From assembly GCA_023515725.1 (NCBI GenBank), contig JALDTO010000200.1, forward strand, positions 62,001 through 126,000: a stretch of DNA of 64,000 nucleotides, given 5' to 3'. A model generated the notes under the pieces. It was not told the DNA's origin. It worked only from the letters and a program-made list of their open reading frames with translations, and ran no database searches. The position numbers and the translations under genes were made by a program. This document shows, in pieces, positions 1 to 64,000 of the stretch (within the stretch, counting starts at the first letter, position 1; each line of letters starts with the position of its first letter). The stretch is from Amoeboaphelidium protococcarum X5 (Eukaryota > Fungi > Aphelidiomycota).

Positions 1-2504
1 ATGAAATGACTTCATACATTGATTCTGGCAGAAAGATTACTCATGAAAAGTTGGCAGAGAAGATTGAAGGTGGAATTGCTAATTAGAAGATTATCGATTA
101 ATTACTGCTACCTCCCAACATGGAGACTGACATGTTGGATCTGTGTTATACTCCTATTATTTAGAGTAGAGCACCGTATGATTTTAAGCCATCTGCTCAG
201 TCTAATGGTTAGAATCTGTCTCATACCGGCGTGATTACTGCTTCTCTGGGTGTGAGATACAAGAGTTACTGCTCTAATATTGCGCGTTCATTCTTGATTA
301 ATCCCAGTAAAGACGTGGAGGAGAATTACAAGTTCCTGCTGCGCTTTAGATAGTTTGTACTTTTCACCTTGATCAAGTCTGGAATGAATATGAAATAGGC
401 CTATGATCAAGCAGTTGAGTATATTGGTAGGGAGAAGCCGGAGCTGTAGGATCATTTTGTCAAGAATCTTGGCTTTGTCACTGGTATTGAATTTAGAGAA
501 TCCTCCATGGTCATTGGGAATAAGAGTTCGGATAAAGTGTTCTAGAGTGGAATGACTGTGGTTCTGATATTGGGCTTCAGTGGCCTCAAGACTGTTGACG
601 GTGGTAAAGAGTACGGCCTAGTGCTGAGTGACACTCTGTTAGTCGGCGAGGGGGTCAGTGGGGCTAAATGTCTTACTGGAAATGCTCCAGAGATGGCTGA
701 TATTGTCTTCTATTTGAGTGAAGAGTAGTAATAGAAGCAGCAATCTATTGTGGAGAAGACTGTAATGACCAGGAATGCCAAGTCTGCCATACTTGATGTT
801 AAATTGCGTAATGAAGCTAAAGATGATGTCAATTCCGAGTAGTTGAGAAGAAAGCATTAGAAGTAGCTATTGACACAGCGTGTTTAGGAAGGTATGAATA
901 GATATGGTGATGTTGAAGGTGGTAACGCTGATGCACAGAGACAAGTGTTTCGCCGCTATGAGAGTTATAAGAAGGAATCTCAAGTACCAAAGGAAGTCCG
1001 CAATTGTAGAATCATCATCGATAAAAGAGCAGAGACTGTCATTTTGCCGATTATGGGATATGCTGTGCCATTCCACCTGAACACTCTGAAGAACTTGAGT
1101 AAGAATGAAGAGGGAGACTATTGCTACCTCAGATTCAATTTCAACACTCCGGGTTAGACGGTGAAGAAGGATGAGAATCTTCCGTATGATGATCCAAATG
1201 CCACATTTGTCCGCTCGTTCACGTTCAGATCTAATGAGATTGCCAGATTTAATGAGCTGTACAAGCAGATTACCGAGTGTAAGCGTGACTTGGCCAAGAG
1301 AGAGGCTGAGAGAAAGTAGCGTCAAGATTTGGTGGAGCAAGGAGAGCTGATTTCGAACAAGCGTCCATTGGCCATTCTGTAGGATGTTAATATTCGTCCC
1401 GCGCTGGAGGGAAAGAAGCTGCCTGGTGATCTAGCCATCCATTAGAATGGTGTCCGTTACTCCAATATTCGTGGTGACCAATAGCTGGACATTCTATTTA
1501 GCAATGTGAAGCATCTATTCTTCTAGCCTTGTGATAATGAGCTGTTTGTTATACTGCATTTCCATCTGAAAGACTTCATCATGGTGGGTAAGAAGAAGAC
1601 TAAAGATATATAGTTCATCAGGGAGGCGACGGATGCATCTTTTGATGAGACTGGCAATAGAAGACGCCGCAATTTTGGCGATGAAGATGAGTTGATGGCT
1701 GAGCAGGAGGAGCGTCGTCGTCGTCAGAAGTTGAATCGTGAATTCAAGGTGTTTGCAGAGAAGATTGGAGAGGTGAGTGGTGGCGAGGTGGAGGCTGATA
1801 TGCCTTTCAGAGAATTGGGTTTCAGCGGTGTACCAAGCCGTTCCAATGTTCTACTTCAACCGACGACAGAGTGTCTTATCCACTTGAGTGATCCCCCGTT
1901 TACTGTGATAACATTGAGTGAAGTTGAATTGGCGTACTTGGAACGCGTATAGTTCCATCTGAAGAACTTTGATATTGTCATGATCTTCAAGGATCTGACC
2001 AAGACACCAATACACATCAACACTATTCCAATGAAGATGTTGGAGCATGTGAAAGAGTGGCTGGACTCTGTTGATATTCCATTCTTGGAAGGACCTCTTA
2101 ACTTGAATTGGAATGCCATCCTGAAGAATGTGAATGAAGATCCGTATGGCTTCTATGAAGACGGTGGATGGAATACGCTGAATGAAGAGGCTGATGATGG
2201 AGGAGAAGGTGGCGATGTTGAAGATGAAGAAGACTCTGCCAGTGAATTTGAACCTCCATCTGAGGAGGAGGAAGAGTATGAAGATGATGAATCTGATTTT
2301 GAGGAAGATGATGACGAAGAGGAGGAGGATGAATTCTCTGGCGATAGTGAAGAAGATGAATCTGGTGAGGATTGGGATGAGTTGGAGAAGAAGGCTCGCC
2401 GTGAAGATGACCGTAACAAGTTCCGTGGTGGTAAGTCTAGTCGTGGATATGACGAGGATGACGATGAAGATGATGACACTCGCCCAAAGAAGAAGAAGCG
2501 TTGA
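1..2504 (+). CDS. SPT16: FACT complex subunit Spt16 (5'-partial)
   Basis: One frame from nt 3 to TGA 2502-2504 when TAR=Gln. Motifs CYTPII(TAG=Q)[47 protein letters not shown] and an acidic tail ending RPKKKKR. Confidence 0.97.
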
Positions 2505-2588
2505 TAAGATCTGTGATTTATTAAAAGGTTGATTAAATGAATAACATGATAGCATTCTCAATGTAGTTTCAATCATTTAATGTCAATA

Positions 2589-4295
2589 TCAATTTCTAAT
2601 TGGTCCCTAAACTTTTGATAGTATAAACTACTTCAGACTGTCTGCATTATTTGGTAGTAACTGGACTCTCTTCTACTTTTACATTATACCCAGAAACTAT
2701 TCAGGGATAGGAAATGGTGCATCAGCGCAATGCTCGTGTGTCAACCACGACTATTACTGATCCGTAAGAGAATGCAATTCACTAGATTGACGATCTGATT
2801 ACTGACTTGACACCTACAATTATGACTATAGATCCAGATGTTAAGCAGTCTCCATCTTTTATTTAATTCCTTTATCCACCACACTGAGAAACTTTACAGG
2901 ATGGGCTGTGGCGAGACATACCACCATACTTCCATCACGTTATGCCAATTTCAACTTTCTCGCTACATGAACAGCACACGCAGTATGGGGATCCAGCACA
3001 TACTTACCATCACTATTGTACACGGAGTGGATGGATCGCAATATACCATCATCAGTCGCGGTATCAACTGAAAAATACTTATTAGCTTGGTGCAAAATCT
3101 ACTAGCCGAACTTGTGATCCAACACGCTAAATCTACCATCACTTTTGAGCTATTTCATCCAGCCTCTAATACACTCAGACGCCCGGTCAGAAGCATCCCA
3201 AGTCTCCAAATTATCATTCTATTGCATAATCACTTCTTACACTGTATGATGCAGAAATCTTTCAAAATTACTACTAATCTAAATGTCCATCGCAGGCGCA
3301 TAAGTCTCCAGTGCCGTTTACTTCTCGTACTTGCCAGTCTTAAAGAAGCGATACAGAATATCATTTGCATTCGTCGCAATAACCAGTCGATCAACCGGAA
3401 GTCCCATCTTGAGCGCATAAAAACCAGCCAGGATATCACCAAAATTACCTGTTGGCACGACAAACGTTACTTTGCGGCCATGAAATCCATTGAGAATATC
3501 TGACTTATACTTGCTCTATAGCTCGTTGTAAGAGTGAAAGTAATAAGTAATCTGAGCCATTATACGCGCCCAATTGATAGAATTAACAGCACCCAGATTT
3601 ACAGAGCGATTAAACTCAACATCACTGAACAACTGCTTCACCAGATCCTGACAATCATCAAATGTACCACCATCACCAATGGCTATATTATGAATATTCT
3701 CATCCAAGACAGTGGTCATCTGAGCCTCTTGAATCGGACTAATCTTTTGATGTGGATGCAGAATAAAACATTCAATATTCTTCTTACCTCTCAGACCATA
3801 AATCGCTGCACCACCAGTATCTCCACTCGTAGCACCCAAAATAGTCAATCTATTCACACCACTACCTATACCCGACTATGCGTGCGCATGTTCCTACTCT
3901 AATTTACCATTACCTAAAAAATACTCAAATACATTCCCCAGAAATTAAAGTGCCACGTCTTTGAAGGCAAAAGTTGGGCCATGGAACAGTTCAAGTACAA
4001 AGAGATCATCACCATCAACCCTCACAGTTCTGACAACGTCCTCGAGTGCAAATGTACCATAACTCTTGTCTATAATCAACCTCAAATCCTCAGATGGTAT
4101 TTAATCGTTAGATATAAACTAGGAGAATACAGCGAAGGCCATGTCACGGTATGACTTGCCATTAAAAGTGCTAATATCCACTTGAGGTATCACCGACGGC
4201 ATGTACAATCCACCATCAGCCGCCAGTCCTTCCATCACCACATCCTTGAATATCTTTTGCACACTTCGATCAGATCTCGTTGATTTATACTTCAT
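2589..4295 (-). CDS. THR4: Threonine synthase
   Basis: Starts MKYKSTRS..GLAADGGLYMP. Motifs LELFHGPTFAFKD, GATSGDTGGAA, GAVNSINWARIMAQITYYF, VPTGNFGDILAG, LDPHTA, LATAHPVKF. Ends at TGA. Confidence 0.96.
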
Positions 4296-4591
4296 ACTTT
4301 ATTATACTATGATTTTAAAAGACAGCGAATTAATTCCAAGTATAGATTATAAACTTATGAAGAGTATATAGAGCTATGAAAAGATGTAATGAAGAGAACC
4401 AGTTATGAAAGTTGCCAATCGATCGGCCGGATTTTGATCGTCGTTGGCGAAGACTTAACTCAGCACCTTGAGTGCACCGATATAGTTTAATCAAGTGATG
4501 ATATGTGTCGGTTGATTATAACTTAACTTTTAATGAGGAAATTAAAAAATAACGAGAGTTTAAAACAATGAACTGTGTATTTATATGTAAA

Positions 4592-6403
4592 TCATGCATT
4601 TTGCGGAATAGACTTCTGTTGGAGCTTTAATTGAATGCCATACTTACTAGAGTCGTGAAATATTTGATATGATACAGGGCAGTAATCGGCGCCATCAGGA
4701 AGATTAAGCGAAATCGCGTAGCAAACGTATAGACTATCCATGACGCAGGTGAGGAGATGCATAAAGTACTTGATCATGAAGAATGGGGTGATGAGGGACA
4801 TCAGCGTGTAGGATGACGCCTTCTGCTCATAACTCATCGCCTGTCTCGCGATAAAGTACGTGAGCAGGGATAGAATCACCGGTCCAAATTACAGAATCAA
4901 TTTGGTAAGTAGGTCGATAATCATGCCATTCAATACGCGCTTCCTGAACAAGTCTAAGCACGACCGCGATGCCTCCATAAAGCTCATTCCACTGTAAGCC
5001 ATGTATACAATCGCGTAGCTGTTTATTCCATCCACTGCCTTTTCCATGTACATAGTGTAAGTTAAAAGGGAGGATAACATCGTGACTTTCTCGAGCCAAT
5101 ACCGCATCATTCGGAGCACTACGCGGACCATTTGGACGAATGAGACAATAAAGGCGGCCAGACAGAGACTGCCAAAGTTCCAAGATACGGATCGCTGGAA
5201 AGATTTCATTGCACTGCTGGCGGCACTGTGATGACTATCATTCCTATGAAAGTACCAATCGGCTACTATACCGGATATTGTACACTACTCCACGTACAAG
5301 AATATTGATGAAGACCACAGAAACACACCGACGTAGCCGATAACTTTCAGAATCTCTGCGCTTTCAATCTAGCCGATTGAACCATAAAGTAGTAGAGCAT
5401 AGGCAGAAGAGAATGCAACATAAGCAGCCAATATGAGGATTGATAATAAAATCATTTGTGGACATTCAACCAGCACCTGACACGATAATTGAACTAATTT
5501 GGAGCTATTATGAATGGAGTCTTGTTTAGATTTGATGAGATGGACGACAATGAAACACGATATGAAACTACCTGCAGATATCACGTAAGTATACCATGCA
5601 TCAGATGGTAGTGCCACCCAGCAGAAACTTCCTGTGAATAAAAGTCCAGCAGGGACAGCCAGTATTGTGCCCCATAACAGAGATTAAGGAAATCGCCATA
5701 ATAGAAATATCCATCCTAATCCAATTCCGATCGACACCAAGTCCAGAGACGCGTAAGTGCCAAATTGCGGCATGGATATATACTAAAATTAAATAGCCAT
5801 ACTAAATATTGCAGCAGCTAAGCTGAAGATATACAGGTATTTGAACATAGAATCTTGGTAATACTCGCCAGCATTTTAAATCAATCCAGATCCACTGGCA
5901 AAATGATGACCATCCTCGATATCATCATTCGCACGGGATGTATCGGATATAAGAGTATTGTACATATTAAGGCGATCATTACCTTTACCGCTAGATGCCA
6001 TGTAAGATTCAAGGCTGTTATTAAGATTTTAGCCAAGCGCAGAAGATAGCGCCGATTAATCCTAATGCTAATTCATCTAGCCCAGGCGACTACTAAGAGG
6101 AGTGAGATATTGTTTCGACTACTGATTAATACGAGGCGATGCCATTTAAGAATTTATAGCACTTTATCCATTATAGCTCACGTATTCAGACTGGCTGTCA
6201 TCATTATCATCAACTACCGCGAAGGGTGGTCTTTCAGACAACAGCGACTCTTACAGAGTATTAATATTTAGCTAGTTATTCTCCCTATTGAAATCCTTAG
6301 GATCCATTTAATACTTGTTATTATTACTATTATTATCTATATCCCCAAGATATTCGCTATTTTAATCATCACTATAACTATCGCTCATGTGACTATTATC
6401 CAT
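4592..6403 (-). CDS. Choline-transporter-like (CTL/Pns1 family) membrane protein
   Basis: Continuous frame joining ORFs 5369-5617, 4889-5209 and 4592-4879. Multiple TM segments. Motifs GIVADWYF, NFGSLCLAAFIVSFVQ, NSYAIVYMAYSGMSFMEASR, MDSLYVCYA. Start is approximate (ATG 6403 or 6388). Confidence 0.85.
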
Positions 6404-7002
6404 GCTGATAATAATAATGCTGATGTATTTGTTGTTGTTGTTGTTGTTTCAAGACGAAAGAAGAAACGACGCGCCTCTTCTCACCGATCACACTATCCTG
6501 GAAGGATAATTGATCACGCGTATCTTCTGATTGGCTGACGAGTAATTCATTTACGTCTGCCATCAGTTGTTTTAATGCTAGCCGTTGCAATTAATAAATA
6601 CTGCTATGTAGTTAGAACTGAGGATAAAGATTTTAAATTTATTACTATGCTTTTTGTTGTTGAACTTAATTTGTTCATAATCTACTACATCCTTGCATAT
6701 TTTACATTCACCATCACTCAAGTTGCTGTTCATCCTCACTTGATTTACGTGATTGTCACAGTTTTTTATGAACCATTATATGTGCCAAATTTGACAGTAT
6801 CTCGTGATACTGTAAGTGTAAAACAGAAAGATATCTGAATGCCTATCCACTCAATGTTTCACCTTGGTCGCCATGGAAACACGATAGATTAACTCCATAC
6901 CGAAACAACTTCTGATCGGTACTGATTCTAACACTATTAAAGATATTCAAGATTATTACAGTTTAATTGATTGATTTACAACTTTGATTACGGTAGAAAA
7001 TT

Positions 7003-9312
7003 ATGAGTTTGGAATCTTATTTAGCGAGCAAGAGTAGAGATAGACATTTCACAGAGCAGGGAAGCGATGTGTGTCTGTCAGAGTTTGATGAGAAGTCTTA
7101 CATGAGCTTCCCTGAGAACGATCTTTATTCAGTCAAATCACCATCTAGGAAGAGTCGGGCTGGCAGTAAATATAACACTGTTAGAAGCGCAATAGTTTAT
7201 GATGAAGATGATGTTGAATGCTCGGATGCAATGAAGGATCTACAACAAGACATCGTGTAAACTGTGTCCTTCTCTGGATGGGCATACCGACGATCAATCA
7301 TGGTCAATAAAAAGCTGTTTGTAAGAGCAGATGGAGGGACATTCAAAGTCTATAAGGATGAGTATGCTGTGAGTCCAAGTAAAGAGTACCGCTATGCGGA
7401 ATCTTAGGTCATCTCCAAGGACAGTCTTAAAAAGTATGAGTTGCATTTGAATGGCGATGTCTATTGTTTCAAGTAGAAACTTGATCGCGATCTCGTCATG
7501 TCTCTGATCTCGTCTATGCCTCAAGACGCGCAGATTGTTGATGACATTGACGAGTCTAGATTGTATGATTAAACTATCATGTCTCCTTTTTCCGCATCTC
7601 CGGTCAATTAAGCGTCTGCTACGGACGTTGATGGCTTTGGTGTTAGCTCAAGATCGTTGTAGTGCAATGAGAGTGCTGTTGCCATATCCACATATCAGTA
7701 ACACGAGAAGGCTGCAAGTGCAACATGCAATTAGTCTGACAATGATACCAAAGCTTGCGTCGTTGATATCTAGAACCAAGTATCTGCCCTGTCAAGTATT
7801 ATCAGCACGCACTAGCAGTAGAGTTTAGGTGTGGTGCAAGCATCTGCTGAAGAGTAAAGATCGAAATTTGCGTTGTTAAAGTAGAAAATTGACTCTATTG
7901 CTGCTTCTATTGAAAAGCTTGAGTGCAAAAATGGCAATGAGTAGTCGAGTGCATTTGATTTTACCTAATTGAACAGATCCATCTAGGCTATCTCCGCCGA
8001 GATTAAGAGCATTCCTGTCTCTGATAATAAGCAGTAGTTTGAAGCCGTGTCTGATTCATTGTCCAAGATTTTGGAGTACCTGTCAAAGACTGTTGACATT
8101 TAGAATTTGTCCGACGCGTCATTCCACTGTAAGCTAGACAGTATCATCGACAAGCTGACTATGTAGACCGCAAAGTCTCCTAAAGAAAGCTCTTAGATCA
8201 GCTAAGCATCTGTATAGCTAGATAGAATCGAAGCTGAAGTTGTAAATATTAGTCGATCTGCCATGTAGTAGTAAGCTTCCGCGTCCTCGCAACAGGATTT
8301 GACTGGAAATGTAGTAAAGTAGATCAATATGCTATAAAAAGTATTACAGGGATTTGAAAAGCAAGGCTCTACATAGACAGCGGATATGAAAAGCCTTAGA
8401 TCTGAGGTGGAGACAGTGCAAAATAAACTCTCCTAATTGTTAAGTAGTGTTGGTACGTTTCCATAGAGTACCGACTTAATTGTCAAGGACGTTCAACAGG
8501 CTGTCTCAGAAGTCAAAGCTATCTTGCATAGTCACAAGGCGTAGTCCGATATCACTCCGCTATCACCACAAGTTGTTTAAGATACTGTACGCGCAAGATC
8601 TGTGTCGCCTTCAAAGATGAACGGCCATGACACCATTGTGGTGGTAAATCACTTGCTAGATTTGAGCAAGAATGTGAATGATTTGCGTACCCAGCTTAAC
8701 AACTACAGTCTGCAAACTAACACCAACTATAAGAACTTGAACTAGACGATGTCTACGATGCAGCAAAAGTCTACATCAAAAGTTGACAATGCAACGCTGC
8801 TGGACGCGTTTAAAGAGTCAAAGGGTCAGATCTTGTCTGCGATCCAAGAAGGTTTGGTAGATAGTTTGGAATAGTTGACAAAGTCTTAGTAATAGGTATC
8901 TAAGAGTGAGCAGGATCCTAGGTTCAAAGTGATTTTGGAAGAAATTGAACATTTGTAATATGGATTTTAGAATTAGATGACCGGTTTTAAGAAGATGTTG
9001 CAGAGTGTTACTGCTGAAAAGGAGGCTTTAGCCAAAGACAATGCCGAATTAAGAGCAAAGTTGTCTCAGCCTAAAGGGACCCAAATGTCAGTTCAAAAAG
9101 ATTCGGCAGTGGAAGCAGTTACTCAGTAAATCAAGGTGTTGGTTTAGTAGAAAAACTAGCTTCAAAATGATGTTGAACGCGAACTGGCTATTCTATCCTC
9201 CATTAAAGAGATAAATAAGGTGAACAAGATTGTTTATAGAATACCGGCCAATGGCGTGAGAAATGGAGCCATGCTGAAACAAGTGAGGCGCGTTGTGAGT
9301 TTTGGTCAGTGA
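7003..9312 (+). CDS. Hypothetical long coiled-coil protein, possible PH-like segment near the N-terminus
   Basis: ATG 7003 to TGA 9310-9312 in one frame with TAR=Gln. The segment GWAYRRSIMVNKKLFVRADGGTFKVYKDE is followed by heptad-rich S/Q/K/E sequence. Confidence 0.7.
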
Positions 9313-9435
9313 TACTCCGAAAGGTCTTGAGATGATGAACACTTAAACGATGATGATTGATAAGATTAATAAAATGGTTTTAAAATGAGAGATTATTATT
9401 TGAATATTAAGTAATTAATAAATTCTATTTCAAAA

Positions 9436-10023
9436 TCAATGAGGTATACGAAGTTTGGCAACGTCAACATGGCATGTGATGTTGCACGACTTGGCGAGCT
9501 TGAACTGAAACAGGCGGTCGGTGTCTTGCATAACTTGCCCATTGAACTATATTTTCATGCAATCCATGAAACTATCTGATCTACCACTCTCTAAAGCTGT
9601 GTGTCGAACATTAATGCCAACATGCAGCGCGGTGGGACTCTATCCATCTTCAGAGTGATAATCTGACACGGGTGATTGCGCTTAGTCAGCAACTGGCGAT
9701 TTCACATGAGCATAGTAATCGATATTTCGACCTGTAGTAACATTCTCAGGCTCCACTCTCTGCAGGTACATATGATATGCAAGAGGCTCAATCAGCTTTT
9801 TCAATTAACGCACAGATTACATGGTATCGATCTCTCGAAGTTGCATAACCTTGGGCTTGGCGTTGTTATCACTGCACTCCAACAATTGGCAATCAGTCGT
9901 TGAGGGCGTAACTGAGTCATCATCAGCAAGCGAAATCTCGACATTAATATCCACGAACAGAAAAGTATCACTAGGTATTTAAGTAAGGTCCCACACGGCA
10001 TTACTTCTTCTTAAAACTGCCAT
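9436..10023 (-). CDS. Hypothetical 195-aa protein with ubiquitin-like features
   Basis: ATG 10023 to TGA 9436 open with TAR=Gln. Contains SVRQLKKLIE and MKIQFNGQVMQDTDRLFQFKLAKSCNITCHV. Confidence 0.6.
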
Positions 10024-10672
10024 TATTTATTTCTTATTTAATGCTAGTTTAATGATCAGCGGTATAATTTAATAAATGCGTTTGAAGTAGAAGAGATCAG
10101 AATCACAGAGACTTGTGAGTTGAACAACTGCGTCAGTAATGCTAAAAGTAGTAACGAAATTTGCTATAATGGTTAAAAGAGAGCCACAATGATTTGGAAA
10201 GCTAAATATAGTAATGCGAGTAATTAAAGTAAGAGAAGATGCCAAAATGATAAAATTCAATAGACAAGCAAGGGGCGTGTGTACCCCGACCCAAAGAACC
10301 GGCACAATAAATTTGTGATCAAAGGCATCACGTCGCAGAATGGCGATTATCACAACTATTACTTATTCTGGTGCAGGTAAGAAAGTTATCATTAAAGCAT
10401 ACCTTATAAACTATACGATAGCTTCATGTTTTGCCACATTTCCTTATAATTGTGTAATGAGAGTCCTTACGACCGTTCTATCCATTCACTCTAATGCTTA
10501 GTAAAAGATGGCCAAGGCAGAAACGCGGTCGCTTTTTAGTTTTCTTTTCAACTACGCGCGATAATTGTCACTAGTGTTGTGTACAGTTTCCTTTTATTAC
10601 ATTTAGTTGTTAAGCTGTTGATATTTCTCTCGAGTTACACTAGAGTATAGATAGTTTAGTATTAGTTTAAAT

Positions 10673-12088
10673 ATGAGTCTGAAGAAAAGAGCTAGACCGG
10701 CAACGTCCGAGGAGGAGAGTAGTGTGTAGTCATCGCATAATTTTAGCGATGATAATAATGATAATGATACCCATGTCTAAATGGGGTCATCCGCTCACGG
10801 TAAAGGCGCTTCAGATGATATTAGAAAAAAGTACGCAGACTACAAGGTGCATCTATCTCTGAAATCTCAGCCGAATGTACCTGCTTTCTTGATAAAATTG
10901 TACAATATGGTCAATGACAAAGGGTGTGATGATATGATCCAGTGGTCTCCAGATGGAATGTCTTTTATTGTATTGAACTAGGAAGATTTCTCTTAGTACG
11001 TGCTGCCAAAGTTCTTCAAGCATAATAATTTCAGCTCTTTTGTGCGTTAGCTGAATATGTACGGCTTTCACAAGGTTGTGGATGTCTTGCAGGGTGTCAA
11101 GTAAGACTAGAGTAGTACTGAGAGACAAGAGTTTAAGCAGGACTTCTTCCAGCGGGATAATCCAAAGTTGATGGAGCAAATGAAGAGGAAAGCTGCGGTA
11201 AAGTCTGCATAAGCCAAATTGGAAAATGCAATTTAGTTATTGGCCGGTAGTGGTAGTGGTGGTAATAGCATTGTTGGTACCTCTGGCGGTGGTGGCACTG
11301 GTAACAATATGTTGTCCACATTGAATGCTAGTGATGTTGGTATAATCATACAGGAGATTAATGCTATTAAGTAGACTTAATTGGCTATCACTCAGGAGAT
11401 GCAGAATATCTCGCAATAGAATGAGATTATATGGAAGGAGATGATGTAGTAGTAGTAGCGACATTAGCAGCAAGAATTGGTTGTAAATAATATTGTCAGA
11501 TTTTTGGCTCAATTAGCCAAGTTGGACAAGAGTGGTACTTTGAAAGGCAGAGTGGAGCAGTAGTTTTCATAATTGCTCTAACATGCCACGTAATCTTCGC
11601 CTGGTGGGGTGAAGCAGCCGTATTTAATAGGAGACAGTTAATCTCTAGACGATAATGATGTCTATAGTAATGACGGAGATAATTTCGCACTTAATGAGTC
11701 CACCAATGCTCTGATGCAAAGCTTATCTAGCTAATAATAATCATAATAGCCTTCTATATAGCAAATTCCGTCTCCATCAGACACGTCGCCATCATCTTCT
11801 CGTGGATAACAAGGATAATAATTGACAATGTCACCAATGAATCCGTCTGCATATAAGCCTTAACAGCAGCAGTTTCAGTAGCCGTCATTATAGATGAATC
11901 CGTCAAAATTACTTACTCAAGTTCCGTATAATTAAAGCCATATTAATGATATAAGCAGCGATTTGGAGATTCTGAACGATAACATTAACGATGTCACTGG
12001 CGCGTTGGGATACGATTTGGACCAATTCAGTTCTATTGAAGATTTTTTAAACGAAATCTAAACTGATAATAAATAATAGTAATAATGA
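10673..12088 (+). CDS. HSF1: Heat shock transcription factor (HSF DNA-binding domain plus HR-A/B)
   Basis: VPAFLIKLYNMV, IQWSPDGMSFIV, LPKFFKHNNFSSFVR(TAG=Q)LNMYGFHKV, then the heptad region QNEILWKEMM and a Q-rich tail to TGA 12086-12088. Confidence 0.92.
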
Positions 12089-12252
12089 ATATGTGATATC
12101 CACATCATTATAATTAAATGTTTTAGCAGTAGATTTTTCTATATTTGAATTTTCATCATTCTAAACTTTGTAACAGTCTTTCAGCTCATTCATTCATCAT
12201 GGTATTCAAGTTCTGACCGACTATTCATTCGTATATACTTTTATACTTCTCA

Positions 12253-12657
12253 TCAGAGCATAAACGCAATACACGCGATAATACTGAGCATCGCTGCAGC
12301 GTTAGTGTAAACTTGAGAGCCGCCACCAAAGGTATAAGTGGGGACAAATGTGTTATTCTGGGGGAGGACGGTACTGATTGGCACCACGGTCTGCATAGTA
12401 CTCGATGAAACCACATACTCCTGAGTGGATAGCAGCACAGTCGACGTGAAATTTCCTTTATCAGCTTATGAGATGGTTGTAACAGAGGGTGATCCTGATA
12501 CAGTGCCAGATTATGTAGTGGTAACTTGGGACTAGCTAGTCTTCTGATGTGATGTGGTGGTTATTTAGAGCTACGATGAAGTTTCTACTGGTTGCAACAG
12601 CGGATAGACTTGAAACAACACTACGGAAATCAACCAAATGCTGCGTGTCAACTGCAT
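12253..12657 (-). CDS. Small secreted Ser/Thr-rich, probably GPI-anchored protein
   Basis: Signal-like N-terminus MQLTRSIWLISVVLFQVYPLL, T/S-rich body, hydrophobic C-terminus NAAAMLSIIACIAFML then TGA. Confidence 0.75.
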
Positions 12658-13019
12658 TTAATACTGTCTTATTCTATTTATGTTATATATAATTATTGGC
12701 GCTTTTAGTTCAGAGTGAAGTGCCAATGTAGGAGATAAAGATAGCATTAATTTCAGCAATGCCTAAAAGATCGATGGGACTTTTGCGTGGCAACCGCTAA
12801 AATGTCGTTGCCATGCTGACGACTGATCGCTATGCGCTTACGAAAGTTAACTACGCGTCATCAGGGACAATATGTGAAGGTGCTATCACGTTCAGAATAG
12901 ATGGTTTAAAATGCCCATTGGGTTAGAAAAGTTTCAACACTTTAAAAGGCTATTTCAGCAGCCAATTTTATTCCATTCAACCTCATCATTAATCATCAAA
13001 CGATCACCCATCAAACCAT

Positions 13020-13820
13020 TCAGAGCAACAAAGCCAAACCAGCGGCGAAGCTGAACAACGCTGCAGCATTACAGTACGACTGTTCTCCAGAGCTAGGCAC
13101 TATGGTGTTATTACTTAAAGGAACAACTGTGCCAATAGCAATAACAGTTTTACGCGTGCTAGAAGACACCACGTAATCCTGAGTGGAGTAAATAGTCAAG
13201 GTGGTGAACCTAGCTTATCCAGCAGAGGTTGTAGTGGCCTGAACAGTTGCAGTAGGAGACTTGGAGCTAGAACTTGACGATGATGAACTGCTTGATGACG
13301 ATGAAGAGGAGCTGCTACTTGCGGCAGGAGCAGCTTCAGCTACAGCGCCGACTAGTTTTGGACCCTGATTAGAAGTCGAAGTAGTTGTTACAGCGTAGGC
13401 GGTTTGAGTAGCCGACACCACACCACCACCAATTTGACTTCCTACTTGCGTTTAAACAATCGCTTCGGCCTAGATAGACTACAAAAGCGGAGGCGTACCG
13501 GTAGGCGTTGAGAAGCCCGACATGTCCGGAGTCATATTGACCACAGTATTACTTGGTTGGATGGCAGGCTCACCTATTGGTTATGCATCGCCTACAACTG
13601 CAGCTTTCTCAGGCTCGACAGTTGCAGAGATTTGAGTGGAAGTAGCATAAGAATTCGCGGTAGATGTACCAAGCACAGTAGCATACATTCCAGGATCAGG
13701 AAGCTTTATGCCACTACCATCTCCCGGTAGGACCATTCCTCCTGATGAACCAGCTTTAGCTTAAGACGCTACCAGAGATGCGGCCACCAGGAGCAGAGTT
13801 GCACTTGTAACAGATACCAT
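13020..13820 (-). CDS. Secreted Ser/Thr/Ala-rich, probably GPI-anchored protein; paralog of 12253-12657
   Basis: Signal MVSVTSATLLLVAASLVASQAKA, poly-Ser tract, C-terminus STQDYVVSSST..NAAALFSFAAGLALLL then TGA. Confidence 0.78.
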
Positions 13821-13901
13821 GTAAGTTGATTCAAATCAGTTAAGTTTAGAGATTCACGCGAAAGCTTTGCAAGGTACAGCGATGCAATGACTTATTAGTT
13901 A

Positions 13902-13902
13902 G

Positions 13903-13936
<34 letters not shown>
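13902..13936. repeat. (GAT)n trinucleotide microsatellite
   Basis: About 11 tandem GAT units upstream of the 13820 start codon. Confidence 0.9.
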
Positions 13937-14301
13937 AAGTAGAAGTATAATTTTAGATGCATCTAGGGCGCCAACTTATCAGATACTTCCAGGTAAATGG
14001 CAACCACAATACACCGTTGCCAAAAGGGTTACCAATCACTCAAATGCATAATTTGCGCAATTTAGGCTTCATAGTTACAGGCAATAGGCAGTCCAACGTC
14101 ACTAAGGCAAAAGTTAACACTGATGAATGATTGCAGAGGTAAAATATCATATACATGTGCTACTATGAGTTTAAGATAACATTCCTTCGTTAAAGCTACT
14201 TACAAGACGCCAGTCTCTTACTTGGTACACTTTATTTTCAATTTTTCCATTACTTCTTCACCCAAGACGGAGATATAACAGATTTCTTTTATTACTGATA
14301 G

Positions 14302-15544
14302 ATGGAGTCATTATACGAGTGGTTCAGTTAGAATGGTGCATGGTACGATACTGAGGCTATTGAGTTCATATCAGATAGTGGTTAGTGTGGAGTATTTGCC
14401 AGACGCGACCTGAATTAAGATGAAGTCGGTAAGGCTAAGCTTTATGCAGCGATACATATCATTGTATTTATTGTCCTTTGTAGTGTGTAAAATCAATAAG
14501 TATGCCGTAATATCCCCAAAGACTAGTGATTTGCGGCGAGTGTTTGATACCGAAGATATACATGGTGTGATAAGACTGGCGGTAGTGTTGATGTACGAAT
14601 TTTCATTGGGAGAGTAATCACGCTATTACGCGTATCTCCAGTCTTTACCGCAGATGGAAGCAAATTTGCCTATCCTATGGACTCAGGACTTTGTCGCATA
14701 ATATGGCCGGGAATACCAGTTAGCACTGGATGCTCTATAATGCTCCGAGTTGAATAATGATAAGCTTCATGGTGAGAGGCGAAGTTTGCTACAGGACTAT
14801 GAGTAGATTGTTGAGCCTCTGTTCAAAAAGTATCCCAAGTATTTCAAATGTCGTAAATATTTCAATTTTTAATAGTTTGTGCGCTGCAGTTCTCTAGTAT
14901 CATCCAGATGCTTCTATGTTGATGATCATCTTCAAGATTGTATGGTTCCCATGGCTGACCTCTTCAATCACAAATCTGCTGCAGAGAATGTTCATCTAGA
15001 GACTGAGAATGTGAGATTGTCAAAGGTTTATAACCACAGCTCTAATATAATTGATATGAGAATTGTGCGACCGGTATAGAAAGGATGTGAAGTGTTTAAT
15101 ACGTACGGAGATAAGGACAATGTTTAACTATTTTGCAATTATGGCTTTACTGAACGCGACAATCCATTTGATGCAGTCACCATTCGATTGAGTGATGTTA
15201 TGCTATTGGATGGCGCCTAGTATGAATAGACTCTAAGTCAATTCTGTGATGATGATGATAGTGTGGTTCGCGTTAAGTCTGATGGAACTTTGAAGCTATC
15301 TAAAAAGGTTAGAAATGCAATTGCGTAGTGTGACCAAGTTTTATCTCAATATAGTGTTGACGTTGATCAAATGCTGATGGCTTATATAACGCGCAAATGT
15401 GACTAAATGTCGCTCCAGATGCATAAGTTTGATTAAATGGATTCAACATTGATTAACGGACCTCCTCTGCTGTTTGTCCATAATCTGCTAAATAGTCACC
15501 ATTTAATTCTTCTTAAATATCTTCAAAGATTGCGTTAATCATGA
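14302..15544 (+). CDS. SET-domain protein lysine methyltransferase (SETD6/Rkm-like); intron 14429-14483
   Basis: Motifs GVFARRDL, YYAYLQSLP, MVPMADLFNH, EVFNTYG, LFCNYGF. A GT..AG intron restores the frame. Confidence 0.88.
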
Positions 15545-15773
15545 TTTAATATTAAAAGAGTTAAAATCAAATAGGTACACAATGTTGAGTTACGTGCTTT
15601 CACTTGAGTGACAATCTCCCTCGCTTTCTCCACTGAAGCAAAATCAGCCTCTTTGAAGCACAGCAGACGCGCTCGTCGTTCGTTCTGCAAAATTCCATTC
15701 ATTTGAAGCACTTGGAGTCTATCTTAATTTCAATTAATCAAGCAAGCAGCTCGTGATAGAAATTTTTAATATA

Positions 15774-17554
15774 ATGGCATAGGAAATGGCTTCATCATCA
15801 ACACAATCTAGTAGCACCTAGAGTTCCGGTGCAAGTAAGAGTCAGAGCGGAACATTTAAGGACAAAGAGAAGCCTACTGAGGTGCGTCTGAGTAACATCA
15901 TTGCAGCTAAAGGTAAATTAACTGTTATACTGCTGGTCTAATAATTACGCGCTATAATTATACTTTTGTTTCTTTATATTTGTAGCTGTCGCTGATGCTG
16001 TACGTACCAGTCTTGGACCTCGTGGTATGGACAAGATGATTTAGACTGGAAGTGGCCAAGTGTTGATTACCAATGATGGTGCCACTATCCTGAAGCACAT
16101 GGCTGTCATTCATCCGGCGGCGAAGATGGTAAGTATATAGCTATTGATTACATTATTTTAACCGCTACTTGCAATCTTTACGTGACTAAATGAATGTGTA
16201 GTTGGTCGATCTGAGTGCAGCGCAAGATGTTGAGGCTGGAGACGGTACAACGAGTGTTGTGGTTCTAGCTGGTTCTCTGTTGAGTTAGGCGCAAAAGTTG
16301 CTGAATCGCAATATTCATCCAACAACCATTGCTGAGTCGTTCCAGAAGGCTTCCGTGAAAGCTGTGGAAATTCTGAATGAAATGTCTGTAAAGTTGGACC
16401 TGAGTGATCGCGAATCCCTGCTCAAGTCTGCTACGACTTCACTGAATTCCAAGGTTGTATCACAGTACTCATCCCTATTTGCACCTATTGCCGTGGATGC
16501 TGTGATGCAAGTTATCGATCCAGCCACCTCGACAAATGTCGATCTGAATGATGTCCGCATTGTGCAAAAGGTTGGCGGTACTATTGACGATACGGAACTT
16601 GTGCCTGGCCTGGTCCTGACTCAGAGTGCTATCAAGAGTGCCGGTGGCCCTAGTAGAGTGGAGAAGGCCAAAATTGCGCTTATCCAATTCCAACTGTCTC
16701 CACCAAAGCCAGATATGGATAATCAGATCGTGGTGAATGATTATCGCCAGATGGATAAGATTCTTAAGGAGGAGCGCCAGTACATCCTGAACATTTGTAA
16801 GAAGATCAAGAAGTCTGGCGCTAATGTTCTACTGATCTAGAAGAGTATCTTGAGAGATGCTGTCAATGATCTGTCTCTTCACTTTCTGTCCAAGCTCAAG
16901 ATTATGGCTGTGAAGGAGATTGAACGTGATGAAGTGGAGTTTATCTGCAAATCACTGGGCTGCAAACCTATTGCAGATATTGATAATTTCACTGAGGACA
17001 AGTTGGGATCTGCAGAGTTGGTGGAGGAAGTGCAGTCAGATGGAGCAAAAGTTGTAAAAGTTACCGGCATTAAGTAGGCACCAAAGACTGTATCTATTCT
17101 GGTACGTGGTGCCAACAAGCTAGTCCTTGAGGAGGCTGAAAGATCTCTGCATGATGCGCTGTGTGTCATTCGCTGCCTGGTGAAAAACAAGGCATTGATC
17201 GCTGGTGGAGGTGCTCCAGAGATTGAAATTGCGTACCAGCTGTCTGCATACGCAAAGAGCCTAACCGGTATGGAGGCACAATGCGTGGAGGCTTTCGCTC
17301 AAGCTCTGGAGATTGTGCCAGTGACTTTGGCAGAAAATGCCGGTCTGGATCCAATACAGATTGTCACAGAATTGCGCAATAAGCACGCATAAGGAGAAAA
17401 ATCTGCTGGAATCAACGTCCGCAAAGGCGTCGTCACTAATATTCTGGAAGAGAATGTAATCCAACCACTCCTGGTGTCTGTCAGTTCAGTGCAATTAGCC
17501 TCTGAGTGTGTGAGGATGATCCTTAAAATTGACGACATTGTATAAGGTCGTTGA
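15774..17554 (+). CDS. CCT4: Chaperonin CCT delta subunit; introns 15913-15985 and 16129-16201
   Basis: [25 protein letters not shown](TAG=Q), [40 protein letters not shown]. Ends [11 protein letters not shown] then TGA. Confidence 0.97.
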
Positions 17555-17665
17555 TCAATTGCTTAAGAGTATTGGAATGATAAAACTTTATAATTCTCAA
17601 TAATGAAAACTGATAATTACATATTATTACTATTATCCAGTTGTTTTCATAACTAATATCTATAA

Positions 17666-18238
17666 TCAGTAGTCATAATCAATGCCAGCTTCAGCCAATT
17701 TAGACTTCAGAGCCTCCTTCTTCTACTGAAGCTTAGCGAGCCTTAATTGGACGCGCTCATCAGTGAGCTCTTGCTCATTCATCTTCTAACACTTCTTCTC
17801 ATCAATCTTCAGGCTGGTGGTAGGGAACGCATCATATCTTCTGCTGCATCCAATCCAGATATCCGGATGCAATTTGCTCTGATCCAACAATTTCACTTGC
17901 AACAGCTTGCCCATGATCAGATAGTTGTGCATCGTGTCAACCACCACCTGTGCAGTGTCTTTGGTCTTAAACTCTACAAATCCGTATCCTCTGCATCGAC
18001 CGGTTCTCTTGCTTCTACTCAATCTTAAACGCGTCACATCGCCAAACTATTTAAAGTACGCACGCATTTCCTTCTCATAGAACCCATGCGGAATATGTCC
18101 CACGTAGATGGTGGCGCGGTCCTTGTATATCTTGTAGCTCTTCTTTTCGCTCTTACTACCATCACTGCTCTTACTACTAGTCTACAGCGACTATTATTCT
18201 TACTAAGGCTATTCACTCTATACTTTAATTTCAGTCAT
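17666..18238 (-). CDS. NOP15: Nucleolar RRM protein Nop15/NIFK
   Basis: IYVGHIPHGFYEKEMRAYFK(TAG=Q)FGDVTRLRLSRSKRTGRCRGYGFVEF..TMHNYLIMGKLL. Ends KLAEAGIDYDY. Confidence 0.92.
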
Positions 18239-18447
18239 CTTTTATTTTCGCAATTTTCACACTGAACTTTTTTTTATACCGAAAGGGAAGGGGATTTGAT
18301 CTGGCAAGACAAGGCGAGGAAACGCGCGACTAAATTCAGAGGCAAAACAAGAACGGAGATATATAAGAACATTACACTTAAAAAAATATTAGCGATATTG
18401 AATAAAATGACTACTAAGCTCTAGTATCATAATGGCAAAGAAGCAAA

Positions 18448-20214
18448 TCATAAGCGCTCATAAGTAAGCCATCTCTCCAGTTTAAATACTTGACGAGACA
18501 ACGATTACGGTAGCCATCCTTTGGACTTTAATCCTAAAAGTACCAGCAGGATTATCCATATACCGGTCACTGCGGTGGCAATCCAACCAAGCAGATCTTT
18601 ATATGCTCCGTATGCAGTACTTTGATGTTGGAAGATGGGCATATAAGTCTCATACATGGTAAAATTATGTGCGATGGTAGCTTTCTCTGACTGAACTTTG
18701 TAAAAGGCGTCATAAACTCCAGAATATCCACCCTTGGCACATCTGAGCAGAGTGAATCCATTCTACACGGCAGTCAACCTGTTCATCTGGGTGTGCATTG
18801 GAACAGATGGGCCAAACTCTGCGGCAGGCTACAGCATAACATCCACCTTGTGATCAGAGCTCTGTACAATATCATAGAAATCGTAATCATAACCAATGCT
18901 GGCGCCCACGCGTCCAAATGGTGTATCAAAGTATGGGAGTCGCCACTTCTGGCCGCTGTTGTAATCATTGTGAATTAAAGGCAGTGGGTGAGCCATTTCA
19001 TAGATGAACGCAATTCTGGCCTCATCCTCATAACTATTACCGAGCATACTACCAGGAGGCAGGGTGGACTTTGACGGTACAACGAACGCCAACTTGCTAG
19101 TACTAGGCTACTTGTATGCGGATAGGGTGTACGATACAGCCAAATACACACCATAACGATCACTAATCTTTCTGATCTCATGTAGAACGTCAGACTCGTT
19201 TCTCAGTGCAGGTTAATCTCCAATGGTGGTTTACGCAGAGTCAAATGCCCACATTACTAGATGATTAGTAGCTACATTTTACTAAATCTGCTGACGTGCG
19301 CTGAGATAATATTCAAGATGACTTCTATTGTACCTGGACATACATGTAACATCCAAGTATTGAGGAGCATATTCCGATATCGGCTTCTAATACATTACAT
19401 AAGAAGGTGCATAATACTAGTAAATCCACCCAAATGAATGCAGAAATACGAGTAGATATAGCACCCAGTACATAGGATGACGTATATAGGGCCTCCTACT
19501 AAACACAGACTATCCAGCGCCACCAATAGGCTCATAGCCAAGTACACGATCACGCGACATGATCTGCACCTTGAATATATATATCAGACTAGACACAATG
19601 AGAGCAATAATAAAACTTCCGCCTCCATATGCACCAAACCACCAGGTAGTGCCCACAGTCAGTGGATCTACGCCGAGCAAGTACAAGGCATATCCCTGAT
19701 TCCCAAAGACTCCAAATGGACTCACATGTGCCACTATAGTCCATAACGCGCACCATAACATTGGAAAGGTGAGAAACACTTCAATCCAAGGGTGATGCGC
19801 TCGAATAGTATTGGCAATAACACGATCTAGACTGAGGAATACGCCACTGACCAGTGACAGCAATAAGACAATTCCAAACATCGGACCGGCACTTTCTGGC
19901 TCCCATAGACTACCAAATTAGAAAGCGCCAACATACGCGAGAAATTGTCCAAATATAACAGCTGGCACTGCACAAAGCCACACACTCAAAATAGACGGAG
20001 CACTACGACAAAATAGAACAAGCAGCACCATGGTGGGGATGATCAAAGGCCCAACAGGTTAATATCCAACGCCGAACATCATCAGTACGGTGAGTAGCGC
20101 AAACACCAGCAGATGTGTAACAATGTGACTCCATCTCCTCCGCCTAATAATCCTATTAGATAGCCTATGAAAGACACCTTGATATATTTCCACATAATCT
20201 TGATTCATCATCAT
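18448..20214 (-). CDS. Apolipoprotein N-acyltransferase (Lnt)-like multi-TM protein with nitrilase-fold domain; catalytic triad altered
   Basis: N-terminal TM helices, SPFGVFGNQGY, DTPFGRVGASIGYDYDF, VDVMLQPAAEF, AVQNGFTLLRCAKGGYSGVYD, C-terminal TM. Confidence 0.78.
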
Positions 20215-20654
20215 TATTTACTCGCTCACTCACTCACTCCCTTTACCTATTTCAAAATACAATTCGAATTTAGAGAGGTAGTAGATACAAACCACAAATA
20301 TTAACAGTGATGTGGTGATATATCTAATGAATACGACTCAACTGAACCTCCGCTCTGTATGCTTCAAGCACAGTGTGATGAAATTAGCTAACAAATCGCG
20401 AGAAATCACCACTGAGAAAATGATGGAAATAACGTCGCATTCATCAAAGGCGATCTAAACGCGCGTTTTCCTGTTAGCATTGTAACTGTAGATAACTGTA
20501 GAAAGAGAAACAACGGAGAATGAGACTGTCAAATACTGTAGATTTACCATTAGTGTTTCGTGCATACACAAGACCATATCATGGAATTATAGCTGTATAC
20601 TCGAAACTATCGATTTTATAATTTAAAGAAATTCATAACTTAAACTATAAAAGT

Positions 20655-21998
20655 TCATTTGGGAACACGCTTCAAAGCATTCAGTAGCCATAGAGAGACC
20701 GTGAGAAGGGTGAGGGAGCCGGCTTGATGCGCAGCGGCCAAAGGAATAGGGACAAGCCACAGTAGAGTGGTAATTCCCAGCGTCACCTGTGCAAGACCAA
20801 CGCCAATCATGACACCGTATCCCGCTCTTAGACGGCCGAACTACTGCAGTACACTTGTGTGAATAGAAGTTCCTCCTCGCCTTAGTCTGCTCAAGTTAGT
20901 GGACAATACGCGTCTCCCATACACACTGGTACCCAGTAGTACGGTCAGTGTGGACATTGCCAGAAGTCTGTGATTAAACTGCACCGTGGTGGGATTTTCA
21001 AATAGATTCCTTATCACAGATCGTTTCTTGTCCACAATGTCAGAAGGTACCCAATCCGTACCCATTTTGGGGAAAGTGTTATAAATTAAACCAGCATCGA
21101 GACCGGCGACAAAAGCACCAGACAGCGCCGTCAAGAATACCATGCCTGTGGTAACACCAGTGGCTACTCGCATTCGCTTATAATCGGTAGCAGAGGTGAC
21201 TAACTTGTGTAATTGAACAGGATTTCTAGATCTGAGCACTGACAATGCAGTAACTAGACTGGCAGAGTAAATAACAAAAGCACTACCTAGATGTGCCGCC
21301 AACCTGTACTGACTAACGCGAGGATATCCGTCCAACTCCTCTTTGACAAAATCATGATCTAAGCCAGATTTGACCATGTACCAGCCCAGAAGACCTTGGA
21401 ACCCAATTAGACTTCCAATACCTAAAATTCTATTTCTCAGCGCACTTGATACGCCAAACTTCTTACTCTAAGTCAAGAAGAACGCGGCGCCTGCAATGTA
21501 ATACAACCCTATAGCTCTACCAATCATTCGGTGAATGTATTCAAACCAAAAGATCTTTTTAAATTCATCCAAAGACATGCCGCGATTAAGAACTTGATAC
21601 TCTGGACTCTGTTGATACTTGGTGAAATACTGGTTCCATTCTGTCTGACTCGATGGTGGCTTACTACCGACCAAAGACCATTCCGTCATGGACAGTCCAG
21701 ATTCAGTAAGACGCGTCAGACCGCCAACTACGACTATACCAAATACTGATACTGAAGTACCCAATAGCCAGTATCCAACTAGAGGAGATGCTGCAAATCT
21801 AGATACCGCCTTAGTCATCATTGACGGTGGTACTGAAGACAGCTTGGGTGGAATGCTATACATACTCTCCGATACTGCACTCTTCACCGCCAGACTTTCA
21901 GTACTAAAGTTACGAACTACCGTAGTGAATCTATGTTTACTGCAAAACTGCAGTTGAGACTAGATTTTATATAATCCAAGTAATCTATATCTCAACAT
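20655..21998 (-). CDS. COX15: Heme A synthase Cox15
   Basis: Mitochondrial presequence-like N-terminus. Motifs VVGGLTRLTESGLSMTEW, EFKKIFWFEYIHRMIGR, PRVSQYRLAAHL, GAFVAGLDAGLIYNTFPKMG, VQFNHR, AAAHQAGSL. Confidence 0.97.
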
Positions 21999-22363
21999 AA
22001 TAATCCAACAACAATCGTGTTTTAATGATGACGTTTAAAAGAGTGTAGAAAACGAAGAAAAGCGAAAGATCCGAGCCGATTAAAAAGCGAAGTGTTTCAA
22101 CGGCGATCTCTCCAATCAGATCAGACACCAAAAACCATGAACTTGTTCTGACTACTACGATAAAGTGATACCAAATTTGGATCAACTGATGCCAAAGATG
22201 GTAACATTTTACCTTCGATCGCTCTTCAGTTGAGCATGAAAGTATATCAAATTAGCTTTTTTCTTTTCACAACTCTCAGTTATTCCATTTATATTTAGGT
22301 AGTTATTATTGCTATATCTACGCAAATTAATATCCACTATATTTCCGTGTATACCTTAATCAT

Positions 22364-23323
22364 ATGACTGATATTAATGATGTCAATGCTATGCTCTCGT
22401 AAATCTCAATGCAGATAAGAAGACAGGATACTCACGCGTCACTCACTTCATAGATTGCATTTAATAAATAGAATCACCTGGGAGATGTTCATGAAATAAT
22501 CCTGACTGATGCTAACAGTGTGGATATGTCAGTGAAAATTATGGATTTGCGATACAAGACATCATTCTATGGCTGGATTAAGAGCGAAGATAATGTCGAT
22601 TACATTGGCAACTACTTGAAACCGCTTGTGTATGAGTACGCAGAGCAGGAGGATGGCGCAATGAGTATTTCGCGTGCTCTCACCTGGCTCATGGATGGAT
22701 GGAATATCAATGGTGTCGCCTCCCTGTTGATCAAGCTGTTCTATGAGAAGGGACTTAATTAGGAAATCTTCACCTCAGTGATGTCTCTGTATCTTCTTGG
22801 CAAAGAATGGTCTGCAATTGTTGACATTGTGGCCACACTGCTGATTGGTGAATAGGCAGGTGTCGTGTCTCTGTTTATCCACAATCTGACGCGTGAATGG
22901 TACGTAGAGGAGGTGAAGGAGTTGATTATGTGCATCGCTGTCAAGAGTAGATGGACTGAAGAGTTTGTGAGCCAGTTTCTACTTTCCCTGTGTTAATTGC
23001 GCTGTGGCGATGATAAAATGAAGATGGCAGCCATCATGGAGAAGGCCTAGGATAGGCGCGTGGCATTGAAGTTGCATGAAGCTAGCTCCACTACTACTAC
23101 TGCTGCTGCGACTAATGATTCCAAGTTATCGATCGACACCAAGAACAACTTTCTGGGATCTGCGCTCACTGACATTTTGGGACAGTCTCCAGACGCGCTG
23201 ACACCAAAGGCGACACAAAAGCCGAATATCGACGGATCTACCACTCTCAACCCATTGCATGTCAGCACAGAATCCTCTCCTCTCTCACTAAGCCCAACTT
23301 CCCCAAAGAAGTTTTCCGTGTGA
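22364..23323 (+). CDS. Hypothetical protein (helical core, S/T-rich tail)
   Basis: ATG 22364 to TGA 23321-23323 in one frame, joining ORFs 22520-22762 and 23060-23323. Confidence 0.75.
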
Positions 23324-24144
23324 TTGTAAATAATTTTTAGACTTGCATTGAAATCTATAGTGTATGCGTAAGTGATGAATAATAAACTAGATATAATAGA
23401 GATTTGTATTCGTATCCTTGACTAAGGTATCTTTCTCATCAGTTCATTTTAGCTTATCAACAAAAAATACAAATACTAATTCTGTGAGACTGCGAATATA
23501 ACGAGAAGTATTCCTTTACTGGCTAATTAACTAATTTGTTCCGTCTCCATATGTAGGTTAGTTAACGCGAAGATGTCCGCAAGAATGTTGTGATTGAACC
23601 ACTTCATAGCAACTTCTCGCGGATGTGTTAGAAACGTAATAAGTAGAAAACAAATAATAACCAATTATTTTTAATTTCTACTTCACTTGAAGAAGTAGTT
23701 TGATCACTTTTCACTGACGTTGTACGTGTTTCGTCACAACCTAACAGGATGCGTCTACTTTGGTAGGCGGTTTTGTCGATACGGGGGACGTTAAAGGCAA
23801 TGATTTGCGGAATAGTGGTTGCTTGATTTGAAATGACTTAATTAAAATCCTCTCCTGCCGTTCTCCAAATGTTGATTGTCTATCTGAAGACGCAATCCAT
23901 TCTAACCACACGATAAAGACGAAATGTATCATGAAACCGATTTCTCGGACCTCTCTGTCCATCCATAGTTACGATCGAATTTGATGAAATGTTCACAAAT
24001 CTCAACAGGCGTGGCTGCAGATGGTTGCGAAGGAGGCCATTTTTAGCTTCACGACCGTGAGAATTCCATGGTAATAACTCACACGTGCACGTAGTGACGA
24101 GACAATGTAGCATCTTATTCATTATTATCCCATACATACACGCA

Positions 24145-24742
24145 ATGAATAGCGCAAGTTTTTGGAAAATTTTAGCTGCTGCAATCCTTAACATCTGCAT
24201 CTGCATAGCTACCTTCGACTACTAGCCTTCCACCCTCCCCTTCAGTTGGCACAACAACTACACCCACACCGACTAACAAGAACAATTATACTTCTACGTT
24301 AATGTTATCTGGTATCGTTGGCGTGTTTGTTCGCGATGAATCATCACTGACGGCCTTATGCAATGTCACAAATGATTGTAATTATATTTGCCAGACCAAA
24401 TATCAAGTAACTACGAATGTGTCAGTCGTTTCGTTTAAGCCAGTAGTAACAACGCCACCGGGTTGCGCATGCTTAAATTACAATGGATCGAAAAAGCCAA
24501 ATACAAAGCCATTCACAGTTCAAGAAGATACTCCTGGCAGGTTACTCTCGGCAACTGAAAATGGCACCAAATTGAGAATCGTTACGACAAGTGGAAATCT
24601 TACCTGCTCAGCTGATTATGTTTGCGAAGGCTCTTGCAAAATAGTAAATGACGCCTCAAATGATAAGTCAGGAGGCTACCTCGCTACGGTGGAGGTTCTA
24701 TTCTCCGCAATGTTGGTGTTGCTATCAATAATCGCCATGTGA
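24145..24742 (+). pseudogene. Cys-rich secreted/GPI-type protein with a 1-nt frameshift near 24190 (pseudogene or assembly error)
   Basis: MNSASFWKILAAAIL in one frame joins TSASAQLPSTTSLPPSPSVG..MLSGIVG in the next frame if one A is removed. Cys-rich body and hydrophobic C-terminus LFSAMLVLLSIIAM. Confidence 0.6.
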
Positions 24743-25506
24743 CAGGATCAACACAAAAGGCACTCTTTTTCCCACGCGGTTTTGACGAGGCCTTATGGTT
24801 ACTAAAGAATTGATGTTTTAATTGATGTTCTCCTAATTGATGTTCAATCAACGTCTGCAGATAATTGTCAATCTTACGACTTCAACGACATCGTCGGATG
24901 CAACATAGAACCATACATATCGTTTTCCACTGCTCCTGTTTGTACATTTTACTTGCACCGAAGAATGGCACGCAGCAATTGTCTCACATCATCTTCATCT
25001 CTTTTAGTTTTCATCCAAGAAAAAGATAAAGTTGCTTAATAATCAGCTGCAGTGCTGCCATTCACGCTTTTTTATTGATGCTACAAGCTACAAGAAACAG
25101 TGATAGATATGTCAACATTTCATATTGGTTACGATTGGAGATAAGTGGCCAAAATAGTCTTGTACGTGACTAATTCTTCTGCATAAAAACGGTTAACAAG
25201 CAAACTATAGAGCGTATATTAGTTCGAAGCATTTGAAAGCACACTGGAATATCCCGTCGACATATTGTAATAGCGCGATTGCTTCGTAACGTAGAAAATA
25301 TGATTGACAATAGAATTATAAAAATCAGAGCCACTTAGCATGCTGCTTACAGTACATGGTTAAATAGCAATATATATATTGATCAGATTCATACTTGGAG
25401 CAATTGCGTAAAAAAGTATAACAACCTTAAATGTTGATCTGTAACACACCGTTTTTCATTATCAGTTCTCTTATCTTAGCCTTCATATCATTTTCGCTTA
25501 TTACGA

Positions 25507-26201
25507 TCATTTTTGAGCTTATATTCTTTATAGCTCTAATGATCTAAGTATGTATTTTCCTGTGATATCAGCTTCAAAGTTGATCAACTCACCAACCTGC
25601 TTCTAGCTCAATGCAACGTTTGTCTGAGTGTAAGGGATCAGCATGATTGAAAATTGGCGCTTGAAGTCATCAATGCTGCAGACAGTGAGCGAAATTCCAT
25701 CCAACGATACATATCCCTTCTAGACCACCAAACTCAACCAAGAGTCAGTTGAGAATTAGAAGGTCATCCATAGAGCTTAACCATCATCGCGTCTGTCCAC
25801 CAGCTCAACCGTAGCATCTACGTGTCCTTGCACGATATGACCGCCAAATCTAGCATCGACACTCATGGATCGTTCCAAATTGACGCGCGATCCTTCGACC
25901 AGCTGGCCCAAATTAGTCCTTCTCAGTGTCTCTAAACTGGCCACCACATCAAATGATTCCGCGGTGAAACTTGTTACAGTCAGGCAGGTACCTACAATTA
26001 ATGCGTATGTTCGATAGAGAAAGTAATCAGCGACTACAATGCGATATGTTTCAAAATCTCACCGTTCACAGCAATAGAGTCACCTAGCTTTACCTTCTCC
26101 AGAACCAATGAGCATTGTATAGTCAAAGTTTTCTCACCCGTCCCAGGTGTTTCTTTCACTTATCGCACCACTCCTATCTCTTCCACCAGGCCAGTAAACA
26201 T
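25507..26201 (-). CDS. RIB5: Riboflavin synthase (alpha chain); intron 25992-26062
   Basis: MFTGLVEEIG, GDSIAVNG/TCLTV, VNLERSM, RFGGHIVQGHVD, KGYVSLDGISLTV. Confidence 0.96.
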
Positions 26202-26324
26202 TTTCTTTACTGATTTTTTGTAAAGTTGAAATTAGATTTTCTTGCTCAAAGAAAGTTTAATCCTTGATCACATTAACATTAACCTCTTTGTGAATTAACC
26301 AGTTCATAACAAAAGTACTGTACT

Positions 26325-27934
26325 ATGAAATTTGCTGTCGATGAGGATGATATTATTGTAGAGGATAATGGAAGGTATTTCATATAGTGATGGTCCGTAA
26401 ACTATTAACACTGTAGTTATCGATGTGTTATTGTAGGTGGGAATAGGATCTTTTGAAGCTGCGTTAATAACTGGAAGATGATGAAGAGTAGCATCGACTG
26501 CGAAGGTTAAGAAGATCTTATGTTAGACATACTAGATCATCGCCTGTCAAGTCTACCGTTCTAATGTCCAGCATTAAGGTGGCTACTAAGCAAGAAGAAG
26601 ATATTTACGATCTTCTAAGCACTAAGCTGAGAGAATTAGACTTGCAATACCGTCGACACACTTCCGTGGCTCATAGTGGAAGTGCTCGATCAGATTTACG
26701 GTCATCATAGTCTACTTTATTAGAAGCGTAAAGGTCAAACGTTGCTAAACATAATAATCGCAAGCCAGAGTAATCGGTAGAAGATTAGTAATGGAAGTAA
26801 AAGAGGTTGGAACGCGATGCATTAATTTAAGAAGCTCTTTTAAAGGCTTAGGAACGAGATTTAGAGTTGAAGAGGTAGTTGTAAGCAAAGGAGAAGGAGA
26901 GGTTGGCGTTAGAGAAGAAGCGTTAGGAAGAGGAAGCTGCCAAATTGATCAAGTAAAAGGAGGCTGAGGCAGCTGAACAACAGAGATTATTGTAAGAGAA
27001 GTAGATGGAAAGTATGCCTTATCATGGCCCTGACGATGTGTTGTAATAGTATCAGTAGTATCTAGATCTTGTGCTCAACGTCAAAAAAGTACTCAAGCCT
27101 CAGATTGACAGTAATAGACAGATGGCCAATGAAGCAAGACGATATAGAATGCAGATTACAGTGAAAACTGGAGCTGTTGTTAATTCCAAGTCTCATATTA
27201 GATAATTCTATCAGGATCTGAATGATATGTTCAGTAAAGCTAAGCAAGTGTCCCCAGAGCTGTTGTACCCGTATCTGCTTGAAGCATTTGCTAAAGCTGT
27301 CACAACGCAAGCCATGCGAGAGGTTAGCGTGAATCTAAGTAAAGCTTTCCCGCTTGCTGCATTAATCCAACTAATGCTTTGTGAACATCCACTCCTGCTC
27401 CAGTATCTCCTTGGTAAAATGTTTAAAAAGTGTATATATGTCGTTCCTGCTTATGCCAGACGTCTGCCTTCAGATTAGAATGGCGATGATGATCTCCGCG
27501 CCAGGATGCGAATGAAGAAAGTTGATGGTAAATGGGAGTCTGATGCTTAATACCAGGAGAGAATGGCCGGTATCGTAGCTTTATTCACAACCATTACAGT
27601 TGTAGATCCAACCTAATTCACTTTAAATGTCTCTAATCCTGCGCAGCTATCATTGAAGGACTTATGGTCATATATGGCGCGTCTGCTTAATTAGACTCCT
27701 CGCAAAATTACTCCTTATCTGCTGGAGATTGCTCTTAAGTTGGGTGGACATCAGTTAATACGCACCTATGGTTAGCAAGCTCACAAGCTGATACAATTCA
27801 TAGACAAGGATTATATGTCAAGAATAAAGTCTGAAGGAACTGAAGCTGCCAAGACGCGATTATAGTTGCTGCTTGAAGATTACAGGCGCTAATAAAGGAT
27901 ACCTGCGCATGAAGGTGCTCAATTCAGAGATTGA
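26325..27934 (+). CDS. GLE1: mRNA export factor Gle1; intron 26375-26436
   Basis: Charged coiled coil followed by a GLE1 domain: KKCIYVVP, KWESDAQYQERMAGIVALF, WSYMARLLN, YGQQAHKLIQFI. Confidence 0.88.
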
Positions 27935-28054
27935 AGTATCTCCATCTCAATGTAAATTCATAAAAAGTATCACGGCGAGTATCAATACTAAGTAAAACTC
28001 AAGAAAAGTGAAATACGTGAGATATATTAGCAATATGTATTTGATATGGTATAA

Positions 28055-28552
28055 TCATTCCTCTGGGATTTCAACTTCACCAGCGGTAATTTTATCTGTC
28101 AAATCCTTTGGATTCTATCCATCGACTGTGCATCCAACAGAGAAGGCAGTTCCAAGCACTTCCTTAACACTTCCAGCCAGATCCTTGGCGTAAGACTTGA
28201 AGCGAAGCTTTCGCGCAACATCAATAATATCGTCCAGTGACAGGTTGCCAGAGTGTTTGATGTTCTTCTCCTTCTTCTTGTCACGTACAGGCTCCTTGAG
28301 GGCCTTGATGACGAGTGATGACGCGGTAGGCACGACCTCAACTGCAGCCTGACGGTTCTGGATGGTCAGCTTCACAGTAATACGCAATCCCTTCCAGTTC
28401 TAGGTGGCCTTTGCGATGTCTTCACCAACTTTCTTCGGTGCGAGACCCAAAGGACCAATCTTTGGAGCCAGGGTACTACCACCGGCCACCTCACCTCCAG
28501 TGACACGCAGGAAAATAATTTTCACTTCATTAGGATCTACTTTAGGTGCCAT
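28055..28552 (-). CDS. RPL12: 60S ribosomal protein uL11 (L12)
   Basis: [49 protein letters not shown]. 165 aa with two in-frame TAG codons. Confidence 0.97.
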
Positions 28553-28838
28553 TTTACTTAATCTATGTGATTTTTAATTGTCTTAATGAAAGAATACACT
28601 AAGGTTAAAAGTAAATGCTCAACTTCAATTAAACGCGACTGAACGAACGCGGAAAAAAGATTTCAAGAAACGCGTCTCGAAAAATAACCGAAACCGGTCG
28701 GCGATCAGAAAGGCTGTAAGACGCGATGAAGGCTCTAGAGAGAAGCAGTGTATACGCTGTTTTCAGTGTAGAGTAATATTGGATGGAATGTGAACTTTGA
28801 AAATACTATCTATCTAATGGATCAACATGTGTATTATT

Positions 28839-29561
28839 TCATTGAGCAGATACATCTTACTCAGACGACTTATTATTAGAATCACTACGCAGCTACAAAA
28901 GTCTTAACATTTGAGACGCAGAATGACCAAGCACGGAGGTAATCTTTGAGGCTGGCGACTATAAAAGACCAAGAAGCTCCCCATTCAGCTCATTACGTGT
29001 CTTCATTTTAGCAAATTACTCCAATTCCTATTTACCAAAGAGTACATTTTCCACTGCTCCACCTAAAAGTACATGTTTAGCACTGATTATCTGTCGCGAA
29101 TCTCTAACAAACTGCACTGGATCTACAGGCTACAGCAACTATTATACACCAGACTGAGGAGATGAATCACTATCATCTTGACCTTGATATGGATATAATG
29201 CAAATGTGAAATCACTAAGAAGCGGCAATAAATTCTCATACTTGGGATACGTGAGAATGACACCAGACATGACGCGTCGATTCAAAAATTCTAGTCGAAT
29301 CTACTTAGCCTTACACAGTGTGCGGTACTTTTACTACTATTATGGATCCAACTGACTGCCATGATAGAATAATATCACATCTGAATTAGACAGAACATTG
29401 GCATAGTGCTATTGCAGATACAGATCACGTTAATCCAGCCTTCGGAGTGACTTGTTTCTCTCAAAGGATACGGCATCATACTGAATAGGGCTGAACTTGT
29501 TTCTGGGCAGCGGTACAGAGAACTTCCCCTTTACAGCCTTTTTCATTTTACTAATCGCCAT
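28839..29561 (-). CDS. Mitochondrial ribosomal protein uL10m
   Basis: 240-codon frame with TAR=Gln. LLGGAVENVLFGKQELEQFAKMKTRNELNGELLGLLQSPASKITSVL resembles the L10 C-terminal region. Confidence 0.75.
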
Positions 29562-29720
29562 TTTGAGATCTGCAAGTGAAACGACGCGTGCCTAATTAGG
29601 TATTTGGTTTTAAATTTCAATTCTCTGAGCAATACAGCGGAACAAATCAATGTTTCCCTTCTTCTCTCTGCGTCACTCGCGCGTTTTAGAAGAAAGCTTT
29701 GGTTTCCCCGTACTGTAAAG

Positions 29721-30017
<297 letters not shown>

Positions 30018-30189
30018 TCACTCCGTCTATTCGCTTAGATGTGAATCTCGCCAGTTTCTCTCAAGGAAAGAGAGTCGTGCGCAATTTCATTCCTTCTTCT
30101 TCTTTTCAATTGTGTCTCCAAAAGAACTTCAATTCATAAGTCAAATAGAACGTCTGTGTATGCTATCTTTGCCAAATTCTATCATTAAT

Positions 30190-33100
30190 ATGGATGCTAT
30201 ACTGGATTTTTCGAGAGACTTCAACGTGCAACTCTTTGACCAAGTTGTTAACACTTTCTATGGTGGTCATGGAAATGATCAAAAGATGGCTCAGACTATC
30301 ATTGCCCAATTTCAGGAGCATCCTGACGCATGGACCAGAGCTGATGTTATACTCACTCAGGCACAATCTGTACAAGCCAAGGTAAGCTAGTTATATAATA
30401 TAAATTGCCTAATGTTATCTGTCTTATTGTAAATGAATGTAGTATATTGGGTTGCAAGTGCTTGAAAAGTTGATATCCACCAGATGGAAAGTTCTACCGC
30501 GTGAACAGTGTACTGGTATAAGAGATTTTATTGTTGGAACGATCATCAAGATTGCTAGTGATGAACAGCTGTTTGTGAAAGAACGTGTTTATTTGAACAA
30601 ATTGAATCTGGTTCTGGTGCAGATTCTTAAGCATGAATGGCCAAAGCAGTGGCCTAATTTCATCTCTGAGATTGTGGACTCTTCACGAACAAGTCTGACT
30701 TTGTGTGAGAACAACATGGTTATTCTGAAGTTGTTGAGTGAAGAGATTTTCGATTTCAGTGCTGAATAAATGACTAGTGTCAAGGCACGTACCATGAAGG
30801 ATCAGTTGAATGGAGAGTTTATGAAGATTTTCGAGCTGTGTGATGAAGTTCTGTAGAAGGCGCAGAAGCCATCACTAATTCAGGCGACTCTGTAGACTTT
30901 GCTCAGATTTCTTAATTGGATTCCGCTGGCCTTTGTGTTTGAGACTAATCTGATTAGTATGTTGGTTGGTCGATTTCTGCAGGTGGCTGCTTTTAGAAAT
31001 TACACGTTGAAGTGTCTGACTGAAATTGGATGCCTCGAGGTGAAGAGTGACTATGAGCAGAGATTGATTGAGTTGTACAATGGTGTAGTTGAAGCTCTAT
31101 CTATCCAGATTCCAATGAATCCCCACCTGGATTTCGCAGGACCTTATGAGAATGGATCTGATGAAGAGCAAGAGTTTATTCAGAACATTGCGCTGTTCTT
31201 CTCATCATTCCTCAGTGTTCATGTAAAGCTTCTGGAGAGATAGGATAACAAGCAGCCACTTCTGCTTGGTCACTTGTACTTGCTGAAGATTTCCAAAGTG
31301 GAGGATCGTGAGGTGTTCAAAGTTTGTTTAGAATACTGGTCCAAGTTGGTTAGTGGTTTATACAATGAGTTGCCTTCTACATTGAATAATGCTTCGGGAC
31401 TAGTTTTGAACAGCAAGTAGCCTGAGAGAAAGTTGCTGTACAGTGACATATTGCCACAGCTGAGAGTTGTTATGATTGAGTCTATGGTGCGTCCAGAGGA
31501 GGTGCTGATTGTAGAGAATGATGAAGGTGAAATTGTGAGAGAATTTGTGAAGGAGACTGATACCATCACTTTGTATAAGAGTATGCGCGAAGTATTGGTG
31601 TATTTGACGCATCTAGATCCGGATAACACCGAGTAGATTATGTCTGAGAAGTTGGCCAAATAGATTGATCGCACCGAGTGGTCTTGGTCTAATTTGAACA
31701 AGCTCTGCTGGGCCATAGGATCTATCAGTGGTGCAATGTCTGAAGATCATGAGAAGAGATTTATTGTGTTTGTCATCAAAGACCTGCTTGGTCATACTGA
31801 ATCTGTGCGTGGTAAAGACAACAAGGCTGTGGTGGCATCGAATATCATGTACATTGTCGGCTAGTATCCAAGATTCCTGCGTTCTCACTGGAAATTTCTC
31901 AAGACTGTTGTGCTGAAGTTGTTTGAGTTTATGCATGAGCTGCATGAAGGTGTGCAGGATATGGCGTGTGATACATATATCAAAATTGCGCAAAAGTGCA
32001 AGCGACAGTTTGTAATTATGCAGCCAAATGAAATTCAGCCGTTTATTAATGAAATTCTGGATACTATTCCTGACATTATATCCGACCTGTAGCCGTCTCA
32101 AGTCCATACCTTCTACGATGCCACTGGATGTATTATAGCTTCACAAACGAACAGGTAGACTCAGGAGCAGTTGATTGCCAAGTTGATGGAGGGACCTAAT
32201 GTGGCTTGGGAAGAGGTCATGGCTCAGGCAAATGCTAATCCAGATATTTTGAATCATCCAGATCAAGTTAAGTAGCTGGCTAATATCCTAAAGACTAATG
32301 TTGCCGCATGTTCATCTATTGGTAGTCCTTTTATTTCCTAGATGGCCAAGATCTACATGGATATGCTGAACCTGTATCGTGCCGTGTCTGAGCTAATATC
32401 GAGAGCAGTTGCCCAGGGTGGTGTTTTATAGACCAAGACTCCACAAGTAAGGGGATATCGTACCATTAAGAAGGAGGTACTTAAACTCATTTCAACTTAC
32501 ATTCAGAAGGCTGAAGATTTGCAGGTGGTGATGGATAATCTGATTCCACCACTTCTCGAGGCTGTGTTGACCGATTATGCTCGCAATGTTGAACCGGCCA
32601 GAGAATCTGAAGTGTTGGCTCTGATGGCCACATGTGTATAAAAGCTCGGACCTCTTATGACTGACAAGGTGCCAGTCTTGCTGGAATCTCTTTTTGAATC
32701 CACTTTGCACATGATTGACAAGGATTTCCAAGAGTATCCGGAGCACAGAGTGGCTTTCTACAATATGATTAGAGCCGTCAATTAGAACTGCTTCATCGCT
32801 CTGCTCAATCTACCACCAAACTTGTTCCGTCTTGTGCTGAATGCCATCATTTGGGGATTTAGACATACTATGCGTGATATTGCTGATATGGGCCTGTAGA
32901 TTATGCTGGAACTCTTGAACAATGTGTCAAAGTTGGATTCTAGTATTTCTAGTGCTTTCTATCGCAGCTACTATCTACCTATATTCCAAGATGTATTCTA
33001 TGTGTTGACTGATCGTGAACACAAGTCTGGATTCAAGTACTAGGCACAGATACTGCAGCAACTATGCACTGTGGTTGACTCGAACTCTATTACTCAGCCA

Positions 33101-33448
33101 CTGTACCAACCTGGATAGGTATCTGATCCGAATACTTCTAATTCTGCATTCGTGCGCGAGTATATGATGCAATTGCTACAGAATGCCTTCCCGAACCTGT
33201 AACCGGGACAGATCAAGATATTTGTGAATGGCTTATTTGACTTGAAGGGTGATAGTGAGACATTCAAGTAGCATCTGAGAGATTTTTTGGTGAAGTTGAA
33301 AGAGTTCCAGGCGGCTGATGATAATGAAGAGTTGTTCTTGGAGGAGCGTGAGTTGGAGTTGCAGAAGAAGAAGGCTGCAGAGATGTAGGCAGCCCAGCAA
33401 GTGTCTGGTATTCTGAAGCCGGCTGAACGTGAAGACATGGATGATTGA
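30190..33448 (+). CDS. CRM1: Exportin-1 Crm1/Xpo1; intron 30382-30442
   Basis: [69 protein letters not shown](TAG=Q)YPRFL. Ends [13 protein letters not shown]. Confidence 0.98.
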
Positions 33449-33922
33449 TTATATTGCTGATATGTATATGACTTGATAGTCGGATTTGAGTTGGATTGAA
33501 AGGGGAGGGATTTAATCGGCGTGATACAGCAAAATGGGAATGGGCTGTATAATTGTATTAAGGAGGAAAGTTGAAACAAAAATAATAATGATCAATAGGC
33601 AGTAATAAGAAAATCTATCCATCTAAGATTATGCATTATTGTTATAAAAGTATGGCAATTTCCTTGTTTACATACCGAAAATACAGCTAGCAATCTCTTG
33701 GTGGATCATTAAATTACTACCATAAGCAGATGGTTTGCAATTTTGTGTGTGATCACGCGACACTGATTCTGCCAATTGTCAATTCTCATCTAAGCCAAGC
33801 CGATCTGTTTCTCTTTGATTCGCCCAGCTTCTTCTTTCTCTTTACAGTTGGACAATTACAAGAGATCCTTTTTAATCATTACTAATCTCAATACAAGCAT
33901 TTAAGAATAAAAGTACTTGATA

Positions 33923-35158
33923 ATGAAGCGATCAAGGCATGCAACAGATATGGTGTCTGTCGCGGACTCTGTTAATGATTCCTCTCACTCATTATGTCTG
34001 GAATAGTAGCCATCTCCATCACTATCACAATAATCCTCATAATCATTGCACTCCGCCAACCTATCTGCTGCCTCTGTCAATGATCCCGAAGACGTATTGA
34101 ATGCTGACCTTGTGCGTAAGAAGAAGCGCGGTAAGATTGACACATCGGAGCTGAGTGAGAAGTAAAAGCAGAGGGTATTGAAGAATCGCGCCTCTGCCAA
34201 AGCTAGTCAGATGAAGAAGGAGGTGGCGCTGTAATAGGCCAAGGCTGACAATGATTAACTTCGATCTGAAAATGAATTACTCTAATCTCGCGTACAAGTC
34301 CTGGAATAGTAGAATATCGATCTAATGTCCAAGATGGAGCAGCTGTAATCTTAATTTGAGTTGATGTCTAATATGATATCTACCAATATAGGCTCAGATT
34401 CTAATACAGGCTCTGGTGAAAACAATCTTGATAGTCATGGTCTTAATGATGATTTATCTCCTGATGCAAATGCGTATCTATTACCGCCATCTCCTATCTA
34501 ATCCATATCTACTCATCAATATTAACAACTCCAGCTTTAGGAGTAAGCGGAAAGTCCTCAATCTGCAGTATTGAAGACTGTTCACAGTGACGATATTAAT
34601 ACCAAGTATCCAACTGTGAATATCCGGCAGAGGTTTCCGCTTACTCCCCTGGAATCATCATCAACAACGATGGTGGTGGAATTTCAAGCTTAGCCACAGA
34701 CCGTGGTGTCTAGGAGTAGCTGTTAGTAGAATAATAGTTGTAAGTTGGTACAGAAGAGAGTAATTTCAGCGATATATTCTACCAAGCATTCACTGAATTG
34801 CAACCGCTCTTTGATGAAATTGATGATCTCATTCCTGTCTATAATAATTATAATGATAGTGAATTCGACGTATCTCAATTCAAAATCGAAGAATGTCCTG
34901 CATAGTAAGATCCGAGTGCTTTAGTAGAATAAGAGTCGCTTTCGTTTCTCTAACAGTACCAACAACATTAATCATAACAGTAACTACTCCAAGTAGACAT
35001 AAGCATATGAAGCTATCATCACCTATGGTAGAGAGAGAATGGTAGTCAGAGCGTTATGCGCGTTGGCGATTGTCAATCATCTGGGCCATTACTATTATCG
35101 ATATTACAGAAATCAGATTAAGCGGAAATATGAATTAAATTTACAATAAAGTTTTTGA
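33923..35158 (+). CDS. HAC1: bZIP unfolded-protein-response factor Hac1/Xbp1; unspliced ORF ends 35158, Ire1-spliced form ends 35010
   Basis: Basic region RKKKRGK..EKQKQRVLKNRASAKASQMKK plus leucine zipper. Ire1-type CNG|CAG hairpins at 34563-34569 and 34625-34631. Confidence 0.85.
34566..34627 (+). other. Predicted 62-nt unconventional (Ire1-cleaved) intron
   Basis: TCAAT-CTG|CAGT-ATTGA and ATC-CGG|CAGA-GGT loops, enclosed by a perfect 14-bp exon-exon stem (34540-34553 with 34634-34647). Confidence 0.85.
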
Positions 35159-35231
35159 TTATAATATAATTTTATTTTACTGCTCACTAACTCTGTTCAT
35201 AACATTCGCATACATCTGGTATGATGATCGA

Positions 35232-38200
35232 TCACACATACTCTTTCATCCCCTGAATCAAAGTCTCACGTTTGGCCTTCTCAACTTTCACAATACCACC
35301 AGTGAGAGGGAGGTAGGTGGAGCCCATGAGATCGAGATCTATAGCTCTTGCCGCCTGTCTTCCTTCATTTATGGCCCATACAATAAGAGATTAACCACGA
35401 CGACAATCACCGGCAGAGTAAACTCTAGGTACATTAGTCTTATACTGCAAACCGGAATCTTTGGGCATACCAGTGATAGTCTGACTAGCAACATTACTAC
35501 TTCTGGCGTCTGTCTTCACCTTCAACTGCTGCAGTAAATGCTATTCTGGCCCTGTGAATCCCATAGCCAACAACACCAGGTCAGCCTCGAATACACGTTC
35601 ACTTCCCTCGACTTCAGTCATTATCCATTTACCAGTGGATGCATTCTTCGTCCATTCAACTCGAACCGTTCTGATACCAGACACTTTGCCATTTCCGTCA
35701 GATATGAATTCCTTGCTCAGCACACAGTACTATCTAGGATCATTGCCATGAACAGCTTTCACCTCGCCATGCCCGTAATCAACCTTAAAGACTCTGGGGA
35801 ACTGAGGCCATGGATTATCAATCGACCTGGTGCCTGGAGGCTCAGGCAGCAATTCAAAGTTGATCACAGATTTGGCTCCATGGCGAACTGAAGTACCGAT
35901 ACAATCATTACCAGTGTCACCTCCACCAATGACAATGACATTCTTACCCTTCGCTGTAATATACTAATCATCCTTGAGGTTGGAATTCAAAAGACTCTGT
36001 GTGGTGGCGGTCAGGAAGTCCATTGCAAAATATATACCATCAAGAGCGCGGTTCTTAATATTCAGATCGCGCGGCACAGTTGAACCTGTTGCAATTAAAA
36101 CTGCATCATAATCCCGCACAAGATCTGCGGCATCTACATTGTATCCAATATGAGCATTGTCTTCAAACTTGACACCTTCTTCTCTCATTAAACTCACACG
36201 CCTGTCCACCAACGACTTATCCAACTTCATATTCGGAATGCCGTACATCAACAGACCTCCAATTCTATCGGCGCGTTCATAGACAGTTACACTATGACCA
36301 GCTTTGTTTAATTGATCGGCAGCTGATAGCCCAGCTGGACCACTGCCAATGATAGCTATAGTCTTACCGGAGCGGCGGGATGGAGGACTCGCTTTCATCC
36401 AGCCATGGTCGAAAGCATAATCAATAATGGCACATTCAATAGATTTAATCGCCACAGGATCCGAGTTAATACCCAACACACAAGCACCTTCACACGGAGC
36501 AGGACATACACGACCAGTAAACTCTGGGAAATTGTTAGTTTACAACAGTCTCTCCAGCGCCTCTTTCCACTAGTGCTAATAGACAAGATCATTCCATCTC
36601 GGGATAAGATTTCCAATAGGACAGCCTGTATGAGATTGACAAAATGGGACACCACAGTCCATGCATCTGGCACCTTATACCTATAATTCCTGGGTTGTCA
36701 AACGTTTATTAATCTCTCCAAATCCTTTGACTCGCTCCTGGGCATCTAAATATCTATCAGTCTACCGCTTATACTTCATAAAGCCTCGCAACTTATCGGG
36801 CTTAGAATCAGTCGACTCGGCTACTATCTTGATGGCACCATCTTCAATATCTTTGATAGACGCTGCCAAGGTAGGAGGTTAGATAACAGCCAAGCTACGT
36901 TTATTCTTAATAACTTCCTAAGATTACAAGGCCTTCTTCAAATCTCGCGGAAAGACTTTGACAAATATCTGCACGTAATGCTTCCAGTTGTTAAGGACAG
37001 CCTTTGCTTAGGCAGAATTAGTATACTCATAATGCTTTTGAATCAAACCACGAACTTGATCAATATCAGCAGCATCTGTCAGGCTCTCTAAATCAACCAT
37101 CTCAGGATTGACTAGAGATGGGAAAGACTGATCTTCATCCAAAATATACGCAAATCCACCACTCATACCTGCAGCGAAATTGCGGCCAGTCTTACCCAAT
37201 ACTATACAAACACCTCCAGTCATGTACTCACAACCATGATCACCGACGCCTTCCACAACAACGCGAGCACCTGAATTTCTGACACAGAATCTCTCAGCGG
37301 CCACACCATTAAAGTACGCTTCACCGCTGGTTGCACCATATAGGCACACATTGCCTGATATGATGCTCTAGCTCGGATCGAAAAGAGAATTCTTTGGAGG
37401 GCGCACAATAATCTTCCCCCCTGAGAGACCTTTACCCACATAGTCGTTAGTGTCACCCTCGATTCTCAAGGTGACGCCCTTTGCCAAGAAAGCACCGAAA
37501 CTTTGTCCAGCAGATCCACTAAAATTAATCTTTATCGTATCATCTGGTAGCCCCTGCTCGCCAAACTTTCGAGACACGTTATAGGAGATGATAGCACCAA
37601 CAGAACGGTCAGTATTCAGAACCTGCGAGTTGATAACGACTTGGCCGTGACCCTCCAAAGCAGCAACACACTATGGCAACAGTTTATTATCCAGTCTCTA
37701 TTCAACCATATGGTCCTGTGGCTCGGAGAAATGAGTGCAAGCATCGGCTCGCAAACTAAACGCCGGTGTGAGTAGAGAGCGCAAATCTAAACATGAGCTC
37801 TTCTAATCTTTCTATTAGGAGCGAACTTGCAGCAGATCACTTCTGCCGACCAAATCATTAAGTTTGCGAAATCCAAGCTGAGCCATAATCTGACGCACTT
37901 CCTCCGCCATAAAGTAGAAGAAATTGATAACATCCTCGGATGAACCTGTAAACTTAGCTCTCAACACAGGGTCCTGTGTAGCAATACCAACAGGACACGT
38001 ATTGAGATGACATTTACGCATCATTATACATCCCATAGCAATAAGAGGCGTCGTGGCAAATCCAAACTCCTCGGCACCAAGCAACGTGGCCATTATGACA
38101 TCACGACCAGTCTTGATTTGGCCGTCTGTCTGTAAAGTAATCCTACCACGGAGACCATTCAGCACTAGCGTTTAATGAGTTTCAGCAAGTCCAAGCTCCC

Positions 38201-41200
38201 AAGGAAGGCCAGCGTATTTAATACCAGTCAGACGAGAAGCTCCCGTACCACCATCATGCCCACTGATCAAGATATGATCAGCTTTAGCCTTGGCCACTCC
38301 ATTAGCAATGACACCAACACCAACTTCCGACACAAGTTTCACAGAGACTCTGGCACGAGGATTACACGACTTGAGGTCATGAATGAGCTGCTTCAAATCC
38401 TCAATAGAGTAAATGTCATGATGAGGAGGTGGTGAGATGAGACCGACGCCGACCGAAGTCTTTCTCGTCTTTGCAATACTCTCTGACACTTTATGTCCAG
38501 ATAATTCACCTACAATAATGTGATTAGCACGAATACTAGTTGATTCGATCATGATAAAACAAATACAAATTACCTCCTTCACCAGGCTTAGCACCTTAAG
38601 CCATCTTGATCTAAATTTCATCAGAGTCGGATAAATAGTAACTGGTGACACCGAATCTTCCACTGGCTACTTGTTTGATAGCAGAGCGGCGCAAATCTCC
38701 ATTAGCGTCTTACGTCGACCTTTCAGGATCTTCACCTCCTTCTCCCGTATTAGATTTAGCACCAAGCTTATTCATTGCAATAGCCAACGCGGAATGAGCC
38801 TCCATAGAGATTGATCCGTAACTCATTGCACCAGTGCAAAATCTTTTCACAATCTCAGTCCAAGGCTCAACCTCATCTAGTGGAATCGGAGTCAAATCCT
38901 TTTTAAATTCCAACTGACCTCGGAGTGTGCAATCTTTGATTTGCTCATAACTACTCCTGGAGTACTCTTTAAATGATTAAACATCCTTTAACTTTACAGC
39001 CTGTTGCAGAGATGCAATAGACTTGGGATCATTAATGTGTCTTTCTGAGCTATTACGGAAATGATATTCGCCAGACACTGGTAGAATAGACTGGAGAACA
39101 TCATCACGACTAGGATAGGCAATGTCATGTAAATTGAACGCATCTACGGCAAAGTGCTCAAATGTGACACCTCTAATTCGGGACGGTGTGCCTGCAAAAC
39201 ACACCGACATGACAGAAGGATCAATGCCAAGAGCCTCGAATATTTACGCGCCCTTATACGACTAAAGTGTAGAAATGCCCATCTTGGACATCACTTTGAG
39301 AATGCCATTGTCCAGGGATTTCTAATAATTAGCAACCAGCTTATCGACAGAAGCGGAAGATTCAATCACATTGTCCCTTTTCAATTTCGCAATAGTCTCC
39401 ATCATAAGATATGGGTAGATGGCATCACACCCATGTCCCAGAAGAACACACATGTGATGAACCTCTCGCGCATCACCACTTTCCACAATGAGCGCAACTT
39501 TGCTTCTCTACCTGGAAGATAATAAATGTTGATGCACAGCACCCAAGGCTATCAGACTACTGACTGCAACTCTATCAACACCAACATTCCGATCAGACAG
39601 AATAATAATCCGATTCTATTACTCGACAAGACGATCAGCTTATTAACAGATACGTTCAGTTTCATTTTAATACTGTTGCAAACCTTCTGCCTTTTTAAAG
39701 GTGATGTCTATAACGCCAACTTTCCATTTCGGATATTATTAAGGTATCGTGGAGGTAATCGTCTGAAATTGTGATGGAGTCAGTATCGGTGAGTCAATGT
39801 ACAACCGATCGCATTACTACACGTTCCTACCAAGCAGATTCCATTCTGGGCCAATAAAACATGACAAACTCATAACAATCTCCTCTCTAATAGGATCTAT
39901 TGGCGGATTAGTCACTTGGGCAAACAATTGACGAAAGTATTCATATATAGATCGAGGTTGCTGCGACAAACAGGCAAGAGGTACATCAATACCCATAGAA
40001 CCAAGAGGCTCCTTACCGTCTTTGATCATTGGCACAAATACCATGTTTAGCTACTCGATAGAAAATCCAAAAGCTTTCAGGCGAGCATCACTCTAAACAC
40101 TGGTACTATCAATGCTATTCTGCAATAAGACAGAATCGGACGACTTGGAACTATTACTAACTAAAGACTTGAGATTCAGAGACTATTACTGAAGCCACTC
40201 TCCATAAGGAAACTGAGTACAAATTTCAGATTTCAACTCGGTATCATCGACCAATTGCTATTTCACGGTATCAACCAGCAGCATCCTACCAGGCATCAGA
40301 CGGCCCTTGTGCACCACAGTAGTAGGATCAACTTTCACTGTACCAACCTCACTGGCACAGATCATACGATCATCATTGGTCAAATAATATCTACACGGAC
40401 GCAGCCCATTACGATCTAAAATAGCACCAATGTGTCTTCCGTCAGAGAATGTAATCAGAGCAGGACCATCCCAAGGCTCCATCACAGCAGACACATACTG
40501 ATAGAACGCAGCCTTTTCCGGTTGTACAGAATCACTCTTCTACCAAGCCTCCGGGATCATGAGCATGGCAGCCTCGGCAATTGATAAACCACTGACTGTG
40601 AGCAGTTCAAACACGTTATCAAACGCAGAAGAATCGGATCCATACTCTTCAATAATAGGGAACAAATCTGCAATAGACTCACCAAACAGTGGCGACTTCA
40701 TCATCCCCTCCCTAGCTCTCATCCAATTCTTGTTCCCCTTCAAAGTGTTAATCTCTCCATTATGAGCACATAGACGCATCGGCTACGCTCTATCCCAACT
40801 GGGAAACGTATTAGTTGAGAATCTAGAATGAACCAAAGCGAAATGAGATTAATAAGCAGTATTAGTGATATCCAGAAAATAAGAGTAAACTTGCTTCGGA
40901 GATAGACGGCCTTTATACACAATAGTACGCGGATTAAGGGAACAGATATAGAACCAAGGTCTGAGAGACACTTCATGGGAGGCTCGCTTACGCAACATGA
41001 ACAGTTAAACTTCAAATTTCTGGCTATCAAATTCATTGATCATTACCACAATTGGCTACATGATAGTTGGCTCTTTAGAGGCAGCCATTTTGCCAAGCAT
41101 GGAATTATCTGTCGGAACTTTGCGCCAACTCAACACTTTCAGACCATATCCCGAGGCTATCTGCTCAAATTTGGACATCATTGTCTCAGCCTATTTCATA

Positions 41201-41529
41201 TCAGGGCTTAGAAACACATTGCCCACAGCATACTAGCCTTCAGGTGGTAAATTGACATTGAATTCATTAAAACACTATAAACGAAAGAATCCGTCCGGAA
41301 TACCAGTCATCACGCCAGAACCATCACCGTCCCTATCATCTGCTCCTTCAGCACCACGATGTGTCATGTTACAAAGAATACTGGATGCATCTTGCACCAG
41401 AGAATGAGACTACTGACCCTTAATGTTTACAATAAAGCCAACACCACAAGAATCCTTCTCCAAACTCGGATCATACAATCCTTGCTACGCCGGCATTGAA
41501 TCGGCCCAACCATAATACTTTGACTCCAT
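35232..41529 (-). CDS. GLT1: NADH-dependent glutamate synthase (fused alpha/beta); intron about 38510-38573
   Basis: [99 protein letters not shown](TAA=Q)[14 protein letters not shown]. Confidence 0.98.
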
Positions 41530-41791
41530 AACTTATGCAATTGTATCACTTGTTTTTCTATTTCTTGCAGTGAGTGTAAATAAATATGTAGAATGCCAGA
41601 GTAAAGAATAGAATGAAAACTCAATCTTGACTCTGTATCAGCAAGTATAAATGTATTGAAAGCAGAGAGAGACTTAACAAAGATGGAACAAGTACAGTAA
41701 GTGAGAGACCCTCAGTGATGATGAAATCGATCTGACTGAAAGTGGAAACGGCCGAGATCGATTCAACAAATTTCACACTTTCTTTCTCGCT

Positions 41792-41900
41792 CGCTCTTAC
41801 TGTTGCTCTATTACTGTATTTTTCACAAATTAAGCGAATTAGGGACAGCAACGGATTTTCACCGCCGATCAGCTGTTGCGCGCGTAGCCTGGACTGATCA
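41792..41900 (-). ncRNA. Predicted Fanzor omegaRNA: scaffold running to the element end, plus a guide from flanking DNA
   Basis: Structured segment between the stop codon and the TIR: ACAGC/GCTGT and GGCGG/CCGTT stems around TGAAAAT, with GATCA/TGATC complementarity. Position is typical of TnpB/Fanzor omegaRNAs. The 5' boundary is unknown. Confidence 0.6.
41814..41837 (+). repeat. Terminal inverted repeat at the Fanzor 3' end
   Basis: 20 of 24 positions match the reverse complement of 44572-44594. Preceded by TA. Confidence 0.85.
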
Positions 41901-43988
41901 TTATTGAGGGCGAGGAGGATCGAATCGAAATGGAACCGGCCTTTCACCACCGTCACGAATTCTTGCCAGAAAGATGTCGCGAATGTTTCGTGCCGCATTC
42001 AAATCACGGTGCCAGATAGCTAAGCAATTGTTATTTGGACAATGCTTAATTCTCCATACTCGTGATTGAACAAGCTCACACTCACAATTACTACATCTTT
42101 GACTGGTTCGATACTCAGGGACCAAGCGGACTCTGCAGCGTTTCTTCAGCTCGTAAAACAGCCGCTTGTTAGGAGTCGCAGGATATCCAGGAGAAGCAGT
42201 GTCAAAGTTGCCAGCGTCATATGCTATGATGGTGTTATGGTCAAACTAACCATCTTGGCGGAGAGTTAACATACGCGCCAAATTGTCATAGGCCCTTTGA
42301 CGCTGGAAGAATAGCTTTCTCCTCAGCTTTCAACACATCTCAGGACGGTAGAAGCCAGTGAATGCATCTCTATGTTGCAGTACGTACTGCAAATGTTAGA
42401 TGATTCTCAGAAACGAAGTTGATTTAGCGGAAGGAATGTGGGCCATGGCATTAACGATCTCTGGAGCTCTTTCATTCCATTCAGCCCGCTTCTTTTCACC
42501 GAAATTTTCTCCGTTCTCTTCACGCCATCTGGCAGTCGTGTATACCAACTCATGCTTTCCATTTGCAAACGACGTCTGATCGGTTGGAACATCTGGGATT
42601 CGGTCATCAGGACCACAAGAAGCAGCCAGAAGTATGCCACGATTGACGTCAATTCCGATTACGCGAGTTTCATGGTTTACATCCAGTTCTTGATATCCGG
42701 TACCATCGAAAGCAAACCCGTAGCGGCTAGCAGGAGGAGCACGATACGCAGGCTGTAAAACGGAAGCAGAACATCCAACACCATCGGATGTTATGGAGTA
42801 GCCAAAACGCCTTCTCTGATTACCAGTGGTGGAAACCTTGTTTAATTTGAAACAATGTGACCACAAAGCGTGAGCATTCATCTGACGAACGTCTGGCAGA
42901 TTAGCAGCAACACAAATTTCCTTCAATACATTGGAGGTGATCAGGATGTGCTTCTGCGTAAATCCATTTAAAGGCAATAACGCGTAAACGTTAAGCAGAG
43001 GACCTTCATTGTTCAGCAGATACTCCTCCTCATACATAATATGGTTATTTTCAAATGTACGAAGGATACGCCACATGGATTTCAGATACAGATGCCAGTT
43101 GTTCTGAAGACTAGGCTTGTCCATTGGAAGATTGCAAACGATGTACTAACGTGCGCGCGTCTCGTAATAGTCCAGGTAATATACCACCAATTCTCCGTTA
43201 TCACAATTATTAATGATTTCTGCAGGATAAGGAGGCATTTCTTCACTATCTTCAGGCGGATCTATCAAGGCCAAGACGTAAATAGCAAGAGTATTTACAT
43301 CATCTTCCTCCAAACAGAAGCCGAGATGCTTTCGAAACTTGTGGCGCAGCCATTGTTTCAGCCTTGACGGCAAATTTGTGCTTATATGTCTAGCGCAATC
43401 GTCATTGTGAGCTGAAGCCAAGGTAGTAACCATGTTTGAGTAGCCTCGCATGTCACACCAAAACAAGTCAACGAGACGACGAGAAACATAGTGTGCTTCA
43501 ATATACTCGTTTAAAGCCGCCCAGTTGCAGGTATTACGATTAAGCAGATCACGCCGCCTAGGATTAGCAATCAAAGAGCTGAAGAAGTTACACATCTATC
43601 CATTTGCGCCAAAGCGGATGTCTGGCATTGGAGTGTCAGGATTGTATACCAAATGATTAAGCACGAAGGACAGAAGAAGTCTGCATGCCTCTACTTTTGA
43701 GATCAGTACAACGCGAAACCAAATCGCTGATCTCTTGCTTTACCGCGTCAAGTTTGCAAAATACATTTAAACCGATAGGTACAGCTACTTAGGCTTGGGC
43801 CACAGGTATTCCCATATTGTCTTGTGGTTTGGCAGCATTTCGTGCACGAGGGACATAACTGGGACACAGTTTACTGGATGAGGCTTGTTATCGTCACGAC
43901 CACATTCTTTACAATGTACTTCTCGTTGACATTTACGCGGCGGTAAGACACCACCGATATCTGCTACTTCTATAGGGGGATCTGCCAT
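41898..43988 (-). pseudogene. Fanzor1 RNA-guided endonuclease, about 696 codons, with an in-frame TGA at 42330-42332
   Basis: YALLPLNGFTQKHILI, FGYSITSDGVGCS, RuvC-I VIGIDVN, IIAYDAGNF, RuvC-II VPEYRTSQRCSNC, CPNNNC, RuvC-III WHRDLNAARNI. All lie in one frame bridged by TAR codons. Confidence 0.9.
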
Positions 43989-44571
43989 TTCTGATTTTAT
44001 TGAAGAAAAGAAGTGAAACCTGTCCGATTGTGCTTTTATAGTCAAAAAACCCAACTTAATGATTGACAGAAAATGGCTTGGACGAATCTCAAAATGGAGT
44101 CCCGCTTTGCCAAATCCAATTTTAATCGCCAAGTTCAAGTAGTTACTATAAATAGGAGGAAGCAAGTTAACGTTAAAATCTTGACACAAGATATAGACAG
44201 CCGCTTAAATGAGAAGTGACCAATGCGTCTATGAAACATCTAATGAAGTTAATCATCGGTTGATCAATAAACTATTTATATTTTGATCAAGCGCAATACA
44301 TTTTGTTAAATTTATATTACGCATTATTATACTTCGGCTCACGCTTACATGGTAGTTTTTGGTCGTGCGCAATTATATTAGTACACATCAAGGCTGAATG
44401 TAGAGAGGCGTCATAGTAAAAGAGTCTTCTCATTATGGCCAACCTTCTATTTTGAATTGGGATGCCAACGCAAGTTTAAACATGCTCCTGATTGAAGAGT
44501 AATTTGCAGGGAGTGAGAAACGCCCATAGTGGATTTGTCGCCTTGAAGGCGCGCCTGACCTTTTCTGTGAA

Positions 44572-44594
44572 TCGCTTAAAATGTGAAAATACTG
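44572..44594 (-). repeat. Terminal inverted repeat at the Fanzor 5' end
   Basis: Reads TA|CAGTATTTTCACATTTTAAGCGA on the minus strand. Confidence 0.85.
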
Positions 44595-44940
44595 TAATTA
44601 AGGAAAGGACCGTGGACAGAGCGGATGGATGGTCGGGCGAGGGAACGGGCTGTGGCTGAAACAAGAATGGGCACAGCAGTCTTATTTCAACAACCAAGGG
44701 GCCCGCAATGAGTGTGAGTCATTCTTCATGCGTTCCTTTGATGCATACAGAGAGCTGTGAAGTATTAGCCCAGGGATGAGGATGATTTGTAGCGTTTCAC
44801 GTTGACTTCTTTTTAGGGGGTCGTTCTTCAGATTATTTTTGTATTTGAAATTAAGTACACATTAAAACACGCTCTTATATACACATTGAAAGGCAATAAA
44901 TTTACTTCGAGAAAACTTTATTATCAAAATTTACATGAAA

Positions 44941-46074
44941 TCACTCATTCAGGGCGATTAGAGCCATAAGATATACGCCGCAGCACATTGAGCAGATTTA
45001 AAGCATAAACTCAAATATACTCACGTCTGAAGCCTCCAAAAGTTCGGGAAGTATAGCTACAGTGGCAGTGTAAATCAGTCCACCAGCAGAGAATGGAATT
45101 ACAGACTTTTCAAAGCCTGCTAGGACCGATGCCGCCTACTCTCCCTGAATCCAGATGCCAAACAGAACACCCAACACCGTTCCCATCGCTGACCACATTT
45201 GCATCAACACGGCGACCGGTTTGGAGAATCCACTTTAAATTAAAATTGCATAATCACTCACTTTATGTGGAATCTCGTGCAGAAATATGGCAAACGTTGT
45301 TGAAGCGGCAATACTAGGACTAGCATAATGTGATATAGACAGAGTCAGGCCGTCAGTAAAGGTGTGTGCCAGACTAGATAGTATGGACAGATAACCAGCA
45401 CTAGATTAATGATGATGATGGTGATGTTGGTGTGAAGGGGGTCCATTTAAAGCTTTGTCTTAACTTTACACTGAAGACGTTGACTCAGCCTTACGTTTAC
45501 GTAGCTCTGTCACATTAACCTTGGTAGCTTTCATAGATGAAGTTGACGATTTTTTTTACATATCGGCACTTTGAACAGCAGAATGAAGGTCCTGAGCAGT
45601 GTCTGAAGTAGAATGACTGCTATGATCATCGTGATGATGGTGATGATGATGATGATGACCTCCAGACACTGAGCGTATCAACTTGTCCACAATCATAAAG
45701 CAAATTAATCCAGCCAAAATTGCCAACATAGGCCCAATAGTATGTGCATGATTATGTGAGTGACTTTCCTATTTAGAATCATGATGATGGTTATCAGTAT
45801 GATGATGGTGAGAGCTGTGATCATGATGTCCATGTTCAGAATGCTGTTCCATCACAAACGGTATGACATGTAGGAATATATCTCCAAGTAGAGTTCCAAC
45901 AGCGAATCCAACCAGGATTGTCATTACTAAGTTAGGCAACTTTGCTGGTAGAAGCATCACAAGCAGGAGCGGAACAATGGTGACCAGTCCACAGGCAGCC
46001 AATGCATTATGGGAGGGTGAATTTGCACTCAAAATTTTAACAATCAACTACTACTACTATTGTAAGAAGTCCAT
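44941..46074 (-). CDS. ZIP-family (LIV-1/Yke4-like) zinc transporter
   Basis: FAVGTLLGDIFLHVIP, His-rich loops, AHTFTDGL, LHEIPHKVSDYAILIQSGF, PFSAGGLIYTATV. Ends MALIALNE. Confidence 0.92.
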
Positions 46075-46823
46075 TAAATACTTATAAATAACTATTGGAT
46101 ATAGAATTTAAAATGCTAAGCTGAATTTTTCCAATTAGTTTTGTATTTTAGATGTGAATCCTTTAAAGGACAACAAGTACAAAGTTGCACACGCCAAAAT
46201 CAAAATAACAAACAGCAAAACTAAGTAGCAAAAGGACCAAGTTTTGGTGGCTACAGTACACAACACATTAAAGCCGCGCGAGCGGTGGTGGGAGGCTGCG
46301 ACATGTCTCGAACCGTGTTTAACGCATCTGGTGTAGCACAATGTAATCGTGATCTCTGATTTTTAACTGAACAATGCTCATCGCACTTCGATCAAGTTGT
46401 TTATATATAAAAAAACATTCTATTCGCTGCGTTATAGAATATGATACAACTCGGACTAAAGAGGTTTCAATGGGCAGACACGCAATTTGGGCTTTAAACT
46501 CAAACCGTTTCGGCAATCTCTTACATCACTCGTTTGCCTCGTTATGCGCTGACTCTGAATTGCGATCGTGAATAGACGTCTTTTAAATGCTTTTAGATAG
46601 CACAAGGAAAAAACAAAACTATTATAATTTAAATAAAAAAAATTTTCCTTGATCTCTAGCTAGGAGTGGGAGGAATAACTGGAGGGCTATCCCCGAATGT
46701 ATACCGCGCCGGCGGATGATGAATCTCATTAACAAGATAGAGCACCGCGTTGATTCTTCAGATCAGTTGAGACAATAGTAACATAGTAAAAGTAAAGACG
46801 AGTGAACTATACATACTACTCAA

Positions 46824-49800
46824 TCAATTTGTTGATTTCAATAGACCAAACAATCCCTTCTTCTTGCCATTTCCAGATTTAGATTCTCCTTTCTTGGATG
46901 ATTTACTACTCATCTGACTACTTTGCCTTTGGTGTGAAGACTGCTGCTTCTGCGCCTGATCAGCAGTGTCTTCCGCAATCGAACTTCCTTGGTCTAAGAG
47001 GATATTCAGAGCTTGTTACACATTACCATTAGCGGCAGCTAGGGCTGTAGTGGCCTACTCTTCAGAGAATCCCATGCTGGTGACTTCTTACACTTTAGCC
47101 GCGTCTGATGATGAATTACTATTTACGGCCTTTTCACCGACATCACGATCACCGCTTTCATCAGCCACAGCATCAAAGAATGAAGTGTCGGCAACAATCT
47201 CTACAGAAGGTTAGCCTGAGGCAGATAGGACAGTACTCACCTTATCAGTTGGATTCTTGCCTGAAGGAGAGCTTGTGATAGACGCTGCTTCACCAGAAGA
47301 CTGAAACGGATTATCTGCCTGATTACTAGCTGTAAACAGCGAGTTAAAATCATCCGTCTGATTGGAATTAAAGGTAGGTACAGGGACCTTTGTAGAAGCT
47401 GTAGGAGACACAAATGGATTCTCAGCAGCTTGACTGAAGAAATCATCGCCAAATGGATCCGGACTAGATTAATCAGTAGCAGGTTTCTTCGAATTAGGCG
47501 ATTGCTATTAGGTAGCCGCACTAACTGGCTATTACGGTTAACTTACCACTCCAAAGAAATCCAAACCATCATCCATCTCCTTTTGCGGGTATTATTATTA
47601 TAGTACTTAGGCAAAAGGCGAACTATCAGCCTCAAAATCATCTTAATCGGATTAAAGAACCACTCCAGCTCCTCCATCCTGACCAAGAGATGCAAATTCC
47701 TTTTCAAATTCATCGAATGGATTCGGTTCCTTCTACTACTATTATTACTGCTGATCGATAGTTTAAGGCTCTTTGACGTGCTCACTTTCATGCTTCTTGG
47801 CAAAATCCTTTTCAAAATCATCGATGGAAGGGAATTTTTTATCAAAACTGCTCAATTCGCCACTCTTCACAGGTTGCTAAACATTATCAGGCGGAGATGC
47901 GTCTTCAATAGATGGCGATTACTTCTCCAGCTGCTAATTAATATCGTCCTTTTAATGTTCCTAAGGCGACGTGGCAGCCGCTTTGAAAAAGTCATCATCA
48001 AACGCATCACTTGGACTATCATAATTGCTAGTGCCTGAACTTGAAGCAATAACTGCTTACTTAACAGCCTACTGCTACTATTTAACAGGCATCGGCTGTG
48101 TAGAACCAAAGCCAAGATCAGAAAAGAAATCCTATTCAGCCACGGCTGACTTGGTTTTATCATTCTTTGATGAGGGCTATAACTGCACAGAGGTTGATGA
48201 CAAGCGTCGCGTACCAGAATCAGTGACTGGAGATGTGAATAGAGATGTTTACGCTGCAGGCTCAGTCTTCACGGATTTAATGCTTCGATTATCCCAATTC
48301 AAACTAGCTATATCTGGCTACTTTGCATTTTACAAATCCCTAACATTCTGCTCCAGCTGGCTCTTTTGATTACGCATACTATCGACATTATTAGAAAGAT
48401 TCTAAATCTCAGCGTTCTAATTCTAACGTTCCAACTGAATCGATGCAATCTGTTACTGGATTTGGGTAATCAGTTACTCCATCTATTGCTTTTCTTCTAT
48501 CAAACGCATAGCCTAAGTCCTATCAGCATTAAACTATAGCAACAAAGCTTCCTTTTCCTGTTAAATACTCTGGTATTGTTAATTTAACATTTACAAGTCT
48601 TGGCTCTACTTCTCTATCCACTATCTTCCTTCGATCGACTTTTACTAGATCTATTCCAACTCTCCAGATTCTTGAGATATTCTTCGATTCAAATCTTCAA
48701 TCTATTGCTGAGTCGCTGCAAACTTTGAGGACATTTCCCTGACATTATTCACCTCTTAATCTCGCTGCTACTTTATTAACATCACCTTCTATTCAAGTTC
48801 CTTCTTTTAAGAATCTAATCCGCCCAGATCTTATAACAGCTTCTATTATTTCGCCTACAATTCAGCCACCTCATTATTCAGCATTTATGAATTACTCTAA
48901 AGACTGGCAATTTCATCAGTTCTCTATTGAACATTTTTCTACAACCTGTCAACACTCTACGCCATCGCTTAACTATTCTACATATTTCTATCTAATGTTG
49001 AACTGTTATAATTGCCGCCATACATGCTACCACCAGTCATTTGCGGCTGGATAGGCTGGTGTGGGACAGAGAATAAAGATTAGCGCTTAGAATCCATATC
49101 TCCCGTCACACCAAACTGATTGGATAAATTACTCATGCCTTGAGACGGAGACGTGTGCATACTAGTATAACTCTGATTATAAGAGGGTGAAGTATTAGAT
49201 TACTGCGACATCATAGATGGCTACTAATGCCCAGAAGAGGTAACTTTCAATAGCAAACTCTGTGGAATCTATGGAGGCAATGGAGATCCTTATAAAACAC
49301 TCTTAATCAAAGACATTCCGATTATAAACTGAGCTTTACTTATTCTACCAGGAGTCGTGGGCAACATTGATGAGGTTGTCAACAACTTCCAGACTTGTGA
49401 CAGAATGTCCTAACCAAGATTAGACTTCATATAACATTAAGCACACTCCTAGTTGGAAATAGAACCAGATTGCATAGTGTCGATATTATTGAACACTGTT
49501 GCAAATTATTATAGATCAGCATCAGACAGTTGAAATGATCCAACATTGGATTAAGACCATTATTGATTACTCATTCCCATAGACAGTGAGCCATCAGTAT
49601 TAGAAGGTTGATAATAAGAATTCACAGAGCCACCAGTCTTTTACACAGGGACTACACATTTTTCATAAATAAGAATTACTCATAACAATTTTATAATGTT
49701 GAATAGCCACAGACTTACTAAATTATTGAGAGTTTTAACCAGGCGAACGTTGTTACATCTATTGCGCTTTTACAGCCTTCATCACTTGAACGAACCCATT

Positions 49801-50033
49801 AAAATCCAGCTACTTTTTCAGCATAACATCAACAGAGTTCCAAATCTAAATAGGAATAAAGACAATAATTATATCTAGATATTTAAAAATATATTATAAT
49901 GGCGTACCTTCATAAGAACCTCTTGTGCAAGTCCGCTTTATTAGAGAACTGGATAGGCCTACTAAGCAGTGATAACTGGAGCATCTCCAGCATAAGTCTT
50001 GTACACTTTTTTCAAACTATCCAGATCATCCAT
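46824..50033 (-). CDS. Ede1/Eps15-like endocytic scaffold (EH domains, coiled coil, DPF/NPF motifs, UBA); introns about 49846-49907 and 49652-49718
   Basis: SGLAQEVLMKIW and SNLGQDILSQVW EH motifs, long Q-rich coiled coil, DPF/NPF motifs, UBA-like TSMGFSEEQATTALAAANGNVQQALNILL. Confidence 0.85.
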
Positions 50034-50238
50034 ACTGATCAAAAACCAATCCAATAAAGATTAATACTGCTATATAGACGAGTTGATAATGACAGTATAG
50101 TGTACTTGAATAAAAGATACTTCAACTAATCACAAAAAGAAAAGAGAGGGAATTCTCAGATGAATCTGAAACGATAAAAGCGTTTGCATGTTCAACAGGA
50201 ATCAGGCTGGAATTCAATTACAATCATTATAATTTACA

Positions 50239-52758
50239 TCAACAACTAGAGTCAGTAGCAGATTATTTTCTAGAGTAATAATATACGAAAGCTTGAACAC
50301 CACAAGATGTTATGCTTTTCTTGATGATTCTCTCGGCTTTATACCAGTCTTGGACGTGAATAGATTGGCCAAATCGGGGCAAGTGAACAGACGCACTGTG
50401 TTGAACCGCAAACTAAAAAACCCGTTCCAGCGCTACATTCAGCACGTCAAGATCTATATCAGACACCTAGTCATTACGCAATCTTCTCTGAGCAACTACC
50501 AAAGCAACATAAATTTATGGGTGATCATTATGAGAGCCGATGTGAATACAATGTACATCGCCAAAGTGTAAATCTTTCATCTGATACGCAAGCAGATACT
50601 TCTCTTGTATCACAGGTGATAACAATGATAATGATCGGAAAAGACCAAATCGAGACCATCTACCAGAATCATCCACGCTATGGACAATTACGCAATTGTC
50701 ATCACCTCTAGGACGGGTAACATCACCGTTCAAGTATACAATTTCCTTCTCGTCGCAAAGCTCTGTGATATCACTTAAGACTTATTAATCAGCAATTCTA
50801 AGGGATGTATAGTCGTTATCATCCCACAACTTTCGCAACTTCCTCTACCTCTTCTCCTCTGCCGCAATTCTTCGCAAAAACCTCTCGTACCCTAGTAATT
50901 GGTTATAATCACTTTAATTATTACTACGAGGATCCTAGACGCTGATCTACGCTGCAAGGTCAATAAGATTCTAAGCGGACATTTTGCGCTCCCCAGAGTA
51001 ATCTTTACCTTCATACACGTACATACTATCTGGCTATGAAGAAGAATAAGATTACTGCTCATGGACCTACTATTAAGGTCCTCTTTAACGCAACAGATTG
51101 TCTATCCAAGTTGATAAATCCATGTGATTAGCAATTAGAGTAGATTAATCGTCTTTCAGTATTTACACTGCTCCAAACGTGACTATTTCACTCAAATTCA
51201 ATGACTGTCGTTCAGCATCACCAGTACCATCTTTAGTATCATCATGGTCATCTAAGAGCGATCGACTCAACTACAACTTCTATTATCCGCGGCGATATAT
51301 AATTTCATCTACGGTGCCTTTGCACATCAATTTAATGACAGACACTTCCTTGGACTGTCCTATTCTGTGCGCACGAGCAGCAGCCTGTAAATCCATCTAC
51401 GGATTATGATCAATGTCGTAGAATATCACCGTATCAGCATTGACTAAATTCAACCCGACACCACCAGCTCTAGTGCTCAAAAGAAATACGAAAGGACTCT
51501 GAGTTTTGTAGCGATCCAACACTTGAAATCTATCCTGACCGCGGACAGATCCATCCAAACGTTCGTACTCATATTACCGATAGTCCATGTAGTCTTGCAA
51601 TATGTCCAACATTGAAGTCATTTGACAAAATATTAACACTCGATGTTCATTCAATTTCAATCTATCTAATAGTAAATCCAAAGCAATCAATTTACCAGAA
51701 GTATCGACAAGATGTTCACCCAACTCAAATGGCTCCTTCTCAACTCCATTGAACAAGTACGGATGAGACACGCATTTCCTCAGCTAAATCAAAGTATTAT
51801 CTAGTGATTGAGTGGACTTTTAATTAAGCTAATATGCGTGTACAATCAAACTGATATCCTGCTTCAAGATTGAGCGATATAAATCCCGCTGCAAGTCTGA
51901 CATTCCACATTCTAGAACAACCTCCTGCAATCTTGGTAGAGTTAAAACTTATCTCTTGGTTCGTCGCAACATTACCTTATCAGTAAAAAGCTTTAATGAT
52001 TTCAAATCATCTTTATACCATTAGACAAATACCTTTGAAGTGACGTGTGACATTAATTGTGGATTGAGGAATTTCAACAGAGAATACAATTCTACCAAGT
52101 TATTCTGAATAGGAGTACCTGTCAGCAGTAATCTCTCTTTAATGTTCAAAGTATCAAGCATTTAAAAAGTCTTTGACTGGTCATTCTTCAATCTCTGTGC
52201 TTCATCAACACAGAGAAAGTCTAATTAAAGTCTGGATAAAACTGAATAATCTAGCAGAACCATCTCATACGATGTAACAATCACTTGCGCGTTCTCTAGA
52301 TTACCAATCTATAATGATCTTTCTTCTTTACTTCCATGATAAGCAGAGCATGTGAGTTACGGAGCAAACTAAACCATCTCTTCCATCCAATTACGCAGAA
52401 CGCTGAGGGGTACAACAACTAAAGATCGCGTAATGTTATGCTAAGACGTCAACCACTGGATGTAAGCGATTGACTGTATAGTCTTGCCCAAGCCTTACTC
52501 ATCAGCCAACATGCCATTCAATCCAGCTTGACGCTAATTTATAAGCCATTTTACACCATCAACTTGGAACTATTTAAGCTGTGGAATGAGATTTTGCTTC
52601 TTGTCATTATACTTATTAGAGTCATCCGGCTAAAAGAAATTTAGAATTCTCTCCTCAAATTCACCTCTTGAAATCTAATTAAAGTCATCCTCTAGTAGAA
52701 AGGATATTTCTTACTCACTATAGTCAGATTCCGCTTCACTAGATACGCTACCTGCCAT
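50239..52758 (-). CDS. CHD1L: CHD1L/ALC1-like Snf2 ATPase with C-terminal macro domain
   Basis: [71 protein letters not shown]. Macro domain [28 protein letters not shown]. Confidence 0.93.
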
Positions 52759-52927
52759 AGTTGACGGGATGAAAATGCAATTACCTGGCAGTTGAAACTC
52801 TTAAAAGGAACAAAATCGAAAGAGAAAGGATTGAGAGAGAGAGAGAATAGGCGGTGCTGATAACTAAAACGATGTGCTCATAGTCAATACTGGAAGGTAT
52901 AACGATAGAGATCTTTTATTTTAATAT

Positions 52928-53290
52928 TCAGTGATGATGATCATGTTCCCGCTCGAAGCGAAGTCCACAGTAGCGACATTTATTAACACCCTTGTCCAGG
53001 TTGATGTACACCTTTTAATGACCTAGACCGCTGTGCCCACCATCACACGCCACAACTCTACTTTTACTCTTAATGATCGGCTACTTGGCAATGTATTCCA
53101 TGGCAGATGGCGGTCTAGGCTGAGCGGAGATATCAATCTGTTCAAATCGAGGATTAGAACCAAGGACCTGCTACAGAGATCTACTGTGCGGTTGTGTTGC
53201 ATTGGCCACACTCTATCCGCTTGTGTTCATCATCTACTTTGTCAAATCAGTCTTCATCCTCATCACGAATCTCTACATGACTTGCCTCAT
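52928..53290 (-). CDS. NDUFS6: Complex I subunit NDUFS6 (zf-CHCC)
   Basis: [59 protein letters not shown]. Confidence 0.92.
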
Positions 53291-53579
53291 ATTTACTCTC
53301 TATAAAGCTATTTAGAAATTGTCCAATAATATAAAGCAATTAAATTCTATCAGATTGTACTGTAGATGTTGATCCGAAGTATAAATAGGAAAGAAAGAAA
53401 CGTACCGTAAAATGGACTTCTTGCTCTCTCTCTCTCACCATTCTAAAAGCGAAAAGACTTGCGCGAGCGTGAACGATTCGTCGCGTTGAACAAGAAGAGC
53501 AACTATTACTAGCACATTTTGAATCTCTAGATTTGAGAAGTTTTGGTAGATCCAAACCATATTGACAACTTTCCCAATA

Positions 53580-53891
53580 ATGGCCACTAGTTAAGAGTAG
53601 AACGAGTTGAGGAACAAGATTAATCAGAAATTAATTGAATCAGGAGAGAAGGATTAACTTAGAGAGTACCTGCGTCAACGTCTATCTGAGTGCGGGTGGA
53701 AGGATGGATTGAAGCAGTACTGCCGGGACATTGTGAAGAGTAAGACGCAGTAGAACCCGCAGAATCCAGATGTCACTGTTGAAGATTTGGTAGCTGAAAT
53801 ATCTCCATACGCCCGTAGTTCAGTACCCAATGAGGTGAAGGCTGAATTGGTAAAGCTAATTGAAGAATTTGTTGCCAACAATTAGTAGTGA
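53580..53891 (+). CDS. SUS1: SAGA/TREX-2 subunit Sus1/ENY2
   Basis: [55 protein letters not shown]. Confidence 0.93.
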
Positions 53892-54014
53892 TACTGGATA
53901 TGAGCGACCTTTTGCCCGTCAATGATGTACTAAAGATTTGAGAAAAGCCATAATATAAAAGTATTAATTCTTGATAATAATGTAGAGTAATTTTTATTAT
54001 TCATATAGTCAAAT

Positions 54015-54212
54015 TCAATTTTAAGCCTGAGCAGCATTAGAGTCAGTGAACAACCATTTGCTCTCCTTGCTTCCATCCTTGTTGTTCACAGTGTACTTGG
54101 CAGCAGATTCCTTATGGGAGCGACGCATAGCCTGCACCTTGAACTCTTCCTTCAACACAGATCTCAACGCGCTTGCAGCCTAAAGTGAAGTCTTTAAAAA
54201 TGTGACAGTCAT
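54015..54212 (-). CDS. ATP15: Probable mitochondrial ATP synthase epsilon subunit
   Basis: 65-aa ORF FLKTSLQAASALRSVLKEEFKVQAMRRSHKESAAKY resembling F1 epsilon. Start uncertain. Confidence 0.55.
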
Positions 54213-54453
54213 ACTCTCCGATGTATTTAAATCAACGATTATGTGAAATGTAATGGTCAAAATGAAATCTATTATACCTAAGCACCAAATGTCTCTACTT
54301 TAGGAGTGAAAAGAGGAAAGGATGCGGAGACTGACGAGCTTTCTAGAAAGAGATTTACCTGCGAGAATAGAGAAGAGCGCTTTCTCGCGTTCTGTTCGAC
54401 TAGAATTGTCAAGTTATTAGAACGCACTGTCATAAAGCTACCGTAAATTATAA

Positions 54454-54864
54454 ATGGCTCAGAATCAGGCTGTTACTTAAATCAAAGGCGCAAGTGCCTC
54501 ATTGTGGTCCTCATACGTTAAGAGTACAACTTTGAAGACTAGAATGATTGACGCTTATTTGGCAACGGTCATGGCTCACGGTGTGTTAATTTTTGTGTAT
54601 GGACTGCTGACCTCTGCTTATCCGTACAACTCATTTCTGGCTGCTTTTGGATGTTCTGTTGGACAGTTTGTATTCACTGTGAATCTGAGAATGAAAACTT
54701 AGAGTCAGAACATCGCACAGGTTGACTCTTCCGCCGAGCCAGTTAATAAAAAGGTTTCATCTGCGCGACTGTATGGACTTCCTACTGATGAAATTATACC
54801 GTTTGCCGAGTTCATCTCATGCCATCTCCTCCTGTACATATTCGTAGTTAATTTCTTAGGCTGA
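54454..54864 (+). CDS. OST2: Oligosaccharyltransferase subunit Ost2/DAD1
   Basis: MIDAYL, YGLLTSAYPYNSFLAAFGCSVGQFVFTVNLRMK, FAEFISCHLLLYIFVVNFLG. Confidence 0.95.
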
Positions 54865-54995
54865 ATTGTTACTGCGCTTAAAATAAAATTATTTTAAAAA
54901 CTAATTCACTACTGTGCCTTTAAAGTTAACAGCAATTTTATTTAACACGCGACATTTTATAGTTACTTTACCGTTCCAATGGACACAGAATCAAA

Positions 54996-55334
54996 TCACT
55001 CCGCCTTGACAATCAAGATCACGCCATCCCCTCGTACGAATAGCTTGCTTAAGAATCTATCTTTCGGCTTCTTATTATCACCCTGTCCTTCAGTCCAGAT
55101 TTCCTTCACATTCTCCATAATCATATTGAAGTGCCTGTCGAAAGCCTTGACGCGTCCCACCAATTTCTTGCCGTGTCGCATCGCAACTAGAATTTGATCG
55201 TGGTGTTTACATGCATCTGTCAGTAAGGACATTGGACCAGTTAATAAGGATTCCTCCTCCGCATCCTCAATTTCCCGCACAGTCATCTCGGACTTGTAGC
55301 GCTTAGTTGGTCGTTCATCTGCCATATTTATCAT
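54996..55334 (-). CDS. SMD2: Sm core protein D2
   Basis: GPMSLLTDACKHHDQILVAMRHGKKLVGRVKAFDRHFNMIMENVKEIWTE..KDRFLSKLFVRGDGVILI. Confidence 0.95.
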   Translation of the reverse strand: MINMADERPTKRYKSEMTVREIEDAEEESLLTGPMSLLTDACKHHDQILVAMRHGKKLVGRVKAFDRHFNMIMENVKEIWTEGQGDNKKPKDRFLSKLFVRGDGVILIVKAE

Positions 55335-56025
55335 TAAAAGTGTCTCGCTGACTGATTTTAATTGAAAGTAGAGATTACAACAGCGGAAAGGAACGTCAAA
55401 TGTCTTGTAAAACTATACTCCGATGTTCTGTTCATTCATTATTCCAAACTCTTTTAAATCGCAACTACAAATGGATAATTCTAGACTGGTTTAAAATATT
55501 CTAAGGATATACACATAGTACTAAAGCGAATTATTTGTCCATCAAGGTGAAATCACACGCGCTGTCGAATCCCACTCTGAGGATCAGTCAAAGAAATCCG
55601 AAGCGCTAATTTTAACACTCATCAAATGGTTGAACAATAACAGTGCTATCATAGTCCTTGTAAAGGGTCAACGTTACATCTCGCAACAATGTTCAGACGA
55701 CCTGTATCGCCACCCCGTGTGACAATTGTCTACGCCCGAGAATCTCAAAGATCCCTCAAACCGGGTACTGTAATGGAGTAAACAATGCTTAAACAAACGA
55801 AGTGATGATGCAAACAAATCGATTAACCAGATCGTGAAACTTGCGGTAATCTCCGTGTCAACCTCATCCACTTCATTGTTTGTCACCTGCAAGATTTGGT
55901 TAATCCGTACATAATTATCACCACTCATCAGGTCTTCATCACATTAATTTATATTGATCCCCTGCTCTGACTGTAACATATCAACACTGAACATAATTAT
56001 TATTATCTGAATCAATCTGGTGAAA

Positions 56026-59000
56026 ATGACTGTCAATATTGATATTCCTGACAGTACTGAAAAATTGAATTATGCTGCTAAATCTCTCTAAGATCGTCTA
56101 AATGGGCTGAGTGAGCACGTTCTAACTCCGGTTGAATTGCAAGATTGGCTTAAAACTAATATCGCCGCTGGTCTCACCACGTCTGAGGTTGAGACGCGTC
56201 TACTAGAACTTGGTTATAACGAGCTGTCTGGTGATAGTGCCGTTGTATGGTACAAGCTGCTGTTTGCTTAAGTGGTCAATCCTATGAATTTGATTTTGCT
56301 GGTGGCTTTGGCACTATCTTCTTATCATTAAGAGTGGATCGACTGCGCCGTTATTGGGTTCGTAGTGTTCACCAATAGTCTTATTGGATTCGTACAAGAG
56401 TATCGCTCTGAAAAGACTATGGAAGCTCTGATGAAAATGGCATCACCTATCGCTAGAGTACTGCGTGATACTACTATCAAATACATTGCCGCCCGCGATG
56501 TTGTGCCCGGTGATATCCTCATGATTGAAGAGGGTGATATTGTGCCGGCTGATGGTCGTCTGGTTGAGTGTTTCCATCTGGAGGTTGATGAATAAATGCT
56601 CACTGGCGAATCTGTACCTGTTGTGAAAGATATTGCATCTGTAGACTCTCCCGAGACTGCTGTGGCTGATAGGATAAACATGGTATACTCATCTACGGTA
56701 GTGACGCGCGGTCGTGGCAAAGTGATTGTCACAAGGACTGGTTTGAACACTGAGATTGGAAAGATTGCAGAGAGATTGAACAGTAAAAAAGGTGGTAGTG
56801 TCGAGTAGAAAACTCCTTTGTAGAAGGCCATGCAGCAGCTTGCTATTGGCTGTCTGATTGCTGTCATTTTCCTTATTTTAATCGTGTTTGGTGTCAATAG
56901 ATTCAATTTGACCAACAGTATAGTTTCTTATGCAATTGGCTTGGCTGTGGCTGTAATTCCTGCCGGCCTGCCAGCGGTGACCACAATTACTATGGCATAT
57001 GGTGTTCGTAAAATGGCTAATTAGAAAGCCATTGTTAGAAAGATGCTTGCACTGGAAAACATTGGCTCTGTGACCACTATTTGTTCGGATAAAACTGGAA
57101 CTTTGACCCAGGGCAAAATGTTCTTGTAGTCTGTCTATACACCAGATGGTGGTGAATACGTCGTGAGCGGCCATGGGTACAAACCATCAGGATCTATCAC
57201 CCATGTGAGTGATAGAAGTACCGAGTACCACCGTGAGAACATGCCGAAATCGTTGTATAGACTGACTTAATGTGCATCCTTGTGCAACTTGAGTATATTG
57301 AAAAGAGTCGGTAAGACTGAATAAGAGTTGGAATAGAAATACGCGTCTAATGCTGGTGATAATAATGGAATTTAAATGACTCATACAAGCCCAATAGAGG
57401 ATAGCGAAGAGAATGAGTGGGAAGTTATTGGCGATTCTACCGAGGCAGCTCTGCAAGTCTACGCATGGAAGGCCAACATGGCCAAGAGAGCTCTGGTATC
57501 TGATGAATCTCGCAGGGAGCCTCTGTCCTTTGAACTCCTTCAAGAGTATCCTTTCGATGCCACGATCAAGCGTATGTCTGTCATTTATCAGGATAGGGTT
57601 AATTCTTCAGAGTACTTTGTATTTAGTAAAGGCTCGATGGAATCCATTTTGGCTCTCTGTGTATCTTACCTCAAGGATGATGAAAGTACTACCCCAGTTA
57701 ATGCGCAATTCAAGGCCAAGATTGAGGAGAACGTTGAGCGTTTGGCTTCAGAAGGCTTAAGAGTGTTGGCGTTGGCATTCAAACCAGTGGCAAGTACTAA
57801 TACAGATGAGATTGAATAGTTGAGCAGAGAGAGTGTAGAAAGCGATTTAATATTTCTTGGTTTGGTTGGTATATTTGATCCTCCTAGAGAGGAGACTCGC
57901 GATGTGATTTAGCTATGTCACTAGGCCGGTATCTCTGTGCATATGCTAACAGGTGATCATAAAATAACTGCATGCAATATTGCTCAGCGTATCGGCATCT
58001 TGCCTCCTGCTTATTCACCTAACGCCGTGATGACTGGTGCTGAATTTGATGCTCTCAGTGAAGAGAAACGCCGTACCATGATGCTTCCTCTGGTTATCGC
58101 TCGCTGTACACCTTCTACTAAGGTCAACATGGTCGATGCTTTGTAATACAGAAAGTAAATTGTTGCTATGACTGGTGATGGTACTAACGATGCTCCTAGT
58201 CTGAAGTAGGCCAACATTGGTATTGCCATGGGAATGAATGGTTCTGATGTGGCTAAACAGGCCAGCGATATTGTTCTTACAGATGATAATTTTGCTTCTA
58301 TTGTGAAAGCCATTGCCGAAGGTAGAAGAATATTTGCTAGCATTCAAAAGTTTGTACAATTTCTAATGTCCACTAATGTTGCTGAAATCATCGCATTAGT
58401 GATTGGTCTTGCTTATCAAGATTCAACTGGACAATCCGTATTTCCAATGTCAGCTGTGTAAATTCTCATTCTGAATATGTTGACCAGTACTCCACCTGCA
58501 GTTGGTCTGGGTGTAGAGCGTGCCTCCTCTGATCAGATGCGTGTACCTCCTCGTGATGCCACCAAACGCGGATCTGGAGTTTTTAGTGTCGAGGTCATTG
58601 TAGATACATTTGTCTACGGAATTATAATGGGAAGCTTAACGCTTGGTGTATGGTCTGCAGCGCTTTATGGACAGTTTTAGCCAGATCCTGATAATGGAAT
58701 CACGTCACCTCTTGGATCAGGTGGTTGCAATGATTCGCAAAATGCAATGGTATGTCAAAATGTATTCAGAGCTAGAGGGGCGTCTTACTGTGCCATGTCT
58801 CTCCTAATTCTGGTGCATGCAATTAATTGCAGACATTTGAGACTGTCCATGTTTAAGAGCAAGACTTTTGGGATTCAGACTCTGTTGAGAAATAAAGTTT
58901 TGTTTTGGTCCATCCTATTTGGCGCAGCTGTTACGGCAGTATCACTCTACATTTCGGGCCTTAATGATGGCGCTTTCCTATAATTGCCAATTTCATGGGA

Positions 59001-59169
59001 GTGGTGTCTGATTATTGCTTCTATGGCGTTGTTTTTGGCATTTGCTGAGGCTTACAAGGCATGGAAGCGTCATCTGGCTCCTTAATGGTTTTTTGCTGAT
59101 GAAATGAATCCATACGCTCACACTTTCACCATTCCTAATGATGCACCTGTTATATCTATTATATAGTGA
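56026..59169 (+). CDS. ENA1: P-type Na+/K+ efflux ATPase, type IID (ENA)
   Basis: [81 protein letters not shown]. Confidence 0.93.
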
Positions 59170-59321
59170 GATTTGAATTATACAGTATGTACGAAGTTAG
59201 TACTTTTAATACCGTATTATCTACCTCCAGCTTGTATCTATACAATTTGTATATCGTAGAAGCTAGAAAACTTTACAGTAACCCATAGTGCATAACGAAA
59301 ACTTTATCTAATCTATTTTTT

Positions 59322-61010
59322 TCAATCATATAATCTTTATAAAATATCTTTGCACAAGAACTCTGGATTTTGAACGATAAGTTGGTGCCCGCAATCAGGA
59401 ACGACCACAACATCACTTCCATCATGTAACAACTTGGACGACTCATCACGGCTCTTGCGTGATAGTTCAATCATACGACTCGGTGTAGCTCTGTCCATGA
59501 AATCAAACTGCCCAAAGTAGAAAACAATCGGAATCTGATGCTAAGACGAGATACGATTGAGATGTGAGTTATGAAAAGCTTCCACTGGTAAAGGCACGGC
59601 AGGCTCGCCGTACTTAATCGGGTCAGCTTTGTACGTGGGAGACATTGTAAGAACTCGTTTTGCCCAACCACCAGGGAAAAGCAGACGACTAAGAGCAAAC
59701 TCGCCACTACCCTCAAGTGAAGACATTCCATGTATATACTTTATCAAATCTTCCATTTCTCCTTTACTCAATCTCGCTGGATCATCATCTTGAATAGTCT
59801 TAAGGTGGGTAGTAGACGATTATGATGCTAAATCACCAGAACTACCATCTTTTCCCTTGACGGCATTAGTATCGACATTGGTACTAAATCGATTCTGCAC
59901 ATAGCCACGGACCAATCTCTCACCAAACAGAGAACCTCCCATTCTGACAACAGACTGCGGAGTCAAATTCCAGTCCCACAACGTAATCACAGTTTTAATC
60001 ACGGAACGTCGAGTAAACGAAAAACTATCAATCTACTTACTAAAATCCAATCTTGCATTCATTCCAGCAGGACTGATTAGAAGTAATTTCTCTACATGCT
60101 GCGGATATTAGCTAGCATAACAGCTGACAAGATATCCACCGAGCGAGTGACCTCCTAGTACCATCTTATCAATGCCCATAGATACGCGCCATTTCTCAAT
60201 TGAATCAACAAAATACTGCTCCACCTTCTGAACATCGTCCATATCAAAGTCTCGCAAATTCTCATCCAAATCCTATTCAACACTGTTCTGGACCTCCGAT
60301 TTACTTTTAAAAACTTTAGGAGGAAGTGCCACACGACTAGACAACCCCATTCCAAGAAGATCGAAACTGTATACTTTGTAATTATCAGGTGCAAAAGACA
60401 GATACGGAAACATGCGGTAATACATTCCCAGACCAGATCCATAACCGTGAGTTAATACGAGGTGCTTCTTTTCATTGTCCTAATACTAGCTGTTCTTATT
60501 ATTCTCCATTACAAAGGTATTAATCTTGACATCATTGCCAATATCAACCAATTCCGTCCATGCCTAAACATCAGGATTGTACTTGTAACGCGGAGATTGA
60601 ACCTGATTATTGCTGCCAATACTTCCACCAGCTGAAACATTCACATCAAACGAGTCACCGCCACCCGCAAGCGACTTCTCGCCCTTGTAGAATCCAAGAG
60701 AATTTCGTAAAAGATTAATTTCGGCATCTTTGGCTCTCTTAAACAGTTCCACGCGATATGAAATAGTGTATGGAACGTATGACGTAACTGATGAATAAGC
60801 TCTCCCAATCAGATTCCAAACGCCGCCCAGCACGGTCGAACTTGAAGTTGAAGTGACAGTGGCAGCAGCAGCAGCAGCAGAAGATTGTCTAATCATTGCA
60901 GGAGGCATATCAACTTCACCACTCTAAATATGCGATTAATCAGCCTCGATTCCCACCTGTTGATTCTATGTAATATCACCACTACTTTAAGAGTGAACAG
61001 CAGAGTCCAT
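59322..61010 (-). CDS. Alpha/beta hydrolase, ABHD4/5-Cld1/Ict1 family
   Basis: LTHGYGSGLGMY, FDLLGMGLSSR, GHSLGGYL, YPQHVEKLLLISPAG, GSGEFAL, CGHQL. Confidence 0.88.
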
Positions 61011-61446
61011 TCGTACAATCAGAGCTAATCTTAATTAAAATGAAAAAGTGGTTCTAACAATGACGAGATTTGGGAAAAGAAGAGAGAAAAGCAGAGATGA
61101 GAATCGGAGAGCGAGCGAGCGAGCGAGAAAGCATATGAGAGATTGGTAAGCGACGATCAGTCAGTGATGACACGAAATGAGACGACGATATGGGATCTAT
61201 ATGATCGGCCATTGAATTATTGTTTCCGACGGCGATCTCTCAGTCTGTCATTTGATCGGCAAGTCATCCATTCTTTCCTTCGTTTTCATTCTGTTTTCAT
61301 TCAGGCCTTGTCTCGCAAATACAATCAAAGCTGCCTTCTCTTTGTTGTAGTTCTTCTTCTTCGGCAGCAATATACAGTTACTGTCCCTGTGTATTTGATC
61401 ATACACTGGAATTTAAACTGTCCATTAAATTAGTAATAATTTGGGA

Positions 61447-64000
61447 ATGAAGTTTACGTATGTCATTATTCCTATTACTGCCCTTTGCTGGTATTTTGGA
61501 TATCGATTGTACTTGGATGCAGTTCAAGATTTGAACAATAGACGGAACGATTCGATTAATTTAAACTCTTCATCCACCTCAGGTCATCACCCAAGTACAC
61601 CTAGAGTTATTTAATAAGCCAATTCTGAACAGTTATAGTCTGATAATTATCCACTGCATTTTGTTCATATATCAGATTTGCATATAAGTCGGTTCAGTAA
61701 GAAGAATGCAGAGAATTTGGAGCATTTCTTGAATTCAACACTGCCTGGTATACGGCCGGCGTTCGTTGTTGTCACTGGGGATTTGACTGACGCGAAAGAT
61801 TAGCGGAAGTTGTCTTCACTGCAGCATCTGGAGGAATGGTAAATGTATAGAGAGTTGCTGCGAAAGTATGAGATTAAGGACGACTTTTGGTTTGATTTGC
61901 CTGGTAATCACGATGTATTTAATGTCTATGGATGGGATAGCGCGAATAATTTTTATAAAGAGTATTCGATGTAGAGGAAGGATGGATACTCTTTTGTATA
62001 CTAGACACCTCATGCCAAGTATTTGTTTCTTGCTGTTAATGCCTGTCCGGCAAGAGGTCCATCTAGGCCTTTCAACTTTTTTGGTTATCTCGATACTGCC
62101 GATATGGATAAGATTTATCATGCGGTTAGTTAAGATCAGTATAGTCACGTGTTTCTCCTATCTCATTATCCTTTTGCGACCGTTCTAACCGGTATTACAA
62201 GTAATGGTTTAACCTTTTAGGATCTTGCCGTGAATATAAGCGTTATTCTAAATGGTCATTTGCATAAATTGGTGGCTGGACTCGGTGACGTTATGCATGC
62301 CAAATTTGAGACTCATCAAGTATAAGATTATGTTAATAACGGATAAAATAGTAATGATAGAGATGATAAATCCTCTATTCTCGAGTTGGAGATTGGAGAC
62401 ATGAAGTAGAATGGTATGTTTCGTGTTATATCGATTGATAGGGGTATGATTTCATTTGTTGATAGAAGTATTCTGAGTCAGGATTACATTCAGTCAATGA
62501 AGCATATGCCTTGGGATGGTTTATTGTTTTAGAATACAGTTTAAAAGAGTTCTGGTGGTCGATATGCTTTGAATCCTGTTGTGTTGATAACTAGCCCGAA
62601 AGATGTTCGGTATGTCATTGATGGGAAAGAGGATTATAACTAGCTATTCACCTAAGATTCTTTTGATATCAGATTCTTTGTCTTTAATTGTCCACAGTGT
62701 TCTGTTAATGATATTGCAGTAAGTATTGATGGAAAGTAATTGATTGGCGCTGTGCATATGATTAAAAGAGATTTCTATTCAATCAAGTGTCCCTCTGATG
62801 GATATCTAGATGGCCAAATTCATACCATAAAAGTTCAAGTTGACAGCAGTCAGCTTTAATCCAAACTCTCTAGTACGAATAGTAATTCAGGATCACATGA
62901 AGTTGAGTTTATGTTTCCGTATGATCGTAATAAGGTGGCAGTGTAGTCTGGATTTGGCGGATTTATTCTACATCTCAATTTATCCGATCGAGTACCTGTT
63001 CTATTTTTACTGGCTTACCTAATAGCCTTTGTTGTTCTTATATTAGTTCCTAAGATGTATTATGCTTATCTGCACCGAACTAAATCCTACTACTCTTGGC
63101 GAGTGAGATACTCTCGGATGCTTGTACAAATGGACAAGTCGGTTCCACACCCACTGCCAGATAGATCTTATTTCACGTAGAGAAGTGCTGCGTGTATGTA
63201 TTTCTGGTTATTGACTATATTTAAAGACTTTAAATATTTCGCGTATGCCTCAGTATACAGGCTTGTAACGTTGGCTTCCATCAGAGGAACGTACTACCCT
63301 CTATTGACATATCTCTTGTACATTGTTGTAGGTCCTTACTTTATTGGAGAGTTGGTTCCATCAGCATTGGACACTAGCTAGTCTCCATTCCATAGTAGGA
63401 ATAAGTTTGCTTGGTTTTATGTGTATGGTATATGGATCGAAAATAAGTGGGTACCCATCACAGATACGTGGATGTATGGCCTACTTGAACTAGTGTATCT
63501 TTTCTGCCCTCTGGCGATCTATCTCTCGTTCTGTATCACACCACCTGAGCAGCTTTATGCCCAGCAACCTCTTGAGGAGGAAGTGAAAGCGGCTGGATAG
63601 GATGTATACTGGTTACCGCCCGTTCACAATCGACGCAGATTCCCGCTACATCGAAGGTTATACATTCGCATCCTGGTGGTGCTGGTGATTTGGTATCAGT
63701 TGAACAGTGCATTCTTCATATCAATTTTTTATGGGCCAATCGCTATGCTTGTAAGTCCTGGTAAGAGTTGGTTTATCTGCTGGGCGTGTTATGCTTTGTA
63801 CAAGCATAGATGGAGTTTTAAAGGACGCGAAGTGGACCTCTTGGAGGATGCTAATGTCGATCAATCGTCAATAGTATCCAAGTTGACTCACGGACTTAAA
63901 AAACTTCCAGATTAGTTTAGAATGTCATCAAAGTCGCTCCTTGGTAATGCTTCCTAATATAATGATGTATTGAGTTCATAAAAGGAGCCAACAAAGTTAT
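61447..64000 (+). CDS. TMEM62: TMEM62-like membrane metallophosphoesterase (3'-partial)
   Basis: HISDLHISRF, VVVTGDLTDAKD, WFDLPGNHDVF, RGPSRPFNFFG, LNGHLH, LELEIGDMK, then TM segments. No TGA before the window end. Confidence 0.88.

Follow-up and report, generated by a model that had tools for sequence, protein, structure and literature searches.

A predicted Ire1-excised intron of 62 nucleotides in a divergent bZIP gene of the aphelid Amoeboaphelidium protococcarum

The question raised by the locus described here is whether a bZIP gene of Amoeboaphelidium, a parasite of algae that belongs to the Aphelida, the sister lineage of Fungi, carries an intron that is removed from its mRNA by Ire1 rather than by the spliceosome. 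The gene resides in a stretch of 64 kb from A. protococcarum X5 (GCA_023515725.1 JALDTO010000200.1:62001-126000), which was analyzed as a whole and is referred to as the window; positions are counted from its first letter. Based on the sequence evidence presented in the following, we consider it probable that the spliced gene at 33923-35010 corresponds in aphelids to HAC1/XBP1/HXL1, the bZIP factor through which the unfolded-protein response acts, and contains a 62-nt intron predicted to be excised by Ire1.

The assembly comprises 23.6 Mb with a GC content of about 41%, gene pairs that are about 92% identical and UAR codons specifying glutamine. The published values for A. protococcarum are 24.7 Mb, 40.5% GC and paralogue pairs with 91-93% identity (PMC10608142), and the species is an aphelid known for its UAR=Gln code (PMC5304391). 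In the long open reading frames of the window, glutamine is represented by 301 TAG, 270 CAG, 246 TAA and 232 CAA codons. TAA and TAG were translated as glutamine (code 6) because the region makes sense only with both of them as sense codons. Read in this way, the bZIP gene starts on the plus strand with the ATG at 33923 and is organized as follows:

33923..34565, plus strand: exon 1 (643 nt), beginning with the ATG and ending at G34565, behind which the 5′ cut by Ire1 is predicted; open in code 6
34112..34360, plus strand: bZIP domain, consisting of the basic region KNRASAKASQMKK followed by five heptad leucines
34566..34627, plus strand: predicted unconventional intron of 62 nt (3n+2), containing a TGA of the tail frame at 34586-88
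34628..35010, plus strand: exon 2 in the spliced frame, an acidic tail of 126 codons with the stop codon TGA at 35008-10
34628..35158, plus strand: the same DNA in the unspliced frame, a tail of 176 codons with a hydrophobic stretch and the stop codon TGA at 35156-58

The assignment of the host gene to the bZIP family, made in the first-pass annotation, is borne out by the basic region, the heptad leucines and a profile comparison. By direct reading, the zipper leucines are located at N+25, +32, +39, +46 and +53, which is the bZIP register, and the predicted intron begins about 68 codons downstream of the zipper. When compared by hhalign with the Pfam-verified bZIP proteins of the same genome, the domain aligns in register over 75 columns with 93% probability and an E value of 3e-7. 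Furthermore, an HMM constructed from the bZIP domains of these Pfam-verified proteins ranks the host ORF first, albeit weakly (10.4 bits, E 0.02), among the 606 ORFs of the window. Between the two copies of the gene present in the genome (see below) the pN/pS ratio of the bZIP domain is 0.08, which signifies strong constraint at the protein level.

The basic region is peculiar in that a glutamine (CAG, 34208-10) takes the place of the usually invariant arginine (N-x7-R), such that the residues around 34205-34216 read S-Q-M-K; the replacement is the same in both copies. It may go along with a changed DNA-binding specificity, or it may be the cause for the failure of Pfam models to find the gene. 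In fact, a six-frame search of the genome with PF00170 (bZIP_1) and PF07716 (bZIP_2) yielded up to 28 other places, and the host locus was absent even at E values up to 10. This result bears on the detectability of the domain more than on its fold, because five in-frame TAA/TAG codons within the domain and the Gln-for-Arg exchange lower any score. Protein searches were performed exon by exon with stop-free pieces, and the joined spliced protein was translated and folded locally only. The stop-free pieces of the host gene gave no match in Pfam, being too short to score, and the basic-region piece gave none in a sequence search of the PDB. Judged from these data, the host gene appears as a divergent, atypical bZIP gene in the correct register.

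A different pair of small bZIP genes (G000:C98:1695994-1696131, minus strand, and C282:2444-2584, minus strand) encodes a basic region, RERNRLAARKSREKR, that is more Hac1/Xbp1-like than that of the host gene. This pair was considered as the true HAC1 and rejected: its ORF ends right after the zipper and an Ire1-like site does not occur within 1.2 kb.

The RNA around the predicted intron consists of the following elements, with an arrow denoting predicted sites of cleavage here and below:

34540..34553, plus strand: 5′ strand of stem S1, complementary at 14 of 14 positions to 34634-34647
34554..34578, plus strand: 5′ arm, made up of GUC, a C.A mismatch, UCAAU, the loop CUG↓CAGU, AUUGA and GAC
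34579..34622, plus strand: intron-internal hairpin of 10 bp including one G.U pair, a 3/2 internal loop, 6 bp and a 7-nt loop
34623..34633, plus strand: 3′ site, in which CGG↓CAGA occupies 34625-31 and cleavage is predicted between 34627 and 34628
34634..34647, plus strand: 3′ strand of stem S1, pairing with 34540-34553

The 14-bp stem, the CTGCAGT hairpin, the internal hairpin and the CGGCAGA motif, on which the initial proposal of an Ire1-type intron had been built, were all recovered at the positions originally given. In the 5′ hairpin, TCAAT (34558-62) and ATTGA (34570-74) close the 7-nt loop CTGCAGT (34563-69) with 5 bp, to which GUC/GAC adds 3 bp, and the predicted 5′ cut lies between 34565 and 34566. 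The strands of the internal hairpin are GTTCACAGT (34580-88) with ACTGTGAAT (34613-21) and GATATT (34592-97) with AGTATC (34605-10). The proposal had also included two 7-nt loops. This holds for the 5′ loop CUG↓CAGU, which is well closed, but not in the same way for CGG↓CAGA, for which the proposal had named no stem and only two to three closing pairs are possible (C34624-G34632, U34623.G34633, A34622-U34634), and these compete with S1 and with the internal hairpin. No other part of the modeled structure is as weak as this 3′ arm. As an alternative to CGG↓CAGA, the motif CAG↓AGGU is found 3 nt downstream. Cleavage at that position, i.e. after 34630, would create an intron of 65 nt, which is retained as a candidate beside the predicted 62-nt intron.

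In XBP1 mRNA, cleavage by Ire1 takes place 3′ of a G that is the third nucleotide of a 7-mer loop, within the consensus C(C/U)G↓CAGC (PMC4687415). In the aphelid gene, both junctions conform to CNG↓CAG, position -3 being C and positions -1 and +3 being G, and the 5′ loop matches the consensus (PMC4687415) at six of seven positions. The minimum free energy calculated for 34530-34660 (131 nt) is -49.7 kcal/mol (z = -6.1), a value that was matched by none of 200 dinucleotide shuffles. The minimum free energy fold pairs CCUC with GAGG plus part of each loop. A fold in which both motifs are unpaired has -43.0 vs -44.9 kcal/mol, i.e. lies 1.9 kcal/mol above the minimum, and in this both-loops-open fold CGG↓CAGA is situated in an 11-nt single-stranded joint (34623-33), not in a hairpin loop. 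After excision, the exons are predicted to fold into the 14-bp stem extended by CCUC/GAGG and capped by an 8-nt loop, and the restored CUGCAG would therefore reside outside of a 7-mer loop.

Of the inverted repeats of at least 13 nt whose arms fall within 150 nt, stem S1 is the only non-trivial one in all 64 kb of the window. A scan for paired CNGNNGN loops with lax criteria, which covered the window together with 17 other bZIP loci of the genome on either strand (296 kb of strand), produced about 45 chance pairs. An outer helix of 14 bp was present only at the host locus and its twin, and the outer helices of all others did not exceed 9 bp. A twin site after the bZIP gene on contig C207 was discarded as a candidate: it is not conserved in the homeolog and is devoid of an exon-exon stem. 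Searching 33000-36000 against Rfam did not reveal any relevant match at E values up to 10.

A second copy of the gene is located on contig C158 and is 92% identical over 1.26 kb to the host copy, which lies on contig C200. The copies differ by 5-11% in coding parts and by 23% upstream, and the pN/pS ratio for exon 1 as a whole is 0.38. The structure described above falls into a segment that deviates from this background:

34536..34656, strand not specified: identical block of 121 nt, zero differences between C200 and C158

No other run of identity in the gene is as long; second to it comes one of 71 nt in the basic region. From its flanks, with a pS of 0.15-0.18 and a pN of about 0.06, some 10 changes would be expected for the block and none is observed. 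Even under a protein constraint like that on the bZIP domain, about six changes would still be expected. The frozen synonymous sites point to constraint acting on the RNA itself. Compensatory changes cannot be counted because the copies are identical across the structure. The block has exactly two occurrences in the genome, one at each of the homeologous loci, and hence does not belong to a dispersed repeat.

Two further observations pertain to the two copies. About 165 nt upstream of the ATG, both contain a conserved block, TGTGATCACGCGAC (33748-33761), which includes the palindrome GTGATCAC, in an upstream region that otherwise diverges by 23%; this block may be a promoter element. In addition, the HAC1-like gene and IRE1 are 94-97 kb apart on both C200 and C158, and on account of this similar spacing the two segments are regarded as colinear copies that have diverged by about 8%.

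It had been proposed that removal of 34566-34627 shifts the reading frame, and this is indeed the case: the 62-nt excision joins the bZIP domain to a conserved acidic tail. The shift of -1 leads to a predicted spliced product of 341 aa, as compared to 411 aa for the unspliced form. Asp, Glu and aromatic residues are abundant in the spliced tail. Its frame is interrupted within the intron by the TGA at 34586-88 and is therefore accessible only if the intron is removed or bypassed. Downstream of the intron, pN/pS is lowest for the spliced tail (0.37), followed by the unspliced frame (0.51) and the third frame (1.76), and the three indels that distinguish the copies in this part are all multiples of three. 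The phase of the substitutions between the copies did not discriminate between the frames.

When the spliced protein is kept and synonymous codons are resampled according to local codon usage, the unspliced frame is free of TGA over the overlap in 34% of the cases, and the 49 codons beyond the overlap would be TGA-free by chance with a probability of about 30%. Of the synonymous resamplings, 18% attain the hydrophobic peak, which has a mean Kyte-Doolittle value (KD) of 2.17 in a stretch of 19 residues. Calculated from few sites, pN/pS for this frame amounts to 0.51 within the overlap and to 0.48 downstream of it. As openness and hydrophobicity both stay within chance, a functional tail like that of XBP1u is not supported beyond chance by the sequence. 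The region between the spliced and the unspliced stop codon (35011-35158) differs by 7.4% between the copies and is as conserved as coding sequence; it contains two identical runs of 41-42 nt, and its fold is unexceptional (z = +0.4). The region may encode protein in the unspliced frame or represent a 3′UTR element.

Strong conservation at the nucleotide level and a very stable fold would also be found if the mRNA structure served another purpose, for example in translational pausing, in stimulation of -1 frameshifting, in localisation or in stability, and were not excised by Ire1 at all. Since the tail is encoded in the -1 frame with respect to the bZIP domain, ribosomal frameshifting by -1 is in theory another route to it. 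The TGA at 34586-88 however confines such a shift to 34589-34630, where neither an X XXY YYZ site nor a structure downstream exists. More generally, two consensus Ire1 motifs with their cut ends side by side on an exon-exon stem are not expected for a structure with any of these other roles, and we therefore hold this explanation to be improbable.

Still less probable is an ordinary spliceosomal GT-AG intron at 34568-34632 (65 nt, 3n+2), with hairpins that are incidental or modulate splicing. Such a GT..AG pair (GTATTG ... GAG) does exist, the joined frame is open with the same frame change minus one codon, and the size is appropriate given that an intron in the nearby glutamate-synthase gene has 64 nt. 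The acceptor would be GAG, however, although a better CAG 2 nt upstream is available, use of which would result in a 63-nt in-frame intron, and a CTRAY branch motif is lacking, unlike the situation in the reference intron with its GTAATT...CTAAT...TAG arrangement. Spliceosomal removal furthermore accounts neither for the exon-exon stem of 14 bp and the pair of CNG↓CAG motifs nor for the complete freezing of 121 nt, exon bases among them. For the 62-nt deletion itself, no placement provides GT-AG borders. The glutamate-synthase intron (38573-38510, minus strand, 64 nt), the only spliceosomal intron that could be delimited nearby, reads GTAATT...GCTAATC...TGTAG and separates ...GAKPGEGG from ELSGHKV.... 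Over the approximately 6.4 kb of this gene there is no other frame switch, suggestive of a low intron density. Occurrences of a loose GT..CTRAY..YAG pattern were not above those in shuffled sequences, and an enumeration of ORF junctions proved too noisy to be of use for finding introns.

A chance inverted repeat or a functionless remnant of an inverted-repeat transposon, suggested by the resemblance of a 14-bp inverted repeat around 80 nt to a MITE, is hardly credible in view of a 121-nt block that is confined to two homeologous loci and kept in frame with zero instead of about 10 changes, and of a fold energy attained by no shuffle.

Excision by Ire1, the reading that we favor, presupposes that the organism possesses the processing enzymes. 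The first-pass annotation had pointed to a genome without IRE1 as a finding that would speak against it; two intact Ire1 copies are in fact encoded, as two loci match the Ire1 RNase domain (PF06479) with 131 and 130 bits. One of them is situated on the same contig as the host gene, about 97 kb away and outside of the window, and forms an open frame of 948 codons comprising a luminal part, a hydrophobic transmembrane segment, a kinase domain with HRDIKPQN and DFG, and an RNase domain that retains RNK..H and has the motif LLRAMRNKRNHY. A Trl1-type ligase is likewise encoded in two copies, identified by the CPD domain. The ORF on C214 (G000:C214:643300-648300, minus strand) has 1051 codons and consists of three modules with the motifs KENG, GLPLSGKST and HVT/HIT. 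It extends for more than 200 residues past the HxT motifs of the CPD domain. RtcB did not give a match in the genome, in a search whose controls matched in 10 of 14 genomes. A model for the T4 ligase domain did not match in any genome and is hence uninformative. Tpt1, which is needed after ligation by Trl1, gave no match (PF01885) in the six-frame genome search. This is not read as absence because the same kind of search also missed the host bZIP.

Among the described systems, that of Cryptococcus neoformans is the most similar in form. HXL1 contains an Ire1 intron of 56 nt whose IRE1-dependent splicing was shown by RT-PCR; its bZIP protein is not linkable to Hac1/Xbp1 by BLAST, and pairing between 5′UTR and intron does not occur (PMC3154848). 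Common to HXL1 and the aphelid gene are a 3n+2 intron of intermediate length (56 vs 62 nt) downstream of the zipper, CAG at both borders, long products from the unspliced as well as the spliced frame and a divergent bZIP domain. The aphelid gene differs in possessing a well-formed intron hairpin and a perfect 14-bp exon-exon stem, in a shorter spliced product (341 vs 411 aa) and in a host that uses the UAR=Gln code, and its splicing is predicted from sequence.

In XBP1, the exons zip into an extended stem, which ejects the intron and prevents re-cleavage (PMC4687415). The aphelid gene shares with metazoan XBP1 the exon-exon stem S1, cut motifs of the CNG↓CAG type and a long overlapping unspliced frame. 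Just as in the RNA zipper of XBP1, the aphelid exons can extend their pairing, here by CCUC/GAGG, whereupon the restored motif would leave the 7-mer loop. Unlike the 26-nt intron of XBP1, the aphelid intron has 62 nt, an additional hairpin between the arms and a 3′ arm of only 2-3 bp, and the ligase is of the Trl1 type in a genome in which RtcB was not found.

The HAC1 intron of S. cerevisiae has a length of 252 nt and that of hacA in filamentous fungi 20 nt. HAC1 mRNAs have a splice-site hairpin on either side of the intron, whose length varies from 19 nt to about 850 nt, with the introns of yeast HAC1 measuring 250 to about 850 nt (PMC6222058). With HAC1 introns covering this span, 62 nt does not represent a new length class. 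To characterize the aphelid intron as a longer variant goes too far, the HXL1 intron having 56 nt and yeast HAC1 introns being much longer. As in HAC1/hacA, splicing would exchange the C-terminal tail, and the chemistry is likely that of Ire1 and Trl1. Different from yeast HAC1, in which pairing between 5′UTR and intron blocks translation, such pairing is not above the level of shuffles, 28% of which do as well, an exceptional fold is not present in the 3′ region (z = +0.4), and the unspliced frame encounters no stop codon within the intron or shortly behind it.

The Ire1-bZIP pathway is known in yeast, plants and animals (PMC4891664), and its occurrence in an aphelid is therefore expected, not surprising. 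Beyond this genome, the exact pattern of 5′ hairpin plus 3′ motif had no match in metagenome contigs, and a protein-guided scan with a 53-aa piece of the tail gave none either. In a full HMMER search of 1.84 billion representatives with the tail piece, the sole hits were three proteins with repeats (TPR, decapeptide repeats); we treat them as noise. Exact-product look-ups of two small ORFs in the transcript that start with ATG remained without match. In the collection of papers searched, none was found that covers both Amoeboaphelidium and the unfolded protein response.

Taking the sequence and its frames together with the fold, the conservation and the presence of the enzyme genes, we infer cleavage, ligation, stress induction and the function of the tail as follows. 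As seen from sequence and folding, the mRNA forms a bifurcated stem-loop composed of the exon-exon stem, the 5′ arm, the intron hairpin and a poorly paired 3′ site. Upon ER stress, oligomerised Ire1 would cut after G34565 and after G34627. The 14-bp stem would hold the cut exons, four further pairs (CCUC/GAGG) would zip and the 62-nt intron would be expelled. The exon ends would then be joined by the healing-and-sealing ligase of the Trl1 type. The frame change of -1 would replace the unspliced tail of 176 codons by the acidic tail of 126 codons, presumably an activation domain.

A more elaborate version of this switch can be conceived of, in which the 411-aa protein is functional in the manner of XBP1u and its hydrophobic stretch (about 34796-34846 in the unspliced frame) takes the mRNA-ribosome complex to the ER membrane for encounter with Ire1, while ligation is accomplished by Trl1 and the intron hairpin serves as a spacer, fixing how the two cuts are positioned relative to each other. 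We grant such a mixture of metazoan-style and fungal-style design a small chance only; were it true, co-translational targeting of an Ire1 substrate would predate the split between animals and fungi.

The predicted switch places Ire1-dependent bZIP mRNA splicing together with a Trl1-type ligase in the Aphelida. It would be a second case, beside HXL1 of Cryptococcus, in which an intron of intermediate length is combined with a bZIP protein that is too divergent for homology searches. Gene models of the genome will give the unspliced protein of 411 aa and miss the predicted form of 341 aa.

Follow-up and report, generated by a model that had tools for sequence, protein, structure and literature searches.

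Fanzors are eukaryotic relatives of TnpB that act as omegaRNA-guided DNA endonucleases. Fanzor1 genes carried by TA-flanked mariner-type elements have been known since 2013, and the example to which our locus can best be compared is Spu-1 of Spizellomyces punctatus with its nuclease SpuFz1 (PMC3627910, PMC10432273; PDB 8GKH, 9CEU-9CEZ). The catalytic residues of SpuFz1 include D383 and N385, and the 5' TA of Spu-1 is preceded by a conserved CA, with CATA as the measured TAM (PMC10432273). The Fanzor1 Tc1/mariner elements PUl-1, PUl-4 and PGv-1 are described with shared TIRs, TA duplication, and autonomous as well as non-autonomous members, and swapping of Fanzors between elements has also been described (PMC3627910). 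GtFz1 and PpFz1 (PDB 9CER, 9CF0-9CF3) have the same Fanzor1 fold; an AT-rich TAM is reported for GtFz1, the loci of which are reported to have no clear inverted repeats (PMC10432273). More distantly, TnpB of IS200/IS605 and IS607 and Fanzor2 share the RuvC domain, the C4 zinc finger and a guide RNA at the right end, and the restorative homing that is known for TnpB (PMC13565253) provides a model for what such a nuclease can do for its element.

The window analysed here, a stretch of 64,000 nucleotides from Amoeboaphelidium protococcarum, contains an element of a family that we call family A (Table 1). We think it probable that the locus represents a defunct, non-autonomous cut-and-paste element of the pogo group carrying a Fanzor1, of a family that would be mobilised in trans, would use guided cutting for homing and would be composite in origin. 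Part of this reading is observed directly: the unit has moved to ~12 TA sites, its protein is of the Fanzor1 type, its gene has been under selection, ATTA stands on one side only, the element was assembled from two sources and it is linked to pogo transposases. Like Spu-1 it is a single-ORF, non-autonomous TIR element with a TA duplication and ~80 nt from stop codon to right end; it also shares with Spu-1 a conserved dinucleotide upstream of the 5' TA and the presence of many copies, some broken by retroelements. The two differ in the predicted TAM (ATTA as opposed to CATA), in the left arm, which here comes from another Fanzor, and in having a candidate transposase, when none has been found for Spu-1.

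Table 1. Coordinates of the family A element and its parts, numbered along the window
Feature	Position	Strand	Basis or remark
Complete element (non-autonomous, with TIRs; family A, short subfamily A1), 2,781 bp	41814..44594	-	Similarity of other copies stops there; homoeolog empty
Left TIR, 23 nt	44572..44594	-	First bases differ among copies (CAG, ATG, TTG)
Right TIR, 24 nt	41814..41837	-	Same final CAG in 13/13 clear right ends
5' TSD, TA	44595..44596	-	TA before 11/11 clear left ends
3' TSD, TA	41812..41813	-	TA after 13/13 clear right ends
ATTA upstream motif, predicted TAM, TSD included	44595..44598	-	Function inferred from Spu-1 (PMC10432273)
Left arm: inverted, decayed family B 3' end (RuvC-III codons, B guide-RNA region, TIR)	44437..44594	+	
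5' non-coding region, presumed promoter and leader	43989..44436	-	Subfamilies ~90% identical here
Fanzor1 gene, 696 codons (2,091 nt), pseudogene in window copy	41898..43988	-	
Out-of-frame stretch, codons 36-98, 1-nt deletion to 1-nt insertion	43695..43883	-	
RuvC-I, D447-V-N449 (D-P-N in SpuFz1)	42642..42650	-	
Premature TGA, codon 553; CGA in most copies	42330..42332	-	Database protein P0001 stops at residue 552
RuvC-II glutamate E625, Fanzor-type position six residues ahead of zinc finger	42114..42116	-	
C4 zinc finger, C632, C635, C650, C655	42024..42095	-	PF07282, E=2.7e-10
RuvC-III aspartate D662	42003..42005	-	
Predicted omegaRNA scaffold, three stems, last pairs TIR end	41812..41900	-	
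Predicted guide, ~15 nt of flank, different at each insertion	41797..41811	-	By analogy with SpuFz1 (PMC10432273)

The gene has to be read with the genetic code of its host, in which TAA and TAG stand for glutamine and TGA is the sole stop. This reassignment is published for A. protococcarum (PMC5304391), and it agrees with the dozens of long host frames that read through TAA and TAG and with one Fanzor codon that is TAG in subfamily A1, to which the window copy belongs, and CAA in subfamily A2. An earlier note on this DNA had recognised the code correctly, but its suggestion that the code hides the family from standard-code searches is not supported, since NCBI nr already contains the proteins with the right translation, labelled as hypothetical.

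The ends of the element are established by its other copies. The TIRs are imperfect (20 of 24 positions alike, with one gap), each abuts TA, and because of the one-base gap they were missed by the automated repeat search. The genome search returned ten family A matches of 2.4-2.8 kb at 92-96% identity, the window copy included, and the total comes to ~12 insertions when split and partial copies are added. The other copies end at the same bases as the window copy and the reversed-pattern controls gave 0, which bears out the inverted repeats of 23-24 bp beside TA that the earlier note had put forward as boundaries, along with its expectation of further copies with the same ends. Dispersed TIR insertions that duplicate TA are a mark of the Tc1/mariner-pogo superfamily, and the copies and their ends support the proposed placement of the element there as a non-autonomous member. 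Subfamily A1 is ~2.78 kb long and includes the window copy; A2 is ~3.35 kb long with copies 98.5-99% identical to each other, and three A2 insertions have identical flanks in a second assembly. Two copies are interrupted, one at L042:3062-7616 by an insertion of ~4.5 kb with a long ORF that resembles a copia-type polyprotein, and one at C146:655003-663835 by an insertion of ~8.8 kb.

Sites without the element were found as well. At the homoeologous locus, L031, both flanks are present and the element is absent, and in the comparison between samples, which used contigs and not reads, two contigs of a second sample or other strain join the element's flanks directly. The coverage of the element in the best-matching sample is many times deeper than that of the flanks. 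The homoeolog has diverged (~87-92%) and is without the 6 bases at the insertion site, so that the palindrome ATTAAT, which is a correct reconstruction of the window site, is not found there as a real empty allele. Neither ATTA nor the exact target is present at L031, and this loss may reflect divergence or a repair scar. For two A2 copies intact empty targets were sought, and the search gave one match with 3 mismatches for one of them and none for the other. The element lies downstream of a gene (window 44944-46377) whose product, a His-rich membrane protein, looks like a ZIP transporter, and ~285 bp upstream (window 41529-41813) of a gene that looks like glutamate synthase.

Pattern searches also turned up a few loose ends. 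A 660-bp element at C205:742106-742765 has matching ends that are intermediate between the Fanzor and pogo TIRs and could be a MITE or a ghost locus. Lone TIR-like ends occur at C235:328840 and C214:670526, with no partner seen in these searches. At L034:4061-4102, where a host gene ends, a right-end fragment stands on its own, the sequence upstream in it having diverged; it may be a solo guide-RNA remnant.

The identity of the protein rests on motifs, profile and fold together. With TAR read as Gln, the frame 43988-41898 contains IGIDVN, VPEYRTS, CxxC..CxxxxC and RDLNAARNI, and its last piece matches PF07282. Whole-protein searches used database proteins, while the window frame was searched in pieces. 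Single-sequence searches of the PDB gave no significant match, and only the profile and the fold succeeded: a profile of 31 sequences found SpuFz1 at 1.6e-32, GtFz1 at 6e-20 and Fanzor2 at 2e-8, with TnpB also far behind. Using the structure model of database protein P0069, an intact copy (pLDDT 90.8), the top seven matches of the fold search are SpuFz, PpFz and GtFz entries at TM 0.53-0.64 with SpuFz1 first, and Cas12, TnpB and Fanzor2 follow at TM about 0.3 or lower. The extended REC/WED architecture is, by profile and fold search, nearer to Fanzor1 than to TnpB, Fanzor2 or Cas12. In the alignment D447, N449, E625 and D662 fall on the SpuFz1 metal ligands D383, N385, E541 and D606, and the Fanzor1 motif D-X(125-275)-[TS][TS]xx-C4 zinc finger-X(5-50)-RD is present as D447, TS628-629, C632-C655 and RD661-662, complete in intact copies and interrupted by TGA in the window copy. 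On this sequence and model evidence we conclude that the family A protein is a Fanzor1, with the predicted Fanzor1 fold and the D-x-N/E/D catalytic set, as the earlier note had proposed.

The likeness to the characterized nucleases is one of fold rather than sequence. SpuFz1 is ~15% identical in the structure alignment, and the family A protein differs from it in its 696 aa, in an N-terminal CxxC..H..C knuckle and in having DVN for DPN. GtFz1 and PpFz1 align at TM 0.53-0.60 with 12-13% identity, and unlike the GtFz1 loci the family A element has clear inverted repeats. For TnpB and Fanzor2 the matches are far weaker (TM by query 0.21-0.23), and family A has TIRs and a TSD with no HUH or serine transposase. 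A stop-free stretch taken from an intact copy matched 68 relatives, and the best of these outside the species is 40% identical. RuvC-I reads DVN in family A as opposed to DPG or DPN in all aligned relatives, so that the D and N are kept and the proline is not.

Although the RuvC motifs and zinc finger of the proposed single minus-strand frame are there, the frame itself is broken, and the window does not hold a full-length intact nuclease. The TGA at codon 553 falls between RuvC-I and RuvC-II and removes RuvC-II and RuvC-III. Compared with intact copies, one base has been lost after 43883 and one gained in the A-run 43698-43695. This compensated pair of frameshifts destroys the N-terminal CxxC..H..C knuckle and also breaks up the first strand and helix that are conserved. 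The contigs of other copies have the alternative state at 43882 and 43695. It could be argued that the breaks are assembly errors and the gene is in fact intact, given that one indel sits in a homopolymer run and that contigs rather than reads were compared. We consider this highly improbable, as the same TGA is found at a second locus (L004), CGA to TGA is a common mutation, lesions occur in all five A1 copies examined and the private changes in four of them are near neutrality. The window copy is therefore unable to make the nuclease, but it may still give a guide to protein made by A2.

The two subfamilies differ in this respect. All five A1 copies examined are damaged by stops, frameshifts or D447E, while uninterrupted frames of 696 codons that keep every catalytic residue are found in four A2 copies of this genome and in a further one of the second assembly; KAI3652982.1 is an example of an intact A2 protein. 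The differences between A1 and A2 are mostly silent (pN/pS 0.14) and pairs of A2 copies have dN/dS of 0.15-0.30, compared with 0.6-0.87 for pairs among the A1 copies of the window, L002 and L003. The gene was under purifying selection during the spread of the family; A1 decayed afterwards and A2 is intact. Purifying selection is no proof of catalysis, and a Fanzor that binds DNA by its guide but no longer cuts, in a repressor-like or helper role, would explain the replacement of the conserved RuvC-I proline by valine and the D447E of one otherwise open copy. The guide of the window copy would match DNA ~270 bp upstream of what we take to be the glutamate synthase gene. We find this very improbable, since D447, N449, E625 and D662 are intact in 9/10 copies checked and correspond to the four residues that bind metal in SpuFz1, and since the absence of the insertion from the homoeolog and the other strain makes host domestication at the site unlikely. 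A cutting nuclease remains our preferred reading.

The left arm of the element has a different origin from the rest. The first ~160 bp of A1 are 79% identical to the reversed 3' end of a second Fanzor family, family B, and in A2, where the arm is 496 bp long, the identity is 85% and the arm translates to B residues 609-754 with frameshifts (tblastn E=4e-50); A1 is without ~570 bp of the left-arm region. Both ends of the element are consequently Fanzor right ends. The family B Fanzor is an open protein of 759 aa with DPG/E/RD motifs, 24% identical to that of family A over the RuvC region, and is encoded at L033:3864-6245 and L047-L049 (C207:293363-303090), in near-identical tandem segments, with another copy where C249 begins (L032). 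No relic of an original family A left end was seen at the junction, and no transposase remnant or old left-end TIR was found in the 5' region. We infer that the simplest origin is an A element in or beside an oppositely oriented B element, moved between the two right ends. An A1 copy at L004:4256-5756 (C211) lies ~130 bp from a truncated family B remnant, and on C205 there is a comparable B remnant without an adjacent A copy.

Whether the arm still does more than provide an end is a separate matter. It contains the whole B guide-RNA region in outward orientation, an open B gene with its catalytic motifs exists, and parts of the terminal stems still pair in A2, which would suit an element with two guides in which the left arm makes a family B omegaRNA directed into the left flank, for B protein in trans, and the empty site is guarded by two nucleases, one on each side. 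But relative to B the arm is conserved at only 73-75% in its RNA region (bases 36-90) against 77-90% in its defunct coding portion, and we detected no selection on the left-arm RNA. The right ends of family B fold well (z -3.0 and -3.8), whereas the A left arms stay at chance level (z +0.1 to -1.5). In most copies the terminal pairing is broken, and the right flanks of family A show only TA and a weak A. Such a double guide is very improbable, and most likely the B-derived arm is kept only as a transposase-binding end.

Family B also leads to a candidate for the transposase. At ~0.9 kb upstream of family B stands a pogo-type DD35D gene with DDE_1 and HTH_Tnp_Tc5 domains (PF03184 and PF03221), of which there is one open copy of 447 aa in a rearranged tandem array, and the right TIR of family B shares 21/24 bases with the family A TIR. 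In 4/5 contigs of relatives a similar transposase (one of them partial), 33-46% identical to that of the aphelid, is found just upstream of the Fanzor; the fifth contig is virus-like. At the loci read no left end of family B turned up, and so only adjacency ties the transposase to the TIRs. For the cognate DDE transposase that the earlier note proposed to look for there is thus a candidate, with a similar TIR on one side. From these sequence associations it is likely that the pogo DD35D transposase upstream of B moves family A in trans, and the family B and DD35D locus is a candidate autonomous pogo-Fanzor element. This would narrow the carrier to the pogo-type DD35D group, unlike the transposases of PUl-1, PUl-4 and PGv-1. 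A second pogo family, family P (L043-L046), has at least 4 TA-flanked copies of 2.0 kb with perfect 24-bp TIRs, one of them at C200:126495-128497, just past the end of the window. As a mobiliser of family A it is less likely, its TIR being 16/24 alike and its transposase 23-27% identical to the Fanzor-linked ones.

The flanks of the insertions may point to a role for the nuclease in addition to that of the transposase. ATTA is found at the end of 10/11 left flanks (background 0.107, p=2e-9) and TAAT at the start of 1/13 right flanks (left versus right, Fisher p=9e-5), and beyond TA and the weak A the right flanks have no further motif. This rules out a palindromic ATTAAT as the target of the family, even though it is the sequence of the window site. 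By analogy with the upstream CA and the TAM CATA of Spu-1, ATTA is the predicted TAM of family A. The transposase alone could in principle give a one-sided motif if its preference were orientation-specific and the two ends unlike, in which case the Fanzor TAM would be different or the Fanzor would not act on empty sites. The two ends do differ in origin, and both B right ends are followed by TAA, which is TTA in the left-end orientation, so that some of the bias may be carried along by that end. Yet these two B flanks read CTTA and not ATTA, the pogo family without a Fanzor prefers A at -4 symmetrically on both sides (7/8 ends), and the similar upstream dinucleotide of Spu-1 proved to be part of its TAM (PMC10432273). 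We regard an origin of ATTA from the transposase alone as unlikely and continue with ATTA as the predicted TAM.

The guide RNA is predicted at the other end. The 84 nt past the stop codon are predicted to form three stems, of which the final one pairs the TIR end, as in reported Fanzor1 guides, and this structure fits 12 copies with 95% of cells paired. The fold is no better than that of shuffled sequences (z=-1.05), and no compensatory changes were seen among the copies, which are too alike to give covariation. Rfam gave no match other than a sub-threshold one to a snoRNA, which we take as chance.

Putting these pieces together, the model that we favor would run as follows. A pogo DD35D transposase acting in trans, most likely the B-linked one, would mobilise family A. 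Transcription through the right end would yield an omegaRNA of ~88 nt with ~15 nt of flank as guide, and the complex would recognise 5'-ATTA together with a guide match, a junction that exists only once the element has left. The vacated site would then be cut and, by analogy with TnpB, repair from the sister chromatid would restore the element, so that the Fanzor of family A may serve restorative homing. The composite would have arisen when a family A Fanzor and a B 3' fragment stood back to back and the transposase moved both between two right ends.

With this family Fanzor1 gains a so far unnamed clade, whose intact copies have spread recently and whose predicted TAM, ATTA, can be tested; the window copy itself is non-functional. 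Five separate contigs link the clade to transposases of the pogo-type DD35D group, whereas for Spu-1, the model element, no transposase is known. A single genome offers a candidate transposase together with intact as well as dead copies and with homoeologous sites that are empty, and with these resources the role of Fanzors in cut-and-paste transposons becomes testable. The left arm also shows a Fanzor right end put to use as a left end, a route for Fanzor exchange between elements. As for novelty, the proteins are already public as hypothetical ones; the linkage to pogo and the build from two right ends were not found described. The literature search for Fanzor with pogo gave no such description, although elements labelled Mariner in Repbase may include them, and among titles and abstracts no composite with two right ends was described. 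A search for Fanzor with Amoeboaphelidium found no main text; the Saito supplement includes two proteins of A. occidentale and may also include entries for A. protococcarum.

Further observations concern Fanzors beyond the family A copies described above. A family A relative at L067:5600-8064 lies in a 95-kb virus-like metagenome contig with D5-type primase genes nearby, and is preceded by what appears by eye to be a short remnant of a Tc1-type transposase. The database protein P0071 (MIR68_008181), annotated at 724 aa, joins the N-terminal part of a family A Fanzor to a GYF domain and could be an artefact of the gene model or a real fusion. Finally, PF07282 has 40 matches genome-wide, and as more than 20 of these fall outside family A, they point to several additional Fanzor families in this genome, frequently on paired contigs.
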